A stretch of 64,000 nt of DNA from Camelus ferus (Eukaryota). Below the pieces are notes generated by a model. The model searched no databases. It was given only the letters and a program-made list of their open reading frames with translations, and was not told where the DNA came from. Shown one piece after another: positions 1 to 64,000 of this stretch (its first letter is position 1; every line of letters begins with the position of its first letter). A program made the translations under genes and the position numbers. The stretch covers positions 372,001 to 436,000 of the forward strand of contig NC_045696.1 of assembly GCF_009834535.1 (NCBI RefSeq), written 5' to 3'.

Positions 1-1142
1 ATCAGGTGGTAAAGATCAAGGCCTGAGCATAAACACTCAACCTTTTCCCCAGAAAATTAGGAATTCTAGTGTTAGGTTGGAGATGCCAGCAGAAATGCGT
101 CTTTAATGTTTTATGTCATATAAAAAATTGAGAAATGCAAAAAAAAAAAGCTAGAAAACATTACTGCAATTTCAATTCTTAAAGGAATAAAAACAGTTTC
201 ATGTTTTGAATACAATTTCAGACAAGATTTTACTTAACATCAAAACTGTTTCCTTCGGGAATACTTTGACACCCAGATAGGACACAACAGAGGTGTATTA
301 CCATTTACCTAATCAGTCAAGCTTACGTCACTGGTTTTGCCATAAAAAGTATGCAGTAGTGGAGAGAGAAGAAAACCTAAGAAAAGCTTCCCAAACACTC
401 TGCCTTCTGGGGGTAGAGGCGCTAAGTGACCTGACTGTGACCGTTCTGCAACTGACACACGTGTCAGATCATCACAGTGCACACCTTAAACCCCTCCACT
501 CTCACATGTGCATTCGAGCTGGGAAAAGTTTCAATTCTGTCTCCACGTTAAACCCCCAGACGCCGAGAGAGAACCCCGGAGAGAACCAGCTAGGAGGGCG
601 TGTGCAGGGCGCAGCAGGCCAGCAGCCCCGCGGGACGGCTGAGGCTGACGTCTGGGCTTCCAGGAAAAGGGAAGCCGGGGCCCCGGTCTCTCCCGTCACC
701 CCAAGGACAGTGGTCGGGAACATACAGGTGACATCTCGGGAGTGACCTGGGCCACCCGGAAACCTCTGCATGTGCACCACTAAGTGTGAACACTGAGCCG
801 AGCCCAGGCTGAGACGCCCACCAGAACCACCCCGCCTGCCGTACAGGCCGAGGAAGAAACCGCGCCTGTTTCGGGCTCTGGATGAGACAGAAGCACCTCT
901 TCTGTGCCTCAGGCTCCGACTTGGCCCACGCCCCCATGTCTGCAGGATAAGGCCCCTCCCCACCTCTGCAGGTGCCCAGGGTCGGGGGGCAGCCCTGGCA
1001 CAAGAACCCCTGGGTCATCTCCGGAAAGGCTGAAGGTCAATCCTCAAAACCAAACAAATCACAACTGCTTCCCAAGACAGGGTCATATGTTCAGATGCCA
1101 GAGGGGGCCCTCACCGCCCATCCCATGCCCCTCAGCCGTTAC

Positions 1143-1291
1143 CTTCACTTGCTTTGGATGGACCTCCTTCTTCACAGTGACCAGTGACCGTCGGAACCCT
1201 CTGGGGGCAGGAGGGGCCGCAGGACCAGCAGTGGGAGCTCCTAGTCTTCCTGAGCCGTGGGCTAGCATCTCTCCAGACCCCGAGCCAGCAC
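1143..1291 (-). CDS. PCNT: PCNT exon (~ex32), AGSGSGEM...KKEVHPKQVK; 149 nt, phase 1>0
   Basis: CTCTAG| acceptor, |GTAAC donor; resembles recalled human KEKEVRPKHVK. Confidence 0.9.
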
Positions 1292-2062
1292 CTAGAGGCA
1301 CAGTAAAGGCAGGGGAGAGGATCGCAGCTCTGGGGGGCTGCTTGGGGTGAGGCCAGGCCCCCAAACGCCCAGGAGAGCCACGGGGGCTCCTCTCACCAGA
1401 GAAGACATCCAAGGAGCCCCAAGACTGGTGAGAGTACTTCACAAAAACGTAAGATGAGAACTACACACGTTAAGTAAGAAAACATGCAATCTGCACGTTT
1501 GATACGTGAACATCCACAACCTGAACATAAACCTTCAGGGAACTCGGCTCATTTTCACACAGACGCAGGGTCCAGGCCGACGCCCTGGGAGCCAGCACCG
1601 CCACGGTGGCGAGGGGGCCCCATGAGACACATGCACACCAACCCGTCTGCTGCAAATAGAAGGGCCACCGCTTGTGGGGTCCACGCCACACGGGGCCCCG
1701 GCCCAAGCGCCCCGCCAGGCACCTGGCCTGCCCTCACCAGTGTCCACCCCACAAGGGACACCTGGACACTTGGTGCCATCTGGTGCTCATTTCTGTAACA
1801 GGCACTGACGGGGCAGTGGGCAGAAACTCAGTGAGACCTGTGGACCGGACGTCACAAAACACACGGTGACCCTCCCAGGAGGGGACTGATAACAGGTCAA
1901 GTGACGCTCAGTGCACAGACCCAGAGGCAGACAGACGTGGGGGGAGAGGCAGAGGGGAGCAGGAGCAGGCAGACACGCCAGGTTACCACGGGTTGGTAGG
2001 GCAGGGGCGCTCCCCCTGGTCTACACGCCACAGCTGCAGAAGTAAAACTGTGACTGACTCAC

Positions 2063-2159
2063 TTTTTTCAGCACTTTCTCCTTCTAACCCCAAAGGAGGT
2101 GATCTTGACTTTTCTTGAAAATCAAGAGATGTTACGATAAAATCTTCAACATCTTTCTC
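2063..2159 (-). CDS. PCNT: PCNT exon (~ex31), EKDVEDFIVTSLDFQEK...SAEK; 97 nt, phase 0>1
   Basis: GAACAG| acceptor, |GTGAGT donor; translated by hand. Confidence 0.93.
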
Positions 2160-3034
2160 CTGTTCAAATAGGGAGATTTGTAAATGGTCATAAAATAATA
2201 ACTTATTATGTCACAGAGTTCAACTTGCCAGCTGGAAACTAAGATCTGAGGCTGTCATCTTCCCACACAGAACCCAAACCCAAAAAGCGTTCAAAGCTGG
2301 TGGACATGAGGTTAAACGCTCATAATTTAATCAAATTCATCCACATTTCTCTAGGAATATGTTAAAGAAGTTACTGGCAAATATTTCATATTTTAAAGTC
2401 GTGCCTGCTGCAGGAGCACACAGACAAAAGACGGAAGCATGTGGGAATGAATGGTCGTATATGGACCCCTTAAATTACACAAACCGCATAATTTACCTGC
2501 CACTTTATCTAATCCAAGATACACAAAGTCTCAAAATTATGTCAGAGAAAATATAATCCAGCCCAAAAAAAATAAATGGAAGTGTTCCTGAAGTTAATTA
2601 GACTATATGTTGAACTCACTAAATATGAACTGCAACTGAAAATAAATCTAAAAAGACACGTTCTAGACCAAGAACCCTACGCAGAACACACGTAAAGATG
2701 TGTTTATGATTATACTTCCCATGAGTCAGGAAATGTGGGTCTGCTGTGAATTTCCGAGTAAGGCTAATGCATTTCAAGTGTTCTTAAGAACAACTGAAGT
2801 GCTCTATGTTCCTATCACAGTCGGTTTGGGTTCGTCCTGCAGGATGCTGACCATCCCACACCTGCTGACCAAGGGACTGCCAGATGCCCACCCAGGCCTG
2901 GCCACCAGGCCACATCAGGAGGTGAACCAACAATGGCTGCAGCTGTGACCCTGCCGGCCAGCCCCGCGGGAACATGCTGGGGCCTTGGGCGTCCCCTGGA
3001 CCCGAGCCAGGACAGCACCCAGGAGACCACTTAC

Positions 3035-3766
3035 CACAGCCCCTCGCTGAGCATGGTGGTCAGTAGAGGGAGTCCTGTCTGCAGCCAGTGGAGACTCCGC
3101 CCACCTAGGGGCCGTTCCTGCTGTGGACTCGCCCAGGTAACAAAGCAGCCCTGACTGGTCGGCCTGGAGCAGTGAGGTGACCGTCCCGTCCCATAGGGAG
3201 GTGTCCAGGCTACGCTGGCTCAGGGCATCCGAGCAGGGTGTCAGGGGCAGGCTGGGCATGGGCTCAAGGGTGGAGTCCTTCCTGGCGACCTCAGGGGAGC
3301 TCCAGGAGGCCAGGTCCATTGTCCTGAGCCCGAGCTTCAAGGGCTCGGGCCCCTCGGCGTGGGCGGGGTCCGGGAGGCATCTGAGCGAGCCCACCTGGGA
3401 GCAGAGCGACCCTTCCTGTGCAGCAACCTGCTCTACCGTGGGCGCATCCAGCATCCCACTTCTCAGCCACGAACCCTGACTTCCAACCGCGTCAACTAGA
3501 TCCCAGGTGGTTGTATCGACACTAAACGCATCGACGGGAGGTGAGCTGCCAGTTTCTTCACTGTTACTGGAACCATCACTCAAACTATTTTCTAGAACAT
3601 GTGAAGACGCCAGTGCCTGCTGAGATGTAAAGCCCTTCGTCTCGACGTCGACGTCTGGGAAGCTCATGGAATGCACCAGACGGCTCAGCTTCTCCTGAAG
3701 TTGTCTCGCCTGAGCTATGAGATCAGCTTTCCGAAGCTGACAACCTTCCAGTAGTTCGCCTTTATC
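3035..3766 (-). CDS. PCNT: PCNT exon (~ex30), DKGELLEGCQL...SWSSPEVARKD...QRGAV; 732 nt, phase 0>0 (separase-site exon)
   Basis: CTGCAG| acceptor, |GTAAGT donor. Confidence 0.95.
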
Positions 3767-3821
3767 CTGCAGGTAAAAAAGGACACACACACAGTGGAAT
3801 AACGAAATTGCACTCTGCCAC

Positions 3822-3852
<31 letters not shown>
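3822..3852. repeat. (GTCT)n tetranucleotide microsatellite, about 7.5 units
   Basis: Directly visible. Confidence 0.95.
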
Positions 3853-3968
3853 ACTTATGAGCCAATTTCAGGGTCTGAGCAAGTAAGGATGAGAGTCCAT
3901 GATGAGCCCTCGGGTCCCTCTAGACTCCTACAATTTCCAGTTTTGTTTCTGTTTTGTTTTAATTCCCC

Positions 3969-4011
3969 TGAACCCCTGCCCAGCCTGCCCCTGACACCCT
4001 GCTCAGATGCC
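3969..4011 (+). repeat. Inverted copy of exonic 3224-3266 (40/43 identity)
   Basis: Base-by-base comparison; 28-nt perfect core. Confidence 0.95.
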
Positions 4012-4019
4012 GAGCCGGG

Positions 4020-7000
4020 ATCCTAGAGAGATGGCAGAGCAGGAAGCACCAGGAATCCCTCTCCCCACCTGGACAACCCGCACTGGCAGAACTGTCCAAT
4101 ACAACCATCCTGCCAGTCTGGGGTCTGTCAAAGACTTGCAACCCCCAAGGGGAAGACTTGGAGGTAAGCTGCTCTCAGCACTTGGCAGGGAAACAGCTAC
4201 CTACCCCTCCATCGAAGGGCCCAGCAGGAATGATGCCTGTGTCCCTGGAGTACCTGCAGGGCCTAGGGTGGGCAAAAAGGACCATGTCCTCCAAAAACTG
4301 GGAATCTGTGCTCTGACTGCTGCTTCTGGTCACAGGGGTGCAGACAAAGAGGCAGGAGGCCAAGGCTGTTGCACCTGTCCCCCTCTTTGTTGCAGCCCCT
4401 GCCCCTCTGGCTGAAGTGACTTCCAGGGGAATCGAAGGGCAAGTGCTCTTTTTCCCTACCGTTGCATTTTCCTCTTTTATCTTTTTGGGGAAAAATTTAA
4501 AACTAGGACATTCAAAAACAACTGCATATATAAGGGAAATTCTGAAGTGACTGTGTGTGCCTAGGGAAAAGGCACAGGCTCAGAAAAGACCTGAGAACTT
4601 AACTTTACACCCCAGGCTGATCCTTAACTCAGAGACAACAATCTAAAAAAACAAAACAAAACAAAACAAAACAACAAAACAAAAACACCCAAACCAAAAG
4701 CCAAAAAAAATAAACCAAAAAAAAAAAAAAAACAAAAACCAACTCTCAAACAAACACAATAACAAAAAATAGCAAACACTGAGAAAGAGAGTCTGATTTC
4801 CAGATTTACCACATTATTAGGTTAAAAAGGTTCCATGTTCAACAACAACAACAAAAGTCACAAGCAAACAATGAAACAGGAAAGTACGGCCCAATCAGAG
4901 GAAAATGAATTAACAAATGAATTAGAAAATGAATTAACAAAAATTATCCAGGAAAAAGACCTGATGATGGATCTACCAAAGACTTCAAAAAAAGCCATTC
5001 AAGGACACATAAAGAATGAAGGAAAATGTGGAGAAAGTCAAAAAATAATGTATGAACAAAATTAAAATATCAATAAAAAAGGAAAAAAGAAATCAAAAAG
5101 AAATTCTGGCTGAAAAGTACAACAGCTGATATTAAAAACTCACTTAAGGGACTCAAAGACAGATCTCAGAAGGCAAAAGAAAGAATTAATGAACTTGAGA
5201 ACAAAGGAAATTATCAAATCTAAGGAAAAGAAAAAAAAGATTGGGAGAAGTAAATGGAGCCTACGGGACCTGTGAGACAGCATCAAACAAACCAACACAT
5301 GCATAATGGGAGTCCCAGAAGGAGAAGGAAGAGAGAAAGAGGCAAAGAGAAAATACGACGATACAGTGAATGAAAACTTTCCAAATTTGATGAAAGATAT
5401 GAACATAAATACCCAGGAAACTCCACAAACTCGAAGTAAGATGAACTCAGAGACCACTGCCAAGACACACCGTAATCAAACTTACAAACAAGCCAAAGAT
5501 AAAGAGAGAATGTTGAAAACTGACTTGCCACATGCAAAAGAACCTCAGTAAGATCAACAGATTTCTCCGCCAGAAACTTGTGGAGGCCAGAGGACAGTGC
5601 GTCAGTGTATTCAAAGTGCTAAAAGGAAAAGCACTGCCAACTAAGAATCCTAAATACAGCAAAACTGTCCTGCAAGAGTAGGGCAGAAATTAAAACATTC
5701 CCAGAGAAACAAAAGTGAGGCAGTTTGTTACCACTAAGACCTGCTCTGTGAGAAATGTTCAAGAGAGTCCTGCAGGGGAACTGAAGGAACCCTAGATAGT
5801 AAATGCAAGCTGTGTGGAGAAACAAAGATCTCAGTAAAGGAAAACGCGTGGGCAATTACAAAAGCTAACGTCACCGTAACAATGGCTTGTAACTGTGCAT
5901 TTTGTTTTCATCATGAATTAAAAGATTTTTTTTATCTTTTAAAAATATTTTCTAAGTTATTAGTCTGAAAGGTAGTATTGTAATTTGATTTTGTGACTCC
6001 ACATGTTTTCTACATAAAGAGATTAATGAATTTTAAAGAATTATTAGTTTATGTTTTGAGGCATACAGGCATAATAAGCATTAGCTTTTGTAAAAGAGAA
6101 ACGAGAAGGGAATTTAAACATTTCACTATTGAAAAAAAATCAATCAAACACAAGAGAAGACAGTAATGCAGCAAATGAGGGACCAAAAACGCTACAAGGC
6201 ATAAAGAAAACAAATAGCAAAGTGACAAGAGTACAGGGCTCTTTATCAGTAATGACTTTAAATGTAAATGGGTTAAGCTCTCCAAAGACAGAGATTGGCA
6301 GTATGTATAAAAACGCATGATCCAACTATATGCCGCCTACAGAAGCTCACTTTAGACTCAAAGACACAAATAGGTTGAAAATAGAAGGACAGAAAAAGGT
6401 ATTCCATGCAAATAATAACCAAAAGAGAGCAGGGTAGCTATTCTAATATCAGACAAAATAAATTTAAACCAAGAAAAGTTACAAGAGACAAAAAAGGAGA
6501 CTGAATCAGTAATTTAAAATCTCCCAACAAAACAAAGTTCTGGACCTGACAACTTCACTGGTGAATTCTACCTAACATTTAAGGAAGAAGTTACACCAAT
6601 TCTTTAGGGTCTCTTTCACAGGACAGAAGCAGAGGAAATGCCCCTAACCTATTGTGTGGGGCCTGCAAGACCCTGAGAGCTAAAGCCAAAGACACTGCAA
6701 GAAATGAAAACTGCAAACCAGTATCCCTTATAAACATTTGTGCAAAAATCCTCAACAAAATAATAACAAATCAAATTCAACACTAAAGGGATTATACACC
6801 GTAATCAAGTCGTGTTTATTCCTGAAATTCAACATGGGAAACTCCGTCGATGCAACACACCACATCAACAAAACGAAGGGAAAAAAGCCACACGATCTTC
6901 TCAGTTGATGCAGTAAAAGCATTTGAAAAGCAAAACCCAATACCCTTTCATGATTAAAAAAAAACAAACAAAACACGCAAGTCAACACACTAGTAGAGGG

Positions 7001-9060
7001 AAACTACTTTAACATACAAGAGCCACACACGAGACACCCTCAGGGAACATCACACCTGAGGAAAGGCTGGAGACTTTTCCTCTAAGATCAGGAACAAGGA
7101 AGGAGTGCCCACTTCCCTTACACACAGCACTGGAAATTCTAGCCAGAGCAATTAGGCAAGAGAAAGAAAGAAAGGGCATCCAAGCCGGAAGGGAGACATA
7201 AAGTGATCTGTGTTCACAAATGACATGATCCTACATGTAGAAAACCCTAACGGGTCCACAAAGTATTAAAACTAATAAGTCAACTCAGCAAAATCACAGG
7301 ACGCAAAGCCAGCACATAAAAATCAGCTGCGTTTCTGCACAAGGACAATCTGAAAAGAAAATGAAGAAAACAGTTCCATTTACAATAGAAAAAACAACAA
7401 CAACAAAAATTAACCAACAATTCACCAAGCAAGTGAAAGACTCGTACAATAAAAGAACAGACATTGCCAAAAGAAATTAAGGAAGACACAAATAAATGGA
7501 AACACATCTCATGGTTATGCTCTGGAAGACAGTACCGTCAAGATGTCAGTATTACCCAAAGCGATCTACAGATTCAACGCGGTCTCTAATCAAAATTCCA
7601 GACATTTTTGCAGAGATAGAAAAACCCGTCCTGAAATTCATATGGGATTTTAAAGGACCCCAAACAGCCAAAACCACCTTGGAAGAGAAGAACAAAGCTG
7701 AAAGACTTACACTTCCTGGCTTCAAACCTTCTGACAAAGCTACAGTAATCAAAACAGTGTCACACTGGCATAAAAACAGACACGGGATAGAACAGGAAGT
7801 CCAGGAATAAACCTCAGCGTGTACTGGAAAAGGATTTTTGACAATGGTGCCAAGACCATTCAGTGGGGAAAGGACTGTTTTCACAAATGACACTGGGAGT
7901 ACTGGATTATCCACACGCGGAAGAATGAGTTGGACCCTTCCCTAACACCACATACAAAAATTAAACCGAAAAAGATCAGACTTAAATGTAAGACCGAAAA
8001 CTATAATACTCTTGAGGAGAAAACATGGCAAAAGTTTCACATCATTGGATTTGGCAATGATTTCGTGGATATGACGCCAAAGGTACTGGAAACAAAATAT
8101 TAGACTTCATGACATTTTTTAAGTTTATGCATCAAAAGATACTATTAACAGTAAAAATGCAACCCACAAAATGAGAAAAAATGTCTGCAAATCAGACACC
8201 ACAATAAGGGATTCATTTATCCAAAACTACAGAGAGAAATCCTAGAAGAATTAAAAGAACCAAACATCCTGATTCAAAAATTGCCAACGGACCTGAACAG
8301 ACATCTCTCTAAAGAACATACACAAATGGCCAATAAGCACATGAAAAGATACTCAATATCACTAATCATCTGAGAACTGCAAATTCAAAACTACAATTAG
8401 GATGGCTACTAGCAGAAAAACAGAACATAACAAATACTAGCGAGGCTGTGGAGAACTTGGAACCCTTCTGCACTTCTGATGAGAATGAAAGCAGTGCAGC
8501 CACAGTGGGAAACACTATGGCAGGTCCTCAGAAAGTGAAAAATGGAACCACCATGTGATCCAGCAGCTCTGCTTCTGGGCATACACCTGACAGAGGTGAC
8601 ACAGTCTCTAAGAGGGATCTGCACACCCATGTCTACAGCAGCATGACTCACAACGGGTAGCGTGGGGAAGCAGCCCAGTGTCCACCAGCAGATGATGGAT
8701 AAGCAAAATGTGGTGTATACACACAGTGGAGTATTACTCGGCCTGAAAAAGGAAGAAAATTCTGACACATGCTACGACATGGATGAACCTTGGTGACAAC
8801 ATAATGAGTGAAATAAGGCAGAGTGAAGACAAATGCTGTGTGACTCCACTTATGTAAGATTCCTAGAGCATCTCAGAACTCACAGGAACAGAGAGCAGAA
8901 TGGTGGGCGCCGGGGGCAGGGGGGCTACTGGTCAGTCACACGGGCAGTTGCAGTTTTACAAGATGAAAACAGCTATGCAGACGGACAATCACACAATATT
9001 ATGACTTTACTTAATATCACTGAGTATACATTTCAAGTTGATTAAGATGTATTTTTACCA
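4020..9060 (+). mobile_element. Old degraded L1 (L1M-type): 5' region, ORF1 remnant ~5060-5800, ORF2 remnants with internal deletions, 3' UTR; includes A-rich (AAAAC)n tract ~4645-4770
   Basis: Peptide remnants GVPEGE..ENFPNLMKD, TLNVNGL, LKFIW..KGP..LPGFK..KATVIKT; boundaries approximate. Confidence 0.85.
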
Positions 9061-10095
9061 CACACACACGTCAAAACCTACTTTTTCAGGAAACAAAGCC
9101 TGGAAGGTTCTATATGCAAACACTGGAAAAAACAAAATTGTGATTTATGAAATGAATTTGGAATTTCCTTGTCAGTGTATGACTTCTAAGAATTTGGCGA
9201 CCAGCTCTTGGGATCCAGGGCTAAGCTTTCCCTTAAGAGTCCAAATAGATGTTCCTACCACAGGGCACTGAGACAAGTTTGCCACAAAGTCAGTGAAGAG
9301 GTTCTCTCCAAACAGAATATATCTTCTGAGGGGACCTGATAAACGCACAAAACCAGATTCAGGTGTCCTCTATGAAACTGCAGGCCTTGGCCTGCGGTCC
9401 TGTGCGCTGCAGGATTCGGAATCTCCCAGTCTCCCAATCCCCAACATGGTGCCTGTGGCACAGCACAGGGGGTCCCGGGGGCTCAGGCTGGAACCCGAGC
9501 ACAGTGTGCAGCGTGCACACAGCAGGGTGACGGGCTCTCACCCGAGCACCTGTCAGGTCTCAGAGCGTCTCAGCTCTATGACAGTCTGATGCTGCTGACT
9601 GCAGCCTCCCCACCTGGGACAGAAAAGTTGGCTTTCTTGTAGCTTCTGTCCTGGTGACCAGAATTTTAAACCTGCTGAGTTGAAGACTGCTCTGCTCTAC
9701 TTGGCCAGGAGGACGAGCGAAAAGATGAAGGGAAAACCCTGGAGGGTCAGAGGATAAACGTGACGCCTTCAGGTGAAGCCGACGCTGCCAATAAAGGCTG
9801 CGGGCCACTCGTCCTCATGGGAAAACTCCAAGACACAGCCCTGGCCCAGTCAGACCCCCACCTGTATCAACCACAAGGGAAAAATAACTGCTCATTTTTT
9901 ACAAGATGATTAGACCACGAGAAACGTGCGGGTGAATCAAACGTGGGAAATTTCAAAACGGATCTGAACGAGTGGCAGACTGCGGGAGGACGTCACTGTC
10001 TGCAGCCCATGTGCGTGACGCCAAGGGGTTCTCTGTCCATAACCAGCCCCCGTGCTCTGGGCCCCCACCCGCTGAACATGGCCAGGCACCCTCAC

Positions 10096-10281
10096 CGTTC
10101 CGGACACGTGGTCGTGGTCCTCCACGCGCGAGCACATTTCCTTCTTCACCAGAAGCAGCTCGGACTCCAGGAGCCTCTGGCAGACTGTGAGCACGGACAT
10201 CACGTCATCTTGCTTGCAAAGGCCTGCGCGGTTCAGCGTCACCAGGGCTTTGGCAGGCTGCAAGTCCGCCGTAGCTGGGCT
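10096..10281 (-). CDS. PCNT: PCNT exon (~ex29), SPATADLQP...MSVLTVCQR...VSGT; 186 nt, phase 0>0
   Basis: TTGCAG| acceptor, |GTGAGG donor. Confidence 0.9.
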
Positions 10282-10523
10282 CTGCAATGAGCAGAAAAAA
10301 CCACAATGATGCCTGCGAACACGCAGCCTCAGACTCTGGGAGCTCCGGAGCCGGCTCGCCCGCCAGCAAGTCTCCCAGGGAAAGTCCACAGCTCGTGACC
10401 CACATCACACAAGTGGGGCAGGAGACCAGAGAAGCACATGCCCACAACAGGCCAAGACGTGCTGGAGGCTGGGGCAACCCCACAAAGCACGGCCTCCCGC
10501 AGACATCAAGCACACTGCAGCTC

Positions 10524-10631
10524 CTCCAGCTCCTGCCTGCACCCCAGTCCCCCTCCTATACTCCAGCTCCCCTGCCTGCACCCCAGTCCCCCTCCTACAC
10601 TCCAGCTCCCCTGCCTGCACCCCCAGCTCCC
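10524..10631. repeat. 39-bp GC-rich minisatellite, about 2.7 copies (CTCCAGCTCCCCTGCCTGCACCCCAGTCCCCCTCCTAYA)
   Basis: Directly visible. Confidence 0.9.
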
Positions 10632-10713
10632 ACATGCACCCCCATATCCCCACCTCACCCAGCTCCCTGCACACAGAGGCTGCACAGCTGTAGCCCAAGG
10701 AGGAAGGACCCAC

Positions 10714-11574
10714 CTGTGGGTCACCGCCATGGCCGTGGGGAGCCTCCTGCTCCAGCCCTTCATCACATGGCGCCTGGCACTGGGTGCTGTCGTCCATACA
10801 AGGGGGTGGGTGGACCCCGCACACCTGCTCCCTGTCCAGCTCCCTCTGGCACCTCACAAACTGCTGGTGGAGCACCTGCAGCTGGCGGCTGAGGCGGCGA
10901 CACTGTGCTCGGAGCCGCTGCAGCTCAGGGGGCTCCTCAGCGGCAGCCAGGGGCTGCTGCTCCAAGGCATGGCGGAAGCGGGCCACAGCCGACAGGAGGG
11001 CCTCCAGCTCAGAGGAGTGGGCCCGCCTCTCTTTGTTCACGGCCTCGATTTCTAGGTCTCTTTCTGCAATCTTCACGTCCTTGGCTTTCAGGGCAGCTTC
11101 AAACTCCCGGATCTGGGAGGCCAGGCCTTGAACCTCAGCCTCCCTGAGGGCTGCACTCTGCTCCAGCTGGGCCAGCCTCCGCGCGGCAGCCTCCTCCGCA
11201 TCCCGCAGGCGCCCCTGCAGGGCCTCTAGGGCCTGGCCGTGCAGGCGCTCCTGCTCACTCAGCAGCCGGCCCAGGGCTTCCTTGGCCTCCAAGGCGGTGT
11301 GCAGCTCGCCCTCCAGCACCTCGCGGGCCGCGGCTCCCTCTGCCTGCAGGCCCAGCAGCTCGTTTTTCAGGCTGCCCGCCCCGCCACTGTCACCGCCGCT
11401 GACCTCGTGCAGCGCCGGCCCCGCGATGGACAGCTCCCGCTGCAGCTTCTCGATGACCTCGTGGAGCTGGTCCACCTCCTCCGCTCTATCCTTCTGTAGC
11501 CGCTCCTGGTTCTCCCGCAGATTCTCAATAATGGATTTCAGCTCCTCAATTTCAGAACCCCTGTCACACATGAC
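10714..11574 (-). CDS. PCNT: PCNT large exon (~ex28), VMCDRGSEIEELK...GGDPQ; 861 nt, phase 0>0
   Basis: CTTCAG| acceptor, |GTGGGT donor; long E/L/Q-rich coiled coil. Confidence 0.95.
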
Positions 11575-12159
11575 CTGAAGAAAAAGCACGTTTCAGAGGA
11601 AATTAAATGGCCGACTTCAGAATTTCCCCTTTCACCTTGCAGTTCAGCCTGAACTCACTCCCACAGAAGCGGAGGGACTCCACAGCTTAAACGACCAAAC
11701 AGCTGTGGAAGCTGGCTAACAATGCCACCAAACAACACGAATGTCTGAAAACCACCCAAACATCCAGCTACTTCAGGTGGAGCGAAATGGTCAAAAAGCC
11801 ACACGCGCCACCGCTGCCCTGCCGCCTGTTCAAATGCTTCGATTCCGGCCACGTCCTGCTGCTTCCAGACCTCACCCAACGCGGCTGCCCAGGCTCAGGG
11901 GACACTCTAACTTGGCCACATCTCAGTCACCTTTTAAATGTATTTTGTTAGCATGTCAACAACTTTGACGTGTTTGATTTTCCTAAAGGGGGCATTTAGA
12001 TTGTAGGTGTCATTCTAACAGGAGAATAAGAATAAACGTGAGAAGTCGGGCTGGGGAATTTGCATTGGTTAGGAGTGTGAAAGAGCCAGCGCACGCAGCA
12101 TGCTTTTCACACTGTGCGCAGCGGGGACAGGGGACTCGGCACGCCAGGTGCTGAAGGGT

Positions 12160-12355
12160 GCTTCTGCCTGTGCTATCTCACTCTCAACAGTCCGAAGGTA
12201 AGAAATGTTACTGCTCCTACTTTAAAGATGGGACAACTGAAATTTAAATATGAAGAATCTTGCCAAGACTGCAAAGACAGCAAATGGAAAATCAGGACAG
12301 AAACCTGTGTCCATACGGCTCCAAACTCCATTCTGTTAAGATTACATCACCAGTA
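12160..12355 (-). mobile_element. MIR SINE fragment
   Basis: Resembles MIR core (ttta.agatg.g..aactga...cttgcc.aag...ctccaaa); boundaries approximate. Confidence 0.6.
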
Positions 12356-12449
12356 GTGACCAAAAAATAAGAAAGTTCTAACCAATCTGTATTCTAGTTA
12401 ACAATTTTCAACCAAATTGTCACAATACTGTTTTGCTTCCTAAAACAGG

Positions 12450-13800
12450 CCAATTTTACCCTGATACCAAAACCAGACAGACATCACAAGAAAAGTACAG
12501 ACCAATATCCATGATGAATACAGATGCATAAATTCTTAAAATACTAGTAAATAGAATTCAGCAAATATAAAAAGCACTATACACCATGACCAAGGGGAGC
12601 TTACTCCAGGGATTCAGGACTGGTTCAGTATTTGACAATCCATCAATGTAATCAACCATATTAGAATTTAAAATTAAACAAAATGTAGCATTTTTTAAAA
12701 TTAAATGAACATATCATTTAAGATAGCACCACAAAAAAAATTAAGTACCTAGACATAAATCTAACAAAATATATGCAGGACATGTAAATTGAAAATTATA
12801 CAACATCAATGAAAGAACTGCAAGAAGACAAACAGTCATACCATGTTCATGGATTAGAAGACTCAACATTGTTAAAACGTCAGTTCTCTCCAGATCAATC
12901 TACAGATTCAAAGGGGCCACACAGACGACCAACAGGCACATGAAAAGATGCTCAACATCACTGATCATCAGGGAAACATAGATCAAAACCACAATAAGAT
13001 ACCACCTCACATCTGTCATAATGAACATCATCAAAAAGAACACAAAATAGAAATGTTGGCGAGGATGCGGAGAAAAGGGAACCCTCCTACACTGTTGGTG
13101 GGAATGGAAGTTGGTGCTGTCACTGCAGAAAACAGTAAGGAGGTTCCTCAAAAAACTAAAAATAGAACTACCATATGATTGAGTAATTCTATTTCTGGGT
13201 ATATGTCTGAAGAAAATAAAAACACTAATACGAAAAGATACATGTACCCCAATGTTCATAGCAGTATTATCTATAATTGCCAAGATACAGAAGCAAACTA
13301 AGTGCCCACCAGCAGATGAATGGATAAAAATGTGGTGTATACACACACACACCACACACACACACACACACAGGAATATTATTCAGCCATTAAAAAGAAT
13401 GAAACTCTGCCATTTGCAACAACATTGATGGATCCAGAGAGTATCACACTTAGAAAAGTAAGTCAAATAAAGACAATACTGTTATCACTTATATGTTGAA
13501 TCTAAAAACAAAACAAATGAATAAATAAAACAAAAACAGACTCACAGATGTAGAGAACAAACTAGTGATTATCAGTGGGGAGAGGGAAGGGGGAGGGGCA
13601 CGACGAGGTGGAGGATTAAGAGGCACGAACTACTACGTATAAAATAACTAAGCAAAAAAGATAACGTACAACCCAGGGAGATGTAACCATTATTTTGTAA
13701 TAACTTTGAATGGAGTAGAATCTATAAAAATACTGAATCACTATGTTGTATACCTGAAATTAACACAGTATAATAAATTGATTAGACTTCAATAAAAATT
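12450..13800 (+). mobile_element. L1 fragments: ORF2 piece plus better-preserved 3' end and UTR, with (CA)n at ~13341-13372
   Basis: Typical L1 3' sequence ending AATAAAAA at ~13791. Confidence 0.85.
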
Positions 13801-13809
13801 TTTTTTAAA

Positions 13810-15960
13810 TTGCAAACATTTCACCACCATATGGATGGCAAACAAGCATGTAGTAAGGTGTCATTAAGGAACTGCAAAGAAAAACTCCAAGGACACCCAC
13901 CACACACCCATGGGAACGGCCACAGTGAAGAAGACGGGCCACACCAAGTGCTGGCGAGGACGGGCGCAGTCCTCGCACACTGCTCCTGGGGGCGTAAGAT
14001 GGCAGAGCAATGGGCCAGAGTCAGGCAGTTTCTCTTGAGGTTAAACACACACTTACACGTGAATCAGCTGTTCTATTCGTAAGTATTTATCCTAAAGAAC
14101 TGAAAACTTTTTTTCACACAAAAACCTACACATGAATGTTTACAGCAGCTCAACTCATAACTTTCAGTCAGAACCTAGAAACAACCCAAACACACCTCAG
14201 TGAGTGAATGGATACACAAACCACGGATTAAAGTATTAAAAGAATTAGTGGATGAACTGCAAACACATTGTGCTAAGTGACTGACAGCATTCTGCAAAGG
14301 CAAAAGCCGCAGGGCTGGGGGACAGATCGGTGGCTGCAGGAGTGGGGTGGGGGAACGGTGGCCACAAGGGGCAGCACAGGGCTCAGGCCTCCTGGGTGAG
14401 GGACTCAGTGAGGCGCCGTCTTGGTTGCAGTGGTGCTTACAGAACGAAACGCAGTTTTCAAAACGCATGGAACTGTACCCTGAAAAGGGAATTTTACTGT
14501 GTTGTGGATTTTTTAAATACTTTGAAATATTTATCAATAAGAAATGGTTATATTAAAAATAAGATCTGTCTAAAATTAACAACTGAAGGTTTCACCTAAA
14601 GAAGCTAGAAAAAGAATAGCAAAATAAATCCAAGGTACATAGAAGGAATCCAATAACAGAAATGAGAGAAATCAAAGAAATAGGAAAAAAATTGACAAAA
14701 CTAGTAAAGCCAAAATTTGGTTTTTTAAAACATCAATAAAATTAATAAACCCCGAGAACAGAAAGATGTCAGAAAAAGAGAAAACACAGATTCACCAGTA
14801 AGAATGCAAAAAGGGTCATAGATGCCAAACTTACAGGTATTCAGTGACTTAACAGGAAATGGTTAATACGACTAATAGTTAACAAGGAAAGATTACAGAT
14901 TCCTTCATGCCAAGAAATTTGACAATCTGGATGAAATCGACAAACTCCTTGAAAAACGCAACTTATCAAAACCAGCACAAGCTGAAACAGAAAGTCTCAA
15001 CACCCACATACCTAATAAAGAAACTGAGTTCATCACCAAAATGTCCCCACTAAGTAGCCTCCAGGGCCAGATGGTTTCGTGTGCATTCTATCAAAACATT
15101 TAAGGGAAAAAAATCACATCCATTTAAATAACCTCTGTCAGAAAATGGAGAAAGTAGGAGAATTTCAGTTTACAAGCCCAGCAAAGTCTTCATACCAAAA
15201 TCTGATAAAATATCACCAAAAACAAATACAGACTGGAATCCCTCATGAACACAGACGTGAAATCCACTAAAAACATCAGCAGCTCAGCCCCGGCGACGGC
15301 GACGCACTGAGAGCCGCCCGTCGGCACCCAGCAGGGCTCGCCCCAGGCGAGGCTGGCTGAACCTCCCCAACCACCCAGTGTAACGCACCCTGTTAGACAA
15401 CGAGAACAAGAACACAACCACTTCTGAAGAGTCGGAGGACGGAAGCAGAAACAAAAGGGAACCGCCTCAACCTGAGGAAGGACCGCTAGGAGACCTGCAG
15501 CTGACACCCACCCCACGTGGGACAGCGAGGGGGCGGGGCCAGGACGGCCGCCTTCAGCGGTTGTGCTTAACCCAGCACTGCAAGTGCCCGCCCTGCAATA
15601 AGCACCAAAACGAAGAGAATACAAAGACTGGAAAGAGACAAGGCGGGCTTTACTTGCAGGCAGTGTGCTCTTCTGCAGAGAAAGCCCCAGAAGTCTGTCC
15701 CAACACTACCAGTATGCGTGAGTTCAGCAAGGTAACAGGGTACAAGGTTAACACGCAAAAATTACACACATGCATGTGTGTAAGTGTGCTCACGGCAAAC
15801 AGCTAGATAATGAAAGAAGTTTAAGTCTGTTTACAATAGTGCAACAAGCCAAAAATACTCAGGAGTGCATCTAATAAACGACGTTCAAGACCTCGTCCTT
15901 GAAAACTACAGAGTAAGAGGGAAGGTCAACGAAAAATGAAAGAAACACCACTAACCAGGT
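13810..15960 (+). mobile_element. Highly degraded old L1 3' and ORF2 remnants
   Basis: Recognisable L1 phrases (tttgacaatctggatgaaat.gacaaa, ttcagcaaggtaacagggtacaagg); boundaries approximate. Confidence 0.7.
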
Positions 15961-16417
15961 ACTAGAATAAACAATGAAGGAAGGGACACTGTGTGTTGAG
16001 AGTAAGGGGCCAGCTCGTCCAGCAGCTGCTGGAGAAGCAACCACAGAAAAGAAAGAACAAACACGTCAGAAGAGGTCTGAGCAGCGGGGGGTGGGGGGGG
16101 CAGGAGTGTTCAGTTTCCCACAAACCTGCAGACACCACGAGTCTACAAGATGAGAGTCTTCACTGACAGAAAATAAGGGCAGAAAATGCAACAAAACGTG
16201 GTATCCTTCGAAGAGTTAGAAGCCTACCAGGAGTTAGTCCTACAAACGGGATTTTGGTTTATTTATTGTATCAAAGCAAAGATATCATCAATATTTTCAC
16301 AAAAAATTACAAATAGAATTACAGAAAACAAAGCATGTACAGACTGACATTTTTAGAAATAAACAAAAACCTCAAAGAAAGTATTTGAGATTATCTTTAT
16401 AAAGCTTTCTACTATTC

Positions 16418-16553
16418 TTTAATTTTTTTGGGGGGGGGTAGTTAGGTTTATTTATTTAGTATCATTTATTTTAATGGAGGCACTGGGGATTGAACCCAGG
16501 ACCTCGCGCATGCTAAGCACGCACTCTACCACATGAGCTATATACCCACCCCC
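16418..16553 (-). mobile_element. tRNA-derived SINE (camelid Vic-1-like)
   Basis: Minus strand reads GGGG..TATAGCTCA.GTGGTAGAG..GGTCCTGGGTTCAATCCCCAG..CTCC (A/B boxes) plus AT-rich tail. Confidence 0.85.
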
Positions 16554-16999
16554 TAACGCTTTATATTCCTAATAGAACTAAAATATTTTCCTCATAAACT
16601 ATTTTCAATATTTACAATACTTGAGCATTCGCATGGCCAGTTCTAGAGCACTGTGGACAAGAAGCAGATATAACCTCCTGTTTTAAAGGCATTCCTCTAA
16701 GTAACACAAAAGTATATTTTAAAATTTTGCCAAATAGATAAGGTACCAACACAGACCCTAACTTCCCCACAGCCTGTCACGGCGACACTTGGGGTCATGA
16801 GGAACTGCAGACAGACTCCTTGTCCCCGACGGCCCCACCATCCTCACACCTCCTCCAGCATTAATGACAAACCACTGTGACCTCGTGTAAGGACACAGGC
16901 GCCCCCGCTGACCCCCAAACACCTTACAAACTACTGAGAACGTCATGCCTAAAACATCAGATCAGACTGCGGTCCCGCGCAGCGCCAGGCAAGGCCCAC

Positions 17000-17092
17000 C
17001 TCGCTGAGGGCGCCATAGCCCGTCCCTGCCAGCTGCTGCTCGTTCTGCTCGCTCACACACGTCATCTCCCTCTCCTTGTTTTGCAGAAATGC
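17000..17092 (-). CDS. PCNT: PCNT additional symmetric exon, AFLQNKEREMTCVSEQNEQQLAGTGYGALSE; 93 nt, phase 0>0
   Basis: T-rich tract plus CCACAG| acceptor, GAG|GTGGGC donor, open frame, coiled-coil-like composition. Confidence 0.75.
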
Positions 17093-18174
17093 CTGTGGAA
17101 ATAATAACAATAAGACATAACAATAATGCCAACAAAGCATTACTATGGGAAATAGTCCTGACCCTGCAGATGCCAAATATCCTAATCAAACAAGCCTGCA
17201 GTTCTAAATACAAACGTTCAGTTTGAAAATGTTTTTCTATTAAAGTACTTCCTGCCTAAAATGACATATTAGTTCAGCTTTTAAATTCAATTACTGCATT
17301 TTTCCAGGCAATCTTGTTTCAAAGCAAGCACCAAAGAGCACGCAAAGTGTGCCTGACCCACCACTCACCTATTAACTATGGACGAACTCCCACCAGAAGG
17401 ACATCCAGGGACTAGGGATGGCCTAAAACCCTGTTTTCACTGAAGATATTTTAAAACCATGCAGATGCAACCTTGTGAGGAATGGGCACAGGTGGCGTGA
17501 CCTCCAGCTTCCCTGGAAGCGGTCAGTTCCTGCTCACCAAACCACCGCCAGGCTGCACCCACCGGCAACTCATCCAGGTCTGATTACCATCCGCACTATA
17601 CAGAGCCTGTTTTTCATTTCTGCCTCAAAAGCACAATTGCATTAAGGCAACAGAGAAGACTTTAAAACCGATTTTTCTCCCGCTGCTGACAGGGAGTGAC
17701 CAGGAACCCAGAGTCCGCCTCTTCTAGAATGTGGCGCCCCCGTAGCGGCCCAGAGCAACACCATGGTTTCAGAGTGACGATTCATTCCCTCCTTACAGTG
17801 TCCGTCATTAGGGAAGCGCCTCCCTCTCCTGCAGCTCTGCTCCAACAAGAATCCCCCAAAGGCCCGATCAACGGTGCTGCAGGTGGGGGCGAGGCCTGGC
17901 GCAGGGGGCAGCAGGGCTCTGCCAGGCCCAGTGATACTGCTTTTCCACTAACAGTGCTAGGAAGCTGCTTCCACCGCACACATTCCAGAGCTGCCCCGAG
18001 CACCAGCCTGGCGCAGAAGTCACACATCTGCTGAGTCACCTGCCAGCACCACGTCCCTCTGACTTCAGAAAGAAGGTCCCGTGTGTCCGGGGAGGCCCGA
18101 GGTCTGACCCTGTGACTGACGCCTGGCACTCACAAAACCGACTGAACGTAGGTGTCTGCGGTCTCCCAGCTCAC

Positions 18175-18327
18175 CTTCAGACCGGCACTCTCTTCCTGAA
18201 GTTCTCGGACGCGCGTGGCGGCACTGCTGTCCTGCACGCCCAGCGTCCAGTCCAGATGGAGCACTTCTTCGTTTCTGCTCACTAAGTCATGTTTAGTTTT
18301 TTCTAATTGTTCTTTTAAGTCCAGAAC
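18175..18327 (-). CDS. PCNT: PCNT exon (~ex27), VLDLKEQLEK...ESAGLK; 153 nt, phase 0>0
   Basis: TGCAAG| acceptor, |GTGAGC donor; translated by hand. Confidence 0.92.
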
Positions 18328-18553
18328 CTTGCATTAGAGAAGGTAAGCATGAAAAGTCACCTAATATTCTGACTTAATAATCATTGAATTCACTTTGAAA
18401 GATTTAAAAGTACACGCCAGAGAAAGCCATCAACCCCCCACAGTCCACACAGAAACGTGCTTATTGCAGAGACAAACAGTCATCACAAAGCACAAACTGT
18501 TCTCACGGACACAGACGTGCAGACGCTGAGCAGAGGAGGCTGCCCACACGGAC

Positions 18554-18724
18554 CTCGTCCTCACGCTCCAGCAGCGCCCTCTGCAGCGCCTCCAGCCGGA
18601 CCTCTGGGCCCTCAAGACTGCTGCCCGCAGGAGGTACCGGGCACTTGCCCTCGTCCAGCCTGGACTGCAGCGTGGACACCAGAAGCAAGTTGCTCATCTG
18701 CTGCTCCTGCAACGCCGCCTTATC
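18554..18724 (-). CDS. PCNT: PCNT exon (~ex26), DKAALQEQQMSNLLL...EREDE; 171 nt, phase 0>0
   Basis: AAATAG| acceptor, |GTCCGT donor. Confidence 0.92.
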
Positions 18725-19899
18725 CTATTTAAGAGAACAAAGACTGATTTTTAGGCAAGCATTTCAGGAAATCAGAGCCTCAAACCACTGTTTGTTATTA
18801 AAGCACAGACTGTCCTCCGCCCGCCTGGAGACACCTGTGTGTACCAGTCCCACAACCCACAGGCCCAGCCACACTCCAGAGCAGACGTCTGCCTGGTGGA
18901 AGGCGCACCCCAGGCAGACCACAGTGCAAACCCGGGCCTCCGCCACGAGAAGCTGTCCTCAGTAATTACTCAAAAAGTACAAAATGGTCTCAGGACTGTT
19001 AGTGGTTTAAAAAGATTGGACAGAACTTGCCAAGGAACAAGGCAGTGGCTGACAAGACAGCCATACAGTGAATATTAACAGCCCTTTAAAAAGGTTTCAA
19101 GGAGCTTTCAACAGGAATAAAAGGGTCACAACATATTAAGCGGGGAAGAAACAGGAGTCCAAACTCGTACATGCGGTCCAGCTTTGAAGAGGAAACGAAG
19201 GCGTTTTCCACACCCGCACTGCTGCCTGCTGGGGGAAGAAGCCGCCAGAACGCCCCCCGCAGGCAGAGCGGCCGATGTGCTGGGCGCCCTTCCCAGACAG
19301 CAAGTCCTCAAGGAGGGCCTTGGCTTCATCAATGGTTCTCAGCAGTATTTTCGAGAACCAAACACCCCGATAAAAATTCCCCTCCTTGAAGCAGGATTTT
19401 CTTAAGGCCAAACCAGTGGCTCCAAAATAAGGTTTCTCCCTGAGCCTCAGACTTCCAAGTAATCTTTAAACCTCCAGTGACACGAAATACAAGAAACTTC
19501 AACTCCCTCAGACTACATGCGTGAAGGAGGGGGCGGCGCTGACTGGAAAGGCCGTCCCACCCCCGCCCCCCTCGCTGAGACTTCCCGCCTCCCCTCCAAT
19601 GTTCGGACGCCAAGGTCTGAACATCGCAGAGGTGCGTTCCAAGCTCCGATGTGAAGAACGAGCACTGTTGGTGTTATCACTGAGGAACTGACGTAAACTC
19701 CTAGCTCAAACAGTGAACTAATCACAACTGGGCTCCACGTAAAATATTTGACGAAATAGGCTTTTCAGCGTAAAATCTTGATCATTCATTTTATTACTAA
19801 GGACAAGCTCGTCAGGTAGAGGAGCACTACAAAACTGGCGCAAAGTGGTACACGCTGCTGTCACACGAAGCGTGACGCTGGGATGTGACAGGAAACGCA

Positions 19900-20590
19900 C
19901 AATTGGTTTTCATCCACCTCCTGGCACGGAATCCTGACACCCTTGGGGTCTCCGGCGCAGTGGCGGTGATGAAGGTGCCTCGGTACTCGTGACAAGCCCC
20001 TCCCGCCACATCTGAGTCTGTGGTACTGAGCGGACATTCAGGGAGACCCCAGGTCACCTAAGGATGGGGGCTGCTGGGCAAGTGAGCCAACCATGTGATT
20101 AAAGGGTCAGAGCTTTCCATCTCGCCCCTGACCTCCGGCGGGGAGGGGGCTGAAGGGTGAATCAATCATGGCTGCATGAGGAAGTCTCCACAAAAACCCA
20201 AAAGGACAGGCTCCCGGGCTTCTGGGTTGGTGCACCCCTCCCCACACCCTGCCTTCCACACCTCTTCCATCTGGCTGTTCCTCAGTTGTATCTTTTTTCT
20301 GATAAAAACCGCTCATCTAGTAAGTAAAATGTCTTGAGTTCTGTGAGCCACTCTACTGTATTCGTTGGACCCGAGGAGGTTGTGGGACCCTTTGATCTAC
20401 GCCATCTGGACTTGAGATGGACGTCTGGGGGCAGGGGCAGTCCTGTGGGTCTGAGTCCTTAAGTTGTGGGGTCTGACGCCACCTCCTGGAAGACGGTGTC
20501 AGAGCGGAGCTAAGCTGTAGAACACCCAGGGGGGTCGCTGAGGATGGGGGACCTCACCTCTGGTGCCCCGAGTGTCATAAGTGTGGCGAG
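19900..20590 (+). mobile_element. ERVL-type LTR (MER21-like)
   Basis: Motifs accatgtgatt.aaggg, ctcttccatctggctgttc, gagttctgtgagccactc, gacggtgtcaga; family from memory, boundaries approximate. Confidence 0.65.
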
Positions 20591-20712
20591 GAGTGCCCAC
20601 AGGGGTCAGAGCCAGGGCTCTGCAGCTCAGCCCCACAGAGCAACGGGCCAGGAGCGCCCCAGAGCCGCACACCCTGCTGGGACCCCCACCCCGAGCACGA
20701 CGCGGTGCTCAC

Positions 20713-20919
20713 CTGCTCCAGGTCCTGCACAGTTCTCCTCTGTCTCTCCAGGTCTTCCTGGAGCTGCACGAGTCTCCTCGCGGTGCTGGCATTTGTCTCC
20801 TTGAGACGTCTAATCTCCTCTTCCTGGATTAGCACTTGTCTATCCGCCAATTCTTTCTTTAATATCAACTCATTAAGTCCATCTGATTTTTCTCGCAATT
20901 TTTCTTCTAACAATTCAAC
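20713..20919 (-). CDS. PCNT: PCNT exon (~ex25), VELLEEKLREK...VQDLEQ; 207 nt, phase 0>0
   Basis: TTTTAG| acceptor, |GTGAGC donor. Confidence 0.94.
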
Positions 20920-21602
20920 CTAAAACAACCAAAAAATGCTTCATAAATATTGGAAAAAAATCTTCTAAGTTAAAAAGTGCACAACGAAACTGCAAGGAAA
21001 TCGACCTCTACGCGGTTTTCCAGACCTGAGCTGCATAGCAAGGCCTGGCGAGAGCGCGCGATGGAGTTCTCCCAGTAAAAAGACAGACTTTGTTAGTAAA
21101 AGAACTTAATTTGGCAGTATGGAGCAGACGCCCCTCAGCAATCACAAGGGCCAGGTGCGGTGCAGCTCAGCCCATCTCAGTCTCCAGAATCAGGCTGTGT
21201 GAAAACAGCCACCCTCCAAAGGCCACACACCTGCGATGTGTTTGCACAACAGCACAGAAACTGCAAAGCTACGGGGAGCGGCCAGGTTAGCAAGGGCCTG
21301 CGGTCTCCTGTCTGCATGCCCACCCTGGCCCTGACCTTCTGCAGGATGGCACCACGGGGTGGGGGGACTGGGTCTCACTTCTTAACAGCTGCGGGTGAAT
21401 CCACAATTGTCTCAAAGTAAGTTTGCGTCTTAAGAAGAAAAAGCACATCGACCACAGCTAAACAGACAGGAGTGGCAGGCAGATCCCGCCCCAGGCAGAG
21501 GAAGCAGGACAGACAAGCCGAGAGAAGGGTCCTGTGCACCCCTCCCCGCGTGGCCGTGCAGTGGGCGGGCGGGCGGGCGGACACCAGCACGGAGCTCCCT
21601 AC

Positions 21603-21623
21603 CTCCTCATCCAGCTGCGTCCA
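21603..21623 (-). CDS. PCNT: PCNT 21-nt microexon (~ex24), WTQLDEE; phase 0>0
   Basis: CGACAG| acceptor, |GTAGG donor; corresponds to recalled human QAPLDGE. Confidence 0.8.
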
Positions 21624-21727
21624 CTGTCGCTGCTCACAGAAGGAAAAGCATTTGCAAAGATAAAGCTTAATACCGTCGCAGAGAACAGCCCCCCACAGGC
21701 ACAAACCCGCGCGCCGGGCTGACTCAC

Positions 21728-21844
21728 GTCGCTGTCGCAGGGGCCCCGGGGCTGCAGCCTGGCTGCCTGCCGAAGCTGCTCCTCCAGCCTCTGAATCTCC
21801 TGCTGAAACTCCTCGCGTTCCTGCTCCCTCTCCGCAGCCTGCTC
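21728..21844 (-). CDS. PCNT: PCNT exon (~ex23), EQAAEREQEREEFQQEIQRLE...CDSD; 117 nt, phase 0>0
   Basis: TGACAG| acceptor, |GTGAGT donor. Confidence 0.93.
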
Positions 21845-22211
21845 CTGTCAGAGAGGCGGCCTGTTGGGACCCTTTCCTCTGAGCACCGTGGCGCCCACTA
21901 CACAACCCCGCCCCGAGAAGACCAGTGCGGGTCTCAAGCGAGAGGGCAGAAGGGTCCCTCGCTGTGGGCACCATCAAAGGGTGGCCCTCGGGGGACCCAG
22001 GGGGCTTCTGAAACGTGGGCAGGATGGAAAGACAGAGCCACGGGGCTGCAGGTGCCTCCTGGACAGCGGTGGGCTGGGCGCGCAGTCCTACACCGGGGCT
22101 GTGGAGTGGAGCGTGGGCACCTTAACCCTAACGTCACAGCGAAGAAGTTACTTAAGGACCTGGGGAGAAGTTCCGACTACAATTCGACCCCAAAGAGATC
22201 AAAACTCTTAC

Positions 22212-22441
22212 GTCCATGAACTGGCGCTGGCGACGCAGCTGCTTGTCCAGAGAGCCCATCTGCTGGCTCAGGGCAGAGAGCTCCTCAGCCTGCCGGGCAC
22301 ACGCCTGGTGCCGGGAGAGCTGCTCCTCCAGCTCGGCCTCCAGAACCCGCATCTGCGCCAGCAGAGCCGAGCGGTCCTTCTCACACTGCTTCCTGGCCTC
22401 TGACTGCTCCTCTGTGAGAGAATCCACCTCCCTGCGAAGAG
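22212..22441 (-). CDS. PCNT: PCNT exon (~ex22), LRREVDSL...RQRQFMD; 230 nt, phase 1>0
   Basis: CTGCAG| acceptor, |GTAAG donor. Confidence 0.94.
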
Positions 22442-22639
22442 CTGCAGGTGCAGAGAGAGCAGGCGGGCGCAAGCTGAGCTCAGGGTGCCTGTTCCCACAG
22501 AAACACAGAGCATCCAGCCGCCAGGGCAGCCCGAGGCCTCCCGTCCCCCACTCCCGCAGGCGTGTGACCTGACTGAGGATGCACGGCCGCCTGGAGAGGC
22601 CGAGCCCACAGCCTAGGAACAGCCACGACTCAGCCAAAC

Positions 22640-22870
22640 ACCCACTGAAACGAAGTCTAGAGTTCCTACAGATACTAACTAGCCTGTAAAGAACAGACAA
22701 GCAGCCAGTCCACGCTGTGCAGCACGGGGAATGACATTCAATGTCTGGTAGTGGCCTACGGTGGAAAAGAATCTGAAAACGAGTACACGGTGTCCGTGCA
22801 CGACTGAAGCTTGTGCTGCCCCCGACAGGACACAGCGCTGTGAGCTGACCATGCTTCAACACAATACATA
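22640..22870 (+). mobile_element. Short L1 3'-UTR fragment
   Basis: Resembles the L1 3' tails elsewhere in the window. Confidence 0.5.
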
Positions 22871-22929
22871 CATACCGAAACAACGCTGAGCGCGTTCACA
22901 AAAGGGAAGGGAGGGGGAAGAACCACACC

Positions 22930-23072
22930 TTTTATTTATTTACTTATTTGTGTTGGGGGGGAGGTAATCAGGTTTACTTATGCATTTATTTTTAATGGAG
23001 GTACTGGGGGACTGAACCCAGGGCCTCCTGCATGCTGAGCACACACTCTGCCACTGAGCTCCACCCTCCCCC
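22930..23072 (-). mobile_element. tRNA-derived SINE (camelid Vic-1-like)
   Basis: GGGGAGGGTGGAGCTCAGTGGCAGAG..CCTGGGTTCAGTCCCCCAGTACCTCC plus tail. Confidence 0.85.
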
Positions 23073-26000
23073 TCAATTACTACTTTTAAATGAAAATCAG
23101 CTAAAATGCACATTTTTAAAGCCTGAGAAGAGAACACATCTTGGTGTCCCCCAGTGACAGACCAGGTCACATACACTCTCCACTATGGAAACACACACTG
23201 TGAATTAAACCTGCCCCCGAGGGAGCCCAGTCCCTGGCAGACCGGCCACCAGCACAGGGCTCACTAAGCCGGGGATGACAAGGCCACAGCCCAAGGGGAA
23301 ACTGCAGGTTAATAAGCACCTATGGGAAACGGTTTTCCCTGTGTGGGTCCTGACGTGTTGAAACAACCCAGAAACTGCAATATTAAGTTCATAAGTTTGT
23401 ATCTACAAGTCATTAGCTTTCAAAAGTTAATTATTTTAGTTTGTAAAAATCAATCTTTTATAGCAAAGTACCATCACCACTGATATAACATTCTCAATAA
23501 AATTCCATGCTAGTAAGTCAGCAACTATGGTAAATCAGGCTTAAACATGCAGCCAGAGCAATGTCATTCCCAGCCCTTGGGGACTCAAAACGAGGGCTCG
23601 TGTGTCACTGTGACACCCGATACCCTGACAGCACCACCTTCAGGACTAAGGAGAGGTGTCCATGCAGCCACTGAGGCCACACTCGGGCTGAGTCCAGAGT
23701 CGGGAGGCTCCCGGGCCAAGCGCAGGACCCCGCCCAAGGACAAGCATCGCAAGACGTGGTCCCTGCAGCAGCAGCGTAAGCATTATGAGACCGACGCCTG
23801 CCCGCTTTTACGTGCTGAATACTGAAGATCAAAGTTATCGTTTTATGTAACCGTTTGCCACAAAAGCTCTGAAGCACTTTTTTTCTTTAGTAAAAACTTT
23901 CCAAAACCCGACGCAAACACAGCGCATCACAGAAATAACGCGTTTGTTCTCACAAACCTGAATCCTTGTGTGCTACAGTAACAGGAAGGCCTGCAAATGA
24001 GAACACACAGCATTTTCAGGGATGAAAACAGAGAACAGGAGGTCTGGGAGTGAAAGTCAGCAACAGAGAAGGGAGGGTGGCAGCAGCAGGGTCCCGGGAA
24101 GCGCTGGGGCCTCATGTGTCTCTAAATTTGTGCATCTCAGTAACATCTGTGCCCCCAGGATCCAGATGCTGGTGCTGGGGTGCGGCCCCACGATGGGGTT
24201 CGTGCCTTGATGGTAAAGGGGCCCACGAGCTCCTGCCCTCCTAAATGGGACGGACGGCCCAGAGAGACGGCGCCTGTGACCCGACAGCGGCTCCCGCTAG
24301 GAGGCAGCTCAGCTGGCGTCTTCACCTTGGATTCCGCCGCCAGGACCATGTTAGAAATGCCTCCAGCAGCTGGGCCGCCAGGTCTCTGGCATCAGCCACA
24401 GCAGCCTGGACGGACTGAGGCCCCTGTGGGCCCCGGCTCCCAGGGGCTCTGGCACCGACGTTTAAAGACGGTAAGGAAAAACACAGTACAGATGGCATCG
24501 CCCTGAAGGTGCCAGGGGAGGTCCAGGCCCAAGTGTGGGTGGATCAGGGCCTGCGGGCCAGTCCAGGCAGAGTCACTGGGGCCTTGGGCAGCCGGGACGA
24601 GGCTGCTCCCCGGCTCAGGGCTGTGTGGCCGCTCAGCCGGCCCCGCACTTCGTGTCTCCCACGGGGTCCCGACTCTGACGCACTCACACCCGACGCAAGG
24701 AGGGTGGGCTGCAGGCGTGAGAGGTCACGGTAACAAACACGGGTCTCAGACGGGACAGGCCAGGGCGCTAATACCTGGGAACAGGGCACTGCCCACTGGG
24801 ACGTGAGGCCCACAGCACGTGTGGACAGGAAAGTATCAGGCAGAAGAGACGACGTTGAGGAAATAATGACGGACAAAGCCCCGGATGCAAGACGCCGGGC
24901 CCCCGGCAGAGCGGGACCTCCTAGACACAGTCCTCTGACACGTGAGAACATCCCAGCAAAGAGAAGCACCTGAAAACACCCGCAAAGACACACGACCGAC
25001 ACCTCAGCCGAGAGCGGGGTGCCAGAAAACGACGTCTGCGGTCTCGAAGTGTTAAAGGAAAGGAAATCAAGCCTAGGGCTGCATCTTCCAGCCACCACTT
25101 TATTTAAGGATGAAAGTGAAACACGGAAACTTTCAGGTCCTCAGGGTCTTGAAAGTGCCCCTCACAGTCCTTCTCTGAAAGAGTCCAGTCCACAGAGTCG
25201 GGGCGAAAACCACCCCCATCTCACTGCCACCAAGGGAGCACCGTGCACACGACAGGGACTCGCGGAGCACACGTGCTCTCACGCTCACACCCCCGTCCCT
25301 GGGCCTAGCAGAAGCCGGAGGGGAGAGAGGACCAGTTTCCATGCTGGGGGAGCAGACGGCCGCACGGTCAGCAGCGGCCAGCCGCCACCCCTCAGCGGCG
25401 AGGCGGGAGGGGAGCGAGTCCCAGGAAGCCCCGAGGAGACACAGAACAAGAAGACGCCGCAGGTCAGCTTTTAATGAACACCACGTCCATAAGGGACACA
25501 ACCCAGAGTATAAAAAAGACTGAAAGTGAAGGGGTGAAAAAAGACGTCCCAGGGGAAAAAGCAAGCAGGTAAATTTTTTTAACATCAGAAATTTACATCA
25601 AAAAATGGAAAAGAGACAAAGGGAAGTTACACGTATTACAAGAAAACTGAACAAGAAGATCAAGTCTAGAAATGGCCACAGACAGTTTAAATAACTCGTG
25701 TGGACAGAAATTAAGGCAACGGTACAATCACTCTTTGCTTCAGGAGACTGCAGGCCTGTCAGGCTCACACGTAGACACAAGACCAAGGGTTAGCATGAGT
25801 CACAAGTCCCACCCCAGAGAGGTGACAAGGACAAAGGCAGAAATTAACCAAGCAGACAAAACAGGAATTTGGTAGTTTATCAATGAGAAAAATTAAAGAG
25901 AAGAACTTGGAGGAAGAGAAATGAGTTTCCTGACTGGCGGGGATGGAGCACGCCCAGACCCAGCTCAGCACAACCCCCGAAAGGCAGCAGCTCCCTCAGG

Positions 26001-26353
26001 GATGAGATGGGGCAAGGGCCCCCACACACCCCCATTTGCCTGGTCGGGAGAGGTCTGGGAACCTGGACCAGAACTCACGCAGAATCACATCTTACAGACC
26101 CGCTGATGACACCGCCTGCAAATGTCACATTGTAAGCTTTTTGTTTAAACTGTCTTTATATTAAATATTTTAAGATCAAAACTAAGAATCTAAAACTATC
26201 ATGAACTACTTTTGCTGGAACTGCGTCTTCCTAGCTAAAGTTAACATTAGGCGCTTAGTTGGCGACTTTAAACAGAACCTTAAAGCAGCCCTCATTTTCT
26301 TCATGGTTTTGGGCTGTTTATCTTGTGAAACGTGAAGTAAAACGGAGTCGCCA

Positions 26354-26743
26354 TGTCAAGGGGTTTGAACGCGGAGCCCGGGCCACTGAGGAGTGTATGG
26401 TACACATGTGCCCACAGGGCGCAGCCGGGAACTTCGGAACCAGGCCAAAGCATGGGAGTCCAAGGACTCGGCCAGAGACCTCACCTGCCCCTTGTTCCCG
26501 TTAACAGACTCATCCTCCCATACGGGACGGACGGCCTGAGCGCCTGGCACGTTCAGCCCAACTGGCTTCTGCCTCCAGTGAAAATTCCTTGTAAGGCAAA
26601 TCTGCCTTCTGTGCCTTTAAAAGCCCCAACTTTGTTCCCCAGGGGGAACCGAATCTCTCTGCTCCAAATTGCAATTCTTCGATCCCAAATAAACACTTTC
26701 TGCTGCCTTACTGCCTTGTGGGACGTCCGGGCTGACACTGACA
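26354..26743 (+). mobile_element. Probable ERV solo LTR
   Basis: TGTCA...TGACA inverted termini, near-TSD GCCA/ACCA, TTTAAAA box and AATAAA at ~26688. Confidence 0.6.
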
Positions 26744-26932
26744 ACCAGGCGAGCAGTGTTCTCAGCATCTCCTCTCGCTGGTGACCAGGCCTTGTGGAGA
26801 GCTGGGCACCGGCCATGCCCCCTGGCAGCCTGACCCTGAGAAGCCCACGCCCGCACCCTCACCTCCTTCACCTTAGACCTCCAGCCCACGAGCCAGCAGC
26901 TCCACCCGCAGCCCAGCAGCTCTATGTCCTAC

Positions 26933-27145
26933 CGGCTTCTCTCTCTCCCGCTGCCACGGTCATGGCCTCCTTCTGGCCCTGCAGCGTGTGGTTCTCCTCC
27001 TGCAGCTCCGCCAGCTGCTGGGTCGCCCGCTGCAGCTGCTGCTGCAGGCCCTCCAGCTCCACCACCAGGCTCCGCTCACTCGCCTCCTTCCGGCCCAGGG
27101 CCTCCTGCAGGCCGGCCTTCTCCTCCTTGAACCCCTCGATGATGC
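26933..27145 (-). CDS. PCNT: PCNT exon (~ex21), IIEGFKEEK...GEREA; 213 nt, phase 1>1
   Basis: CCGCAG| acceptor, |GTAGG donor. Confidence 0.93.
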
Positions 27146-27350
27146 CTGCGGACAGAGGACAAGGGGGACACGGGGGACACAGCAGCTGAGGCCCCGCTGG
27201 GAGCTGAGCGGCCAGGCCTGTGTCCTGCTCCCGCACAGATGGCTCGGGCCGCCTGCGGGCCAGTCGAGCGCCCGGCACACGAGGCCTCCGTGGGCGCCAG
27301 ACACCAGGGCCGCGGGTCACCGAGGCCACAGCCCCTCCTGCCAGGCTCAC

Positions 27351-27513
27351 CCCCCGCCTCGTGCAGCTCCAGTGTCAGCAGGGTCTTGGCCGTGCTCTCG
27401 GCGTCCAGGCACTCCAGCAGCTCCTGGTGCTTTCTCACCACCTGCGCTGTCTCCTCACTCTTGCAGCTGAGCTCCCTCTCCAGGCGAGAGTGGATCTGAC
27501 GCGCCTCCTCCAG
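27351..27513 (-). CDS. PCNT: PCNT exon (~ex20), LEEARQIHSRL...LHEAG; 163 nt, phase 0>1
   Basis: TCGCAG| acceptor, |GTGAGC donor. Confidence 0.93.
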
Positions 27514-29243
27514 CTGCGAGACACGTTTGACGATGGGATTCGGTACCGAAAGTGATCAAAGCTTCACGGACACTGACAGGATGCTCCTCGCACAGAATTC
27601 GGGTGAAACCACAAATACCCCGTAAACAGCAACGTCAGTGTGTGCTGCCATGTCAGTCACTAAATAATCAACACATTCTCAACACAGAAAAGCTCTGTGC
27701 CCGCAGACAGACTGCCTGCTGCTCGCAAACACTGCCCCCACGTGCGTCTGTGGGTGGCACTGAGGGGAGAGCATCTCAAAGGGCCCGGGCAGGGACAGGC
27801 CACCTGGTGACCCGCAGGTGGAGGGCATGGAAGGGCTCGGTCACCACACCGAGCAGAAAACTCACCGCACCTCCACTGCCTGTGTGCGACTCTCCCTCCC
27901 CAGCTGGGTCACCACGAAGCCCCTCCTACGCTCCCCTGGTGGGCACGTCCCGTCTGAGGCTCCCAGGCCATCCACACAGGCTGGGGGCCCAGATCAATTT
28001 CTCAGTTCAAAACATGCACACACAACTATCCCGACAGAAAGCTCAGCACCTGGCCTGGGCCCCTCCGCCCCCTGCGTGTAACCAGCTCTGACCCGCCCAG
28101 GGCCTGGCCTCTTAAGGAAACCTGTCAGCTTCCCCTTGACAACAGCCCTGAAGCGGCCTGGCTGCCGTGGCCCCTTCCACAGCCCCCGCCCTCTCGAAAA
28201 CCTGCCCGACTCCAGCTGGCCGGCCACCACCTGCTCTTCCTGCAGCCAAAGGCCCTCAGGCGGCCCCCACCACCGACCCCGACCTGAACAGGGCCCTCCT
28301 GCCAACCCCCACCTCCCACAAGGCTCACCCACCTCACCAAGCCCGCCCGCTGCCCCCACGGAGCACACTGGTGGGGGCAGGACTTCTGACGAGCCAGCGA
28401 GGCCCCCACACACCCGCGCACGAGCACAGATGCGATGCAGGGCCTGGCGCCGGGTCAGACCTGCAGGCGGGATGCCTGCCCACAAGACGCACCCGAGAGC
28501 ATCTGCTTCCATTAACTGCACTTGGGAGACAGTCAAAAGCACCTGATGACTTCTCAGACGCAGCCCAACTCCGTCCAGTTTTTGAGAGAAGATGGAAAGA
28601 AACTGGAGGAGAAACGTCTGAGTTCAGCACTGCTGACCTACTTGCTTTCACTGCAGGGGCAACACTTTCTCGGTTTTTCTGAGATGGCAACAGCCTCACG
28701 TGAAAACACTCATCTTCTAACTGGACAACTTCGGAAAAAGGTCTCTATTGCCTTCCACATTTTCCTATTTAAGGTCTTCGATAATTTTCTGAAATTTTCT
28801 AAAAAGTTAACAAAAACTTCTCATTTTCGGTAACAATCTCTAAATACAAACATATTCAATGTGGAATTAAACCAGTGTACGAAGTACACTAAAGGCGGGT
28901 GGACACACATGCCCTAAAGTAAGTACACTGAGGGTCTAGTTTTCATCCACAGCAAGCATCCTTCCTCGAGAATTTCGGCTGAGGAAAGACTCCTACTTGA
29001 GGAAGCCACGTGGGTGAAATCTCTGGAGTAACAGGATCAGGACGGCACCAGCGGGAGACCCGGGAGAAGTCAGGGTCGCCTGGGAGGGGACACTCCCCGC
29101 CTCGCCTGCAAACCAGGAGTCAGGAACGCTGCAGGAGCAGCGCCCAGCAGAGCATCCAGGGCAGCTGCCGGCCCCGCTGCCCACTTGCTCAGCACCTCCC
29201 TCTGAAGAGGACCAACTGCAGGCCCCACGTGGGCACGTCTCAC

Positions 29244-29482
29244 CTGCCGCGTGGAGTCCAGGACCATCTCCAGGAGGCTATCGACCGCCAGGCCCAGGCT
29301 CCGGTAGACCCTCCGGATGGGCTGTTCGCACTCCAGCGTGCTCTCCGGGCTCATGAAAAAGCTTTCGCGGATGTGACTGCTAATCTCGGCCACCGAAGAC
29401 GTCTCCGCACACTCGGGCGAGGTCCGGTCCAGCTCCGGCGGGGCCGCGTCAAGCCCAGGCCACGTCTCATCAGGCACAGAGG
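29244..29482 (-). CDS. PCNT: PCNT exon (~ex19), SVPDETW...EISSHIRESF...DSTRQ; 239 nt, phase 1>0 (PLK1-site cluster)
   Basis: TCGTAG| acceptor, |GTGAGA donor. Confidence 0.9.
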
Positions 29483-29569
29483 CTACGACGTGAGCGGACA
29501 GGGGAGCTGCAGGCGGACAGGCACCCCCACCCTGCGGAGCGGCCTTGAGCGCAGGGCCGCGGTGCTTAC

Positions 29570-29709
29570 CTGCGGGCGCGTCGGGTGGGCTCTCCTCCTC
29601 CAGGCATAGCCCCACGCGCTCGCCAATCCGGCTCCTCAGAGCGACGGCAGCCTCGAGCGTCTCTCCAAACAAACCCAGCAGCCTTCTCAGCGCGTCCCGG
29701 AGAGCTCTC
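29570..29709 (-). CDS. PCNT: PCNT exon (~ex18), RALRDALRRLLGLFGETL...PDAPA; 140 nt, phase 2>1
   Basis: CCCCAG| acceptor, |GTAAGC donor. Confidence 0.92.
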
Positions 29710-31378
29710 CTGGGGGGTGTGCGGCAGGCGGCATCAGCCCAGACCCCAGCCTGCCGGCCCCAGGCAGGGGCCCTGAGCCACACACCAGCTGCACCCAGAG
29801 CCGCCTCACAGCTGCTCTCCCCTCGGCGGGGCTGTATGCGCCCAGCCTGTCCCACAGGAGCAGAGCCAGGCACCAACGTGGCCACGCAGGGTTCTACCCT
29901 CTCGTGAGACACCTCCTCGAAAGTCAGAAGTCACACCTAACCCACTGCCAGTATGCACGGTGAGCACTCCTGGTGCCTCCCTCTGGGGCCACACGAGCCT
30001 GGGAGGTGAGGGGCTCAGTTTCTCACAGGATCACAAGACAGTCTGCACCCTACCTCTGAGCTGCATCCTTCTGATCCGGCCCTTCCAGCTGGGGCTCATC
30101 ATCTGTGGCATGGTGACCCCACTGGGGACGCGGTCCTGCCCCCGCAAGACGTCACCCCATCCATTCACAACTCACATCCCTCCCTCGGGCCCAGCACAGA
30201 AACTCCACTCAAACAGGAAGAGCCACCCCTCGGGAAGCGAAGCTCCAGGTGAGGGACAGAGACAGTGAGAACAGGGTCTGTGGACTGAGACAAGGCGGGC
30301 AGGAGCAGACTGCACGTAGCTGGGGCCCTGCCTCTGCAGGAGGCTACCAGGGCCGTCAGAGCCCTGCGGCGGGGGTGGACGGGGCAGCGTGAGGACCACC
30401 CTGGAGACGGGATTGGGCAGGCGGTGTCTGCTCTGCTCTGAGATAAAACACCAGAAGGCGCTACTCTCCCCCCCCCCAATCCTTGTACCGTGTCCAGGCC
30501 ATGCCGACCCCTGGTCCCCGTCATGATCCTCACAAACGCCAAACGCCTGTGGGTGTCGGGCCATCTCAGCCACCGAGCACGCCCTCCAAAACCTCAGGTG
30601 CTTTGCTCCGCCACGCCCTCCCAGGTTCGCAGCCGGGCCTGTCACCCTCTGCCCGGCACACACCTACCAGCCACAAGGCAGCTACGAGCACGTGCTGGCA
30701 ACAGTGTGAAAGGTCCTCAAGGAGACAAAGGAACCGGAAAGGGAGTGAACGGAGACTGCACCCGTGTGACAAGACACCTCCCCACCTGGCCTCCCTGACC
30801 CACAAGCCGCACACACCCCGACCCCTGAGCTCAGACCAGGGGTCAGGGTGGCAGGGACCACAGAGCACCGAGCAGCCGGACCAGACACTGGCAGCGATAG
30901 GCCAGGGGCTGCAGAGGGGCCCAGAGAGCCGGCTCAGGAGTTGCCTTTCCCAGCAGTGCCACTGAGCCGACTCCGCAGAGGAGACCAGCGCATTCCCTGA
31001 TGTCAGGCGCAAACAACTGAATGGCCCCAGGCCAGGCCAGACCCGCAGGGGAAGCCAAACTAAGACCACAAGAAGGCACGAGGGGAAACGTGCGCGGCTC
31101 CAGGCAGGACACTGTTTCTTACGTAGGGCTCCAGAACAAACCAGAGGAAGGGACGGGTCGGCAACTGTGCCTTCACCGCGGCAGCAGACTTCACAATCTG
31201 GCAAAACGTGAAGGTCTGGCAAAGCGAGGTGGAGGCATGTGGTTCTGTGACATGACTCAGTACTTGTCTGGACGTTTAACATCTTCTTGAACGAGGGGGT
31301 CCGAGCACAGGGGTCCTGTCCCGCCAGGGGCCCATGCACACTCTGGCCATGAGCAGGGCTCGGGCGGCGGCCACTGAC

Positions 31379-31530
31379 CTTTCGCCGTGAGACAGGTCGA
31401 TGTCGGACTTGAGCATCGAGATGAGGTTCGTGCCCTCCTGGTTCTCCCGTTCCCGCCTCTGCTGGAGCCTCTCCAGTTCCGAATGACACTCTTCTATCTC
31501 GTGGTTTAAGGATAAAATTTGGTCTTGTAG
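31379..31530 (-). CDS. PCNT: PCNT exon (~ex17), LQDQILSLNHEIEEC...DLSHGE; 152 nt, phase 0>2
   Basis: CAACAG| acceptor, |GTCAGT donor; translated by hand. Confidence 0.93.
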
Positions 31531-32129
31531 CTGTTGAAGAAAAACAAAGCTTTAGTTAGAACAATTCAGTTAAAATTAAGTTTCTGTGAAGGGCTTTCTT
31601 TCTCCAAGAGCAGGTTTGTGGGGAGGAGAAAACAGATGAGGGAGCAGCAGGGGTCCCGTAAAACAATGTCAGAAAGGACACTGAGAGGACACCAGCCAGA
31701 GGAAGAGAGAGTGAAACTGTGAAACCAATTTACTGAAGAGAATGAAAGAAACTGTAAACGGCTTCAGTGTTGGGGGCAGAGAGAACTCAGGAAAGAGTGT
31801 AGATTCGGTAAACCACTCGTTATGACAGGCTAAGACATTCAGGTAGCTGAAAAAATTAGAGAAAATGGAAAAACTAAACAGGGTTCAAGGTGGCAAACAA
31901 TGACCAAAAAATGGACAAAAGAGACAGAAGAGGAGCCGCGCCGCCAGCACAGGAGCCGCATGCCCGACGGGTCAGGGCTGCTGGAGTGCAGGCGGGGGCG
32001 GCAAATCCACGCAGAGCCCACGGGACAGCAGACTTGTCCCTCAGCCAGTCCTCCTTCCTCCACTGCTGAGAGAACACAGAAACTGGGGGAGAAAACCTAA
32101 CAGGGATGACAAGCAACTTTGAACAAGAA

Positions 32130-34500
32130 AAAGTGCAAATAAAAATCTTAACAACACAGAAAATATGGTCTTATTACACTTTAAAAATCAGATTTTTACT
32201 TTAATGTCTTCCCACAAAGAAAGTTTAAGTGTAGGCAGCTTTCCCCTTAAATGATTTCATTAAACATTTAAGGAACAGATCATTTCAATCACATAAAGAC
32301 TCTTCCAGAGAGTAGAAAGGCTGCGGGAGAGGACACTCCTCACTTGTTTTGAGACTGAACCGTGAAAGAAAGGAAAATTATAGTCAATCACAATGAAAAG
32401 AAACACGATGCCAAAGGTTTAAAAAGGATACTAGAAAATAGAATAGAGGAATACCTGGAAATTGTGTCTCATTTTATCACATAGATACGCTGGTTTAATG
32501 TTAGAAAATCATTGAAGTGATTTATGTTAACAGGTTAAATGAGAAAAATAATATATCAATAAATGGAGAAAAAGCAAATTTAACACCCATATGATAAATA
32601 TCTATCACAAATTGGAGAGACGAAATCTTCCTTCACCTGAAAAAGATCACCAACAACTTCCCGTAGCAAATACTACCCTTAGTGTTAAAGGCGGAAAGAC
32701 CTGTTAAAGACCTGACCCAGTCAGGTCAGGACACAAGAGCGGCTGCATTTCACACAGACCTTCCTCAGCTTACGACGGGGCTGCGTCCTGACAAACCCGT
32801 CGTAAACTTCAAACTAGACCTCTAAGTCGAAAATGCACTTAATACACCTGACCTACCAAACATCACAGCTTCGCTCCGCCTGCCGTTAACGAGCTCGGAC
32901 ACTCAAGCCGCCTACGGCTGGGCACAATCTTAACACAAAGCCCGTTTGATACTGAAGTGCTGGCTGACGCTGTGTGGAAGGGAGAAGCTGGAGGGCTGTC
33001 ATCGCCAGCTGTTCATCCTCCTGACCCACGGCTGCCCCATCCTGCATGAGAGGGGATCGGACCATAGCACTAGCCCAGGAAAAGACAAAAGTTCAAAGTA
33101 TGGTTTGCACTGAATGTGTATCACTTTTGCACTGTCATGGAATCCAAAAATCCTAAGTCAAACCATTTTAAGTTAGGGGCCATCTGTACTCAATAACCAT
33201 CGGTTTTAAAGTGCAATTAAAGCACCTGATCACAAGTGTTGAAATACAGATCTAACAAACGATATGCAAGGTCTCCATGGAGAAAATTATAAAATCCAGT
33301 GGCAGCAACTACCAAAATCAATTAAAAAGAGGTATTCCAGAATCCCAGAACACATCCATCTTGTAAAGACGTCAGTTCCCCCTGAAGGAGTGCAGAGACA
33401 ATGCATTTCGCCCACAACCCCGCAGAAGACTTCCGAGCCTGGTGCTCCCGAGAGCTGGGGGCCAGCAACAGCAAACATCCCTGAAAAGAGCGGAGCTGGG
33501 GCCGCGAGCTGCGGGCCACGTGCTGGGCCCCTGGAACTGCAGGGCATAGCTCGGGGCAGACAGACTGACCAAACAAACCTAGGAGGCAGGCCAGAGGCCA
33601 CGCACATGCACATGTGAGCCTGACCCATGACCCATGACCCCGTGGCCCGTGGGCAGCAAGCAAGGCAGGGATAGACTCAACACGCAGGTCTCAGCCCTCA
33701 TGGGAAATAACTCCGCTTCCGTGTATCCTTCCAAGTGAATTAAAACGACAACTCGGAAAATAATCAGAGAATGCTTATGTGAAATAGGAAATGATTTCTT
33801 AAGCAAGGCAGGCAAAGTACAAACTGCAAAAGAAAAAAGGTAATCGCATTAACTCATCAACCAAGAACACCTGCTTGTCAGAAGATAACAAAACGAAGGA
33901 AAAAAACACAAACTAGAAAAAACCCAGAAACACAAGGGACGTCCCTAGACCAGCAGGGAGCAGGCAGGCAACTGTTTCAAACAGAAAATGGCCAAAGACA
34001 CAAAACGGCGTTTTCACAGATGGGGAAACAAAAGTGGACCACAAACACAGTAAAAAACACAGTCTCATCAGCAAATTAAGACCACCACGAAACAGCACTT
34101 CGTTGCCACAGAACTGGCAAGAATTAAAAAGCAGGAACATCCCAAGTCCTGGCGAGGAGGTGGAGTAGCAGGCACTCGAGGGCACGCGTGGTGGACGCAC
34201 TCAGAAACAGGCTGGCGCCGCCTGACCAGGCTGCACGCGGGCGGAACACACTTGCAGGGATAAGAAGCTCCTAGAAAACTCAGGGCGGCTCGACTCATAA
34301 AGGCAGAAAACCAGTAATAAGCCCAGTCCACTGCTGAGCCGCTGGGGCACATGCACCGGACAGAGGACATCCGGCAACGAGGATGGTGGGGCAGTCCTGC
34401 CAGCGACATCGGGGCACCTGCAGTCAACCCGGTGACACAGCCACTTGTGAAGGCTGAAAACAGCCAAATCCCCACAGCAGAGCCTCAGGAACACGTCAGT
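32130..34500 (+). mobile_element. Very old L1 ORF2 and 3' remnants, interrupted by a Tigger MITE
   Basis: Degraded L1 phrases; boundaries approximate. Confidence 0.6.
32755..33186 (-). mobile_element. Tigger5-derived MITE (MER47-like)
   Basis: Imperfect TIRs CAGACCTTCCTCAGCTTAC / TAAGTTAGGGGCCATCTG, TA at right flank; internal sequence resembles recalled MER47. Confidence 0.75.
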
Positions 34501-35034
34501 GAGTGAGAAACCTAGGCAGATCGAAAGCGGTCACCTCGGTGGATGGAGGGTGGGGGAGGCCGGAGGAGTCTTTCAGGCACCTAACCTGGGTGGCAGGACA
34601 CAGGTCCTCACTCCACAGCGTCACTTTACCCAACAAGCACATTTTAAGGGCACTTGTAAGATAACTTCACAGTGAAAACAGCTTCCTGCAAGTCCAGTCG
34701 GCCTGAAGGCCGCGTACCCTTCTCCCTGACCTCTGGGGACACCCCTGGGCGGCAGCAGAGCCCCAGGCCCATGCACCTACGCAGGTCTCCTGCTGCTCCA
34801 GCCCCACGTGTTCACACGAGAGCCCCCCCAACTCCCAGTGCCTTTCAGTCTTTCCTCTGCAATCCTCGCTCACACCCCTCCCAACTCTAAGTGTTAACCC
34901 ACCTTTAAAGGTAAAGATACACTTTGCAGTTTCTCTCTTAATTCAGAGTTTAACATTTCTTCTACCTGTGCCAATACTTTAAATAGAATTGTCGTTGCTT
35001 TTGGGCTTTTGGAACTTGTTATAAAATCAGAGTT

Positions 35035-37500
35035 TTTCCTTTTGTTTAACTGAAGCGTAATCAGTTTACAATGTTGTGTTAATTTCTGCTGTACAGCACA
35101 GTGATTCAGTTACACATGCAGATGTATATTCTTTTTCATGTTCCTTCCATTATAGGCCTTCACAAGGTACTGAATTTACTTCCCTGTGCTGTACAGTACA
35201 ACCTTCTCGTTTACCTATCTTGTATATAGTAGCTTGTACCTGCTAATCCCAAACTCCCAATTCATCTCTCCACCCTCCGCCTTCCCCTCTGATAACCGTA
35301 AGTTTGTTTTCTATAGCTGTGAGTCTGTTTCTGTTTTGTAAATAAGTTCACTTGTATCATTTTTTTAGATTCCACATGTGAGTGATATCATATGGTATTT
35401 TTCTTTCTTTCTGGCTTACTTCACTAAGAATGACAATCTCCAGGTCCATCTTATGTTGCTACAAATGGCATTATTTTATTATTTTTTATGGCTGAGTAGT
35501 ATTCCATCGTATAAAAATACCAGTTTCTTTACCCAGGTCATCTGTTGATGGACATTTAGGTTGTTTCCATGTCTTGGCCATTGTAAATAGTGCTGCTACG
35601 AACACTGGGGTGCTTGTATCTTTTCAAATTAGAGTCTCCTCCAGATACATGCCCAGGAGTGGGATTGCCGGATCATAGGGTATGTCTATTTTTAGTTTTT
35701 TAAGGAATCTCCATACTGTCCTCCATAATGGCTGCACTAAACTGCCTTCCCACCAACAGTGTAGGATGGTTCACTTTCTCCACAGCCTCTCCAGCACTTA
35801 CTGTTCATGGACTTTTTAATGATGGCCATTCTGACTGGTGTGAGGTGATGATACCTCATTGTAGTTTTGATTTGCATTTCTCTGATAATTAGTGATATTG
35901 AGCATTTTTTCATGTGCCTATTGGCCATTTGTATGTCTTCATTGGAAAAATGTTTGTTTAGGTCTTCTGCCCATTTCCGGATTGGGTTGTTTATTTTTTT
36001 GTTATTACATTGTACGAGCTGCTTATTCTGGAAATTAAGCCCTTATCAGTTTCATCTTTTGCAAATACTTCCTCCCATTCCATAGGTTGTCTTTTTGTTT
36101 TGCTTATGATTTCCTTTGCTGTGCAGAAGATCATAAGTTTAATTAGGTCCCATGTGTTTATTTTTGCTCTTATTTGTATTGCCTGGGTAGACTGACCTAG
36201 GAGAACACTGCTAAGATTTATGTGAGAAAATGTTTTGCCTATGTTTTCTTCTAGGAGGTTTATAGTGTCTTGTCTGATGTTTAAGTCTTTAATCCATTTT
36301 GAGTTTATTTTTGTGTATGGTGTGAGAGTATTCTAACTTCATTGATTTACATGCTGCTGTCCAGTTTTCCCAACACCACTTGCTGAAGAGATAGTCTTTT
36401 CTCCATTGTATATTCTTGCTTTCTTTGTCGAAGATTAATTGATGGTACTTCTGTGAGTTCATTTCTGGGCTCTCTATTCTGTTCCACTGATCCATAAGTC
36501 TGTTTTTGTGCCAATACCACGCTGTTTTGATTATTGTAGCTCTGTAGTATTGTCTGAAGTGTAGGAGGATTATTCCTCCAGTTTCATCTTTTTCTTCAGT
36601 AATGCTTTGGCAATTCTGGGTCTTTTGTGATTCCATATAAATTTTAGGATTATTTGTTCTAGTTCTGTGAAAAATGTCCTGAGTAATTTGATAGGGATCA
36701 CATTAAATCTGTAGATTGCTCTGGATAGTATGGCCATTTTAACAATATTAATTCTTCCAATCCAAGAGCATGGGATATCTTTCTATTTCTTTAAGTCATC
36801 TTTAATTTCCTTAGTCAATGTTTTGTAGTTCTCCACTTACAAGACTTTTACTTCCTTGGTCAGATTTATTCCTAAATATTTTATTTTTTTGGATGCAATT
36901 TTAAAAGGGAATTGTTTCCCTACTTTCCTGATATTTCATTGCGAGTGCAGAGAAATGCAACAAATTTCTGTATGTGAATCTTGTGTCCTGCTACCTTGCT
37001 GAATTTGCTTTATCAGCTTTAATAGTTTTTGTATGGAATCTTTAGGGTTTTCTATACATAGTATCATGTCATCTGCATATAGTGACAGTTTCACCACTTC
37101 TCTTCCAATTTGGATCCCGTTTATTTCTTTTTCTTGTCTGATAGCTGTGGCTAGAACTTCTAAGACTAGGTTGAACAGAAGCGGTATGAGTGGGCATCCC
37201 TGTCTTATTCCAGATTTTAGTGGGAAGGCTTTCAAGTTTTCACCATTGAGTATTATGCTGGCTGTAGTTTTGTTACAAATAACTTTTATTATGTTGAGAT
37301 ATGTTCCCTCTGTACCCACTTTGGTAAGTAAGAGTTTTTATCATGAATGGATGACGAATTTTATCTAAAACTCTTTTTGCATGTATTGAGATGATCATGT
37401 GATTTTTGTCCTTTCTTTTGCTGATGGGATGTATCACATTGATTATCTGGGTATGTCGAACCATCCTTGTGTCCTGAGATGAATCCAACTTGATTGTAGT
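35035..37500 (-). mobile_element. Younger 5'-truncated L1 (~2.5 kb; RT C-terminal half, Cys-rich tail, 3' UTR), disrupted
   Basis: [46 protein letters not shown]; several frameshifts. Confidence 0.93.
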
Positions 37501-38149
37501 GATCTAACAGTATTTTGCCCACGAGCCATGTTACTTTTAGTATTTTTTACAGAATGAGAAGTTTTTTTAAGAATGCATATATTGTATCAGCAGAAATGCC
37601 TGGAACTTTGAAAAGTTTAAGATATACTTCGAAAGGCTCTCTTCCTCATGGAATCCCCTTCCTGCCTAAGCCCTGGTGCCTTCCTTGCTCTGCTGCACCC
37701 ACCCCCAACCTCTCCTCCCTTCTCGTGGCTGGGCTCCTAGCACATGAGGGGCTTCTGCAGCTAGGAACATGCTCCTTGATCTGCAGGTGATGACTGACCT
37801 CCACAGACACATGCTGCCCTGAATCTGGCTGGGAGTGATTTTTACACCGTTGGTACCAAACTAAGTCAGACACACCCATGTGCAGAGTCTGCATTCAGAA
37901 GCCCTGGCCAATGGACCACTAGCAAATTAATAGAACCCTCCTAGGCCTCAGTGTCCCGAGAGGGAGAAAACTGCCTCATACTGTAACGCGCCTGTCACAA
38001 TGCCTACACACACTCACAAGACTGTGTTAGTAAGTTCAAATCCAGTGACCCTATAATGATGGCAGAGTCAGAAAAAAAAGAAGCAGTACTACTACAACTT
38101 TGAAAAAGCTACACAGTGGGACTGTCTCTAAAAACAGTATGATTATACA

Positions 38150-39010
38150 TCTATATTTTCAATAATAATGAACAACAACAAAAAAAAACCCAATTCAAAA
38201 ATTCTCAAGGACCTGAACGGATGAAAATGGCCATTAAACCCATGAAAAGCTGTCCAACATCACTAATCAGTAGGGAAACGCAAATAAAAATGAGGTATCA
38301 TCTCACTTCCACTACGATGGCTATTATTTTTAAAAATGAAAAACAAGTATCGACAAAAATGTAGAGAAGCTGGAACCCTTGTGCACTGCTGGTGGAAATG
38401 CACCATATGCCACAGCCTCTGTGGACATCTGCTCAGCAGTTCTTCAAAAAGCTAAACATGGAATTACCACGTGACCCATCACCTGTCCTAGACATACACC
38501 CCAAAAAGCCGAAAGCAGGAGTGGAAACAAACACCTGCACCCCAGTGTTCATGGCAGCACTGTGCAGCACAGCCAAAAGAGGAGACAGCCATCAGCAGAT
38601 GGACAAGGGAACAGAATGTGTCATCTACACACAGCAGACGGACAAGGGAACGGAATGTGTCATCTACACACAATGGAATATTGCTCGGCCATGAAAAGCC
38701 GTGAACGGTGGTACGTGCTACAGGCGGATGGACCTAGAGTACACGTGTGAAGTGGAATAAGCCAGACAGAAGAACGAGACTGAGAGCCGCCAAATTCACG
38801 GAGGCAGAGAGGCCAGCGGTCAGTGCCCAGGCTGCAAGGAGGGGACGGGAATCACTATTCTTGGGGACAGAGCTTCTGCCTGGGATGAGGAGCAGGTTCC
38901 GGAAACGGATGGTGCTGATACCTGCACAGCACTACAAATGGGGTTAATGCCACCGAACTGTACACTTACCGTGGCTGAAAGGGTAAAAATTATGTTATGC
39001 ACATTTTACA
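38150..39010 (+). mobile_element. Old L1 3' end (L1MB-like)
   Basis: Typical tail (aatgccaccgaactgtacactt...ggtaaaaattatgttatg). Confidence 0.8.
38593..38672. repeat. 39-bp tandem duplication inside L1 (2 mismatches)
   Basis: CAGCAGAYGGACAAGGGAACRGAATGTGTCATCTACACA x2. Confidence 0.9.
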
Positions 39011-39046
39011 AAGAAAGTCTTCACCGAGAAGACACGTTCCACGAAC

Positions 39047-39193
39047 CTGCAGAATCTGGTGATCCTTCTCCTGAAGCTGCAGAGACAGAGACTCCTTCTC
39101 TTTCTGGTGACGAGACTGTACCTGCTCCTGCTCAGGTCTATGCGTCTCCTCTTCCTCCCACAAAGCAGCTTTCTTCTCACCTTCAAACTCACC
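39047..39193 (-). CDS. PCNT: PCNT exon (~ex16), GEFEGEKKAAL...DHQILQ; 147 nt, phase 0>0
   Basis: GTGCAG| acceptor, |GTTCGT donor. Confidence 0.92.
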
Positions 39194-39569
39194 CTGCACA
39201 AAAGAACACTGTTAACAACGAAAGACTCAATTAAGCTATAAAATTACGCTTGCTTCACTGCATTGCTACCCACCAGAACCTAGCTCATTCAACACGTATT
39301 TACTGAGTCTGTACTCTCATAAGGCCAAGGCCAGCACCCGGGTGAATGTGTGTCCAACGTGCTTATCTCACAGAACACAAAGAAACGCCTGCTGCCTTCC
39401 CCACTGGTCATATTAAGGGTTCTCCATCCTCAGGGTACCACGACCATCAAAACCCAGAATACTCAGAAACCTAAGTTCCTCTGGTTTTAAAAAGAAAAAT
39501 CCTGTTTCTTCCTAAACAGTAAAAGTATTTTAAACAACGTTCACCTAATGAATTAAACTATATTAATAA

Positions 39570-42230
39570 AATTACTTTTTTTTTAACCAGAGGTAGCACT
39601 TCAAGAATGGCAGAATAAAAATCCGTTCCTCTATAAAAGCACCGAGAGCACTGGCAAAAATTGTCAAGATCAACTTTTTCAGAGCTTTGGAAATTAAAGT
39701 GTTTATTGAAAACAAAAGTTGATTCTCCATCAAAATAGCAAGCTTCGGGGTGTTTGAACCTGCCCAACCCACCACTCAACCTCTAAGACAACCTTGAAAA
39801 CGCAGCCCAGCAGCCATGGGCGAGGGGTGGGGGCAGAATGGGTCTGCATCTCCCCCAAAGCACCACTGCTCACTGCCACCAACTGACCTGTCTGGCAGCT
39901 CGCTGAACAGCTCTATTTGTAAATCTGGTCTTTACTTGATCTGATGCAAAGCTCACCTCAAAAGCCTAGCCCCAAGCTCTTTGTTAAAAAAAAAATCCGC
40001 AGCAACTGAGGCGGTGAAAACAGGAGGAGACAATGACCAAAACCCTAAGAGGAAACACTGGAGGAGGAAAGGTCCAGAGGCGGCTCTGAAAAGCTCTGGT
40101 ACAGTCCTGGAAGCCACTAGTCCAACTGGGTAGGACTGTGCACCTGCCCTGAGGACCAGACAAGGCTCTCAGCTCTCACTGCTCACTGACCTTGCAGCTC
40201 TGCACAAGCAGGAGGTGACAGCGAAGGCAGAGATGGAAACTACCTGCCAGAGCACTGGAGGCATGCCCCAACCAGAGCCCCTCAACAAAGAGACAGGTTA
40301 TAAATGAAACCAGACAAGATTCTGAAGCTGGAAAGCACAATTACTGAAATAAAGATTCACTGAGGGCTCAACAGCAGATCTGAGTGGACAGAAGGATCAG
40401 CAAACACGAATTCAGGTCAAATGAGATTATTCAGTCTGGGGAACAGGAAAAAAAAAAGAATGAAAAAAAGTAAGTAGGGCCTCAAAGTCCTGTGGGACAC
40501 CCTCAAAGAACAGCATACACATAATGAGGGTCCCAGAAGAAAGGAGAAAGGGAACAGGGCAGAAGAATACTTGAGGAGAACATGGCCAAAAATTTTGCAA
40601 ATCTGATGAAAAATATTAATCTACACACAGAAGAAGCTCAATGAACTCCAAGTAGGATAAACTCAGAGAGATGCACACCTAGACCCATCATAATCGAAGT
40701 TCTGAAAGACAAAGAACCTTGAAAGCAGCAAGAGAGGAGCAACTCAACAAAGCAGACCCTCAGTAAGATTAGCAGCTCACTCATCAGAAAGCACGGAGGC
40801 CAACAGGTAGTATCATGGCATACTCACAGCGCTAAAAAAAAAGTGTCAACCAAGAAAGTTACATCCGAGAAACTCTTTCTAAAATGAAGGAGCAATTAAG
40901 ACATTCACAGATAAATAAAAACTGAGAGAACTCATCACTAACAGACCCTCCCCTGAAGAAACACTAACAGGAGCCCGTCAGGCTAAAATGAAAGGAAAGC
41001 AGACATTGCCAACTAAAAACTGGCACTTGCCATCTACCTCTGCTTGTATTAGATCACGAGCCGCAGCCGCGGACCTCCGGCATTCCCTGATCAGCACGCG
41101 GATCAGGAAGGAGGCGCTCTGTGCTCTGGGAAAACTGGCCGAACAGACCTTCAGAAAGTTGGACATCCTCAGAGGTTTTTATGACCCAAATTCTTGCGTC
41201 TCCTCTTATCTAGAAAAGCACTAAAATCATCAACAGTGACATCTGCTCCTGGTTTAGGCAAGTCTCTGCCTAAACGTGTGCTTGACCGCACGTCCCCCCT
41301 TCACTGAAATCGTCCGTGATACTGACGTGCTCCCCCTGCCTCTCCAGTGCAGCTCCTCAGAGCTCTGGGATGCTGTCTCCTGGGCTACAGTCTTCACTTT
41401 GCCCCCAAATAAAAACTGAACCCACAACTCTCACGTTGTGTAGTTTTATTTCAGTTCAACAACATTAACCTCAATCCACATGAAAAAATAAAAAACACTG
41501 GAAAAGGTAATTATACACGTTAATATAAAAGACAAAATAAACATAGTTTTTGTTTGCAATTCTTTTTTCTCCTATCTGACTTAGAAGACAACTGGATAAA
41601 GCAATGAGCACAAAATGTCCACGGATGTTCTTTGTATGACAATATTAGCACAGAGGGAAGGGAGGAATGAAGCTACATGGGACAGTTTTGTAAACTATAA
41701 AATTAAGTTGGTGTTAATGTGGACTAGACTGTTCAAGTGTTCGCTGTAATCCCTGGGGCAAGCACTAAAAAACAGCTCAAAAAATACGTAGAAAAATACA
41801 CACCAAGGAAATTAAAATGAACGAAGGCAGGAGTGAGGGACTGGAGGAACAAGACAGGCGTGAGATGTGGAGACAGCAAACAGCAAGCACCGACACTCCC
41901 TACAACGTGCACGAGCCCACAAAACACTGTTCTAAGTGGAAGAAGCCAAACTCGAAAGGCCACATATTGCATCATTCAATTTCTATAAAATGTCCAGAAA
42001 AGGCAAATCCACAGAAACAGAAAGTCCACCAGTGGCGCCAGGGATGGGAGAGACGAGGGATGCTGGTGGGTGGGGCTCCTGTGCGGAGACGCAGAGGCTC
42101 GGGGACTGGAGGGCAGCAGCAGCTGCACAACCTCGTGAATACACCAAAAACCACCGACCTGTACACTCTGAAAGAGTGACTTTCAAGGTGTGTGAATCCA
42201 TCTCTCAGTAAAGCTGTAACTAAAAAACGA
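39570..42230 (+). mobile_element. Old L1 (5'/ORF1 remnant plus 3' fragment), interrupted by a solo LTR
   Basis: ORF1-like sequence ~40300-41000 parallels the L1 at 5060-5800; boundaries approximate. Confidence 0.7.
41007..41461 (+). mobile_element. ERV1-class solo LTR, 455 bp
   Basis: TG...CA termini, exact 4-bp TSD ACAT on both sides, AATAAA at ~41408. Confidence 0.8.
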
Positions 42231-42394
42231 AACAAACCTACAGTAAAAATCATCATGCGAAGCGGAGCTGAATCCTGCACAGACACCCTTCCATGAAAAT
42301 AGGTCCATCAAAGCAAGAAAAGGCTGGACGTGGCTGCTGCTGAGTCACCAGGGCAGACAGTCAGCAGGACTCAGACTTTCTCAGATTTAAAGTA

Positions 42395-42610
42395 CAACTG
42401 CCTTCTGAACATGGGTTTGAGCTGTGTGGGTCGGCTCTTGCACGGTGAATGACACAGCACCACTCGACCCACGGCTGGCTGAGCTGAGAATTCAGAGGAA
42501 GGGTGGGCACAGAGGGACCACATGCACTGAGAGCCAACAACAAGTCACAGGCAAATTTCTGACTGTTCGGACTCAGGGCCCCAATTCCCACGTTGCTCAA
42601 GGGTTAACTG
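42395..42610 (+). mobile_element. Tigger2-derived MITE (MER8/Tigger2a-like)
   Basis: TA target duplication on both sides; right end GTTGCTCAAGGGTTAACTG resembles the Tigger2 TIR. Confidence 0.75.
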
Positions 42611-44587
42611 TACTTGGTGACAACTTCTTAGCAGAAAGGTATGCTAACTAGTCAATTTGAAGATAATAATGAATGAAAAAAGTTGCCTGTTTCTAAGACA
42701 ATCAAAATGTTTTAATTTTGCATATCAAGATTGTGAATAAACTTTCTCATTTACTTTGCAGACAGGAAAGGACAGCGCTAAAACAGATGACTCTTGATCC
42801 CGGTCCCTTTAATCGCGTGACCCGCTGCCCCAGCGCAGGGCTGACGGCCCCCGGGCTGCGTGGTCTCCTCCTCCAGCCCTGCCAGGGGAGCCGAGTGCTG
42901 GGCCCCGGCTGCCCTGTGGGAGGAGGGGAGCTGTGCTGGGCAGTGACCCTGAACCTGCAGCGCTGGCACTGGCGCTCACCCTCACTCCACGTGCTTTCAC
43001 TGTGACAACACACAGGAGTCGGGTCATAGCTCCTAGAAAACTTCAAGTCACCGTGTGGGGCCTCCGACTCTCACCGCAATCACGACAAGCAGGAGACGGG
43101 TTTGCGCGGCACAACGCTACGATTATCCTCTCAAGTCCTAAAGGTCATTTCTGAATTGACACAGATCATGTTTTTAAACTTTCTCTCCTGAAAAGACTTA
43201 ATCCCAATCTTTTAAAAGGAAGGATTCAAACACAACTTCAAGTTAGGACACACAGCAGCCGCAAAGCCCTTTAACTGCCCCATTCGCACCGCAACCACCT
43301 GCAGGAAGGGTGGGTCAGCCAGACAGCTCACGGCGCGGGGAGTGGCACCCCGAGAGCAGCTGGGTGTGACAGGGACGCCGGCGTGCTGGCGAACAGGAAT
43401 AAAACCGCGCGATGGGCACCACAGACCGGCAGGGCGAGGCCAGGGACAGGGGACAAGCCACATGCCCTTTCCCCCAAAACAGACACCACTGAACCACTTC
43501 TGCCCACAGTGAAGGGCACTCAAAAAACTAAGAAAACATCAATGCCCAAGAAAAGGCAAATCCGCCAAGGCACGTGGTAAGCCGCGGCTAACGGTCAGGC
43601 CGGAGGCTGAGCCATGGTGTGCGGCCCTCTGGGCCCCGGGCCGCGGTACAGGGAGGGCTCTTTCCTCTCGGCACCCTGGGCGATCGGTCCCGGCAGCACA
43701 TCCTGTGCGCCCCACACCTGCTGAAAGCTCTGCTGCAAGGAGGTTTAAATACGTGGTTCTTGAGAAACCTTTTTGAGCCACAGATCACATTCTTCAGGGA
43801 AAAGTCTTTCACAGAAGCCAAATATCTACAAACAGATAAATGCAACTTCCGTCTGAGGTCAGGGCAGGAGTCCAAGGGCACCTACACCCCACATGCCCTC
43901 ATGGAACCTGGTCCCGAGCCCGGGGCCTGCCCTACACCACCTGGACGAGAGCCCCACACGGGCCTTTCAGGCCTCGGTGTCATTGCCCACACACAGAAGG
44001 GCACAGGGTGGATTCTACATGGGACCTGCGCCAGGAAAGGGGACCAAGAACCAGCCCACTGGCGCCACGCCCTCCTGCGTTTGCCCCGCGAGGCGCCCAC
44101 GGGACCCCAAGGCAGAGCTGCACGTGCTGAGGCCGGCTGGAAGCCCAGTGCGACTTCTTTCTTAACCTTCACTTTGTCTCAGACAGCGTTTTAAGGCAGC
44201 TGAGGAGGCACGCCCAGCACAGCAAGAGGTCACCAACGTCAGTGGGAGCAGCAGACACAGCCCACCCACGTGGACCGTGGACGGGAGGAAATCACCCTCA
44301 CCCGACACCCGCAAGGGCGGTGGGACCTGCGACCTGCCTGCCCTGTGCGCACCCTGGCCTGGAGCAGGGCCTTGCTGTGCACCAGGACGAGGTCCAGGCT
44401 CTGGGGCCGAGCCCCGCCGCAGCACTTGTGGGAGCTGGGAAAGGCCACCTGAGGGGACAGGCTCACAGCAGTTCTCACTCGCGTGACGCCCCCACCCCAC
44501 CCCACCCCTCCTTACAGCCAATCGTTCTACTCGTAATTGGTCATGTTTTGAGTGGTAAAGTCAGTGTAAGAAAGGGTGTTGTCTGCA

Positions 44588-44710
44588 GGGGGAGGGTGTA
44601 GCTCAGCACGCGCAAGGTCCTGGGTTCAATCCCCAGCACCTCCATTAAAATAAATAAATAAATAAGCTTTTTAAAAACATAATTACCCCCAAAACAAATA
44701 AGCAAGAAAA
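44588..44710 (+). mobile_element. tRNA-derived SINE (Vic-1-like) with internal deletion
   Basis: GGGGGAGGGTGTAGCTCAG[del]CACGCGCAAGGTCCTGGGTTCAATCCCCAGCACCTCC plus (AAAT)n tail. Confidence 0.85.
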
Positions 44711-47700
44711 GTTATTCATAGGTTTTCTAAAAATCCACAGAATTATATGGGAAATTTGTATTTTTTAATCTTAAAAAAAATCACAAATATGCCGGAAGAA
44801 TAAAAACCAAGCAGCACTGCACGAGGAGCGCCAGCCCGGTAACAAGACAAACCCAGCTGGTCGCGGGCCACAGACACTCAGACATCACCTGAGACGACCA
44901 CAGGCTTGCTCTCTCCGTATTTTCAAAAGTCACATGAACACATCTTTTTCCCAAGAGAGGCGAGCCTGCCTGGGCGTGCCTGGCGGTCACGCTGTGGTCA
45001 GGCGCTGCCCTCCCTCCGCTGCCCAGTGGCACCAGCACAAGGCGAACTTCTTCACAGGGTGCTTATCTCTAAGAAAACGGAATCAGGCTTACGTTTTCAG
45101 GGAACTTTTCTCACAAGCAGACTGCAAAGGGAAGTGACCTGGAAGGTAATCCGATCGCCTCACACCCACAGCAAACAGCTCTTCTGACAAGTGACAGCTT
45201 CTCCGACAGGTGCAGGGGTATTTGTGGCGGACATACAGCTCGTCCCTGCTATTTGGGGACAGTGACCACAGCCTCCCAGGAGACGCCAGCAAGGCTCTGA
45301 GGACATCTGCCTGCGAGCAAGCCTGAGGGAGACCAGGAGGCACACACCCGCCCAGGGGACTCTCCCCAGGACAGGAACCCGGATCCGCCCGCGTGCAGAC
45401 ATGGCTCCGGAGCGAGGGACGCTCCGCAACCTCATGGGGGGCAGTAAAGCGAGGCCCGTGTGGGTCCTGATTTGAGCAGCACAGGCAGAGGCTGGGACGT
45501 GGGTGGACATGTGAGGAACCTAGGGGAGCACCGTCAATCCCGTGGGTTAGGATGGAGAAGGGGGCACTGAGGCTGCCACTAGCCCCGTGGGCCACCGCAT
45601 CCAGAGGTTTCCTGAACTCTTCTGCTCTGTCCGTGAAGCTTTCTCCAATAAAGTAAAACAGCCGGTCCCATGTCCCCACAAACCCAGTTTTGTGTGTGCG
45701 TGAGATCAGCTGGACAAACAGGGTCACTAAAACTGTATCTAACACTCACGTTCTTGGGAGCAAACAAAAGGGATAATGCACTTGAACAAACGTGCCCCCG
45801 ACTAGAAAAGTTCTTCCAAATGCCCTCTGCGTTCAGACGAAGCTGAGCGAGCGACGTGAGGACTGGCGTGGCCAGGAGTCAACGAGGTGGCAGGGTGAAC
45901 ACAGACCCTCTGCAGGGCGGAGGGCAGAGCACTGCCAGCTGGGAACCAGGAAAGGCCCCAGGAAGGGCGGGCGGCAGGGTGGCCTTGCCAGAGGAGGCAG
46001 GAACGAGCACCAACACCGAAGCGGAGGATGGGCGCCCGCTCGGTCACCCCGACACCCGCAGACCCAGCCAGCAGGACGGGGCTCAGCCTCACGCGGAAGT
46101 CCTAGGCTCTCGGACCCGTATCCCTGCCCGGGGGGGCCGTCGGGAGACTCTCAGGGGGCCGGGCACGCAGGGCCCCCGGCACCCACGGACCTGCTCAGCC
46201 CGAGAGCAATGCGAACGTGGAGGAGCGGCCGGGACGGCAGGACCCACACGGTATCCGTGGTGGGACAGCTCTGGCAGCCGCTGGACCCTCTGTGATGGCC
46301 ACTGGCTGACAGTGAGGGGCACCGGGGGGCTTGGGGGACGGAGGGGTCTTTATTCTTAAAAATGAAACTGAGCAGGAAGACGCTGTGGAGAGAAGATGGT
46401 TTGTGTGACACAGTCGGTGACCAGCTGAGTGCCTGGTCTCAGCCAGGATCACACCGGAGCATGTCTCTGAGCCGTCTTGGGGGCACAGGCCTCCCCTCGT
46501 TCATCCCTTCAAACCGGGGAAACCCACCCAGACTGGCCCGATCCAGGGCAAGTCAGTGTTCAAGGAGCAAATCAAGAAAAGTGCCAACTCCCAGGCTTTT
46601 CATCCAAAGGAGATGAATCTCACTTCTGCGCTTCCCTTTGTTCTTGTCACCTCCCCTCATTCTCACTCTGGGAACTTTCACACAAAGAAACAGTTTAAAT
46701 ACTAACTTCAGAGCAGTCAACGTGGACACACACAGCTAAGACCCTGACTTTAATCTAGGAACCCAGGTGATCGCTAGGGCCTACTTTGTAGTCAGAGATG
46801 AGACGTTAGCATGTCCTTTTGAAAAGCCCCACACAAACAGCACTTGCAAAGGTTTATAATCTGAGCAGTAACTCTGCACACACCTCACGTAAAACACCTA
46901 CTGTTCTCACGCCCAGAGAGATCAGGAGACACGGAGGCACCAGCAGTTCAAATCCGAGGACGGTGCCCTCCGGCCCGCAGGGAGGAGACACCACGGGAGG
47001 TGGCGGCGAGGCATCCCCTGCACCAACTCAAAGGGCACTGAGGCCATGAGCCCCACACGGGTCATGAGGACCTGGTCAGGTCCCAGCCTCCATGGCGTCC
47101 CACGTGCTCAGAGGGCTCCAGCTGCTTTGTGAGACTTCACCAGAAGGACAACCTCACAACCTGGCACACTGCTCACTCACATTTTGATGCACCAAGTGTA
47201 AAAATCGGAAGGAGAAGCCACAGCGTGTGCAGAGTACCAGGAGCGTCTGCCGAGGGAAGCAGGGTCCGTGTGGACGCAGGTCAGCACACCCAAGGAGCCT
47301 GCCTGCTCCAGCCTCCACTCCCACAGCGAGGGCGCCCAGGCAGCCGCTGCCACCTCCTCCCACACAGCCAGACCCACCCCACCAGCCCCCCTAGGCAGTG
47401 CAGGCACCACAGCCTCACTGGGCCCCTCCCAGCGCCCCTAGTCTGGCTCCAGCAGACCCGAGGAGCACTTCCCTGGAGGGCCTGGGCCACCCTCAGCAGC
47501 CCCCCCATCCCCAGGCTTCCCAACAGCCTGGCTCAGCTCTTGCCTCGACTGGCGCAGTCGCCTCCACCCCTCCATCCGGCCACCAAGTGGCCCACGTGTG
47601 GGACTGACCCGCTCAGGGACCCCACCCGGACCCCAACCTCCGGGTGCACCACAGGCGGGCCCTGCCGCCCTCTCCACCCCCTGACCTCTGAGGTCGTAAC

Positions 47701-49831
47701 CCGGTGTGGCAAGGCCTCAGACACCTCGGCGATAACTGCCCTGAAGAGGTCTGCAGGGGGGACGAGCAAAGTTGGTCCCTCGGCACCAAACCCTCTGGGC
47801 CCGCTTGCCAGGAGGTCACGGCCTGGGCGCCGCTGCGGGCCAGGGACGCGGGGCGGACAGAGTGTAAGCCCGGCAAGCCCCACACGGGGGCCGTGCTGTG
47901 GCCGCACGGGGCTGGGAGTCCTGAGGGGGCCGTCCGAAGGGCTCACTGAGAAGGCATTTGATGAGAAGGATGCGAGGGCAGGAGAGTGCAGGCAGGGGAC
48001 ACAGACAAGCGCAGGGGAGAGCACAGCCAGGCTGCTCCAGAACAGGAGGCAGCATGTGGCTGGGACCGCGAGAACCAGGGCGAGGACGGCGGTCAGAGGG
48101 TGTGGCGTGGAGTCCGTGCAGGGTCGTGTCCCTGGGTGGGATCGTGGGCCCCAGGGTTACGGGTGCGGCATGGGGTGCAGAGCTGGCAGCGCCTGTGGGG
48201 CACTCGGCACAGGTGCCCACTTCTGGACCTGACACGACCCCAGCTGACCCCTGCACACCGGCCATGGGGCCCAGCCCACAGAGGGGGGGCTTCACAAACG
48301 CTTGGGCTGCAAGCCGTGGCGCCGGTCACGAGAAGCCCAAGGAGGCTCTGCCGGTGTCACTGGTGGCCCGGTGGGGGCCAGAGTCTGCCCCAAGGCCGTC
48401 CTGGAAGCTGCTCAGCCCAGGAGAAGCCACACCGCCGATCAGAGCCGCCCCCCTGCGCAGCCTTCCTGGGGCACCTGCTGCTTCTGCATCTCACGCGTGT
48501 CCCCGAGCTCCTCCTGCCGAGCATGTCCACAGGGCGCTGCACCCCACACACCCGTCCCCCACCACACGCCTCCCACCTGCTTCTTACAATCGAATTTTGC
48601 ACTAATACAATTAAATCATAGTTTTAAATACACAGGTTTTGCGTGTAAAACATACTTTCCTCTGTCTCAGTGTGCTCTCACAACGTCATTATCTTCAAAT
48701 CACGTAAACCAAGAGAATCAGAATTAAATCCACGGGCTGGGAAGAGCCGTGTTCCCCGTGGCATGTACTAGTCTGTCTGTCTGCGTGGAAGGAAACTGAA
48801 GCTGACAACCGAGGGCCTGAGGCTCGTGAAGCTCGGACCTGCCAGGGGCCCCTCCCCAGCACCAGAAGGCCCTCTAGACCAGACCTCAAGGCCGACAGGG
48901 CTCCAGCTGCTTCCAGGGAGAAGTTCTGGGGCCCAAACGCAGGGACAGGCCAGAGGCTCAGACACGTGACAGTCCCTCCACCCCACGCAGAACCGGCCCT
49001 GCTCCGGAATCAGGAATTCATGGGAGATCCTGCCTGCAGACCACACTAGACTGGAGAGCCACCCATAAAATGAAGCCACCACACCCATCAAGGCGAGGCT
49101 GCTTCCTTCCTCCCATCCAGAGACACGCTGAACGGAGGCAAACGATACACTAACTTCTGGAGCGGAGCCCCTCCCACAAACCTCCGCTCGGAGTGTGCCT
49201 CAGTCCAGAGGGACAGCTCCTCCTGGTCCTCGTGCTCTCACGAGGTGGAGAGCTCCTGCTTTACGACGTGGAATGTCTAGTTTAAAAACGCAACAAAGCA
49301 TTAATTCACCAGAACGGCGACTTTCAATCAACCATACCATCGCTGTGGACCATTCCGCCACCTCACGGGCAGCACCCGCCACCACCTGCCCCCACCTGCC
49401 CCCACCTGCGCCACCCCCACTCCAGGCCTGGTGCACACACCTAGCCCCGCAGGGCACACAGCAGCCATCCACGGTGAGGAGGTGAAACCCCATCCTGACT
49501 TCACGCTATGTGACAAACTTCCAGGCCAAATAAACGTGTCCTGTTCCTGAGACAGGCGCCACGGGTCACAGGGGAGCAAGGCTGGGCACCAGCCAGGGCG
49601 GCAGGGCCTCCCGCAGAGACCGCCTCCAGAAAAGCAGCTGCTGCCCTTGACGCGGGACACAAGGCTAGTGCACAGGGGTCGCCCGCCCAAGGCCCCAGGA
49701 GCACCCAAACCTTGGGGCCCCATGGAGAGCACTGCACGCAGCGGCACGTTCTCCAGGACCAGAGACCCAAGCCTTCCAGGAGCCCGGGACCAAACACACC
49801 TGAAAGCCCACAGCCCCAACACCCGCCTCAC

Positions 49832-50360
49832 CTGGTGAGCCCCCCGCAGGGCTCCCGTGCGCGCCATGCCTAGCTCCTCTGCGGACGCAGGCGCGTCTTC
49901 TTGCTGCAGCTCCAGTTTCTTGAAAGCCCGGGTCAGGATCACATGGTGAGGAGCAGCCTCCTTCTGCAGCTGCTCCTCCAGGTCCACCCGCAGCAGCTCC
50001 AGGGCACGTCTGTGCTGGCCCCGCAAGGTCTGGATGTCAGACAGGTAACGGGACTCCAAAGAGTCCAGGTGTGACACGTGCCTGGCCTCCAAAGCCCTGA
50101 TTTCGGCAGCAAGTTCTGCCTGCAGTTCAGCCTCTCGAGCGTCTGATCGAGCCCGCCGCTCACTCTGGAATGAAGCCCGCAGCTCTTCAAGCTCAGCCTG
50201 GTGCCTGGTCTCCAGCTCGGCCCTCAAGGACAGGACGAGCTGCTGGTGTCTCTCCCGGAGGAGCTGGAGCTCGCTGGCTTGCTTCTCCTGGGCCTCCTGC
50301 AGGAAGGCATCTCGCTCCTCAATGAACTTCTCTGTGATTTCTCGACGTTCTCCTAAGAAT
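49832..50360 (-). CDS. PCNT: PCNT exon (~ex15), FLGERREITEKF...LRGAHQ; 529 nt, phase 2>0
   Basis: CCTCAG| acceptor, |GTGAGG donor. Confidence 0.94.
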
Positions 50361-51439
50361 CTGAGGTGACCAGCCAAGAGAACACAGAACACCAGCATGG
50401 TCACAAGTGCTCCAGCCCCACGTTTCCTGCGGGAAACACCACGCCTCCTGGGAAGACCACCCCTCCTGGATCTGACTGTGCCTCTCTCTGCTGCAAACGG
50501 TCTGAGAGCCCACAGCCAGCAGGGAGCAGAGAGTGACGGGGCCCACGAAGCTGGAGGAGCTCAGAGGCCAGACTGTCCCCAGTCAGACTGACAGGGGGGA
50601 GGAGGGAGACACAGGATCCCCAGCAAGAAATCACACACGCGTTTCCACCAGACACCCCGGGAAAGCAGGCCTGACTACAACTCAGCAAAGAGAGCGCCTC
50701 AACAGGGAAGGCAGCGGGATCCCTCCGGGGAGCCGCGGGGCCGCACGTAACATCAGAGGACCTGAGACAGCTCTTCGGGGTACATCAGGGACGTGAATTC
50801 AAAGAGCTGCTGGTGGCACCGGCTGGCAGACGAGCAGGAAGACGCCTTTCTGATGGAAGCACCCAGACCCCAGCAGGAAGGGGGCGCCCAGTACACATCG
50901 GTGCGCACGGGTGACGAGAGCTGGGCTGGGCTCTCTGTGCTCACTGTCCCCAGAGCACGCCCTTCCGCCGACCGCCCGACACAGGGAGGACACGGAGGCC
51001 TCGTGAGTCTGCACGCTGCGTCGTGTCCGTCCAGCTCACACACGGTGGGCCGGGACCTGACGGATTCTCAGACCCCAGAGCAGCTCCCGCCCGCATCTCC
51101 CTCGCACACGAGCAGCAGAACCAACAGCAGCCCCAACGACCTCCAACCTCGGACCCCCACTACAGCCCAGGTTTGCAAAGAGGCACCAAACCAAGTCACG
51201 TTCTACGTTTGCTTAAAACTTCAGGGAAGTGGGCAAACAGCTTAGAAAAAGGCATGTGTTGAAAAGAACATCTGTTTGAGTTTAAAGTACAGAAGAAACC
51301 CGATGAATTCAGGCTGCACCGCCTTGCAGTAAACGAGGCCTCGGCTCTGCTGCCGGAGCCGTAACAGGTGCGGAGAGCACAGGTGACGAGAAGGCCGCAC
51401 GCTCAGCCGCGCCCAGCCCGGACACGGGACGTCACCCAC

Positions 51440-51891
51440 CTGCTCTGGGCCGGCTGCAGATGGTCACCGTCCTCCTTTGGCTCCCGCTCCTGGTCCGCTG
51501 GACCCAGGCCACCGGCCAGCTCCCGGCCACACTGGCTGCACCGCAGAGACTCGTCCCCGGCAAGGCTGAGCTCTAGCTGCCGCAGGCGGCCCTGCTGCTC
51601 CGTCAGGGATCCCTCCAGGGCCAGGATCTGGGCCGCCTGCTGGTCCTGAAGTTGCCTCATTTCAGCTTCTCGAAGCTCAAACCTGTCTGTCAAGGACCGC
51701 TTCTCAGATTCCGCCTGTTCCCGCAGGTCCAGGAACACCCGTGCCAGCCTCTCCTCCGCGCCTTGCCTCAGGCCCTCGCTGGTGACGTTCCACTCTGCCT
51801 CTCTGTCTCTGAGCTCTTGTTTCACCAGCTCGATCCTCTCCTCAGCGCTCTTCAGTTCTGCCTGGTGATCTTCCACTAAATTACGTTTTCC
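51440..51891 (-). CDS. PCNT: PCNT exon (~ex14), GKRNLVEDHQ...CSQCGRE...PAQS; 452 nt, phase 0>2
   Basis: CTACAG| acceptor, |GTGGGT donor. Confidence 0.94.
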
Positions 51892-52979
51892 CTGTAGACA
51901 GCACGATTCCACTTGAGAGGGAACAAGTTAACTGAAAAGACCATTGGCAGCAATGACCCAATCCACGTCTGGAGACAGAGAAGTCCCGCAGCACATGGGC
52001 ATGGTGCTGAACACAGCAACGGGAATGTGTCTGCCCTGACAGGAATGAAGGGGCTTAATGCGAACAGATTTAAAACCATTTGCTTAAGTAAAACGTGTCC
52101 CCATCCAGGCAGCCGGGACCGTCTATTATCTGCGGGGCGGGCAAGCCTGGGCACACGTGTGGGGCGCCTCCTCTGCTGTGCCAAGACCAGCACAGGGGAA
52201 AGCAGACGCATCGGGGCCCGCGGTCAAGGGGAAGGCCAACCCGCACACAGAGAACCCACTGTCGGCCGGGGGACCGAGCGCCACAGGAGAGCAGCAGCGG
52301 GCGGGGTCAGGCCCCGAACACACGGCTCACGCTCCAGGGTCACAGGGACCGAGCGGGAGGCTGATGGGCTAGAATCAATGCTCTCAAAGGGGCCTTTGGA
52401 AGGGAGGTGAGTCAGGAAGCGGAACGTAGGCAAACACTCTGACATTCAAAAAAGGAAAGAAAGCAGGTCAACTGATGATCAAAAAGAAGTAAAACCAGAC
52501 CAAAAAGGTATGCGAGGTTGACCTCAACTCCTTACTCGAGTTGTTAGAACACAGTTTAGGGCCTGCCCATGGTGACAGCTGAGGGTCAGCTCTCATCAGA
52601 CCTACGCTCCCAGACACGACTGCGGACTCTGCATAAAGTCCAGGAAAGACCCTGGGGTCGGGGCCTGAGGCCCAGAACAAAGATGCGGCCCTGCAGGGCT
52701 GACCCCTCCATGCAGTGAGCACAGAAACCATCCCCAACCCCAAGTCTTACTTGTTTGAACCAGAGCAGCTGGGAAGGGAGGGGGGCCTGTGAGGACGGAG
52801 CCGAGGAGGAGAGCTGCCAACTCTGCGATCACACGCGCCCCGGCCGACCCTGACTACACACGTGTGCACAGACGCAGGGCAGCCCTGCACCCAGAAAGCG
52901 GAGGGCTGGCCTCTGAGGGCGGGGGCGTCCTGTGGGGCCGAGACCGTAACCGGCGGGGTCGGCACTAACCTCAGGTCGA

Positions 52980-53290
52980 CACTGTCACTAGATTAAAAGT
53001 ACCATGGACAGGAAGAGGCACACCATCAACAAGACACAAGCAAAGCTTGGAACAAGCACGTGAATAGAGAAACAAGCAGATTTCAGCACCAAGACCACCA
53101 CCGGGGCAAAGGGGGTCGCTTCACTGATGACAAAAGGGTCCACTTCTCAGGAAGACGTAACAGTCCTAAGTGTGTACACGTGGAATATCAGAGCTTCAAC
53201 GTACTCACAGCAAAAGCCGACGATTAAAGGAAGAGACGGATAACTCCACACCGCTCTTCTAATAATTTATGTAAGTGGATAAAGGGGTGG
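52980..53290 (+). mobile_element. Old L1 ORF2 endonuclease-region fragment
   Basis: Degraded L1 phrases (caggaagacgtaacagtcctaagtgtgtac...cagagcttcaa). Confidence 0.55.
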
Positions 53291-53893
53291 TCCAGGAACG
53301 TCAAAGGCCATCGAGGCAAGTCTGTCCTTGAGTTAGGGTTCAGGTTTAGGCTCAGGCTGAGTGCCGACAGCTGCAGAGGCTGGCAGAGGAGCTGCCCGGC
53401 TGGGGCCACAGGCCCTCCACAGACCTCAGTCCCGAGTCAGCCTTGCCCCCGTCCTCACCCCGCCTTAGTATGGGGATAACACACAACTGGCCTTGCGGGT
53501 AGTAACGGCTTCTATGAAACTCTGCTCCGAGGAGAACGAGACCCCGAGGCGACCCCACCGGGAAGAGCCCAGGAAGAAAAGCTCCTGACGGGCCCCACGG
53601 CACAGTGAGGCCGGGCCCCGCCGGCCCCCAAGGAGGCCGCTAGTCACTTAGGGCAGTTCACGTCTCAGCTCGGTGAGCGAGCAGCCTGTACGCTCCACAG
53701 AAGCATGACCGTGGCCAGCGGGAAGAGCTGGGGGCTGAGGACACTCCGGGAGACACGGAGGCCTGGAGGCGGCACACCTCCCTGGTGGAAGGAGCGACAG
53801 GCCCCAAGGAAGACCCCACGAGCACTCCAGGGAGGGCCCTCCAGTCCCCACGAGGCCGCGGTGGACGCTGCGCAGCGAGGGGTTTCAACTTAC

Positions 53894-54111
53894 CTCCTCC
53901 AAGTCCTCCCTCAGGCGGGCCTCACGCTGCAGCTTCTCACGCAGACTTCTATTCTCCACCCTTAGGAGGTCGACTTCGTCCTGGAGCAGCATCTGAAGCA
54001 GTGAGAGCTGAGCCTTGTGCTCAGGTCCCACGTGTGAGACTCCGGCCACCACCTGTGCCTGCGCCTCCAGGGCCCCGTTCTGCGCACACAGAAGGGGCAC
54101 CCGGGCGAGCT
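53894..54111 (-). CDS. PCNT: PCNT exon (~ex13), ELARVPL...EHKAQLSLLQ...REDLEE; 218 nt, phase 1>0
   Basis: CCGCAG| acceptor, |GTAAGT donor. Confidence 0.92.
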
Positions 54112-54900
54112 CTGCGGGGACAGGGCGGGGCTTCAGGCTGGACAGGCCACCTACCTCCAAAAGCCTCAGACAACATCCCCTCTGACTCTGACCCCGGTGG
54201 GCTTGGTGGCAGAAGTGGCCCTTCAGCCGAGTGGTCACTGCAGGGGTCACTGTGCCCGGGGCCCAGACAGCAGCCCGTCCTGAGCCGCCCACACCTGCTG
54301 CTGCTCCTCCAGTCTGGGTGCCAGCTGACCCACAGAGGAAGGGAGCTCTGGGCCGCAGGCACCCGGCCCCCAGGGCAGCTCTGCCAGGGCCTGTGACCGT
54401 CCTAGGCTCGAGAAGGAGCCAAGCGTGACCGAGGCGCTCAGGGCACTTCCACCAGGGCCCAGCGACTGGAACGTGCTAAGAGGTGACCGCAGGGCACCTC
54501 TCAAGCAGGAGAGAAGGGTGAGGAGCAGAGAAGACAGGCCTTGTGCCAGAGCCCCCAGGGGACCCAGACCTGCTGGCCCTCATGCTGGGACCCTTTGCCC
54601 CACCTCAGCCCCATGCAGGAAGGCAGCAGCGCCCGCCCTCTCCTGGACTCCGTGTCCAGGGCCGGCCTCACATCTGCTCTCCTGGGCCCCACCGGCCACG
54701 CCCTGGGGACAACAGAGCTTCTCTGTCCCCAGCCGCCACGCTGCTGCCTAGGCAGGCCCCTCCTGACACGCCTGGCCTGCCCCTCGACCCCGCCCTGGGG
54801 CCTCAGCACCAGCCCTCTGGAGCACGGGCAGCATGTGCAGGTGTCCAGAACGTTCCCCGCTGGCCGACGCCCAGGACCAGCAAAGCAGAAAGGCACGCAC

Positions 54901-55054
54901 CTTGGTCGGGCTCTCCTGAGGGCCCCACAGGCTGCTCCCCCTCCAACACCGGGGGGCCCACGAGGTCCACATCCTGCTGGACCTCCAGGCAGCACTTCCG
55001 CACTGCTAGCTGGCACCAGCGGTTTTCTTCTAATCGTGGCAAACACAGGCTCTC
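54901..55054 (-). CDS. PCNT: PCNT exon (~ex12), ESLCLPRLEE...GEPDQ; 154 nt, phase 0>1
   Basis: CCGCAG| acceptor, |GTGCGT donor; phase fits; divergent peptide. Confidence 0.75.
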
Positions 55055-55769
55055 CTGCGGGGAAAGCACAGAGCAAACCTCACAACAAGTCCCCACCTGC
55101 CTCCCTCATCACCATGTCCACGCCATCTGCTGCCCCACCTGTTTGCAGAAGGGGGAGGGTGCGCCCACTGAGGCCGACCCGCGCCTGAGACTCGGCGCCT
55201 CCGCCACACCCGCTCGCCTGCCCACCAGACTCCGTCCTCACCCTCCCCGCCCCAGGTCAGGCCTCCCTGACCAGCCACGTGTCCAGGGCCTTGGCCAAGG
55301 CTGCCCTGCTCGGCCGCGGGGCTCCCAGGTCTCTCCTCACCCCTGCCCTGCACTTCCCATCCAGAGCCGGGAGCTGGGCCCACCCCATGAGGTCACTGCC
55401 GTGACCAGCCTGACAGGGCCCAGCCCGAGTGTCCCTGTTGGAGGGAGGGAGGGAAGGAGGGCAGAGGGGCTCAGCGCCACTTCCACACCTCCCACGAGGG
55501 TGTTTTGACACCCCTCGAAACACAACCAGTCACCCCCTTTCCCTCAAAGCCACTCACACAAGTCATGTCAACCTAAACGTCAGACTCTCAACAAGCTCGA
55601 GTCAACATTTAAATCGAGGCTCATGCTTTCACGTGGCCAAGGCGACCAAGACAAAACCTAAGTCAGGACTCGAAAGAACCAGAGGAAAACACAGGGAAAC
55701 GCTGCGGTGCCCTGAGAATGGTGCGGAGGAGCTGGGGGCTCGGGGCTTCCGGCCTCAGACAAGGCGTGG

Positions 55770-56103
55770 GAACACGCAGCGATGACCAGACAAGGAAGAA
55801 GACACTCGGCCTCGTGACAACCACAGAGCTGCAGCCAGAGACAGTGGCCAGGGGTCGGCGAGGGTGAAATGGGTGAAGGGTCAAAAGACACAAACCTCTA
55901 GTCAGAGGTAAACAAGTCCTGGGGGCGCCAGTCAGGAATACTCTATTCTGTGTCTGAAAGCTGTTAAGAGAGTAGGTCTTAAAAATTCTCACCACAAGGG
56001 GAAAAAAATGACAACTGTGTGGCGACTGCCTCACGACACAGCCAGGCAGGGAGCCATTATGCTGTGCGCCCAAAATGAACGTTACACGTCCGCTATCCCT
56101 CAA
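55770..56103 (+). mobile_element. L1MA-type 3'-UTR fragment
   Basis: tgaaagctgttaagagagtaggtcttaaaaattctcaccac motif. Confidence 0.7.
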
Positions 56104-56126
56104 CAGAACGCAAGGCCGCCGGTCAC

Positions 56127-56202
56127 CTCGTGCTGCTCCAGATGAAGGCTGAGCTGATCGAGGTGGTCTCTCTCTTTTCCAGACATCTCTTCTGAAGGGG
56201 CC
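56127..56202 (-). CDS. PCNT: PCNT exon (~ex11), APSEEMSGKERDHLDQLSLHLEQHE; 76 nt, phase 2>0
   Basis: ATCCAG| acceptor, |GTGAC donor; phase fits both neighbours; divergent peptide. Confidence 0.8.
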
Positions 56203-56592
56203 CTGGATGAATTGAGGGAGAAATACATTTTAAGACCTTCCCACGTGGCACCTTCCCACCGATCCCAGCTTTGTCCCTGGGATCCTACTTCTGTGCCGAG
56301 GACAGGACGACCAACGGCTGTGCAGATCTGACCATGACAGTGACAACTCAGCGAGCGGCACAGCCCGGGGGAGACGCGGGGACCCAGCAGCCCACCCACC
56401 CACAGCCCAGCACGAGGAGCAGACCAACTCGCAGCTCATATGACATCTTGTTCCGAGACCCAAATATCAAGTGTTTCTAAAACAAAAGGTGCCTTGCCTG
56501 CACTGGCATAAATCACAGACCACACTAGACTCCTATTCAGCTCAAGGTGCCGATTCCAAAAACAAGGTTAAGGTGGAAACTGCCATGTCTAC

Positions 56593-56836
56593 CTGATCTG
56601 CACAGACTCCAGCAGAGAGTCCTCCTCCATCTCCTGCAGCCGCTGCTGGAACAGGGCCAGGTCTTCCTGGTAATCTTTCTCAGCCTCCCTTAATTTCTTT
56701 TCAAAGTAAATCCTCAGCTGTCCCAGCTCAGACTCATGCTTGGTCCTCTCCTGCTGCTGCTGCTGCTCGAAGTCCCGCCTCAGACGCTCCAACTCCTCCA
56801 CGTGGGAAGTGCGGGCCAGGAGCTGGTCGTGTAACT
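56593..56836 (-). CDS. PCNT: PCNT exon (~ex10), ELHDQLLART...LRIYFEKKLR...ESVQI; 244 nt, phase 1>2
   Basis: TAAAG| acceptor, |GTAGAC donor; strong peptide match. Confidence 0.92.
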
Positions 56837-58312
56837 CTTTACGGGACGGAATTAACGATCATCTTAAAACGAAACACTCAGGGAAAACCAGGAGACAGTT
56901 AAGACCTGGGATGTGTACAGAGAAGACTTGTAAAAAGGGGCCCCAGTCACAGAGCCCATGAACTGACACGGGGGCCTCACGGGGAGGCCAGCTGGGTGGC
57001 CGCAGTGGGCCCCGGGCCCCCAGGGGCAGAGTGCATCGGCAGCTGGTGGCAGAGTCAGAGGGACCAAAGTGTGAGGAACATTCCACGTGCCGCTGGGGGC
57101 TCTGAAGGCAGAGGGGCCGCAGGGCAGGGAACGTGGGCAGTGGGCAGCCTGTAGGTTGAAGACCAGCAGGAGAGCAGGACCTCGGTCCCACAACCACAGG
57201 GCCTGGGTTCCGCCACAACCCGAGGGAGCAGGTCAAAGGGCGGCCCGACACCCGGACTTCGGCTGCAGGGGACTCCACCTCAGGCCTCCTGCCACTGCGC
57301 GTGGCGGCTGTAAGCTGCTGGGCTGGCGGTGCTTTGTTAGCAGCAACGACCGGTAACACAGACCACAAGAGAACTGGCACCACCACTCCTCTGATGAAGA
57401 GGATGCTGCCAGCCGGTCTACCACAGCCAGGGACTAGCTTTCAAACAACGTAGATGGAAATAGGTAACTATCCCGTACTCCAAATCACAGTTCCCTGGAG
57501 GGCCCTTACAGGCAAGCCTGAGGATTTCCAGTGGAACACGCACACGCTGAAACACATGTGTGATAGCACACATGAAGCCACCAGTCCACGAGCGCTGCCC
57601 ACGGCCTCGTCAGTGACCCACAGACCAGGTGCTGGGCTCACCCACCCGCCAGAACGTCCAGTGTAGTTTCAGGTCCTTTCTCCTAACTCTGTTTGTTCCT
57701 AGTAACACTCACCCTCCCCAGGCAGTTCTAGATGTCACAGGCCATCTGGTGAGCGGGGGCAGGAAAGCCCCCGTTTCTCTGCCCTGAGTCTCATGACCTC
57801 CCCCAACCACCCCGAAGGCATCTCCTGCAAGAACAGATCCTCTGGCTTCTCAGGAGGCAGAGGCAGGTGTGAGTCAGAAGGAGAACCCGGCTAAGCTGCC
57901 CTCAGCAAATGTGGCGTCACTCTCCTCCAAGACCAGAGCCAGGCCACAGGGGCCTGAGCACACCAGCCCAGGGGAGCTCACGGGACCCAGGAGGCAGCAA
58001 GGCACATCTGCGACCCTGAACGCCCACTGAGAACGGTGCCCAACCAAGCCCACCCGCAAGCCCTGCCTCACACATGAACAGTGTGCAGTTAGCGCAGGAG
58101 AGACATGGGCTTCCCGACGTGCCTGACTCGTCTGCGATGAAGCCAAGGCCGCCCACCCACAATTTCCACCCTGAAGCCACAGACGTCAGTCTCCACGGAA
58201 GTTTACAAATCACTTTCTGGGGTTTTCAAAGCCATCAGATTCCAGCTGGGGGTTTCAACAGTTACAAATACAGCTGTTCGTGGACCTGAATTTTCAACAC
58301 AAGGCTCCTCAC

Positions 58313-58424
58313 CACTCAGCTCCTGCCTGCTGGACCGGGCAGACTCCAGCTGGACCCACAGGCGCTGGATCTCCTCCTGTGACTGGGCCTGCAGCTCCTC
58401 GTAGGACACCCGGAGGTTCTCTAA
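58313..58424 (-). CDS. PCNT: PCNT exon (~ex9), LENLRVSYEELQAQSQEEI...QELS; 112 nt, phase 0>1
   Basis: TTCTAG| acceptor, |GTGAG donor. Confidence 0.93.
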
Positions 58425-58634
58425 CTAGAAGAGGAGGACGACAATGTGGGGCCCGACTGACCCAGCCCCTGGGGCAGGGCCCACAACACTAAGTGGGCCA
58501 AGTGCCAAGAACACGAGTTCTCACATGCAGGGCTGAATGCCACGTGTAGGTCAAACCCACAGATTCTATGTCCTGACCTGGTTACCTACCAGCTCCACCA
58601 AATGCTGAGAGTCTTTTTAAATAAAGGCTTAAAA

Positions 58635-59460
58635 TATGGAGGTCCCTTAAAAAACCAAAAAATAGAACTCCCATATGACCCAGCAATTCCACTCCTGAGT
58701 AAGGGAAAAAATGAACACTAATTCAAAAAGACACCGGCACCCCAGTGCTCACAGCAGCACTATTTACAACAGCCAAGACACGGGAGCAAACTAAGTGTCC
58801 ATCTACAGATGACTGGATAAAGAAAATGTAAATTTATACAATGGAATACTACTCAGCCATAAAAAAGAATTAAATGTTGCCATTTTCATCAACGTGGATG
58901 GACTTAGAGTGCATCGTGCTAAGTGAAATAAGTCAGGCTGAGAAATACTGTGTATCGCTTCATGTGGAACCTAAAACATACACAGACAGGTATATACACA
59001 AAACAGAAACAGACTCACAGATGCAGACAACAAGCTAGTGGTTTCCCGCAGGGAGAGGGAAGCGGGAGGGGCGAGGTGGAGGATCAAGAGGCACAAACCA
59101 TCAGATAACAGTAAGTACATGGAATTGTGTGCAGCGTGGGAACAGCCAGTATTTTACAACAACCGTAAGTGGAGCACAGCCTTTAAAAACTGGAAACCAC
59201 TAAATTGCACACCTATAACATGCAATATTGCACATCAATTATATTTAAATTTTTAAAATATGATAGTGTCAATTAAATACATAAGTAAACAAAATTTAAA
59301 AACAGTACAAACTACTACGTATAAAATACTCTACCAGGATGTAGCCATTATCTTACAGTGACTATAAATGGAGTATAATCTTTAAAAATTGTGAATCACT
59401 GTGTTGTACACCTAGAACTTACATAATGTTGTAAACCAACTATACCACCGTTAAATAAAT
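58635..59460 (+). mobile_element. L1 3' end with two successive tail segments
   Basis: Typical L1 3' sequence; tail motif recurs at ~59100-59250 and ~59310-59460. Confidence 0.8.
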
Positions 59461-59575
59461 ACACACACGCGTGTGTGTCAATCAGGGCTTAAGTTCTGGC
59501 CAACAAAGAATGCACAACGACCCCAAGCCCAGACCCCGCCCACACTGACACTCAGACCCAGGAGCGCCTGCCTAC

Positions 59576-59712
59576 CTCCAGCTGGCTCTCCTTTTCCCCT
59601 TCTCTGAACTTCAGCTCCAGGTCCTCCAGGCACTGGACACGCTCACGCTGCAGGTCCGCGCGTAGCTGCCTCAGGGCCACTTCGTGCTGAGCCTCCTGAG
59701 TCCGGAGGGAAA
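59576..59712 (-). CDS. PCNT: PCNT exon (~ex8), SLRTQEAQHE...EKESQLE; 137 nt, phase 1>0
   Basis: CCCCAG| acceptor, |GTAGG donor; CLEDLELKF motif. Confidence 0.92.
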
Positions 59713-60136
59713 CTGGGGGCGGGCATGGACCTCGCTCAGCCTGTGACCCAGCGTCCCCCTCAGCGCCGGCAGCTGTGCAGGGCGCCCCGGCTCCTTCCAG
59801 ACCCCGTTCTCAGAACCCTGCTCCCTCTGGGGACAGAGGGCGGGGACGCAGGCCGGCTGACCCACAGACGGCACCTATCGCCGAGCAACAGGCAACCCAG
59901 GGCAAAGCGTGAACAATCGCGTGGTGCTTCTTGGGCAGCAATTCAGCAGCAGAACACGCAGGAAATCTCTCCGAAACGAAGGCCTCCAGGAGGGTTAGGA
60001 ACCTGGAGGGGCTTGTGACCAAGGGGGGACCCGAGGCTGACGCTGCGCCGCCCAGCCAGCCGCAGGGCGTTTGCGCTCCGGCCACACAGGAGAGCGCAGT
60101 CCCTTCCTCACTTGCTCGTTTCAGTTAGATACTCAC

Positions 60137-60311
60137 GTTCAGCCTGATTTTGGGCGTGAAAAATCTTCTCCAACTCAGCTTTCTGTTCTGCCAATTCTTT
60201 CTTATACTGGTTTTGTAAATTCTCCAGTTCTGACTGATGCTTTTCCAGTAATTCTCGGCGTAGGTTTTCCAAGCACTTACTTCTCTCAGATTCCCAGTCC
60301 TGCTTCAGGGT
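60137..60311 (-). CDS. PCNT: PCNT exon (~ex7), TLKQDWESERSKCLENL...QNQAE; 175 nt, phase 0>1
   Basis: AACTAG| acceptor, |GTGAGT donor; translated by hand, not in ORF track. Confidence 0.93.
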
Positions 60312-61308
60312 CTAGTTAAATAAGGAAAAGGGAGATGACCACCAACAGCAGATGCTCCACAGTAAGAAACATCAACAATGCGTCTGAAACCCTGGGTGGG
60401 CGGTCACCCCACCGAGGCCAGACCAGCAGCCCAGGACCCGGCTAGGAAGGTCCAGTCAACGGCCCCCCTACTCTAGAGGGACAGAAGCAGAAGCACCTGC
60501 AGGCAAACAGCCAGGACAAGAGCGAGGACCGCCTGCCACAAACAGAACCAGGCTCTGAGCAAACGCACACAACTCGGCCGATGGTCAGGCCCCCATCCCC
60601 TACCAAGACCCAGGCGCCACTGCGACACCCCTAAGCTGCCAGCGCCGGGCTCTGTCCCAAGAGCCCTGAGACACGAGCCCTCTCGGTCCAGCTCAGAGGG
60701 AGGGGGCAGGGCACAGCCCTCCCCCACGGATGGCCTGGCCAGCGTGGCCAGGACACAAACGTCCGCATGCTCTGACGTCTCACATGTCCTCCAGCGTCAC
60801 CCGCGCCCCACCCCCACATCCTCCACCGCCACCAGTGCCAACAGCTCTTTTACAGACGTAGCCCTGAGAAAGGGGCAGGTCACAAGGACCAGGAGTTCAG
60901 TGACAGTCTTCCTAGAAAAGGCCCTAAAACAGAGCTCCTGCCCCCGAAGGGGCGCGGTGCGGGAGCAGCAGGACGGCCACAAGGCGCGGCCAGCACGCTG
61001 GTCCCACGCCACATCCCCCGAGTCCCCAGGGCCGTCCACCCAGACCACGGTGTGCCGGCGCACAGCCAGGGCCAAGCCGTGGGGCCGCCCAGGAAACCAG
61101 GCAGGGTGGAGAGCCTCGAGTCATACGGGCCACAGACACCGCGGGACGAGCTGCTCTGGGAAAGGAGCATGTCCTGCTCCCACTGACGCAGCTTGAGCTT
61201 CAACCGGGCTTTGTCAGAACTGAGGTGAGGAGCCCGGGCGGGGCCCGTAGGAGGGAGGGAGGAGGAAAAACACCGCGTGCACAGAACCACACTTTCCCAT
61301 CCCAGCAC

Positions 61309-61364
61309 CTCTATCATCTGGGCGTTCTTCTCCACTTCCGACTGTAGCTTCTCCTTCAGCTCAG
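61309..61364 (-). CDS. PCNT: PCNT exon (~ex6), AELKEKLQSEVEKNAQMIE; 56 nt, phase 1>0
   Basis: TTGCAG| acceptor, weak |GTGCTG donor; peptide and phase match. Confidence 0.9.
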
Positions 61365-62685
61365 CTGCAAGAGAAACGAAGAAAGTCGCTCAGATTCCCG
61401 AGGCTCAGACTGTTCCACAGTCTGATCCCCTAGGAGGCGAGAGGGCTCCCAGCACCACCAGCCGCTCCACCAAACCCCTGCCAACATTAACAGGACAGTG
61501 GGACACATCTATGAGAAACAAGGTGACGATGTCCAGTTTAATTAGCAAATCATATTCATGTCACAGCAGAGGACAGGAGAATCCAGCCCACAAGACAATC
61601 CAGGAGAAGCGGGCAAGGCTGGCCCTGGGGCTGCACAGACCACTGTGCCCTGAGCCCATGCCCTCTGGTCAAGAGGACCTCAGCCTGTCCACTCCGCTCC
61701 CAGCCCTGTGGTCCAGGATCCCTCCAAGCCAGGTTCCAGGCTAGGCGGTGGAAGAAAAGTAAATGGAGCAGGGCCCAACAGCTCTCCACCCGAGAGGGAG
61801 GACACACCAGCAAAGAGGTGCGGGCACCAGGGACAGAGGAGGGAGGGGGGGCTAGGCCAGATGGCGGGCTGAGTGTGGAGGAAAGGGGTGCACAGTGGGG
61901 GTGTAGCTGGGAAGGATGGCACCACCGGGCGGGGTCCACAGGACCCCTCCTCCCACCCCCGGCAGAGCCTCAGGGAGCGGAGAGTCGGGTGGGCTTCTCC
62001 GCAGGCCTGTTTCTGCAGCTGCACCTGGAGAAAACAGCCTTGGAACAGGCTTGACTAAGGTAGCCATGTTTCAAATTTTAAAAATTTAACAAAAGCAGGG
62101 GAGAACGAGCAACAATGCCTGAACCCACATGAAGAAGCAGGAGGCGCTGAAGGGCCCGCGGGGCTGCTCCTCTGGGTGGGCGGGTCCCCGGGAGAGGGAG
62201 GCTGCTCAGCAAACGGGCAGGAGAGCAGGGAAACGGGCACAGGGTCTCCTTAGGGGTGAAGAATGTCCTAAATGCAGACTGGATATGCTTGCCCAACCCC
62301 GTGGATCCACGAAAAGCCACCGAGTGCTCCCTTTAAACACTTCAAACGTGTGAATCACATGGTACGTGAATTACAGCTCGGTAAAGCTGTTTTGTAAAAA
62401 AACTGACTTGTACAAAGAGTAGTGACTAACAAAAAAATGTACCAAGAAACATTAAAATGAAAACAAAAGTATACGTCAAGGCCAGAGAATCAGCCCATGG
62501 AGAGGTGGTCCGGGCCCAGTGAGGGGCAGTGTGAGCTAGGCACCTCCGCTGATGGCCCGGAAACCACACAGCCTGTCGAGGGCCGGAGTGCGGCGCCAGG
62601 TGCGGAGACAGCCGAGCGGGACGCAGCGCCGGGCCAGCGGAGCATAGGAACTGCAGCCTCGGGCCGCCCCGCGCCGCCCACATAC

Positions 62686-62908
62686 CTGTCTCCCGGCTGT
62701 GATGCAGCGCCATCTCCTCTAGCTCCCGCCGCGACTGGCTGCGCAGCAGCGCCAGCTCCTGGGCGTGCCGGCTGTTGAGCATCTGGCGCAGCTCGGTCAG
62801 CGCCGTCTCCTTCTCCCGCTGCAGGTTGGCCTGCGTCAGCTCCAGCTGCGCCGCGTGAAGGTCGCTCAGGCTCAGGCGCAGTGCCTCCAGCTCCAGGGGC
62901 GGCAGCGG
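62686..62908 (-). CDS. PCNT: PCNT exon (~human ex5), PLPPLELEALRLSLS...HHSRET; 223 nt, phase 0>1
   Basis: CTGCAG| acceptor, |GTATG donor; coiled-coil peptide matches PCNT. Confidence 0.93.
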
Positions 62909-63009
62909 CTGCAGGGAGAGGGCGTCGTGGGGCGGCGCCACCCGGGCACACCGTGCCTCCCACCTGGGTGGCGGCAGGACCAATCGAGGGGTCAGAAATT
63001 GTTTTTAAA

Positions 63010-63720
63010 AAGAGAAATGCACACAAAGCACTGCACGCCTGCGACGACGGCCACTTCCAAAGACACCGAGAGCAGGTGCCGGGAAGGGCGTGGAGGAACA
63101 GAACTTCTGTGCGCAGCTGGTAAGAATGTAACGTGGTGCAGCTGCTGCACAAAACAGTGTGGTGGTTTCTCAAAAAATCAAAACCAGAACTTCTACACGA
63201 CCAACCGCCCCATGTCTGGGAACACACATATGCAGAAGAACCGACACAGGGTCTCAAAGAGATCATCTTCCCACACCCAGCTCCTCAGCGGCTGGGATGT
63301 GGAAGCAACTCAACTGTCTGCAGACAGGAACAGACGTGCCAGACATTGTCTAACCACACGGTGAACTATTATTCAGCCTTAAAAAGGAACAGCACTCTGA
63401 CACAGGCTGCCACATGCACGGGCCTGGAGGGGGTCATGTGCAGGGAACTGTGCCGTCACAGAGGACAGCTACCTGAGCCTGCGTACACGAGGCACGCAGA
63501 GCCATCAGCATCAGACGGGAGGAGAGTGGCGGCGGCCGGGGGCCGGGGGTGGGGGATGCTGTTTCATGGGCAGAGTTTCCACTTCACAAGGTACCAAGAG
63601 CTCTGGAGATGATGATGGGACGGTTGCACAGCATTACGAATGTATTACCACCACTGAGCCGCCCACCAAAAAATGGTCAAAATGGCACAATATTGTAGAA
63701 TATTGTATATTCTACAATTA
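63010..63720 (+). mobile_element. Old L1 3' end
   Basis: Degraded L1 3' phrases (tattattcagccttaaaaaggaa; tgaatgta..accactga..aaaaatggtcaaaatgg). Confidence 0.75.
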
Positions 63721-64000
63721 AGAAGACCATGACGAGAACGTAGGCTTAAGGAAGTATAAACGGAGTTTGAGTATTTAACTAAGCCAGGTGAAAGTGAACT
63801 GCTGATTAAATTTAGACGCAGATGAAGTGCTGTGTTTAATAAGCCCTCCACTCAAAGAACAGAAACCATACATTACTACTTCAACATGTGTAAAGGGAGA
63901 ATTTTTTCCAACCCCCTGATAAAAAACAATCCAAAGAAGGCGAAAAAGGAGAAATAAAAGAAAACAGGCAGGACAACAGAAAGGCCAAACTAAACGTCTG

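Follow-up and report, generated by a model that had tools for sequence, protein, structure and literature searches.

An inverted copy of a pericentrin exon segment adjoins the 5′ terminus of an old L1 in the neighbouring intron of Camelus ferus

We analysed a window of Camelus ferus DNA, by which we mean the whole stretch of 64,000 nucleotides (64 kb) at positions 372,001 to 436,000 of contig NC_045696.1. Protein searches identified the gene on the minus strand as pericentrin (PCNT). For the exon considered here, identity was 64% with a rhinoceros fragment, 58% with seal and 49% with colugo, and the Camelus ferus protein model showed 100% identity to it over the covered part; camelid PCNT orthologs were absent among the matches listed (120 of 359 protein hits). 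The tblastn search with orthologs placed the preceding exon, which ends at about 10096, at 10284-10090 and the following one at 2159-2073. These placements agree with the borders at 10096 and 2159 proposed in a first-pass annotation of the same DNA, and its account of a frame-symmetric 732-nt exon with its splice sites also proved right. The features of the gene at this locus are as follows:

3035..3766, minus strand: pericentrin exon of 732 nt (244 codons, open frame), acceptor AG at 3768-3767 and donor GT at 3034-3033
3767..10095, minus strand: intron of 6329 nt upstream of the 732-nt exon, placed by splice sites and tblastn
3281..3283, minus strand: Arg codon of the conserved SPEVxR (ExxR) motif, by motif the probable equivalent of human separase site R2231

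The exon evolves fast overall; within it, the block DLSSWSSPEVxRKDSTLEPxPSLPLTPCSDAL is nearly invariant in the mammals examined (rhino, seal, colugo, whale, pig, horse, cat, bat and primates). The ExxR motif reads SPEVAR in the camel exon, SPEV[VILA]R in the examined orthologs and SPEVLR in human isoform P0125. The Arg codon of the camel PEVAR lies at 3283-3281, 14 nt before position 3266, the offset from the repeated segment described below that the first-pass annotation had given. In human pericentrin, R2231 is reported as a separase site with the ExxR consensus, and the PLK1 sites S2222, S2259 and S2267 lie close to it, according to the accessible parts of two papers (PMC4682042, PMC4191886); the accessible part of the former also describes R2231A pericentrin as cleavage-resistant in human cells. 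In the human isoform that we examined (3246 residues), the Arg of SPEVLR is residue 2220, compared to the published R2231. Judging by the motif, the Arg of the camel SPEVAR is probably the equivalent of human R2231, with this offset in human numbering (2220 vs 2231) remaining. The minus-strand codon at 3308-3310 is GCC and encodes Ala (DLASW) in camel, as opposed to Ser (DLSSW) in the other mammals examined. This Ala is present in the Camelus ferus model too, and its offset of -9 from the ExxR Arg makes it the equivalent of human S2222, which is one of nine PLK1 sites reported necessary for separase cleavage in the accessible text of PMC4682042. A search of metagenome contigs for orthologous loci gave 292 pattern hits with the exon alignment, 0 of them confirmed, and 0 hits with a degenerate DNA pattern for PSLPLTPCSDA.

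Part of this conserved coding sequence occurs a second time, inverted, in the upstream intron:

3217..3270, minus strand: exonic arm, the source copy, coding (T)LEPMPSLPLTPCSDALS directly past the ExxR motif; the peptide is conserved in mammals
3965..4016, plus strand: intronic arm, the inverted copy; its plus strand is PCNT-sense (PEPLPSLPLTPCSDAE), and the pre-mRNA (minus strand) carries it as a G-rich stretch complementary to the exonic arm

A repeat search detected the inverted repeat at 3224-3270 and 3965-4011, with arms of 47 nt, 91% complementarity and a spacing of 694 nt. In the gapped alignment of 3217-3270 with the reverse complement of 3965-4016, 48 of 52 columns were identical and one 2-nt gap was present; the perfect core of the two arms measured 28 nt (3231-3258 / 3977-4004). 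Furthermore, residues 19-32 of Camelus ferus PCNT aligned by tblastn to the plus strand at 3970-4011 with 13/14 identical residues. The first-pass annotation had counted 40/43 matches between intronic 3969-4011 and exonic 3224-3266, with a 28-nt perfect core, a 5-nt extension past a 2-nt gap and the same peptide on both strands, and the gapped alignment and tblastn bear out each of these points. The peptide block is conserved across mammals and thus ancestral, which makes the exon the source of the intronic arm. A search of the 2.09-Gb assembly with the intronic arm returned 2 matches, its own locus and the exonic arm; having no further genomic copies, the intronic arm is a member of no repeat family.

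The 48/52 inverted match between the arms far exceeds chance. Exact inverted matches of at least 20 nt and no more than 2 kb apart numbered only two in the whole 64-kb window, namely the 28-nt match between the exonic and intronic arms and a 20-nt one at 15762. This second match (15762-15783) is a 20-nt perfect palindrome-like pair. In 14 DNA runs from 7 studies, the 108 words of 31 nt sampled from 3000-4100 were all present (share 1.00), and none of these words can fit both arms, whose perfect core of 28 nt is too short for that. No evidence in favour of an artefact was found; eleven of the 14 runs were flagged as possible assembly sources, and the other three were unflagged. Misassembly of the arm region is thus very unlikely, and the reading in which an assembly artefact or a chance similarity explains the inverted copy has, taken as a whole, a negligible probability.

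The intronic arm lies between a short microsatellite and an old L1 element. The relevant features are as follows:

4017..9063, plus strand: old L1 with a full-length 5′ end, antisense to PCNT, by homology to genomic copies and Pfam
5276-5548, plus strand: RBD-like domain of L1 ORF1 (Pfam PF02994)
9064..9077, plus strand: degenerate remnant of the L1 A-tail (CACACACGTCAAAA)
3822..3852, no strand: (GTCT)7.8 microsatellite within the 694-nt loop between the arms
3940..3960, no strand: (GTTTT)4, bordering the intronic arm on its 5′ side and reverse-complementary to the (AAAAC)n inside the L1

The L1 stretch of the intron, from 4017 on, is A-rich in composition. On the plus strand, PF02994 (L1 ORF1 RBD-like) reached 31.5 bits (cut-off 22.4) and was the sole match among the 10 ORFs scanned. 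At the 3′ end, homology with other L1 copies continues up to about 9057 and is followed by the degenerate tail. Rfam gave 0 matches at gathering score in 2000-10300. A T-rich stretch at 5900-6100, between the ORF1 and ORF2 regions, did not appear L1-like by eye and may represent a nested insertion or a rearrangement. In addition, (GTTTT)4 at 3940-3960 and the (AAAAC)19 of the L1 at 4648-4737 form a second, low-complexity inverted pair that spans the junction.

The left border of the L1 was determined by alignment with 29 other genomic copies of its 5′ region. None of them (0/29) extended to the left of window position 4012; 12 started at 4012-4021, 11 at 4029-4043 and 6 further inside. The upstream flanks of the 17 copies inspected were unrelated to one another and to the window, indicating that 4017 is the canonical first nucleotide of the L1 family. 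The copy of the exon segment ends at 4016 and therefore abuts this nucleotide directly. Both lie on the plus strand in sense orientation, as seen from tblastn for the PCNT-sense copy and from the ORF1 domain for the L1, and the junction is a sense-to-sense, head-to-tail fusion. The new observation at this locus is that a PCNT-sense exon copy is fused to the canonical 5′ terminus of an L1 in L1 sense.

We propose that the 52-nt exon segment was captured, inverted, as extra sequence at the L1 5′ junction during integration, and we give this reading a probability of about 0.5. Having arrived at the 5′ end of the L1 RNA, the reverse transcriptase of the L1 (or a repair polymerase completing the junction) would have jumped onto a local PCNT-sense template about 750 nt away. 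Either the nascent PCNT transcript or, identical in sequence, the minus strand of the DNA could have served as this template. The growing minus-strand cDNA would have been extended by ~52 nt, from about 3217 towards 3270, possibly with the use of GAGCC/GCC microhomology, and the extended end would then have been joined to the target. The GAGCC past the 2-nt gap is a possible junction microhomology. The first-pass annotation had described the arrangement as a local template-switch duplication at the edge of an old L1. Its local, inverted exon copy and its L1 edge both stand, whereas the template switch during replication is disfavoured: direct fusion to the L1 5′ terminus, the sense-to-sense orientation and the same layout in known chimeras favour capture at integration.

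The main competitor is a later event unconnected with the L1: template switching in replication, or templated inverted synthesis during alternative end joining at a break, would have placed the copy beside the L1 terminus by coincidence. In its local origin and its inversion the copy resembles templated insertions at breaks, which are mostly about 5-34 bp long in the accessible part of PMC11724301, and the adjoining (GTTTT)4 microsatellite could have been fragile. However, it would then be coincidental that the copy meets the canonical first nucleotide of the L1, with a chance of about 11/6329 (by arithmetic) of landing within 5 nt of the L1 terminus in the 6329-nt intron. The sense-to-sense orientation with the L1 would be a second coincidence, of 1 in 2. 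Moreover, a copy of 52 nt taken from a distance of 694 nt is large for a short template switch or a foldback insertion. The apparent youth of the arm, which differs at 4/52 positions against 0.21 for the L1 (see below), speaks for the later event. Weighing these points, we regard such an event as rather unlikely and rank capture at integration, at about even odds, ahead of it as the origin.

Two further findings count against capture at integration. Under both boundary models (L1 plus arm, and L1 alone), no significant candidate for a target-site duplication was found; the best candidate, 3927-3937 vs 9077-9087, was equalled or beaten by 1217/2000 and 1472/5000 shuffles, and in an element of this age target-site duplications may have decayed. 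In addition, the mechanism leaves the (GTTTT)4 that separates arm and flank unexplained.

Several other origins were considered and set aside. An arm older than the L1 did not fit, as there was no duplication of the arm end after the L1 tail and the arm is less, not more, diverged than the L1. A recent trans-mobilised copy of an old element was rejected, because the best other genomic match to the L1 5′ UTR was only 74% identical. A 5′ transduction, or a pre-formed chimeric RNA inserting at random, is unlikely: the captured piece derives from about 750 nt away, which argues for a local acceptor template. Finally, (GTTTT)4 could hint at a retrocopy of an A-tailed antisense PCNT RNA, but this is not supported: on the plus strand, inspection by eye past 3270 showed neither an AATAAA nor an A-rich tract.

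The relative ages of the arm and the L1 were compared by their divergence. Against the majority state among 17 other copies, the L1 5′ UTR showed differences at 125 of 592 sites (0.211), with a range of 0.123-0.185 for the other copies, and its least-squares K2P branch was 0.254 vs a mean of 0.182. At the rates of the L1 itself (0.194 at G/C sites and 0.227 at A/T sites), about 10.6 arm-side changes would be expected in 52 nt. The arm shows no more than 4 substitutions over this length, and P(X<=4) is 0.02 with the site-class rates and 0.008 with a flat rate of 0.211. With a true rate of 0.15 or 0.12, P becomes 0.09 or 0.24, respectively. Subfamily differences and alignment error may inflate the age of the L1, and P is about 0.01-0.2 across age estimates. 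The arm is thus about three times less diverged than the adjoining L1, and this internal dating, as far as it goes, argues weakly against a simultaneous arrival of the two. Within 4017-4640 of the L1 5′ UTR, we also counted 60 weak-to-strong (A/T to G/C) changes, compared to 16-50 in the 17 other copies, while strong-to-weak changes were ordinary (48 vs 42-67 in the other L1 copies). In this GC-rich region, the weak-to-strong excess looks like GC-biased fixation.

One of the differences between the arms falls in a codon that is variable among mammals. The exon has ATG (Met) at 3257-3259, as opposed to CTG (Leu) at 3976-3978 in the arm; pig has Leu, and horse, rhino and whales have Pro. From this comparison, the change from Leu CTG to Met ATG probably lies on the exon side. 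The intronic arm seems to keep the older exon state at this codon and may be a fossil of an intermediate.

We next consider the RNA. On the transcribed strand, the two arms are predicted by duplexfold to form a duplex of -114.7 kcal/mol, compared to -102.5 kcal/mol for the plus strand. The minus-strand duplex comprises 51 bp with one G.A mismatch, three G-U wobbles and a 2-nt bulge. When the arms were folded in a 1401-nt context, the designated pairs had a mean probability of 0.97, and 46/47 of them exceeded 0.5. We also ran the fold of 3200-4030 that had been suggested with the first-pass annotation, and the arms were paired in both the MFE and the centroid structures; the MFE was -360.1 kcal/mol (z = -5.84), and 0/20 shuffles were as stable. 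The wobble pairing and the loop of ~700 nt that had been predicted are both found, in that the minus-strand RNA turns 3/4 substitutions into G-U pairs and leaves one G.A mismatch, and the loop of 694 nt contains the 3′ splice site, the pyrimidine tract and (GTCT)7.8. Canonical G-quadruplex motifs (at least 4 tracts of G3+, loops of 1-7 nt) are present in the minus-strand RNA of 3965-4016 and in the plus DNA strand of 3217-3270. Such a motif therefore occurs in RNA only in the intronic arm and in DNA on the template strand of the exon.

Such a duplex raises the question of a function. The arm might be kept by selection as an editing-complementary sequence (ECS) for ADAR or as a modulator of the 3′ splice site, and the consequences would be the recoding of conserved residues (e.g., Ser172 from AGC to Gly) or an in-frame PCNT that lacks the separase site. 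The duplex of 51 bp is very stable and nearly perfect, and since the exon has 244 codons, skipping would keep the frame. Exon-intron ECS duplexes are moreover established as a kind in the accessible parts of PMC7045468 and PMC3479170. The lower divergence of the arm relative to the L1 (P about 0.01-0.02 at the face-value age of the L1) is the sole favourable hint for selection.

The remaining sequence features fit a functional duplex less well. All three transition differences between the arms become G-U wobbles on the transcribed strand, whose duplex is the more stable one, but three wobbles out of three have a chance probability of 1/8. Compensatory double changes between the arms were not found, and the only true mismatch, the probable exon-side change from Leu to Met, is left uncompensated. 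ADAR disfavours adenosines with a 5′ G. Of the 7 exonic-arm adenosines, 4 are preceded by a G and one faces the G of the mismatch; the most favourably placed candidate for recoding is the one at 3253, which opens the invariant Ser codon AGC. A literature search on pericentrin and ADAR editing, including PCNT RNA editing, yielded no relevant report. Six RNA runs contained 0.72-0.89 of the sampled 3000-4100 words, compared to about 0.655 for the exon alone; these are word shares only, and shares above 0.655 indicate that the exon is present in RNA together with some flanking intron. The exon is thus not constitutively skipped. The flanking intron in contigs from RNA libraries represents unspliced RNA or DNA carry-over. 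Taken together, maintenance of the duplex by selection appears improbable.

A more specific scenario combines origin and function. L1 integration would have written a piece of the host transcript into the adjacent intron and so created an ECS or structural element that has since been kept, tuning the recoding of, e.g., the invariant Ser of SLPLTP, or the inclusion of the separase-site exon. Retention of the duplex since integration would account for an arm that is ~3 times less diverged than the L1. We consider this scenario quite improbable. Most likely, the effect of the arm duplex today is nil or amounts to low-level, promiscuous ADAR editing, and it would not act as a regulatory switch of the separase-site exon. 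Neutrality, which the first-pass annotation had also allowed for and which we assume from base rates, is favoured by the lack of compensatory changes and by the sole true mismatch, which has not been repaired.

If the segment was captured during integration, the locus would be a natural example of an L1 junction that takes up transcript or DNA of its own landing site, and it would bear on template switching by the L1 reverse transcriptase at the end of its RNA. A retrotransposon could then make an exon-complementary intronic sequence in one step. If the duplex was in addition kept as an ECS, retrotransposition would be a route to the de novo birth of ECS elements. Any use of the duplex would concern a 244-codon exon that carries the ExxR separase site and the nearby PLK1 phospho-sites licensing centriole disengagement. 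If the duplex is neutral, as we hold most likely, the locus is an instructive yet ordinary structural scar.

The arrangement can be compared with several known systems. Twin priming, which takes place during integration, produces a 5′ inversion of the L1 and a head-to-head arrangement at the L1 5′ part. What it inverts is L1 sequence, whereas the camel piece is host exon sequence and is sense to the L1. A closer likeness is found in the 5′ chimeras of the human genome. In hg38, 17 mRNA/lncRNA-L1 5′ chimeras were reported, of which 15 are sense to the L1 and most have near full-length L1 parts, and template switching of ORF2p is one accepted model for 5′ chimeric L1 insertions, with RNA ligation and trans-splicing as other routes, as stated in the accessible part of the Law and Burns 2025 preprint (PMC11838501). 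The mRNA/L1 and U6/L1 chimeras described there share with the camel case a cellular sequence fused to the L1 5′ end, the sense orientation to the L1 and the near full-length L1. However, what the mRNA/L1 chimeras in that text carry is the first exon of a distant gene, in many cases up to a splice donor, while the camel piece is a 52-nt internal segment from the middle of an exon and has no splice-donor end. Furthermore, the camel piece comes from the gene in which its own L1 landed, about 750 nt from the junction, and consequently forms an inverted repeat with its source.

Short template-switch mutations and foldback or Pol-theta insertions (PMC11724301 for inverted insertions at breaks) resemble the camel copy in being local, inverted and templated, with possible junction microhomology. 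They are mostly shorter and closer to their source. The camel copy, by contrast, measures 52 nt, has its source 694 nt away and is fused to a retrotransposon terminus.

Typical site-selective ADAR substrates are shorter and less perfect duplexes than the camel one of 51 bp. The ECSs of the GluA2 Q/R site (PMC7045468) and the distant intronic element of Gabra-3 (PMC3479170) likewise pair an intron with a coding exon. Established ECSs show conservation between species and measured editing, whereas the camel arm is a candidate by its predicted pairing. The camel arm also differs from these known ECSs in its placement, as it lies in the upstream intron. Exon-intron pairing of this kind exists in the pre-mRNA, so any effect of the duplex must precede splicing.
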